From: Catajapyx aquilonaris
Lineage: Eukaryota
DNA length: 41,578 bases
Direction: 5' to 3'
Assembly: GCA_000934665.2 (NCBI GenBank)
Contig: KZ538196.1
Coordinates: forward strand, 62,001-103,578
The notes below the pieces were generated by a model. That model did not search any database, had not been told where the DNA came from, and saw only the letters and a list, made by a program, of their open reading frames with translations. The translations under genes and the position numbers were made by a program. Below, piece after piece: positions 1 to 41,578 of the stretch (its first letter is position 1; the number at the start of each line of letters is the position of its first letter).

Positions 1-160
1 GACAGTTAAGTGAACAGCTGGTTAAGTTGGCAGTTACGTGAACAACTGGTTTTAAGTTGGCAGTGAAGTGAACAGCTGGTTAAGTTGGCAGTTAAGTGAA
101 CAGCTGGTTAAGTTGATGGCTGGTTAAATCAACTTGGGCATTGATGGCTGGTTAAGTGAA
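1..160. repeat. ~28-bp intronic minisatellite (gttaagtgaacagctggttaagttggca), truncated by the window edge
   Basis: About four direct copies plus degenerate trailing copies at 1-160, upstream of the first visible Relish acceptor. Confidence 0.85.
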
Positions 161-257
161 TCCGGAAGTAAACCTGTTTGTTAGTCATTGGATTTTCTGG
201 TTGATCATACCTTTTGTTTGTGGTGGGTCGTTAGTAATTTATTAATTGTAATTGCAG

Positions 258-3200
258 GCTCGCCCATAGACCCAACCAGACCTTACCTGGAGATGCTGGA
301 TGAGCCGCAAGAGAAGTTTAGGTTCAGGTACAGGTCTGAAATGACCGGTACTCATGGCTGCCTCTTAGCGGACGGATCGGAGAAGGACAGGAAAAAATAC
401 CCGACTGTTCGAGTAAGTAGAGTTGACTTCTATAAATTTTATGACTGTTTCATGAACATGCGAAGTCATTTTCACGTAATTTTGATGATCAGTTAACATG
501 GGATGCCGTACCATCTAATTATCCGGCCTTGTTCTGAGGTTCGTTAACACAATGTTATGATTTTTGCAGCTGAACAACTACAGAGGGAACGCTTGCGTCC
601 GTGTCACCCTCTGCACTGCTGAGGGCCACCTTCATCCGCATCAACTGGAGCAGAAACCGGTCACCGACAAGGATGGAAACCCTGTCGATTGCCCCATAGA
701 AATGGTGGTTAATGAGTCTAACGACTATACTGCCATCTTCCAAGGCATGTGCGTGATACATACGCCTCGTAAAAGACAGATGAAGGACGAGTTCGAAGCC
801 AAGTTGAGGCAGTATCGGCTAGAGAGGAAGCAGTGGAATGCACCGGGATCTCCACAAGCAAAGCTGACCCTTCAAGAGACGGATGAAGTTCACCAGGACG
901 CAGACAAAATCATAAAAGAGGCTGATGTAAACAACAGGGTCCACCTAATGTTTGAAGCCTTTTCAGACGAGAGTGGCAGCCGTGTTTCGCTGTGCAAGCC
1001 ACTCTTTTCTAGAGCTGTATTCAACCTGAGTACGTATTTTTTGGAGGTCACGGATAATTAAAATCGTGGTTATTAGGCCATTCTCACAGATTGATAAATT
1101 GCTGTTGCTGGCATTACATGGCTATTTGTTGCCTGTCACTTCACTTGTAACGAAATGTATGTTGTAAAAGTATTGAGGTCACTTTTTTCTCTCTTCGCAT
1201 ATGAAGGAAAGACGCACTTGGATGCATACTTATGCAACGGTTTTCCCCGATTTTTATTAGGAAAGAGTCGATACTCTGATTCACCTGCTGTAGCTTCCAC
1301 AGCTTGTGACTAATTTACGCTTATTTTTCAGAGAGCGTGCAGACTTCCGAGCTCAAGATTGTCTACCTGAGTAGAACAACCGGGAAATGTACTGGAGACG
1401 ATGAGATTTGCATACTGGTAGAAAAAGTTAACAAAAGTAAGTTGAATTTTGAGCGTCTCCAGCAGTACCAGTTCACTTCATGTTGCCGTTGTTTGACGTG
1501 TCTCTTTGCTTTTTTTTTTTGTAGAAGACATAAAGGTGAGATTCTTCGAGGAAGAGAACGGAGAGGAAGTCTGGCAGGCGGAAGGGAATTTCACGCAGTT
1601 GGGCGTACACCACCAGTACGCCATAGTCTTCAGGTATGCACTTTTAAGTTTACAACCACAGATAATTCGCTGCAAAACCTTTTGTAAATTAACTTTTGGT
1701 GTTTGGCATTTTTACGAGGTTGTAACAATAGTTCAAAACTTGTTGTTTGCGGATGCAAAAGTTGAACAAGCTTTTGGTTTTGTAGGACACCGCCATACCA
1801 TGACAGAAATCTGACGGTGGAAAAGGCCGTGTTGATGCAGTTGTATCGGCCGAGTGACAAGGCTACCAGTGAAGGGAAGGAGTTTAGGTACCTGCCTGGA
1901 GACCGTAAGTACTTCATGAAGAGTAGAAGCGTAAGTCATGAGTAAGAAGGCATGTCATCAAGTCAGCTTCAAGCGAGCATGTGTAAGAGAGCGTACAAAT
2001 AAGGATGTTTTTTTATTCGTAATTAATTTATTACAGTAGAAATTATGTCACTGTTGAATCTCATTTGTAGAGAGTTTATATGCATTTTAGATACACGCTG
2101 CATTTTCATTTTTTGCATATTATATTTGTAATTCATTTTTACAATAATGATGTTTGTGATACCATGCATGGTATTAACAATTGAGTCGTTTATTTGGCCA
2201 ATACATAATCGCAGTGTTATAGTCCGTAAGTTACACAAGGAAATTACTGTTTCTTACAGCGTACGTACGTTAATACCTGTTTAAGCATTTTATGAGATAA
2301 GCATTTAATACAAAAGGCTTGTTATTATTTAAAGTGCAACAAGACAAATATTTAAAGCTTGTTATAAAATAGAAAAGTAGCATCTAGGAGCTGCAGAGAA
2401 ATATTGAAGTGTACAAAAAATATGTGTATTCATAATATTGAAGCTTGGTTTTATTATGATTTAAAAAATAAATAAAATGTGATAGGTTAAGTAATAAACT
2501 GTCTTTAGTAAACTGGGAAAGGTGTATTTCATCATTTTTGATCGAGCAGTTTTGAAAAGGTTGAAATCGCTGTGATGTGAAATGTGAAAATAAGTAGTCA
2601 TGAAGACGCAGGACCACAGGAGGTGACATCTCACACTCGTCTGAACAGCAGAATAAATGTAACTTACTGTCGCTGGAAGTATGTCATGAAGTCATGAAAT
2701 ATTTTTTCCTGATCCCAACCCAAACATGAATCTACAGCTATTACGCTCCCGATATGAAACGAGGAAGCTGTAAAATAAATAATACAGTTTTTACTTTCTT
2801 AGTACAAGTAACTAATACGCAGCGAATTGCGAGTAACTAAATAAAATTGCATATGAGAACTAAACTTGAGATTGTCTTGTCATTAGCCGATAATAATGCC
2901 TCATCGCACAATACACATTTCAGAGAAAAGTAACAACAGTTAACCAAATTGTAGTTGTACCATATATTTTTTCCAATTATTTTGTGGATAATATCAGTTA
3001 CTCTGCAGGCATTACTGGGATGTATGCTGGGTTAGCAATTTAGCATTTGTCAATATCAGGAAGAACTTGACACATCTCGATAATTTATCTAAATAATTGC
3101 AATAAGAAATGGTGACGATGAAACCTGTCAGAGACTGCAAAAAAAAAAAAAACAAGCCGAGGCCCAGCTGGATATCAGCAGATTGTTACTTCCGAGTGCG

Positions 3201-6200
3201 AATAGGATACGTAATCTTCCCATTGCTGTCATCCAGGATGAATGAGGAAAGGATTATTAATAAAAATAATTTATGTTGTACATTGGAGATGATGCACACT
3301 TTTCAGCTGCATTTCACAGTGACGAGCTGTATTTATCGATGAAATAAAATTTGCTGTATGACGTCTTCTGTACCACCACTTTACTCTTCCTGCTCCCCAA
3401 AAATTACAAGTAGTTGAACCTGTTTATTTTACTTTTAATAAGACAAACATGAAAGAATATGCGGTGCAACATTTAATGAGAATATGAATAAGGATAAGCA
3501 CGTTCAACTGCACACTATTCACTAATAGAATTACAAGTGATGGAAAACCTTTCCCAGAGGAAATAGTTTTAATTAGTCAATCGTAATGTAGTGCTAATAA
3601 CTGCGAGACTAATGAGTAATCGTAAGAGAGATTGGTATGCAAACTAGTTGCAAGCCAATGATCGAATTCCCATGAGGTGACTCGCACTAAGGAAGTTTCG
3701 TAATCGACCTGTCTTCAGAATGAACATAGCATCTCTCGAAAATAATTGGGATAAATTAAGGATCATGCTCGCAAGCTCCACTTATGCTCATGCTGACTGT
3801 TGTTGTCTATATGGGAAAGTTAATTTTTGTCTCTTGCTCCAGCTCCACGCAAACGTCCGCATTTGGCAAAAGGACAGTGCCAGCCTCGTGATAGCGACCT
3901 ACCACCGCCCAAGATTGTTAAGCAAGGCTTGTCCATACCAGGGCCTTCTCCAGTGACCACCTTCATTTCCACCGGACCAGCCGTGCCTCCTGCCCCAATA
4001 ACTTCTTCGTTCAGCGAAACCAGTGCTCCACCAGCAGGTAGGAGAAAAGTGTTGCGGATCAAACGGAAGGTTAAACAGGAATCTTCGGAGAGGGATTCAG
4101 TCGTGCCTCCAGTGGTCATAGTGCCGTACCAAGGGGTCAAACATGAGAACGCGTCACAGGGGGAAAGGAACACGGACCAGCCAATCACCAACGGGATGAT
4201 CAGCTTAGTTATAGTCTCTGGAGGAATGCCCTGTGATAGGTGAAAATTGTGCTGGCTCAAAACATGCGTACAGGGTGACAGTTTTTATCGTTTCAAAAAG
4301 GGTGGTATTCCACACATTACGCTTGCAGAGAGATGGACACATCCTGGATTTAATTGTTCAAGCTTCAGAAGTTTTACTAAACTAAAAAGTGCAGGCAATT
4401 TACTTAAATGCATAGGGCAGCTTAATGTATGGAGACCAACCTAAATCGAGAGGTCCTTTTGGCTGTTCATTGCTGGCCATTTATGTTACGCAAGAGACGG
4501 AAGGAAATTTTTTAAGGAACTGGATGCACAATAGGTCCGTTATTTTACACATTGTCCACTTTTTATAAGTGTGTGACTAATTGTCGGATAAGACTGAGCT
4601 GCTAACTTCCTTTGGAAAAAAAAAAATGCAATTAAAAAGATGCAAGCGGTTGATTTGATTACGTTGTGTTTGATGGGAGTTGAAATGTTTTTACTTCCAG
4701 TAAAATTTTAATGCACATAGTTCGTGTGTGTCTTTATTAATTGCAATATTTTGCTAACAAAAAAATGGCAAACCTGCGGAAAAGATGCTGCTCACCCTGC
4801 GCATGAAGAAGTGGACCAATACGATTCAAGTGGCCTTATTTCAGCACAGTTGAAGTTGTGTGCCACACTTGGCATAATTGCTCGTTTTTTTTAAAATTAT
4901 TTTGTAAAGGAATGATTTAAGAACATTGGAAAATAATGCTTATTTGTCAGTGATATAAATTATTTTTCTTTCTGTACTCAGGGGGAATAATAATTTTTAT
5001 GAAGTTGAGCAGTTTACGCAAGTAACCATTCGCTTGCATGTACGAAAATATTGTACAGGAGACGTGGTTATCTTTTTTGCGACTGAGCTGCGGCTTAGAT
5101 TGTCACAGTGAAATTGTGTGTATGCATTGTTACAAATGATGCCAATAGTTAGACAAGCAAAATTTTTGAAATAGATTTTAAGAAAAATTTGTTCCAAAGT
5201 CATCCAGATCTGATTTTAATTTCCTTCTTTCAGGCCAAAATAATAATAAAAAATTTGATTAGTTTATACCAATCGTGTTTGTTCAGATATTGCAAATGAA
5301 AAAAATGTGTGAACTATTGTGAAGTTCATATGTTAATATTTTTTTCTCAATATATATTTTTTTTTCTGTAGACATTTATGTAATGAAGTGATTGGAAAAA
5401 TAAACTCTGTTTGTTATATATACATCATGTCATTTTTATTATTCTATTTTTTTTCTCTTATTTCTATATGCAGCACACAATTTCCTTGACAATTGTAGGG
5501 GGGGCTTCTTATTCACTGTTTTTTTTTGTTCAATTTGAAAATATCCGTCTACATTTCAGCTTTATTATTTTTATTACCTGAATGCAAATAGTTTCTTCCT
5601 TTCAATCTTGCCTCACGGACGTACCTAAATTATTGACGTGGAATTGAAAATATAATTTTGCTCTAAAATTGAGCAGACTATTGTTGTAACGTCGTTTGCA
5701 AATTTGAGTACACTCAAAATAATTGTGTATTTGAAATAATCGAAAACATTCAGGTCATAACTTTTTGATGATGTCCTCTGAACATGTTCGTCCCATTTGG
5801 ACCTGTGATAGTTTTTTAAAAAGTAGTTCGCTGCCATGTAAAATTAGCATGACCACCTTCGATGTGTCGAATTGAGTTGCAGCTGGCGACACTTTTGCTT
5901 ATAACGTCACTCAATATTATAATTGCAGGTCCCAATACTATGCTAGGCCAGCCGATGGATTTTAACTTGGGAATGCTTGCTGGGACTCTTCCTAACTTGG
6001 ATCCAGGCACGGCCCAGCCATTTCAGTGGACGAGGGATCCAAACGTTGGAAATTCGCCCACCCACTTTCAGTTCATGAAGGAGACCTATCCGACCATAGA
6101 CTTTAGTGAACTGTGTCAAAATACACCAATTCAGTACCAGTCACAGTACCAGGTCCCGCAGCAACAGCAGCCGGAAGACCAACATTTGTCCATTGACGAT

Positions 6201-8635
6201 ATTGATCCATCCATCAACCCATGTGAGTGTTAACTTATTTTAGATGATGTCCTTTTACAAAAAGTTTCATAACGGACACAAAGGTTTATTCAAAGAGAAT
6301 TTACTGTACGAGCTGTTTTTACATTTAAAATAATTTGAGTGAATCTGTATTCAACCTTATCGTACAATGCAGTCATGAAATTTTTGTGTAGAACAGTGGC
6401 ATACTGATGTTTGATATGTGTTGCTGCTCAGAATATTCTCATTACACATGTTACGCAGTTCCAGAATATGGCACCATGCTGAATGAGATGAGCAGCCCTC
6501 AGTACTTACAAATTGATGCGGCCACAGGCGGCACGAAGAAGAAGACAAAGTCCAAAAAGCCTCCTCAAGATGATGGTAAGTCAGCATTAAACGAAACTCA
6601 TTCGTGATTCACTTGCACGTACATTGATTTTTACAGACCAGGTACTGAGCCGTGGAGACGATCTGGGTAACATGATGGGACGACTGACAATAGGTGATGG
6701 TAATGGAAATGCCAGTGTGCCTGATGGCCGCGACTTGGCCATGTCAGTGGCTAAGAGTATCGCCGAGTCTCTTCAGGCATGGGCTGCCTCAAATGACATT
6801 GCTGTGGTCTGGAGGAGGCTTAGGCACTTATTCGCATTGCAAACTGAAGAGGGAGAGAAGTACGGCTGTTTGTGATGAACATTAATAAAAACATTACTAA
6901 TATTAATTGCTTGTAATTTCTAGCGCACTGCATACGGCCGTTCTTTACCAGCAAGAGGGACCTCTGATGGATATTCTGAGAGTCCTTCGCCAGTATCACG
7001 ACCAGGAGTCCATTAACGCTGTGAACATTCACGACCAGACGCCATTGCATCTGGCAGTGAAAGGGAACCAGGCCAAGATGGTAAAGGAGCTTTTGGAGGC
7101 AGGCGCAAACCCAGGGATAGTGGACGAGAATGGAAACACCGCCTTTCATGTGGCAGTCAGAATGAACCACAGCCAGTGTCTGGACGAGTTGCTCAAGAAG
7201 AAGAGCTACACAAATGGGAAGATCACTCAGCCGCAGATCATAAATCTGACCAATCATGATCGTAAGTTGACATTGAAGTGTTTTCTTGGTAATAATTAAT
7301 GGAAATTTTTTGGTGATCTCAATTTGTTTTTAAAGTGTGCGATTATGATATGTTTAGTGATGTTATCTTAAATTCGCAGCTGGATCAAGCCCTTTGCACA
7401 TGGCAGTACGCAATGGAAAGCTGGACCTAGTTCACAAGCTGTCCAGTGCGGGTGCGAATGCGGATGAACCTGATCGTTCACAAGGGAATACTTCTCTGCA
7501 CATTGCTGTCGAGAAGGAAAATGAAGACATGGTTAACTATCTGCTTGAAAGGGTATGCGAACAACTTACATTGCTAGCAGTCCCAGAAAATTTAATTATA
7601 CGGGTGTTCATGAAACATAAGAATTAATTGTCTGAAAGTTATGCAGGGCAGAGGAATATTGCTGGAAAAAAGGGACAGCTCTTTTTTGTGATAAGTGATG
7701 ATCGCTGTTACATTTGATGCTTCTGTTTCCAGACCAAGGCTAAGATCAATGCCCAGAACTACAGCGGAAACACTCCACTGCATGTAGCATGCGACTTGAA
7801 AAACAAGGGGCTCTGTTTGCTTCTAATGTCATATGGGGCCGATCCTAACATGGAGAATTACATAAAGAGAAACGACGAGTCTGAGGAAGAAGAAGACAAA
7901 GAGACAGACAACAACGTCAAATGCCACACAGCGTTTGACATTGCTGGCGATGATGAAACAGTAGGTTGCAATATTAATTTGCATATTGTGTTTGCCAATC
8001 AACATGTTAACAGTTATTGTGACATTTTTCAGCTTCTTAGGATTCTAAGAGGAGAGATCAGACTGGAGAAAGAAGCTGCTGCTGAAGCACAAGAGATTGC
8101 ATGCGAAGCTTCAAGTAAATCTGAGCCTCAAGGGTTGGATTCAGGGATAGACATCCAAAGCCGAGAGATGCTTTCGCAGAGTGAGTTTCTTCCACGTTAT
8201 CAATATTTTAGTTATTAGTCGCCCCCGTTTATTTAGGCGTGGACATTCTGGACAGCACTATTCGCCAAGAGATTGCAAAAATACTGGACAGGTCGCCAAA
8301 GTTGTGGAGAGAACTGGCACATGCACTGGAATTGGGCTTCCTCATGCATTTTATCGAGACCCAAAGCAGTCCTGCGACATGTATTTTGAACAATTTGGAT
8401 GTAAGCTACTGTTCATAATTTTTTTTTTTTTGATAACATTGTACACTCATTCCATCTTTAGCAATAACTGCATAAAGCGATACATAAGTTCTGTTGCAAT
8501 AATGATGAATATAATAATTCATTGTTTTATTTATTACAGGTCAATGGTGTCAGCTTGGACAAACTAATAAGCGCCTTGGAAGAGCTGAACGTCACGGAAG
8601 CTGTTGACATCATCAACAATGCATTTACACATTGA
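258..8635 (+). CDS. Rel: Relish / NF-kB p105-p110-like transcription factor (5' exons outside the window)
   Basis: Phase-consistent GT-AG exons: 258-412, 570-1029, 1332-1436, 1525-1633, 1786-1904, 3843-4037, 5929-6222, 6459-6575, 6637-6859, 6924-7261, 7380-7552, 7733-7960, 8033-8180, 8237-8400, 8540-8635 (TGA); about 974 aa in the window. RHD has the Relish-type EKFRFRYRSEM..THGCL (Ser in place of the Dorsal/RelA Cys). IPT motifs VHHQYAIVFRTPPY and LYRPSD are followed by the NLS RKRP and LQID. Ankyrins: ENALHTAV, QTPLHLAV, NTAFHVAV, SSPLHMAV, NTSLHIAV, NTPLHVAC. Death domain: WRELAHALEL...SPATCILN...LISALEEL. Confidence 0.96.
3843..4243 (+). CDS. Rel: Putative alternative terminal exon of a short, ankyrin-less Relish isoform
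   Basis: The NLS exon stays in frame for 206 nt past the CAG|GTAGGA donor at 4037/4038, to TGA at 4241-4243. The extension looks coding-like compared with the AT-rich intron that follows. No transcript evidence. Confidence 0.55.
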
Positions 8636-10124
8636 CGTTACATTTTTATGATATGTTATACTGGCCTTGATAACAACACTTTCATGCCTTTAGCAGCACT
8701 GAATAATACAGGCTGATGTACAGTTAAACTTTTAAAGCCTGTTGCAAACTTAATACCTTTTAAGAATAGCAGCGTAATTTATAACCTCGCACAATCAAAA
8801 TGCAGATGGCATAGTCTTCATTACAATTTTAAATTATTGTTAAGTGTTCTAATTTACTGCGGAGCAATTCATGCATACATGCAAATGAAACTGGTGTTAT
8901 TTTCAACCGTTAAAGAGAATACCTTGTATTAATATAGGGTTTGACTCCTGGAATTATGGTGCTATGTGGTACCAGTACTACTGAATAATAGTTTGTTAAG
9001 TAATATTTTTACAGCTTGGTAAACCCGTACTATTGATGTTGGAAAAATTGGGGGAAGAAATATTTCGATGCTAAAGGATTTTAAATCCTCGATCCATTTT
9101 CCATGAAAGATGTCCCATTTTGCATTTTTGTAAGCTAGAAATAGCAATAATACTGGGGTTGTTCTTTTGAAATATCGTTTCAAAAATATTCTCTCTCAAA
9201 AAAATACATAATACATATATATATTTTATATGTTGATTGATGTATTGTTGGGGATGAAATGTGTGGAAGGAACTTCAAGTGGTGATATTGCTCATATTTT
9301 GCATATTGGAAGACTTGTGAGGGAAGAATTGTTATGCGTTTTAAATATGCCTTTTATGTCATTTCTCTCAACATGATTTATTCAAATGCTGGCCTTAGAA
9401 TTTTAGTACTAAATGTCAATTACTTGCGGAAAGTGGGGGGGAATATACTTTTATGCAGGTAAAATATGAGAGTAATCCCACAATATAATATTTTTTGACA
9501 TTGCTATTTTGTACTCCCATTTTATGTGAATGCGAATGGATCCTGGGGAAGTACAAATCATTACTTACCCTTATTACAAGTGGTTGAATAAATTTGAAGA
9601 AAATTATGTATGCTTTGTTCAGTTTCATATTGTCCATATGGATTGCCACTCAAGACAATTCAGGTAACGAGAAGAGTCGGACGGACATGATCACTTTACA
9701 TGCAGCGTGGAGCACTCATTCTTTTAAGTAAACAGCGCATTAAATATTATCAGAGAACCACGATTACAATAATAAGCCGATTCCATCCTGAAAAATTCAA
9801 TGACTTATTGTGCTGCCGTAAACAGGATGAAAAATTGAGCGCAGTTGCATCACACTGATTGAATAACTTGTTGGCACGTCGCAGCTCATCCTTCCTTCCT
9901 TGTTATTATTCCTAACGAACCGCAATTAGGCAACTCATAGTCACACCCCCATGAAACCGGTCGCTGGTGTCCGCTTTACCCTAATCTCACAACAGACGGT
10001 CTATGCATATTTATTAATTTTTAAATATTATGTATACTTTTACGTTAACGATGGACCAGGAGTACAGTCTGTTACGAAATGTCTGTTGAATCATTTACTT
10101 ACTGGATTTGCTATATACTTGTCA

Positions 10125-10200
<76 letters not shown>
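10125..10200. repeat. (CAT)25 microsatellite
   Basis: Perfect trinucleotide run; explains the poly-His and poly-Ile ORFs. Confidence 0.97.
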
Positions 10201-10214
10201 TTTGTGAAATTATT

Positions 10215-10654
10215 GCGATTAAATTATAAATATAAAAGGGTAAGTTTGTTGGTATGTCCCCACTGCCCCATCACTCTCCCACAGCAACGGGGTGTCCATG
10301 ACAACCGGGTCACCACAGCAACGGGGTGTCCATGGCAACCGGATCACCACAGCAACGGGGTGTCCATGGCAACCGGGTCACCACAGCAACGGGGTGTCAA
10401 TGGCAACCGGGTCACCATAGCAACGGGGTGTCCATGGCAACCGGGTCACCATAGCAACATCTCCCATCGCGATTAAATTATAAATATAAAAGGGTAAGTT
10501 TGTTGGTATGTCCCCACTGCCCCATCACTCTCCCATAGCAACGGGGTGTCCATGACAACCGGATCACCACAGCAACGGGGTGTCAATGGCAACTGGGTCA
10601 CCACAGCAACGGGGTGTCCATGGCAACCGGGTCACCATAGCAACATCTCCCATT
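10215..10654. repeat. Tandem duplication (254-bp and ~186-bp copies) containing a 34-bp minisatellite made of two 17-bp subunits
   Basis: gcgattaaattataaatataaaagggtaagtttgttggtatgtcccc starts at 10215 and again at 10469. The inner unit ggggtgtccatggcaaccgggtcaccayagcaac occurs 5x in copy 1 and 3x in copy 2. Confidence 0.95.
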
Positions 10655-11208
10655 CATTCAATATTATTCATTCTTCAATTCCCGTGTGAAGAACCGGTAT
10701 TCTGCTATAGATTTTTTTTTTTAAATTATTAATGAGCGCAACCGAATGCGCAACGCAGTTCGCGCAAATTATTTCCAACACTACGCTCTTGAGAGTGTAA
10801 CAATAATGCGACGTTGTCAATGCTCTGAAAGAAACCTTTGTAGAGGCTATACCGGTGTGAATTTGGCCCATGAGGAGTATGACACTGTGGCAACATTGTT
10901 GTCGGAACAATTGACTTGCGCGAGTGTGGGTGCGCACTCGGTTGAGCCCATAAAAAAATTTATCTCTAGTTAATATTATAAATTGCCATATATAATTATG
11001 TACCTGCAGCTACTACTGTATATAGATTTATCTCAACAGGCCCCCCAAACTTTGAACCCGTTGACCTTGACTGTCATTCCTCATCTGTAAAAGGCTCTCT
11101 ATTTTCCCGGATGAAACTCTGGTCCATTGCCAGCATCACCGGGGGAAAATCTTTTCTTAAGACCTCCCCCGTCAAGTGGCGCTTGTGCACAAACATAGTT
11201 CAAAAAAA

Positions 11209-11243
11209 TATAAAGAGTCTGCTTGTGTGCGAAACGGTCATTC
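11209..11243 (+). promoter_or_regulatory. TATA box plus initiator, core promoter of the first ALDH gene
   Basis: TATAAA at 11209-11214 and TCATTC (arthropod Inr TCAKTY) at 11238-11243. This puts the TATA at -31 from the Inr A (11240), 53 nt before the ATG. Confidence 0.7.
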
Positions 11244-11292
11244 CTCCTTCAGACTCAGACCGAAGAGGATCAAATTTTTTCTGCAGCTCACA

Positions 11293-14200
11293 ATGGCAAT
11301 ACGCAATCCGGACGTCAAGTACACCAAGGTTAGTTAAGAGTGTACCACATTATTATTATTAGTTAAAAAAAGAAAGAGAGCCTGATATTATATCCAGTTG
11401 AAAACCTCCAACCCTGTAGCTGGTATGAATATTTAGCATGGAATTTATTAATGGAGGGGGTGGAAGCTGATGGGTCGATATTTGAAGGGAAACTCCACGT
11501 GAAAATGGACACGGAGGTTGGATCAAGTGAATGCATAATCAAAATAACGTTTTTTGGTGTGTGTACTGTACTTGCTGAAATTGACTGCTGTTAGCCAGTG
11601 TAGGCCTATGTGTCAGAAGACTTATCATTATGTGGTTATTGCGTGTTCGATTATTATAGTTCTTGGGGGGTGACTGTCTTATTCAAGGGCATCTTTGTTT
11701 AAATAGATGCAGGGCAAGTTTTGACCCCATTGGAAACCTGTATTGGGTAGAGGTAGAGGCATATACTATGTACAGGGTGTCTGAAGCTGAAGAAATCCGA
11801 AATATATTTCGAAAATTTCCTGTCAATTGGAGTGAGATTGTGCCAGTGCATTTTTGGGACAACAGTGCGCCCTTCACAGAATTTTACTCGTTATTTCCAA
11901 CCTTGACCATCCCTTAATGAAGTAAACCATGCTGCCACTAGGGCGCACTGTTGTCCCCCAAAAAATGCGCTGGCACAATCTCACCCCACCTGGCACAATC
12001 TCACCCCAATTGACTGTATGTGTTTATTGAAATGGGACAAAATCTCTAATATTATAAAAGGCAAATAATCAGATTTAGTTGTACCATCTCTACTATTATA
12101 AAAGGCAAAGTTTGTCCATATATTTAGTTGACATACCAACCCAGTACCAACCTAATAAAATAATAATGTGAATTATTTGTCCAATAATTTCTGATGATTG
12201 GTGTGACTATCTTTTTTTTCTCCAGCTGTTCATCAACAATGAATTTGTGGACTCCGCTAGTGGGAAGACTTTCCCTTCGATAAACCCGTGCACTGGAGAG
12301 ACGATTGTGAACGTGGCAGAAGGTGATAAGGTGAGAAGAAAACGAACAGACCTTGAGAGTACAGCTGGCAAAAAAAAAAAGAAGAGAAGAGTAATTGCGT
12401 AACCGTAAAGGTGGTGCTTAGTGATGATATCATCACAATCATAATCACTTATCGGTCGCAGCACTTAAAACCAGCAGAAGCAAAGTGTCTTATGATACCC
12501 AACGATTAGAAATGTCTTTCAGATGATCGTTATAATCATGTAGGTTTGATTCTTTGATTGAATTAGCTGGCTTAGCAACTGTTGCTAACTTTAGTAGCAG
12601 CTACTGCGGTCCTACGAAAGAAGACCGTAACTGCTCATTGTAGTCAGGTGGGCACAGCTAACTTTCGATAACAGCTAACTTGCTCAGAAAAACCATGGAC
12701 ATCACCAAATCGTTAATGCTTAACAGCTAGAAAGGTTAGTGGAAACCCCCCTAATCATTCTAGCTGTTTATCATTAGCAATTTAGCGCCGCCCATGGTTT
12801 ACTACCCGAATTAGCTGTTAGCGGAAGTTAGTTGAGCTAAAAATTTCGGTTAGCGTGCCCAGCTCTGATTGTAGTTACGGCTTTCTTTCGTAGGACTTCA
12901 ATACTAATAAGTGACACCCGTTGTTTAAGTATAGCAGCTGCTACTAACTTTTAGTAGGACGAATTATAACCCTGTACTAAATGTACATAACAGGCTGATG
13001 TGGACAGGGCAGTAAAGGCAGCCAGAGAAGCGTTCAAGTTCGGATCAACATGGCGGACGACCGATGCCTCCGCCAGAGGACGTCTCATCAACAAGGTAAC
13101 TGACCCCCGACCACCAGTTGGGGGCCGATGACCTCTAATCCGTCATTTTGAATCCAGCTTGCAGATCTGATCGAGCGAGATCAGGTCTACTTGTCCAGCC
13201 TGGAGACTCTGGACAACGGGAAGCCTTACGAGGAAGCTGTTTTCGACATGGAGGTGGCAGTGTCCACCTTCAGATACTATGCTGGCTGGTGCGACAAGAT
13301 ACACGGAAAGACCATTCCTACAGACGGAAACCACTTCACATTCACCAGAGAGGAACCGGTCGGAGTCGTGGGACAAATCATCCCTTGGAACTACCCAGTT
13401 CTGATGGCATCCTGGAAATGGGGTCCAGCACTGGCAGCTGGATGTACCATTGTGCTGAAGCCGGCTGAACAGACGCCTCTGAGCGCCCTGTACATAGCTG
13501 CCCTCACTAAAGAGGTCAGTGAGGTCAAGGGATTAGACTCAAAAAGTGTAGGTTTCAGACTTTTTTCTTAATCAGAGGCACGTAAGCCATCAGTTTCAGC
13601 ATTTTCAGTAGTCCGGAAGTTGGTAAGGTAGCCCTGACATACAAACATGCAGAGAAGCTTTCCCATTTATACCGTAAGAGTTGACTAACTGTGTTTTTTT
13701 TCAGGCAGGGTTTCCTCCTGGTGTGGTCAACGTGGTCAATGGTTATGGACCCACAGCAGGAGCAGCCATTTCTTCCCATCCTGACATAGACAAAGTGGCA
13801 TTCACTGGTTCTACTGAGATTGGTCATCTGATCATGGAGGCTGCGGCCAAGAGCAATCTGAAACGGATCTCCTTAGAACTGGGAGGAAAGAGTCCTCTGG
13901 TTGTGTTCTCGGATGCTGATAGTGAGTTTCATGGTCTTCTGATCTATTGAGTTGATGCTAATTGCTGGTCTATTTAATAGTTGACGAAGCTGTGCAGATT
14001 GGATACAACGCCATATTTCCTAACCAAGGACAGTGTTGCTGCGCAGGAACGCGAACTTTTGTTCAGGAGGAGATATACGATCAGTATGTGGCAAAGGCTA
14101 AGAAGATGGCTCTTGAACGCAAAGTTGGAGATCCGTTTAACACTGATGTCCAGCAAGGACCACAGGTCAGCATTGTTGTCAAACAGTCCGATATACAAAC

Positions 14201-14907
14201 CCATATAAACCCTTAATTTTTATTTTCGCAAAAATGAACAGATTGATCAGGATCAGTTTGATAAGATAATGGAGTTGATCGAGAGTGGTAAGAAGGAAGG
14301 GGCTAAGCTGGAGTGTGGTGGAAACAGGATTGGAAACAAAGGATATTTCGTGCAGCCAACTGTCTTCTCTAATGTTCAGGATGACATGCGGATTGCCAAA
14401 GAGGAGGTGAGGAAGTTTATCGAGATGACGGTGATGAATAATTCATATACTGTTGTGCAACACTCTTTGCGTAATCATTGAACTTGCAGATATTTGGTCC
14501 GGTTCAGCAGATCATCAAGTTCAAGACTATGGATGAGGTGATTGAACGGGCTAATAAGACTCATTACGGTTTGGCTGCAGGTATTGTCACTAAGGATATC
14601 AACAAAGCTCTGATGTTCTCTCAGGCTGTGCAGGCTGGATCTGTTTGGTATGCATAATGCTGTTTATGTGCAAATATGGAGCATAATTATTTGGAATATA
14701 TTTTCAGGGTGAACTGCTATGATGCCACGACTCCTCAGACGCCATTCGGTGGATTCAAGCAATCAGGACAAGGAAGAGAACTGTAAGTACACATTACCTG
14801 CTATTGTTGCAAGTACAACAATTGATTGTTTCAGTGGCGAAGACTCCCTGAAGGGATACCTGGAAGTGAAGACTGTGACTATCCAGGTGCCTCAGAAGAA
14901 TTCCTAA
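11293..14907 (+). CDS. Aldh: Aldehyde dehydrogenase, ALDH1/2 family, paralog A (490 aa, no mitochondrial presequence)
   Basis: Exons 11293-11328, 12226-12330, 12994-13095, 13158-13514, 13705-13921, 13981-14165, 14242-14406, 14490-14647, 14708-14782, 14835-14907. Motifs: [35 protein letters not shown] (catalytic Glu), NQGQCCCAG (catalytic Cys), [16 protein letters not shown]-terminus PQKNS. The symbol is family-level only. Confidence 0.96.
11822..12014. mobile_element. MITE-like foldback element in ALDH-A intron 1
   Basis: The ~50-bp arm gtcaattggagtgagattgtgccagtgcatttttgggacaacagtgcgccct is reverse-complemented at 11940-12014, with a local ~20-bp duplication in the right arm. Confidence 0.8.
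12043..12131 (+). repeat. 44-bp tandem duplication resembling Helitron 5' termini
   Basis: a|tctctaatattataaaaggcaaa at 12043 and a|tctctactattataaaaggcaaagtttgt at 12087. The TC start after an A and the TATTATAAA run resemble non-autonomous insect Helitron 5' ends; no 3' CTRR/hairpin identified. Confidence 0.5.
12645..12867. mobile_element. hAT-type MITE with a perfect 8-bp TSD, nested in an older hairpin element (12609-12896)
   Basis: TSD attgtagt at 12637-12644 and 12868-12875. Termini caggtgggcacagctaac / gttagcgtgcccagctctg. Outer arms gtcctacgaaagaagaccgtaact / agttacggctttctttcgtaggac. Confidence 0.85.
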
Positions 14908-15017
14908 ATCAACCAGGATCCACCTTTTTTTTGTAATCATTCATTAATGATTGGATCGTATAATGAGTTTCCGATACATTTTTCATAACCACAGGAAGTT
15001 TGTAATCGTGCATAATC

Positions 15018-15023
15018 AATAAA
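15018..15023 (+). terminator. Poly(A) signal of ALDH-A
   Basis: AATAAA about 110 nt after the stop codon. Confidence 0.65.
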
Positions 15024-16265
15024 CGTGACTTGAGCATTAAACTGGAGGATGTGTATACATTTTTAATTACTGGTGTAATAACATTAGGGTGTTTTTCATA
15101 AAATCCAAGGGCAGTTGCCCAATAAATTATTAAAACATGGGTATTATATAATAATTAAGTAAATGAGAAAGTGCTGCCCTTCATTACAGATTTTATGGCG
15201 ACTTAAAGGACTTATGCATGAGTGGTGTGTATCATGTCACGAATTAACTAAATAAGTGCAAGTTGACCAAATATTTAACTAAACTTACATATAAATAATT
15301 GCAACTATCATCTAAAATATTCGGTCATGTATATATCGCTTAAAAAGATGGTGACGATTTTGTATTTGGATTAAGTGCAAAATCGTTTCTCATTTTTTGA
15401 GCGATATTGTATACCTGTAGGTATGTGATCTTTATTTTTTTGAAGAGTTTGTTACATTGTTACATTGCAGCGATTAATTATCTGATGGTGCAATTTCTGC
15501 ATTTTATCATAAATTATGTTCAATTACACTGCCATACTTAGTAGGCTATTAAAATACGAGTTTAAAGACATAAAATGAGTGTTGACAGTGCCACAAATTA
15601 TTTCCAAAATTTTAACAGCCATTTCCAATACTTCCAATCAAGGATTTGTGTCAACTGCACCATTTATTTAAATATAATAATATTGCGGGTTTGTGCTTCC
15701 GAACCTGACACGTGTCATAGGACACGATGACATGTCGTCTGAAAGCAAAGTAAACCAGACGGCTATAAATTGCAAATGTAGGTCGCATATAATTTTCATG
15801 CTGTTTTCGACAGTTACAATGCAAGCTGCATACATTACCCATTATTCCATAGCCAGACATGTAGTGTACTGTGTACAAAGTCTATAAATAACGTTGTTAT
15901 TGCACATACCTTCACAAAATGTGAAATAACACCCATATGACATTTTCCTTCAAAAAGATTGCCCTCCAGACATCAGATAGACATTCAAATAGTCTATTCA
16001 ACTTGTGTCCTCACAGTACAAGGGTCGTATATCTTGAAAAGGAAGATCTTCTCACAGGGTCACTGCAGGGGGGTACAAAAAAAAGTAGTCATGTGACCTT
16101 CCAAGGGGCTGAGTTCCCCACTGCAGCCCCCCCCCCCTCCCCTATCAGCTTCCTTTTAAAACGAAGCAACCTTGGGAAGTCCTGACACTTTGGTCCTGGG
16201 TATCGCAGCCGCCACATCTGCGTGGTGCAAGTTCAGGGTAAGCTTAGATTTGTACTGTACCGTGT

Positions 16266-16427
16266 CGTACTGGTAGCGCCACGAGCCGAAAGCACTGAAG
16301 CAAAAAGAGCGAATCGTTTGCCCTCCGAATGACCACCTTCATTTGATCATAAATGAAGGTGGTCATCCAGATGGCAACTTTCGATTCGCTCTTTTGGCGG
16401 CCAACGGCTCATGGCGCCACAAGTACG
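16266..16427. mobile_element. Foldback/MITE-like hairpin upstream of the ALDH-B ATG
   Basis: Perfect 16-bp arms atgaccaccttcattt (16329-16344) and aaatgaaggtggtcat (16351-16366) with a 6-nt loop. Pairing continues outwards: aaaagagcgaatcg / cgattcgctctttt and gcgccacgagccg / cggctcatggcgc. Confidence 0.75.
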
Positions 16428-16510
16428 CCACATTAATGTCCATGTACTGTACAGTATGAAAATAATGTGGCCATATTGCAGAGTCACACCGAGTCAACAC
16501 GTTTGCAACA

Positions 16511-19239
16511 ATGGCACCGGCAGTCAAGTACACCAAGGTACGTACCCGGCGCACTTAGTTATACCGGCAATGGTGAATTAATATTATTGCTGTATTGTTG
16601 CAGTTGTTCATCAACAATGAGTTCGTAGATTCCAAGAGTGGGAAGAAGTTCCCGACGTTCAATCCATCCAATGGCGAGAAGATTGTCGACGTTGCAGAGG
16701 GCGATAAGGTTGGTGCAATTTTTGTGAAGAGTAGATAGGTCAGTTTACTTACATAATGAGTGTAGTAATTTAATCTGCTGATTTGATAAGGTCAAGGTGA
16801 CCTGTCTCAGACTGAGTCACGGTCAGTCGTGTAATGCGAGCATGTCCCAACCCCTTAGCCTATATCTTGGCCACATTTTATTTTGCATGAACAATAGGCT
16901 TCATTATCGCAATGGGTACCTCTTTTTAGAAGCTTGTTGCTATGTAGAAACCGGATACATTACTCCAGATTACCATGTAAAAAATAGTCTGTAATGTAAT
17001 ACCTGGATTTATGTGACAGGCTGATGTGGACAAAGCTGTGGAGGCTGCTTCCAAGGCCTTCCAGTTGGGCTCCCAATGGCGCACAATGGACGCTTCTGCA
17101 CGTGGAAGGCTCATCAACAAGGCAAGTCTTAAGCACCATTGTTGCAGCCCTCATTTTTATATTAAAACTAGCAAAGAAATATTGAAGAATGAATATTAAT
17201 GAATGGTAACCCGGTTGCTGTAGAGGGAAATGGGACATACCGACAGACTTTCCCTTATATAATTATATTTATTTAAATTATCCAGTTGGCCGACCTGATC
17301 GAGCGTGACATGAAGTATCTGGCCGAGTTGGAGACTCTGGACAATGGGAAGCCTCTGACATTGTCCATGATGGATATCCAGTTCTCCATAAACACACTGA
17401 GATACTATGCCGGATGGTGCGATAAGATCCATGGAAAGACCATCCCTGTTGGTGGGTAAGCCAGCACAAACTGTGGATATCCCCCATTTGACCAATCATG
17501 TTTTCAGATGGCAACTTCTTCTCCTTCACTCGTATGGAGCCTGTGGGTGTTGTGGGCCAGATCATCCCATGGAACTACCCAATTCTGATGGTGACCTGGA
17601 AGCTGGCTCCAGCACTGACCACCGGATGCACATTGGTCATGAAGCCTGCAGAGCAGACTCCTCTGACCGCCCTTCACATCGCTGCTCTAACCAAGGAGGT
17701 ACGACACTCGTTAAGTTAACAATCGTGCAATATTTTCAACCCGGCTTTATTTAACAGGCTGGTTTCCCTGATGGTGTGGTCAACATGATCCCCGGTTATG
17801 GACCAACTGCTGGAGCAGCTATTGCCAACCACGAGAAGGTGGACAAGGTGGCCTTCACTGGATCCACCGAGGTCAGTAGGTCTCCTAATAGGCTTATTCT
17901 CTCCGTCGAATGGGCCAGCAATGTGAGGGATATGGTACTACGTGGACGGGGTTAACCACTGTTGTTGTTTCAGGTGGGCAAGATAATCCAGCAGACTGCT
18001 GGAAAGTCTAATCTGAAGCGTGTGTCTCTGGAGCTTGGAGGCAAGAGTCCTCTGGTTGTCTTTGAGGATGCAGACTGTAAGTACCGCCATTTTGTTTGGC
18101 TGCCATTTTGTTGACTGCCGCCATTTTTCTAGTGGATGTGGCTGCCAACGTGTGCCACGAAGCTGTGTTCGTGAACCAGGGTCAGTGCTGCTGTGCCGGA
18201 TCACGAACCTTCGTTCAGGAGGGGATCTACGACAAGTTTGTCCAGAAGGCCAAGGATCTGGCTGAGAAGAGGAAGGTCGGTGACCCCTTCCAGAACGGAA
18301 TCCAGCAGGGCCCACAGGTACGCAACAGTTACCATGACTTGAGTACACATATCTGAAGGTCCCCTCAAATTTTCTCAGATTGATGACGAGCAGTTCAAGA
18401 AGGTGATGGGTCTGATCCAATCTGGCAAGGATGATGGTGCCAAGCTGGTGTGTGGTGGTAAGCGCCATGGAGACAAGGGCTTCTTCGTGGAGCCAACAGT
18501 GTTCGCCGATGTCCAGGACGGTATGACCATTGCCAAGGAGGAGATCTTCGGGCCTGTCCAGCAGATAATCAAGTTCAAGACCATGGAGGAGGTCATCCAG
18601 CGTTCAAACAACACCCAGTATGGCCTGGCTGCCGGAATCATGACCAAGGACATAGACAAGGCACTCACTTTCGCACAGGCAGTTCAGGCCGGATCCGTCT
18701 GGTAAGTTACCTGCTAGTTTAACCATGGTTAAAATTTAACCAGAGATTCTTTGTAGGATCAACACCTACCTGGCTATGGGGCCTCAGACTCCATTTGGAG
18801 GATTCAAGCAGTCTGGACACGGACGTGAAATGTGAGTATCAGTTCGTCCGCTCTGAGTCATCAGCTAGGTTCATGTACCCTGAAAGTGGCATTAGTGATA
18901 TCTCTGAGGGGTATGGTACTATGTGGACAGTTTTGACTATCGTTGTCAGTATAAACACTTTCAGAAAGTGACGTGACGTATATGATAACGTTTCATAACT
19001 TACCAATCAGAGGCACGATCAGTGGGATACTCGAAGGTCATTGGGCAGAAGGATTGCTTTATGAAATGTTATTATACGTCACCTCCCTTTCTGAAAGTGG
19101 TTATATGTAGCGCTATATTGAAGAGCTATAGGCATCATGATGTGACCCAACTTTTTCTGCCATCAGGGGAGAGGAGAGCTTGAAGGAGTACTTGGAGGTG
19201 AAGACCGTGACCATCGGTGTCCCTCAGAAGAACTCCTAA
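16511..19239 (+). CDS. Aldh: Aldehyde dehydrogenase, ALDH1/2 family, paralog B (487 aa, no mitochondrial presequence)
   Basis: Exons 16511-16537, 16604-16708, 17020-17121 (GC donor), 17286-17451, 17508-17698, 17758-17871, 17974-18076, 18133-18317, 18379-18701, 18757-18831, 19167-19239. The same catalytic motifs are intact ([30 protein letters not shown]). The symbol is family-level only. Confidence 0.96.
18950..19105. mobile_element. MITE in the last ALDH-B intron, TA-flanked
   Basis: Termini tataaacactttcagaaa / tttctgaaagtggttata, plus inner arms gtgacgtata..ataacgtttcataa / ttatgaaatgttattatacgtcac. Confidence 0.8.
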
Positions 19240-19352
19240 ACTGTCTGGCTCTTAATGGTGTGACCTCTACATACATTATTGGCACAATTGAAAACCTTGC
19301 TGTACGACCAGGTGGAACAATGTGACATTACTGTAACCCAGGAAAAGACGCG

Positions 19353-19358
19353 AATAAA
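19353..19358 (+). terminator. Poly(A) signal of ALDH-B
   Basis: AATAAA about 114 nt after the stop codon. Confidence 0.65.
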
Positions 19359-20643
19359 ATAATGCAACTCGAATATCTGGTTTGTGTAATGGTTACAAGT
19401 TTTGGGGGTTGATAGAATAATGACAGCCAGTATATAATTATGATTGTTTTCAGGTGTTAGGCTTCGCAGCAGAAGAGAGTGGAAAATTCTGATCGTCAGC
19501 TTCATTGTTATTTGTATTGTTGATTTTCCTCGTCTCCGTATTCTTTATATACCCTTGCACCCTGGGCCCATAAGTAATTTGATGTGCATGATGCTATTTG
19601 TAACTCTTGTCAAATTAATTGGCATTATCAGAACAATGGGTGGTTCTGGAGTTACTGATAATAACATGAAAACTGAGTTATCCTAACCAGCTGATTGTAA
19701 CATTGTTGGTAAGGGCGCCTGGAAAAATAATGTTACATGAAGGCACTGCAATAATTATTTTAAGGCAAGATGTGGAACAAATCACGTGATGATTGCAACT
19801 AACCCAACCTAACTTACCTATGCTGAGATAAATGGTTTTAAAGAGACCCAAGTTGTGTTGCTAATTTCCTTGATCCCGTTTCATTCTACATGGCATCGGG
19901 CAATTTTTGCAGACACTCTCCAGGCGGTATTGGTCGAGCCCAATGTTTTATCTTGTGGGGCCGGTTTGCCCCGGGGCTGAATTTGCCCCGGTAGCTGTGT
20001 GTCTGGTCCACATCTCTGCTGGAGGCATACTTCTTCTACTGCCACACCTACCCTCAGGGGCACCAGAGTACAGGGTGTTCCCAAAGGGCCCGTGCGAGTC
20101 TGTCTTTTATGAGAATGATGACAAAACTAGTGCTTTTGGTTTCTCATTGGGATGACGGAACGACAGCGGAATTAAATGTGTACAGCCGAGCGATTCATAT
20201 AATTCAGATCAGATCGCGGACACTGCAATACCAGCACATGTGACCGCGTATATGACACTGATAATATTGCAAGCCCAAATTTTGCGTCAAAAGTCTGCAT
20301 ATTTTTGTCGACACTCTAAGCATACTGACATCAATTTAAAATATGCCGTCAGTAGATACAACTGGTTCATGTAGCATTGCATTTGAAATGAAATTGCAAT
20401 TGACCAGGAATTCACACTCTTTAAGTTCATGTGTGGACTCCACAAACACCCGGTGCACACATGTCATTGAGGTCTTGCATGTCTAAATATTAACTAATGT
20501 AGTGTTTATCAATTAACCTAATTAACTAAAACACACTATAATGGAACCAACTCCAATCATACCACATCGAGTGTTGCCTTCAGGTAGCCGGGTAAGCCTA
20601 CATCAAGTGCGAAGTACAGCTAAATAACACAATATATACTTAA

Positions 20644-20761
20644 CCTCCTGAGACCTCTGGTACAGTATACTGTACCTTTGTTTTTTCCAGCACCTTCTGA
20701 CTAACTCAAACAGTAAAAAAAAATAAAGGTGATTGAAAGGTGTACTAGGGGTCTCAGGAGG
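20644..20761. mobile_element. piggyBac-type MITE (TTAA TSD)
   Basis: ttaa|cctcctgagacc ... ggtctcaggagg|ttaa; 118 bp with CC..GG termini. Confidence 0.85.
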
Positions 20762-20863
20762 TTAATGTACTCATTTTATTTCATGAAAGACAATGGCAGT
20801 GTCGTATAGCTGTACCCAATCATAGGTGGTCAAAAATGAAAAGGCGGCAGACTGTATCCATAT

Positions 20864-21092
20864 CAGTGGCGTAGGCAGGGGGGGTTGGGAGGGGTTGTAA
20901 CCCCCCCCCCCCCCTGGACCCAAAAAATATAGTTCCAATCCGCAATTTTAAGGTGTTAAAACGCACATGCGCGAATATTTTAGCTCATGTGAGCTTGAAC
21001 AGCAAAAAAAAATTCGCCTGCGGCGGGCCTCTTATTCGTTCTACCCTCACATAACCCCCCCCCCCCTTACAAATTTCCTGGCTACGCCGCTG
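20864..21092. mobile_element. hAT-type MITE
   Basis: TIR cagtggcgtag / ctacgccgctg; 8-bp TSD atccatat / atccatac (one mismatch). Confidence 0.85.
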
Positions 21093-21169
21093 ATCCATAC
21101 CATAGACGATGGAAGTATCGTAGGCTGTAAGACGATTGAAATGTCTCAGGCTGTGCCCATGTATGACTG

Positions 21170-21401
21170 GTATGAGACATCCAGAGGCTACGGAAGTGTC
21201 GTAGGGTGTATCCATGTCGTATGCGATGTCCAGAGGCGACGGAAGTGTCGTAGGGTGTATCCATGTCGTATGAGATGTCCAGAGGCGATGGAAGTGTCGT
21301 AGGGTGTATCCATGTCGTATGAGATGTCCAGAGGCGACGGAAGTGTCGTAGGGTGTATCCATGTCGTATGAGATGTCCAGAGGCGATGGAAGTGTCGTAG
21401 G
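21170..21401. repeat. 49-bp minisatellite, ~4.7 copies
   Basis: ggaagtgtcgtagggtgtatccatgtcgtatgagatgtccagaggcgay, with unit starts at 21192, 21241, 21290, 21339 and 21388. Confidence 0.95.
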
Positions 21402-22043
21402 CTAGATCCACATGAGATTTGTTTGTCACATGTGAGAATAGTGGTAGATATCCTATCCCATAGGCAACCCAAACAGACCAATCCCAACCCAAGCTGTCCT
21501 TGAAAAGCACCCCCCTCTGGCAGATAATTCGCGCACATTTGGCGGACTATGAAGGGACTTCCAAACCTTCCCCGTGGCGTGTGCAGATGGAGGCAGTGTG
21601 CAGGCGCCTGGTGTGTGGTGCAGCGAACAGAGTGCAGGGGCGTTTTTGGGCCTACCTGTACAATCCAGCCAGTTCCCCGAGTAAAGATCGGGGGGCAGCC
21701 TAGAGAAGAGAGAGACACACACAGCCAGCTAGAGGGCTCACTATATCCAGCCCTCCCACACCCCACCCACACTGGTGTCTCTCTCTCTCTCTGCGCAGAC
21801 GTGCTCCGGCAGCCAAGCTCTCTCGGGCCACACCACCAGCCATCTCCTCTCTTGGGTTGGATCACCCGCCCCGGGAAAGCAGGCAGACCCGCAACACACC
21901 CCGGGAAACACCTAAAACACATCCGGATTTTTACGGGGGCCAGATGTCAGCCCCACCTTAAAAAAATTCGGTGATTTTTTTTTTTTCGGTGTATAACCTA
22001 CAACCCCCCAACCCCCATATTCCCCTTCCTTCACTTTTACCCC

Positions 22044-22096
22044 NNNNNNNNNNNNNNNNNNNNNNNNNNNNNNNNNNNNNNNNNNNNNNNNNNNNN
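22044..22096. other. Assembly gap flanked by C-rich (left) and G-rich (right) inverted tracts
   Basis: N run; ccccttccttcac on the left mirrors gtgagggaagggg on the right. Confidence 0.95.
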
Positions 22097-23629
22097 TGGG
22101 TGGACAGTGAATTGGTTGGGTGAGGGAAGGGTGTGGAGAGGGGGGGGGGGAAGGGGGCTGGAGAAGGGTGGAGGGTATAGGGAAGGGGGGGGAGGGAGAA
22201 GGGGGGCAAACTACTGACCCATTTTTGAGCTATCTGCCGAGTGAATTGTCAACAATGGTACATCTATAATAGTTTAAAAAAATCCTATTCGTGTTGTATA
22301 AGCCTTTCTGATTGGTCCTCTGCATATTGTTACCGCGGCGTTTCCCCGATTGGCCGCAACACTGTTTACTCACATTGTTGTGCGAGGTCGTGGTAACTTG
22401 AAAAGTGGGAGGTTCCAGAGGGAAGTGAACCAGTCCCACCGCAAGCCGCAGGCCTAGAAAAAAAGCGGATTTCTGTACCATATATAAAATGCGACGATTT
22501 TTCTTCTTCTAGTTAGCAGATAACAATCCGCAAAATAATCCAAATGTCCACTTTTCAAATAATTTGCGATTGCATAATAATCAGCTGAATGCTGTACAAC
22601 TTGCGTACATTGGAAGAAATGGTGCACATTTTTTTTCCTGTACTGTGTTATCGTAATCGGATTTCCCGTACGTACAGATGATGCATTGTTAGCTAGAAAA
22701 AAGTGGGTTGTGCGTTTTTTTTTCTTCTTCTCGAAATGCGATAACCGGTTTGGGCTTAAGTGGGACATGGTCACTTATTTTTTTGTGCTTTGAAGTGATT
22801 GATTTACATGGGTTAAATAATGCAAAAAAAAAAGAATTTTGCGTACAGCTTAATTAGTAATTTTTTTTAAAGTGGAAAAGGTCAGGAATATGTACGATGC
22901 ACAATTATTTCAAGTTTACAAAGGAATGTTGAGGTGCTTAAAATAAGTTCCGCATTTTTGTGGGTATATCCCCATCACTTTTTGAGATCGAAACTGGGTG
23001 GGTGTGTGGGACTATTTATCCTTGCTCAAGAGAGATGTCGCGAGCAGTCCTGAACAAACCCGCAGATGATTCTCTCGATAAACTGCTTTTGCTGCATGGT
23101 GTCAACAATTATTCGGTAGAATTAATTAACACGAAATTTTGGGAGCTAAACTGTTACTATAGGAAGCATCCATGTTGACCACAGTTTTTTTTTTTTTTAA
23201 ATTAGTAGGTCAGTTCGTAAGAGTGACATTTTTTTGGACTATTGTTTTATGCAACTGTCGTGTCTAGAAAATTTTTATGGCTAGGAAATGGGGACAAGGA
23301 ACTTTGAGGTTATGAAAAAGTATGTAGCTATAGGACAAGGGTGCGTGTGAGGAGTCCTCCGTTTAAGGGGCGTACCCCAGTACACGACACTTCGATCCTC
23401 CAGTTCTCTCTCTCTCTTACACATCAACCCACCCCTCCACCCCCCAAAAAAACTATCAAGATTGGCAGGTCACCCACCTAGAAACCTGGGACTAGGGACA
23501 CCTGGACACACACCGTGTTGCCAAGTGTGTGCAGACGATCGGGGGTGGGCCAATCAGGTGCAAGGTTAGCACTACCGCACAAAATTAGCGGAGAAAAAAA
23601 AACGAGGGTTTGGTGCAACGCTCTTCAAA

Positions 23630-24960
23630 TCTTGCGGAAAATAGAAATATTGCCAAAACAGTTACTTGCAAAATATATTAACTAAAAATAACATTGCTCA
23701 ACCTAACAATATCACCTGACAATTCCGTTCAACTTAATAAAAGCAGCTTATATTAGTGTGCGCAGAATAACAGCTACCGATATTAGTTCGTGTTTAATAA
23801 CTGCTAATATTAGTTTGTGCTAATTTGCGGAAAATATATAAATCTTGACTGATATTTCAGTTACTTCTAGCGGTTACAAAAATGAGCTAAAATGATGACA
23901 TTGCGTCTGTTCAGCCTAATATTATAGTCACTTATTATTCTGTTCGACCGAATCAAAAGCAGCTGCCATTACATCGTACAAAATAACAGAGTCTGTTATT
24001 ATTAATTTGTACATAATAATAGCCTCGTTTGTGCATAATAATATATGTGCTTAATGTTATGAAGAAATTGTGAGACATCTTGCCAACAGGAAAGATTTCT
24101 CACTTTGTTACATTTTATAGGTTACAAAAATATTGGCTAAAAAAATTGACGACACTATGTCTGTTCGGCCTAATACAAAGTAATTTACAATATTTATTGT
24201 TCTGTTCAAATTAATATAAGCAGCTAATAATACTAGATAGTTGAAAAACAGCTGTGAATATTACTGTCTGCAAAAATAACAGGTGTTACTTATTAATTTG
24301 TACATAATGTGCTAATTTGCGGGAAAATAGTTAAAAAAATCTTGCCTGTTATTTTTGAGTTAAACCTATACTTTCTATAGCTGTTATAAAAATATTGGCT
24401 AAAATGATGACACTATGTCTTATATTATATTGTACAAAGTAACAGCTGTTAATATTGGTTTGTGCAGAATAATAGCCGTTGATATTACTCTGTACAGAAT
24501 AACAGCTGCTAATATTAATTTGTACATAACATGTGCTAATTTGTGAGAAAATAGAAATGTTGTTTGTTATTTCAGTTATTTCTAGCTGTTAAAAATATCG
24601 GCTTAAACGATGGCATTGTTCAACCTAATATTAGCAATTATTCCGTTCAACCCAATAAGAGTAGCTAATGTTAGATTTGTAAAATACCAGGGTGGTCCAA
24701 GCTCAAGTGTCGTTTTATAACGGCGATTAATAGCAGTGATTTTGCGATGGTGTATAGCAGCGACGCGTAAAATGTCCCACTTCGGCGCATCTTCGGGGCA
24801 ATCGAAGTGGGCAATTTTACACGTCGCTGCTACGTCATCGTTAAGCGCTTCTATTAATCGCCGTTATAAAACGACACTTGAACTTGGACCACCCTGTATA
24901 CGCAGCTACACAGTAATATTATAGTTTGCACAGATAATAATATTATAAGTTGAACAGATC
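23630..24960. repeat. Degenerate AT-rich satellite (~200-270-bp units with ~30-bp subrepeats)
   Basis: ttgcggaaaat-like unit starts near 23632, 23826, 24058, 24317 and 24541; recurring subunit tttgtrcaraataacagctgctaatatt. Confidence 0.75.
24688..24896. mobile_element. Tc1/mariner-type MITE, near-complete 209-bp foldback inserted in the satellite
   Basis: Outer arms cagggtggtccaagctcaagtgtcgttttataacggcgattaatag / ctattaatcgccgttataaaacgacacttgaacttggaccaccctg|ta. Inner arms tagcagcgacgcgtaaaat..cccacttcg / cgaagtggg..attttacacgtcgctgcta. Confidence 0.9.
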
Positions 24961-27119
24961 CTGAAATGGGCTTAAATGGACATGTTATTGTCAGCTAATA
25001 TTTTATCCTCCAAAAGTAGGTGCTTAGTCGTGTGAAAATGGCTGAAACGCTAATCAGGAATTTTTGGGATGAGTGTCCTGAGCCAGCTGCTAAACCCGGA
25101 AGACAATAGGAAAATATGTCAACGTCGCATCCCGAAAAAAAACAACAACAACAACGAACAATGTTATCGAATTGCAGTATCGCAGAGGTAATGCCCATGC
25201 ATTTCAATTAAAAGATATCATGGGGGAGGGGAGGGGTATAGATTGAAGTGCTGGCCGAAATTACGCTCTGTAACGAGTGAGAACTCAAATAGTAATTAGA
25301 CTGTAATGAGCAATAAACAAACTTATTGATCATAGGGGGGGAGGGAGGGCGTTAAGTGGAGCACATACGCAGTGTTGATCTACACTCACTGTGGACTGTC
25401 TATCAAATTGATACTTGCTCTGTGCTGGCACATATTAGTTAATTTTTTTGGGGTCACCCTCTGTTGAATTTATTGTGATTGGTATTCCGATCGTCAAAAT
25501 GAAAAATAGCGAATTAGCTGTTTACTCTCTCATAATACTCACTTTTCTGCCCCCCCCCCCCTTTTTTGGGGGGTCCACAGTGAAGGGGAAAACTGGCGCT
25601 AGATATTTTTTAAAAATGCGGGTGCAATTGCATAAAGTGCACTACTTGCAGGGTAGGAATCATGTAATGGCCGGTTGCATGTGAGAAAATTAAGAGAAAA
25701 TCTCAGATTATGTGTTGGTATTCACAATTAGTAATACGACATTGGCTTGAGTCTGCGTAGGACACCATCTATGCCAGGAATGTGGTACTACGTTTAGAAT
25801 GGGAGGCCCGACCGGGCAGTGTTGCCAAGTTTTGGCAAGGGGTTCATTCGATCGTAATTAGACGATATGACTGGTTATATTAGATTGCATTTGTACATTT
25901 TATTTACTGTAGTAAAAGTATGGTCGCCGGTTCTGTTCTTTGTAACCTTCAACAGTCTGACCTTGAAGAACATGTGTGCTCACGAAATTCCAGCTCATAA
26001 TGCATGACGGTAATGTACAGAAATAATTGTAAGCTCATTGCTTAGCATAAAAGAACAATCGAGTTGTAGTAGCTGAAATTTATGAAAAATGTATGAAAAT
26101 TATGGGATTAAAATAATTTTTATCCGAATTTAAAAACGGGACATTCGAGCATCAATTTTAATATTGAGAACATTTTATTAACGTAGTTGTTATTATTCAT
26201 TGCATTATTTTTTGTACCAATGCTGGTTATTAAGCAATTATTTTTTGAACAATTGCTTAATAACCATCCGGTTGGCACGAAACATAATGCAATGAATAGT
26301 AACAAATACTGTACATTAATAAATAATTGTTCTCAATATTAAAATTTATGCCTGAATGTCCAGTTTTAAAATTTTGATAAAATTCATTTAATAATAATAT
26401 CGTCATACATTTTTGACACAATTTTGACAGCAGTTATTACACTCATTACCCACAACAAATTGGGGTTACTCTATCTCTGCTCTGCATCTTATATTTTGGC
26501 TGGACAAATTGGTGCATGAGTCACATGTGTGCAGTGGCACACTTCCTATGGTGGGCGTTGGAGACAGGGGGGGAGGTGAAGAGGATGGGGGTGTTATAAT
26601 CTCCAAAACAGGAGTACAGGGTGAGTCAGCAAGTCGAGTCGAAATCTGTCCAGAATTTGCAAAAAAAAAAAAAAAACACATCCTAAAAATAAAACCGGTA
26701 CAAATTTAGAACCAGTCAGAAAAGAAGAAAGAAAAAAAATTGTTGGAAAAACTACAGCAAGCCCCACCCGAAAAGAATGGAGCGATCGTTAGTTCCTCAA
26801 AACAGACCTGCGTACAAATCCTGGGGGCATGGGGCGTGGTCTACGCGAAAAAAAAAAACTGGGCTGAAAAATAGCATGAATATTATGTAATATTTAAAAA
26901 AAACTTTTATAGCGCAAAAAAGCTAGTTTTTCCATCCCTATATGGTGTTAGGTGGAGGGGAGGGGGGTAAGCTTGACCCATTCTCCGAAAGTAACTCATC
27001 ACCCATGCGCCAGAAAACAGCAACAGGTTACACACCACACTGCACATTCACTCAGCCTACTGCCTATACATTTTCTGCTAATTCGAGGATGCTGGAAAGG
27101 CGTCGAAAATAAATGAATA

Positions 27120-27248
27120 CAGGGTGAACCCAAAAGTCTGGATACGTATGTATAATATTAATATCGTTGGTTGGCACCAGGATATACCAATATTATTGTC
27201 AAACAACGATTTATTATTGCCCAGTGCCCAGACTGTTGGGTCACCCTG
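27120..27248. mobile_element. Tc1/mariner-type MITE (TA TSD)
   Basis: ta|cagggtgaacccaaaagtctgg ... ccagactgttgggtcaccctg|ta. Confidence 0.85.
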
Positions 27249-28540
27249 TAGTGTAAAATTGTGACAGTTGCTATGAGCATACATGGTCATTACAACAGAC
27301 AAATACTTCCATGTAAATATCAAGAGTAACAAGGAATATTTCTGGCAGACGCTCGGTTTTTTTTTCTGTAACAAGATGAAATTTGTAGGTAGCTTGTAGT
27401 CATTAAAATAACTAGACTAAAGTACTATCAATAAGCCATCAAAAGTCTAACAAGGAATATTTCGGCTCGGGATTTTCCCTAACGCTAACAAGATGAAAGT
27501 TTTATGTAGCTTGCAGCCATACTGTGCTAGTAGCTAAATAAGCAAAATTCGTGTTGGACAGCACGGTATATTTATAAATCTGGCATTAATAATTAAAATT
27601 GCTGGCTGCACGTCCACAGTACAATAGAAGGGGAGGCGAGCAATTATATTGTTAAATCTGGGGTTGAATTGTTGCAAATTATTTCAAGGTTGCAGACTGC
27701 ATAAAATATTCTTAACTTACAAAGCTGGTAATAGTGATGTTAATTGACAGTACCATTTGATTACATGTCAGGCCATGCGTTTAGATTAGTGTGAGTCATG
27801 TTGGCTAAAATAACACTTCAGATTACTGCTGATATAATACTTAGAGTGGGAAGATTATCTGTCAGATTTATATAAAAAAAAAATTGGTGCAAAGTTCCTG
27901 TTTGCGCCAAGTTTAATCCAGATCTATTCAACTTTTTTTCTTTTGTAGAAAAAAAAGTAGGGAGATATTGAAGTTACACGTTTGTGTTAGAAAGATTATT
28001 GCAGGAATGAGGTGAAAAGTTCGGAGATATTTCCGTCGTCGTCTGGCACTGTACCAAGTGGAGGAAAAGAAAAGGAAAAAAAGGACGCTGTCGAAAAAGT
28101 TGCATTTCTTACATCGTTTTTGCACCACCTCAGGCAAGGTTGCTATAGGTCGAGTAAGGCATTGTTGGGAAAAAAAATCAGTGACAATGGATGGAAAACA
28201 CGCGACCTTCTGTTATTTCACGCCTCGTTTAGGAAAGAGAACAGATATGATTGTTTGTTCACTCAAAAAAGTGTCACGGCATACACTGAACGTACTAACC
28301 TCTGGAATTCGCGAAAAAATTCGCGAGTGGAATGAAGGGGGGGGGGGTGTGGCGTACAAAACATGTCACTTGTGCTAGCCAACAATAGAGTAGATCTGAT
28401 TGTGGCGTTGCGTTTTTCAAGGCGGAAGATTCAAGCGATAAAACATGCAATTATAAGCAAGGAAAAACTTCATATTTCATATTGATTGTAAACTACACTT
28501 TTGATTTTGCGTTAAGATAAAATACGTATGTTTATTGGGA

Positions 28541-29400
28541 ATTAAACGAGGATCGGGTGTCTCCCACGCGCACCGGGTTTCTGCGCGTCTGACAGCAGCG
28601 GAGACATCTAGCGGAGGGTGGGAGGACTCTCTTGGAAATTGCGCACCAATTATTTAATATGTATTTATTAGGTAGCTTATATTATGTGTGCATAATCGAT
28701 GATTTACTATTAGTGTTGATGTAACTGACTTTTTGTGAAATGTGATTCATCCCATTAGAAAATCTTGGATGTAAAAACAGCTTTAAAAAACATATCTGGG
28801 CTTCCAGCTGTTGCCATGTCTCTCATCTGGAACAAGTGACACTTGCATCAGATATCCTCAATTACTACTACATGACACCCCAGTCCGATAAGCATGTTTT
28901 AAGAAATCTGTTGGTCCGATCAGTCGGGATTCCTAGCACGCGTTTCAGTTAGCAAGACTTGCAGATTAGGCCTGCACTGCACATTATTATCTCTTGTCTG
29001 CTTCGGGATGCTGCTGGATGGACCCAAAGGTCATTTCCTTCTCTCCATAGCAGCCTTCCAAGGATAGGGGGTGATGGGGGAGGAGGAGGAGGCCATGAGC
29101 TTGGCAAAAGGCGCCGAGGGTCGGTCTTGGCACTTACCGAGGACCGCAGAAGTTATTTCCGAATTGAGAGGCGCCGCCCTGTATTTATATACATTGTGTG
29201 TGCGTGGTGGGCCTGGCCCCTGCCCGCGTCTCGATTAAACGCGGATCGGGTGTGTCTCCCACGCGCACCTTGTTTCTGCGCATCTGACGGCAGTGGAGAC
29301 ATCTGGCGGAGGATGGGAGGACTGGAGATGCCTACCGTGAAATTTATTGCACACCAACATTTTATTGTGTGTTTAATATTTATTAATTATTAGGTTATTA
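28541..29400. repeat. Dispersed direct repeat, two ~140-165-bp copies (28541-~28680 and 29234-~29400)
   Basis: attaaacg.ggatcgggtgtctcccacgcgcacc..gtttctgcgc.tctgac.gcag.ggagacatct.gcggagg.tgggaggact occurs in both copies. Confidence 0.9.
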
Positions 29401-30940
29401 CGTACTACAAATGAGTTTTTTTTTTACGAGCGCAGCCGAGTGCGCACCAAAGTTCGCTAAGCTTGCAGGGTTGGCGTTATCAATGAGAGCTAGTAAGCTC
29501 TCTGTGTGGTGGGTGTATTGTAAGCTTTCAAATAACCGATATGGATATTTTGCAATTCCCTGTGTCCGCGATTATTCTATAACCTTGAGTTTCCAGTAAT
29601 TAAGCCCCTCACTTAGAGGAAGTCATGCGCGATTAAGTTATGCGGAACATATCACGGTTTAGCGGAAACATGCCATTGAAATGGCAAAACTTGCGTGATA
29701 TTTGGCTCTGATCGGGCATGAAGTTACGTCACACTCGTACTGGCGATTATTACCATGCAGTACGTCCTGTCTCTGTACATTTTAGCTCGTCAACAACTAA
29801 TTTCCTTTTTTACCTTTACACTAATTGCTGGCAGTAAGAAAATGTATAATAAGTGTCACTATTTGTTATTAATAATGTTGCTTCATACAATAAGCTGTAA
29901 GTCCACGTTACTGAAAGTGTAAGTAATTACACTGTTGCAAATAATGCCATCATTGTTGTCACGAGTAACAATGGCAGAATGGTTTGAAATATTTAAAAGT
30001 ACAAATACTTATATATTAAATTTAATTTTGCTTCCTTCTAAACTATCCGGAAAATGTCACCATAATTCGAACGCACCGTTTGTTTACCTGGCAACAACTC
30101 TAGCAACGTTCCCATTCGTAAGCCCATCATCAGACGTGCGGTGTTCTCCAGATGAAAACCATCCTTTCCTTCTCCGGATATGTTTTTCACTCTTCGACAT
30201 TATCATGGCATCATGTGCTTTTTCTCTCACGGGGATCTGAAGGAAAAAATTCGGCCATGTCGTCTGGCGAATGAAGCTGGAAACTCTCTAGAAATTCACC
30301 CTGAACCCACCTCAAGAAAAAGGAAAAAAAAGCATTAATGAGATGAGTCAAAGGCGTTTGATATGCAGGAGAAGTCTGCTCAGGAGTCATCTCCTCACCT
30401 CGTAATATGGACCTTGATAAAGTCGAAGGAAAAAAAAGGGGAAGATGGCGTACCCTCTCTTCTTATTTTTTTTCTTATCATTCCTTTCTCCCGGTCGTTC
30501 CAGACGACAGTTCTCAGCACAAATAAATGAATGGGTGGAAAAGGCCCAAAGGTCAGCACATGTTCGGAATTCATTACCTGAATGTGCTCGCGAAAACGTG
30601 GCCTGAAATCAGAATCATGAAGGGTATGGGGATTGTTGTCAAGGTTTTCTCTGACGTCTCAAATGTTGTTACCATGACATGTATCTTATCCGTGTTACAG
30701 TTTTGGAACAGTCAACTGTGGATCAGGAGAGATATGCAAGCCCTGGCAATGTTTTCAAAACGGATTATTTTGTTGCGCAACTAGGGTACACTTCAATTGC
30801 CAACAATTGCAAGGATGTTTGATGTAAACACCTGGATTTTTCACCCAAAAGTTATTAATTCTGTTCATTTTTTTCGGGAACTGATTACTAAATCCAAAAT
30901 GTACTTGCATCTATTTAGATTTTGCACAAAATTATACTGT

Positions 30941-31500
30941 CAGCATCACTCAGTTTTTGAGGATTTGTATAAAAATGTGGTAAAATTATTTTCAATTGAT
31001 AGATTAATAGTTTTAATAAGAAGTGCTTTACTGATGAGAGAAGAAAAAGGTGCTACTTGAATCATAGAAAACTGGCCACTATATGAATGAATATATTTTG
31101 CAAAATATTATCGGGATCACTCGATTTTTAGTATCTGCGTAAAATGTGGTAAAAACTATTTTTAATCGACAGATTAATAATTTACATAAGAAGTGCATTA
31201 CTGAGTCATTATTTAAAAAAGAGTGCTATTTGAATAGTAGAAAAGATCACTCGCAACGATATAGAGCAAACGGGCCACTTTATGATGATTATATTCTGTA
31301 AAATTTGCGCAATTTTCAGCATCACTCGATTTTTAGTATCTGCGTAACAATTTTGTAAGAACGATTTTCAATCGTGAGATTAATAATTTTATTAAGTGCT
31401 TTCCTGAGTCACTCGTAAAAAAAGAAAAAAAGAGCGCCATTTGAAGCGTATAAAACGACCACTCGAAAATGATTTTAGAGCAAACGGGCCACTTACATGC
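30941..31500. repeat. Three degenerate tandem copies of a ~175-200-bp unit
   Basis: atcactc.....tttt..tatctgcgtaa / agattaata / aagtgc.tt.ctga / ggccact blocks repeat at about 30945, 31116 and 31321. Confidence 0.85.
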
Positions 31501-32624
31501 GGCTTCTTGGGCCGTCCCCAAACTTTTGCGAGCCGAAGGCAAATAAGCAATGGCAGGTTAGTGAAACCCTCTACCAGGAAGCTTGGGTTTAATCCGATCT
31601 GAGTAGTCTAATTAATCAGCTGAGTGAATCTCGGTAGGGGGGATGTCCTGAATACGCAAACTTCAGGTGAGGCTTGACCGTCAACTGCAAGGGGAGGAGA
31701 AAATTAAGTCATTGCAAACATGACCGATCAAAAGGAAAGGCAGGGATTGACCAGAAAAAAAGAAAGATCTGGAGGTTGTGTACACTAGCAAATTCTATTT
31801 CTAGCCTAGCTTTTCCCGAGTCCACCAAATCGTAATGCTTAAAAAAAAATAGCAAAAGGGAAGCTGAGAGGCAGCGAGATGGGAATTGGAAAGGAAGAAA
31901 AACCACTTCTGTATAAATGTATCAGGCCAGAACGACATTTTCTGGGGGGTCCCTTTTAACAGGAGTCCTTTGAGAGAACTGGCCCTAAAACGAGAGCGAA
32001 AGGGTGAAATATCTATGTACATAAGAGGAGGAAAAGTAATGAAATGTGTAAAATAAGATCACAATTTTGGAGCGCATGAAGTATGATTTTGATTTTTTTT
32101 TTCAAAAAAATGACGGATTGAGTATGTACCTCTGTTTGTCCCCTATACATCACCGCCATCTGTGGACTAATGCTTAGCAAAAGACCCCCTTCGCATTTCC
32201 TGAGAAGTTGGGGAAGGGAGAGGGGGGGGGAAGCCGCTTGATAATCCGTCGTGTTTCCAAAAGCCTGACGGAGGCATTAATCCACCTTAAAGTGGCGGAA
32301 TAGCTGCAGACATTGTTCCGGGGGCTGTAGTTTCATCCGGCCACAAAAGGCCCGACTCATTTCCCCGCTGGCTCCACACCTATCCCCCAGATTATCGGGG
32401 GGAAACGAGACTGTAGGGAGGAAAAGGAAAACCAGGAAAGGGGGGGGGGAGACATTTTCCCTTTCAAGCCTCATCATGCAAATGAGGCCACTGGTCACCT
32501 TACTCAGATTAAAGGAAACAAAATCTAATAAATAAATGAAAAGTCCCCGGAGAAAAGTAATTTTTATATTAGAGGCAAAGTTAGTATATTTGCTAGATTT
32601 GGGTAAGTATAGGTTAAGTGACGG

Positions 32625-32945
32625 TTACCTAACCCTAGACTAACCCATCCTAACATATTCTAACATATTCTAATCCTATCCTAACCTACCATAACCTATC
32701 CTAACATATTCTAACCTAATCTAACCTATCCTAACCCTATCCTAGCCCTAACCTAATCAATACTAACATATTCTAACCTAATCTAACCTATCCTAACCAT
32801 ATCCGAGCCCTAACCTAATCAATACTAACATATTCTAACCGAATCTAACCTATCCTAACCCTATCCTAGCCCTAACCTAACCAATACTAACATATTCTAA
32901 CCTAATCTAACCTATCCTAACCCTAACGGTTAGGTTAGGTTAGGT
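32625..32945. repeat. CCTAA/AACCT-based minisatellite with a 62-bp higher-order unit, ending in an inverted TTAGG run
   Basis: ctaacatattctaacctaatctaacctatcctaaccctatcctagccctaacctaatcaata starts at 32701, 32763, 32825 and 32887, followed by ggttaggttaggttaggtt. Confidence 0.9.
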
Positions 32946-35720
32946 TTTGGCGATAGCTTCACTAGTGTCCTCTTAATCGGTGCTATTGGACTGAACGGTA
33001 TGACAGACCCGAATGAATTAATTAGCCAGAAAACCCCCTCCCTACTCTCCAGACTTATCAGTGTCGTCTCCTCAGATTGGTTAAGATCCGCGACACCTCC
33101 GGTTCCCAGGCGGCTGTCAATTGGAACGCTATACAAAAAGGGAAATCGAATTGGGGGCTCCCAGAGCTGCGAGTCCTCAAAGTCAAGGCGATGCTAGTTC
33201 AGAAACCCTCCTCTCGAGAGCTGTCGGATAATTGCTTTCTATACGCCCACTATATGGTGAAATAGTCGGCTTGCAAGGAAAAGTTGGCCATGGTCCACTC
33301 AGGAGCCATGGGAGGGCAAATAAATGTTTCCTCCAATTTTGGGTGTCTCATGTTGTGGATAGTACCCCACAAAAAACAACTATGGTGCAAAAGGACTATT
33401 AGACTGGATCGTGCCGTGGGAGTATTTTCCGCCTCCTTCTTTCTCAGTTGGCTTAACCATTATTGAGGAGTTTAGCCCCCAAATTGCCAAACTGTATCGA
33501 GGCTATTCGTGAAGTGGATAGTTTTTATTTGTTCTGCCGGCACAGCCTTTTGAATCTAGGCCAACCGATTTATATCATTTTACTCACTGTCCTATTTTCA
33601 AACTCAAATAGTACCCACCCCAATCTGCTCAAATTCCCTTTAATTAATTTGAAGAAAATCCTTTTGCGCCGCATCCTCTAATAAACCAGCACGAAATCCC
33701 CTCGACACGCTATAATTAGTACGGATCAAGATTTGAGTAATTTCCGTTTGTAACGAAAGAAAATTCCTATAGAAGTTATAGAACCCATTTTTAGGGCTTC
33801 AGGAAGAAAAAGGGTCGAAGGAAAAATAAGGCAAAAGTGGGTGTCTCAATTTGGTCCTAAAAGAAAAGAAAGGGGAAAAAAACTTAAGGTGTTTCCAGGG
33901 ACCCTCGAGGGGCGACTAACTTATCCAAGAAGCCTTGTTAGTACCGACTTGCCTTTGATCTTACCTGTTTTTGCAGAAAGAGCAAGAAAACCTCTTTTGT
34001 TCGACGTTTTTTTTCTAATTACTGGTTTTCTCCCCAATTCGCAATAGCAGGTACAAGTTGAACTCTGGACAATGCACACAACCTTTGTATTATATAAGAG
34101 AAAATGGTCTCCCTGTTTCTATGCTTCAGATATATTTATTCAGAATCGTTTTCTTACAAAATATTCCATCCAACTCCCTTTCTGTGGAGTCAATCTTCGC
34201 AACAGAATGGAAATGCCTCTCAGCTGCTGCTTATTTGCCTTGGGATGAACCCAACACTTGCTGATGCCTCTGAGAAAAATGGTGTGGATATTTTCTAGTT
34301 TTTGAGGGGGGAAAAATTGGAATCTGGAAGGTGTTTGAACGCTATGTTTAAAAATGGCTGATTTGGGATGCAATATTTTGTTGGAAACACTGTTCAGTTA
34401 CAAATATTTGTGAGATTCACGTTGTAATACATATGCAAATTTATAAATATTTATACCCTACTTTTTGGCTTGAAAAGGAGCCGACACTTATCAAGGTCAA
34501 AGGTTATTTCCCAGTAGGATACAGCTAGGATGGGCCATCTATGTCACATTTCACCAAAATTGCAGTCCTAGCTTTCTTGCAAGGTATGACAAGCAGCATG
34601 TTGATGGCGCTCATTTGCATGTTTCTGATTGGCTCTGCTAAGAACAGGCGCCGTCGAATGCAGATCAGGTTACTTCATTAAATGCCTTATCAAACTGGCT
34701 CCATTCGAGGCAGGTACTTGTGTTACCCTGAGATTTTCTTTAAGAATTAAAAAAAAGAGTAGCGGTTAGGAATAAATTAAAGAGTCGAGCTCTATTCAAA
34801 TTGGAGGCTGCTTAATAACCTGGCTTCAAAATCAGCTGCATGGTGAATATTTTATCGATGACTTCCCGACGAAAATGCTGGTCATTACACCGCTTCAGTT
34901 AATTACAGCCTGACATATTGTTACAATTGCATGTAAATGACAACAATGTCTCTCTCATTCCAACATTTTCCTGTAGTCTACTTGTATGAAAAATGGCATG
35001 ATGTAATTGGTGCACCCAGTGAATATTACGTCAAAGCTGATTGCAAACAAGGCTGGCAATTACTCGGTCCAAAGAAATCAAACACAAGCTCGACACGCTT
35101 GGCTTCAAAGGTCATTGGCTCCTTTCCACTGCTGCCAACCTGTAGGCGACATAGCACAGATTCTGCCAATAAGAGAGAGAGACTTCGAGGGAGAGAGAGA
35201 GAGAGGATAAGTGTGGCGTCTAAAATGAGGAGCTGATGTGCAAACGGGGCGAACCCGGTGTCTAATAATACCCGGCATCCTGTCGTCGAAAACTCGAGTG
35301 ATCCCAACTTAGACACGCATTCCACTCATCCGCCACCACCAGGTGGAGCCACGGAAAGCTTTACACACATACGCATACGCTGGCCAAAATACCAAAAAAA
35401 AACGAGGAAGTGTGTGAGTGAAAACGCACATGGCCCTACAGTTTGGCAACACTGCATATAAACTGTCAAATTATGCACATTTTTACATAACGTCTTGACA
35501 AAACCCGCTGGCACTATACTGTGCTGCAATTATTCACTGACTTGTAGGAGCAATCGTGTGAATTGTAGCTTTAAATCGCGATTTTAAACGGACATGTCTT
35601 GTTATTTCTGGACGCCACCACCCGAGGCGCTGCTCTGGATAGTGTCAAACGCTCCCGCTGGTGGCGCTGACGGATTGTTGATGAGGTTGATGAGGCACAC
35701 AAAATGGGGGGGGGGGGGGG

Positions 35721-35788
35721 NNNNNNNNNNNNNNNNNNNNNNNNNNNNNNNNNNNNNNNNNNNNNNNNNNNNNNNNNNNNNNNNNNNN
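35721..35788. other. Assembly gap inside a poly-G tract
   Basis: N run flanked by G homopolymers on both sides. Confidence 0.95.
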
Positions 35789-38700
35789 GGGGGGGGGGGG
35801 TATTATGACCATGGAGGACGCACACGCAACAACCGAGCCCAGGAACAATGCATGGCAGTACAGAAATTTACGACGTGGGAAGGCTGTAATAAGCTGTAAC
35901 CTTTTTGCAAGGACACGGAGAGAGGACATGAAATATGTTTTAACAGCGCTCGTATAATTCTTGCAAATGGATGTTGCGTTTACAGCTGCGCAAAGATATG
36001 GACCGATAAATCATTCATCAGTTGGACCTCCCATAAAAGGCGCTCTTACGATACATTCCGCTGAATTCGACTGGGGGAGCTCCCCGATGATGCGATTGTT
36101 GCCAGACCATTATTGGCGCGGAATTTTGGCAACGCTTCCCAACCCCTTGATGGACTAATTGGTAGGACAGAAGAATGGGAAGGGACCAAACACACGCGCT
36201 ACAGTCATTCATTCGTAAGCCTTGAGGCCATTTGTCATATGCCCATTTGAAATTAAACGTGTGTTACGTTCAATTAGAAGCTAAGTACACAATAGTATAT
36301 AGAATTGACTGTGCCTCTGTCCGCCACATATGGTTGTGCGTGCACAATGCCACTGAATCTGTCGCATCACCCGGACCGTGACCCGTGGGCTGCCAAAATA
36401 TACCCGGACTCTAGTTGCACGCCCGGATTCCTCTGAAAATGCCCCAAATCTGGCTCATGGAGCGTAATCCGCCGCCCACAGTCGTCACAAAAATGAAAAA
36501 AAACGGAGCATGAAACAATGTTCGCTTGTCAAAGTTGTTGCCGTACATTTTGTGTGTTGCAAGCTTATGCTGACGTAATGGATGCAAATTGGACCGAATT
36601 AGGCCCAACATTCGTTGCGGTGCCAAAGAGGGGCCTTGACTGCCGGTTATTGCAGGCATAATACTCTTTCCCCTTGCACCCACACCGCTCATTGCATCCT
36701 TTATGGAAAAGGGGGGGGGGGTTATGCAGATCTACATTGCGGGTAATGCTCACAAACGGGGCTGGAGAAAAAAAAAAGTGGCAACCTCGGAAATAATCGT
36801 GTGGCGTCACAGAACTTGGGTAAATTGATTCGCGATCACTACTTTTTGAGAGATGTAATTCCTGCAATTTCCCCCCACGTGATGAAGGCCCCCCTTTTTT
36901 TTTGAACAATATCGCGTGATCGGAGACTTTGTTGAACTTGATGTCCCAGTTGTGACCTTGTGTCGTATATTTTTAAACAGATAGGGTCGAATTTTTTGGA
37001 GTCATGGCGTTTTGCACCACCCTGTACAAAAGGAAGCTGAAATAAAACGGAATGAATTTTTCAGCAAGCGTTATTGAGCGGGAACGTTGAATATAACATG
37101 CTGTAACACAATAGTCACTCCCAGACATATACAGTACAGGGGGGTCCAAAAGGTGCTGCAGAACTTACTATATAGGTAACTGTATGTTCAGGATAAATTT
37201 ACATCAGTTTACAATACTTGTGCCAACAACCATCCTGCAGGTAATGCCTCGTGCTAAATTTTTGTTTAAAAAAATGGCAAGTGCAAATATCTCAAGCTTG
37301 TGGAAGAGGAGGAAGAGCGGTCCGTAGTGAAAGCCTCTTCTAATGGAATTTCTCACGCTCTTGTGTTTGCAACCAACTTCCTTGCGACAAGCATAAAAGA
37401 TTTAATTACGGAATATTGATCGCTTTGGAGTTGAAAGTGGGGTAGGAGAGGAGAGAGGGAGAGGGGAGGAGGAGGAGGAACGTGTTAAATGTCAATTGAC
37501 TCTGTGCAAAGTTTCGCATAGTGGAAAAATATTTAGCTTCGATGCAACCAGGGACTGAATTTTCGCCAAAGGAAAGGTGTGACTCTCAATGCGACTGTTT
37601 TCAAGTGTATTTTTTTTTTGGTAATTAACGTCCTGAATTGGTATGAAATTTTGACACTTTTTAAGCAGAATTGCACAAGGAAAAATCAATTTAACATGCG
37701 CAATTTGTGGGCCAGTTGTGACTATAAGGCATGATTGAAAGCTCTAAAATGTACTAAGAATGTCAAAACCAGCACATTTTGTTACGTTAAATTTCGCATT
37801 GAAACGATGCAAAAAAAATTCGCACAAATGTTTCCTGATTAATATTTTAAAGCTACTTTTTGCAACCTAAGAATATGGCCGGGAATCAGAACTGCAGCAC
37901 ATCATAGATTATGTTTATATTATATCCATTTTATTCATTATTTGTCATTAAATCTATTATGTTAGATACAATTCAATTCACTTTATTATATATGCAAATT
38001 TACTTATTATATTAGCTCTAATTTGCTTATTATATTATATGCGATTTACAGTAGCTTATGTGCAAATTTATTAATTACATTTTATTAGTAAATAAAATTA
38101 CAGAAAATATAAACATAAGTTGCATTAAAATTTGCCCATGAGCTCAATCGTACACCGTATGACAAATGATTTGCATACAATATGATAATGACGTGCATGC
38201 AATATGACAATAAATTGCATATAATATAATAAGCAAATTTGCATATGATAAAATTTTATGCAATTTATGTGTATATTTTCTATAATTTTATTTACTAATG
38301 AATTATCGTCATTATTTATTATCCCCACTTTTCCACATGGTTATACAGCATTGTACATTTTTCTGCATTCACCAAGTCAGACTATTGCGACATTTAATCC
38401 TAAGAAAAATACAGTATCTACATCTGCAGTTTTTTTTTTGCGAAATCCAACCCCCAGGTGCATATATGCACTGACTTTCGCAAAAAAAAAATACTGTCGA
38501 TTTTTCATTGGAAGGCAACGCCATTTTTTGATGGAGGGAAGGCTATCAAAGCAGCTGCATTGCAGATACATGTCGTTCGTGCACAAGGAAGAGAAGTAAG
38601 CAATGGCAGGGCTTTTGCAATTTTCTCTCAAAAACCGTGGAGCGGACCCCTCCCCAACTCTATAGGATGGGATGGGATGGGTGGGGGGATTGGGAGGGTG

Positions 38701-40865
38701 GGGATCTTCGTTAGCTGCAACAACAAACATGGCTTCCTGCAGGCGATAAAAGACTAGGCCTGCAGGCCCAAAGTGGAATATATGGGACGCTACGTGCTGC
38801 TGACATTGGAAACCAGGGGGCCTCCCAACAGATTGGACGCGAAAGAATGAAAAAAAAAGAGAGAAAGAGCACAACAATGGTGTAGACGTGGACCGAAAGT
38901 TTATTGCCTCTTTCGTTGATTTAAGCCCCACAATTTTTATTACCATCTCACATATAGATGGCGCATCACTATCAGGGTCGTGCTGGGAGTGGTACTACAT
39001 GATGACTCACCCTGGACAAACTCCAGCCAATTATACTGAAAAACGAATAGAGTCCTCCCAATCAGCAAACTATGCAGAGGAGTGTGTTTTAGGCCGGCCA
39101 CAAACAGCAGGCTTGTAGCAATTTATAGGCCTGCTCTGGTAAAGGGGTAGAGAGAGAGGGATGCGGGTGAAAAGGGCCTTGTTTTACGGCTTTTAGCCCA
39201 ATCCAACAGGGCCGTAAAGTGCTGCTGCCCTTTGGAATAGTAATAGGCCGATTCTAGCGCTAATGTTAAGTTGTGACGCTGCAGAAGTTTCTGCCCCCCC
39301 CCCCCCCCNAATTGTGTGAAAAAAGAATCCGGACAAAACACGACAGCAAATTTAAATGGCTCATTTTACATCATATTCATATATTAACTATTCTGGAATT
39401 AGGGGATTTTTTTTAAAAAAAAATAGGGTCGTTAGCAGATCCTTGGGCGTACGGCGCATATTTTTAAGGAAGTAGGTTACATTTAGGTACTAAAAGGTGC
39501 TAACGCCGAGGAGAAATGTAGAATACTGATTTCTTTTCTACTCAGCTATCCTAACAAAGTTCGCAGGGGAGTTTGTACTTTATGAGTGAGGAGAATGTTG
39601 CATGATTAAAACCGGTGAGCTAATGAATGAGAGAGAGAGAGAGAGAGAAACTTTTTAATTAAGATGTCACTCATTAGTTTCCTTGTTAAGCTACGGGGAG
39701 AAGCTTTCGTAAGAAGGGAGGGGGGGGGGGACAAACAATAAGGGTTTAATGAATATGAACGGGCACAGAGAAGTGCGACCTTGTTATGAAACGAGGGCCT
39801 TGGGAATAGTTCGACAATAAATCCAATTCCGTCCGGGCTTAAATAATGCATGGAAGACACTCATTATTGACTGATTGCTCTACAAGTACCGAGGGGGGTG
39901 TATCAATTACGCTCATCTAATATTTTTATTTACAATTTGCGTACACACATTAACCGGCATATAATATCTACAAATTAATATCTTGCATATACTACATGGT
40001 GTTCCAGATTCGTTGGTCACTTTTTGATAACTGATATCGCCTGATAGAATTTATTTATTTTTGTAGGCTTGTTGTGCCCCCTAACCATGTGTCCCATTCT
40101 ATAACTAATGCGATATTTGACCCACTGAGGGTCGAATAGCAGGTGCTATAGAATGAAACCACACATGAGACAGCCTGGTTTTGATAATGACCTACTCATA
40201 ATATTTTGTGTGCTGCACATGTTTAGGAAGATCCTCTTCTGGGTTTTCCTTCCCATACTAAAAATGTATCCTCCAGAGAGAGAGAAAAAAAGCGCACGGT
40301 ATCATAACCATATGAGAGCCTGGTCGAGTATAAGGTTAGTGTCCCCGCGAAAAAGGTTGCCAGGTGCGGCAGATGGGAACGAGCATTTTTCCCCTGAGCT
40401 GGCAAAGGGACCGAAAGGGGGGGGGGGTGGGGGCGAATATAGAAGGGGGGGCCGTCGCCTCTCTCTCTCCCTCTCTAGCTCTCTTTTCTCTGACTCGCCC
40501 CCCACTATCCGCCGGCTTTTATGGCCCGCCCCTTTGCTGCAGTGGGCTGCGGGATCGAATCCCCCCCCCTCCCCCCCAGTAAATGGTGCCCCCCATACCA
40601 TCCCCCCCCCTCAATAAACCCCCCCCCCCTCCATTTCCACGGGGCTCTCACCAGCTAGCACACGGTCAGAGGGACATTTAAATGATGGCAGGCCGATTGG
40701 ACACCGGTCAGGAGATCGGGAGGTGGCAACACTGTGCGCCAAAACTTGCGTGTGAAATGGCCTGTTGCGCATGATGGCTCGGTTATTCAAAGTTTACAAA
40801 AAAAAATTGAGTGGTTTTAATTTTTTTGTTTTGTTGCTACGTTTGAAATAAACTTATGTTCAGTT

Positions 40866-40970
40866 TAAAGACAATAGGTGGAATTTTCGTCCCGCTGCTA
40901 GACTAACTTAGCAGTACTGCTCAGTTAGCAATGTCTAGCAGTGGGACGAAAATTCGACCCTGTTACTCTA
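40866..40970. mobile_element. ~105-bp palindromic MITE-like hairpin
   Basis: gaattttcgtcccgctgctagac / gtctagcagtgggacgaaaattc around the central palindrome gcagtactgc. Confidence 0.75.
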
Positions 40971-41578
40971 GTGTGCAGTATGTTGAGAAAAGTTCTGCGT
41001 ATGAATGGTGGAGGTTCCTCTAAATGGCATTGTAGCCCCCAAACAAACAAACAAACATACAAGCAAGTAAAAATACAATAATGAAAATGAATGAATATTC
41101 TGGAAGTAACAACCTCTTCTGCAGCATATGAAGTTTTTAATAATGGCCTCAATATAGACTCAATCAAATTATGGTATCTCTTTCTCGAACCGTTTTCACG
41201 AGCAGTTAAGAACTGACTGCGATTTGAATGAGTTTATGTCACAGAAAAAACTACAGTGAGTTCTTAATGATAAGTTAAATAGTTAGAGAGAACGGATGTA
41301 CCTTATTTTTGTGGTTCCGATAAATATATATTTTTCTTTTTTGATCTGGTCGATCGGAGACATACAGGGTGTTTCAACTTTTTTGTCCGAACAGTTATCG
41401 GAAATATTGCGCTATAAGCTGCTACTTTATAAGCAGTGAAACCTGTTTGTCGGAGGAATGGGGAATATTCCCTGCGAATCTTCCCTTACCGAAATTTAAC
41501 CTAGCCGCGAGCTTGCCGCTAGGTCGCCAGAAGCTGGCGAGCTCGCCTCAGGATAGCCGCCACGTCGCGGGACCTCGC

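Follow-up and report, generated by a model that had tools for sequence, protein, structure and literature searches.

Spliced and read-through RNA at the exon 6 donor of a Catajapyx aquilonaris Relish gene, and the ankyrin-less isoform predicted from them

Does the Relish gene of Catajapyx aquilonaris give rise, besides its full-length product, to a short protein that is born without the ankyrin repeats? The question is raised by a window of 41,578 nucleotides (assembly GCA_000934665.2, contig KZ538196.1, positions 62,001 to 103,578 of the forward strand; positions below are those of the window unless another stretch is named). A sequence-only reading of this window had noticed that the frame of one Relish exon stays open past a splice donor and had proposed a hidden isoform with a private tail. 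The role of short Relish forms is unsettled, and 68 private residues that can be separately detected, silenced and mutated would provide a cleaner test of it. Such an isoform is one that automated annotation is likely to miss.

A complete Relish-type gene

Fifteen exons of one Relish-type gene, all on the plus strand, occupy the initial 8.6 kb of the window and join to an open frame of 974 codons. The coding sequence begins in an exon upstream of these (L002 6531-6651), which extends the full-length protein to 1014 amino acids; this exon is Ser-rich, is common to both Relish forms, and its 3' end coincides with the loose 5' end of an RNA contig. Window exons 1-5 (258-412, 570-1029, 1332-1436, 1525-1633 and 1786-1904) encode the Rel DNA-binding and dimerisation domains found in both forms, as revealed by RNA joints and by Pfam, in which PF00554 exceeded the cut-off in two exons and PF16179 in one, with a weak match in another. 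Exon 6 (3843-4037), also common to both forms, is joined in RNA to exon 5 (1904->3843) and has a counterpart exon in a paralogue described below. It starts after CCAG and carries the basic motif RKRP at 3848-3859 together with a Pro/Ser-rich linker, in agreement with the coordinates given by the sequence-only reading.

The remaining exons belong only to the long form. Exon 7 (5929-6222), likewise supported by RNA joints, encodes a Gln-rich, acidic and hydrophobic stretch (14 Q and 11 D+E in 97 amino acids) that may serve as an activation region. Exons 9-15 (6637-8635), joined in RNA, encode the ankyrin repeats and a death-like domain, the IkB half of the protein. Ank families exceeded the Pfam cut-off in the exons at 6925-7260 and 7733-7960; the Death domain matched in one exon only, with an E value of 0.0014 and 19.2 bits, below the cut-off of 22.6. 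In the gene model, exon 8 (6459-6575) contains the sequence LQID at 6506-6517, which, by its presumed likeness to the caspase site of Drosophila Relish, is a candidate cleavage site. Drosophila Relish itself is described as being cleaved after D545 (PMC8376203). The best PDB matches are p100/p52/p50, all weak (E 0.001-0.015). The Relish-type DNA motif KFRFRYRSE, which resembles the RFRFRYKS reported for Tenebrio Relish (PMC7060202), is present, as is the RKRP basic signal after the dimer domain. With its Rel domain, RKRP signal and ankyrins, the gene is a complete Relish-type gene.

Two RNA paths at the exon 6 donor

The RNA data consist of assembled contigs, not raw reads, from one run (X1) of one study and are unstranded. 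Laid on positions 250-8950, X1 yielded eight contigs; 14 contig pieces are unlisted, and their extents were deduced from the joints and depth bins. All 14 modelled introns appear in X1 contigs as GT..AG joints, including 4037->5929 (joined at 4033->5925, which a shift of the cut by +4 brings to GT..AG), and X1 is therefore RNA-derived. The donor CAG|GTAGGA (4035-4043) is in phase 1 and matches the phase-1 acceptor at 5929, as had been proposed. Its description as an internal donor needs amending, in that 4037 is no cryptic site: spliced in RNA and recurring at the same place and in the same phase in the paralogue, it is the ordinary donor of the intron, and the alternative event is the failure to use it.

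That failure is seen in a separate X1 contig, which is unspliced and gap-free over 4010-5167 and includes the whole tail, its stop codon and 0.9 kb beyond. RNA beyond 4037, without which the sequence-only reading was to be given up, is thus present over all of 4038-4243. To the left of the donor the contig has 28 bases, fewer than the 31 required by the rule for a bridge. The first base to distinguish the spliced from the read-through path comes 30 bases after position 4010, and a model in which the exon 6 contig ends at 4039 and both of its successors start at 4010 reproduces 17 of the 18 depth bins examined. We take k to be 31 for these assemblies, in which case an overlap of 30 bases is expected at a branch of the assembly graph. 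From this branch geometry, not from a single long read, we infer that both the spliced and the unspliced path leave exon 6 and that the tail is linked to the upstream exons. The depths of the contigs were 26.5 for the read-through, 9.1 for the spliced path 4037->5929, 21.3 for exon 6, 5.9 for a read-through into intron 5 and 23 for the ankyrin part, values that cannot rank isoforms.

The intron 5 contig (1875-2723) is a second read-through, in which the frame closes after 13 codons; intronic RNA is therefore not unique to donor 4037. A protein made from it would end 13 codons past the dimer domain and before RKRP, at the position where the Dorsal B forms lose their nuclear signal, and the RNA may be pre-mRNA. 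Intron 5 contains seven AATAAA and a small contig piece, at 3160-3450 with a mean bin depth of 1.32, that is unexplained by the contig model. A depth step was observed further downstream, where the contig of the ankyrin half starts at 6656 with a depth of 23 (6656-8950) and the contig of exons 7-8 has a depth of 9.1. The step could reflect 3' bias or an assembly break or, conceivably, an IkB-only transcript as cited for Aedes.

The stretch 4244-5167, covered unspliced by the one contig, would be the short form's 3' untranslated region (GC 0.36, four ATTTA). Two AATAAA, at 5245-5250 and 5399-5404, lie at the places where the sequence-only reading had put them and are candidate poly(A) signals of the short form. 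From the end of the read-through contig at 5167 it is 78 nt to the AATAAA at 5245, and the main 3' contig appears to stop near 9480, 107 nt before the AATAAA at 9587; contig ends are not RNA ends, and of 1685 places in this intron, 162 would put an arbitrary end 30-110 nt ahead of an AATAAA. Positions 5197-5778 are without a contig, and up to 5924 the bin model requires none; such a gap would be more in keeping with a last exon than with retention of the full intron, with the proviso that contigs cannot show RNA ends. A strong acceptor-like site at 5233 (5205-5263) precedes the AATAAA region; joined from 4037, it would give an alternative last exon of nine residues, GQNNNKKFD, before a stop. 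Among the X1 contigs no joint uses it.

The private tail and the Relish-like paralogue

Read past the donor, the frame stays open up to a TGA at 4241-4243 and so provides the 206-nt extension that had been claimed, with 68 residues and a stop (4038-4243). The tail reads GRRKVLRIKRKVKQE...VVIV...VKHE...LVIVS...CDR and contains, in addition to the basic stretch RRKVLRIKRK, the motifs VKQE (4070-4081), VVIV (4112-4123), VKHE (4136-4147) and LVIV (4205-4216), all of which had been noted before. The chance that 67 codons stay open is 0.010 with intron composition and 0.023 in base shuffles. The GC content of the tail is 0.51; in introns 5 and 6, none of 323 windows exceeds 0.41, and the remainder of its own intron has 0.33. 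By codon position the tail has GC values of 0.52/0.40/0.61 versus 0.55/0.38/0.55 in the exons of the gene, and this likeness to exons in GC content and codon-position pattern ends close to the stop codon. Its codon score of 0.341 falls within the range of the 15 exons (0.08-0.51, leave-one-out), and the score is at most 0.118 in 461 intron windows. Since 10.7% of base shuffles reach 0.341, the codon signal is mostly GC content. Four of the 14 donors, including 4037, can be read on for at least 60 codons; the other three belong to introns of 72-152 nt, and two of these three read-throughs continue into the next exon. To judge from its sequence, the extension looks coding-like, with a frame open beyond chance. 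In a DNA search, positions 3800-4300 matched only themselves, with no sign of a repeat origin within the limits of that tool.

The predicted short form is an ankyrin-less Relish of 489 amino acids, the first 422 of which it has in common with the long form. It keeps the Rel DNA-binding and dimer domains and RKRP and, in the gene model, loses exon 5929-6222 and, with the candidate cleavage linker, the whole set of ankyrins, which is the domain loss that the sequence-only reading had foreseen. Its tail is net basic (12 K+R, 7 D+E) and contains a second basic cluster with 8 K/R in 12 residues (shuffle P 0.0009). The SUMO consensus is psi-K-x-E. Two such sites occur in the 68 residues (residue-shuffle P 0.001-0.003, for a motif chosen post hoc), in contrast to one in the 974 amino acids of the long form. 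Of the motifs behind the description of the tail as rich in SUMO motifs, these two sites are unusual, and the SIM-like cores VVIV and LVIV are weak, being near chance (P 0.05-0.07, also post hoc). The candidate SUMO lysines of the short form are K434 in VKQE and K456 in VKHE, and a SUMO-like gene in two exons lies elsewhere in the genome (G000:C158). SUMO attachment at K434 and K456 would be a plausible addition.

Searches for relatives of the tail gave little. With exon 6 plus the tail as query, none of 15 candidates proved to be a homologue, there was no match among 1.84 billion representatives and no usable match in the Atlas, and a search of the animal's own genome returned only the query itself and exon 6 of the paralogue (E 0.13). 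Exon 2 as query gave no accepted candidate out of 92, and exon 1 gave two out of four, both short. The only locus from 128 stretches of a metagenome scan was a Dorsal/RelA-like sequence that has no introns and was of no help for comparison.

The paralogue is a second Relish-like gene on the minus strand of G000:C1392, at about 14060-17570 (L012 6062-9570). Its frame is intact, its exon phases are the same, and it has a stop in exon 8. No ankyrin match was found in the 26 kb examined, nor among the 72 matches from the best 150 of 641 candidates; the sequence points to an ankyrin-less Relish at the level of the gene. Exon 7 is kept in it, with 39% identity over 64 query residues. A donor is found at the same place and in the same phase as 4037, followed by an intron of 71 nt, and read-through there meets a stop after 21 codons, so that the tail is absent. 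Only the first five residues of the two read-throughs are alike (GKRKI versus GRRKV), a likeness forced in part by the donor sequence. The paralogue has the donor and not the tail, which makes the donor old; the tail either arose after the duplication or was lost in the paralogue.

Short Relish forms and the choice at the donor

Short ankyrin-less Relish forms are known in mosquitoes, moths and shrimp. The sequence-only reading had invoked those of mosquitoes and some crustaceans, a precedent that PMC12459809 and PMC7060202 bear out, the latter citing the forms of Aedes and shrimp. Rel2-S of Anopheles gambiae is described as a short transcript that has neither ankyrin nor death domains, with 130 unique 3' nucleotides, 46 of them coding; it had been credited with anti-malarial defence, and in the same paper the protein was undetected and silencing of Rel2-S had no effect on bacterial clearance (PMC12459809). 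The Catajapyx RNA would likewise be an ankyrin-less Relish transcript with a partly coding 3' end of its own, but the coding part private to it is 204 nt (68 amino acids), has two SUMO consensus sites besides a basic cluster, and is followed by about 0.9 kb more of contig. In Manduca, Rel2A and Rel2B (397 and 442 amino acids) lack ankyrins and, at full length and alone, activate promoters and reporters and do not repress them; the Rel domain of Rel2 suppresses promoters only together with that of Dorsal, and Relish2 of Bombyx is cited as dominant-negative (PMC4742911). Compared by description, MsRel2A/B and BmRelish2 are ankyrin-less forms that differ only at the C-terminus and are close in size to the Catajapyx form (397 and 442 versus 489 amino acids); unlike it, their available descriptions mention no SUMO-motif tail. 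Gene models of ankyrin-less Relish are also reported in chelicerates (PMC4833078).

A likeness in RNA mechanism is offered by Drosophila, in which Dorsal B, Dif B and a short Cactus arise by intron retention and alternative polyadenylation (PMC4500392). At these genes a donor goes unused, the reading frame continues within the intron and the RNA ends at another poly(A) site, as would be the case at Catajapyx Relish. The Drosophila B forms lose the nuclear signal and, in that account, were not seen in nuclei (PMC4500392), whereas in the Catajapyx short form RKRP would be retained and a basic cluster added. The genome has a candidate of the Dorsal B type of its own: in a Dorsal-like gene on the minus strand of G000:C2004, at about 18850-20131 (L015 4854-6131), the frame of the last dimer-domain exon remains open for about 400 codons beyond CAG|GTAGG, a site similar to donor 4037. 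Its layout suggests a Dorsal B-type isoform, and BLASTP found no alignment between this read-through and the Relish tail.

With respect to SUMO, Drosophila Relish has a site at K823 near its C-terminus, the modification of which restrains cleavage and is dampening (PMC8376203); SUMO control has been reported for Dorsal as well (PMC9252280). The Catajapyx sites would similarly be candidates for the damping of an insect NF-kB factor, but they are confined to the short form, where they would act upon a protein already free of its inhibitor. No SUMO-motif tail on a short Relish was described in the passages surveyed, in which the Bombyx, Aedes and shrimp forms appear as citations. The Catajapyx read-through is a short Relish isoform of a known kind, supported by RNA through contig 4010-5167 beside 4037->5929, with a private tail that is longer and richer in motifs than the mosquito example.

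From the structure of the gene, the two RNA paths observed at the donor and the coding-like tail, the following mechanism can be proposed. Donor 4037 would compete with an intronic poly(A) site. Splicing to 5929 would yield full-length Relish (1014 amino acids), which needs caspase cleavage to shed its ankyrins; with the donor skipped, exon 6 would become the last exon, be read on for 68 more codons to the stop ending at 4243, and the short mRNA would probably end at a poly(A) site near 5245. Relish-S, as the short product may be called, would consist of the DNA-binding and dimer domains, RKRP and the second basic cluster, without exon 7, the cleavage linker and the inhibitor. Since no cleavage is needed and two basic clusters are present, it should be nuclear. 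There it could sit at kB sites independently of any signal, activate weakly and thereby damp or buffer cleaved Relish, an effect of the kind reported for Bombyx Relish2; a damping role is the likelier one because the basic tail replaces the acidic, Gln-rich exon that the paralogue conserves. SUMO could deepen the damping, in analogy to its effect on Drosophila Relish (PMC8376203), and if the sites work, a cleavage-independent brake would be added to the IMD pathway. A choice between two mRNAs at 4037, with a short Relish that is mainly damping, is in our view the best explanation, with a probability of about 0.5. Taken singly, a mature short mRNA probably exists, the protein is rather likely to be made, and its mainly damping action can be put forward only tentatively.

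An elaborated version, in which the short form is abundant and the tail is a SUMO switch equipped with two lysines as acceptors, a pair of SUMO-binding cores and a nuclear signal of its own, the choice between splicing and poly(A) addition setting the ratio of nuclear repressor to cleavable activator, is improbable. If it were true, this animal would have, with the paralogue, three routes to an inhibitor-free Relish: cleavage, an intronic 3' end and gene duplication.

Other explanations of the same RNA deserve weight. The read-through RNA could be real but unproductive, premature intronic termination or slowly spliced pre-mRNA lowering the amount of full-length Relish while no protein accumulates and the tail motifs are incidental. 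Such a course is in keeping with the Anopheles Rel2-S mRNA, for which neither detectable protein nor a phenotype is reported (PMC12459809), with the intron 5 contig and its mere 13 open codons, and with the failure of homologue searches and of the paralogue to reveal conservation of the tail. It is rendered rather unlikely, though a serious contender, by the likeness of the tail to exons in GC and codon-position pattern, ending close to the stop and unlike anything in the 323 windows of the two long introns, by the chance openness of the frame of 0.01-0.02, and by the fact that no contig covering a short intron is among the pieces listed, 14 pieces being unlisted. Alternatively, the short form could be translated and act as a constitutive or tissue-specific activator that maintains basal antimicrobial-gene expression without IMD signalling. 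The ankyrin-less full-length Manduca Rel2A and Rel2B activated antimicrobial promoters, as described in PMC4742911, and the Catajapyx form keeps the DNA-binding, dimer and basic motifs along with the Ser-rich first exon. Its lack of exon 7, the conserved acidic, Gln-rich exon in which an activation region may reside, and the net basic charge of its tail (12 K+R against 7 D+E) make an activator unlikely.

The extension could also be part of an internal exon, spliced on in phase 2 from AG|GTGAAA at 4239/4240 to an acceptor such as that at 6924, also of phase 2, to give an uncleavable Relish that keeps its ankyrins. The site resembles a donor, shares bases with the stop codon and is in phase with exon 10. 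The contig, however, passes 4240 without a gap up to 5167, and none of the 14 listed joints starts at 4239/4240, bearing in mind that contigs drop rare variants; onward splicing is thus highly improbable.

Several observations concern the surroundings of the gene. Matches to a kB consensus, eight in number, lie at five places within 10 kb (L002 5617-9051), both in the region upstream of the gene and in its first intron; they overlap and fall on both strands, and shuffled sequences gave a mean of 0.77 and a maximum of 4. The matches suggest autoregulation of Relish. Downstream on the plus strand, exons at 12170-14480 belong to what we take, by eye, to be an aldehyde-dehydrogenase-like gene. Searches for odorant receptors and odorant-binding proteins each gave a single weak match, from 15 and 3 candidates respectively. 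Tandem arrays are formed by a 28-bp unit in the first intron (3-115), by (CAT)25 at 10125-10200 and by a 34-bp unit in two blocks at 10279-10644.
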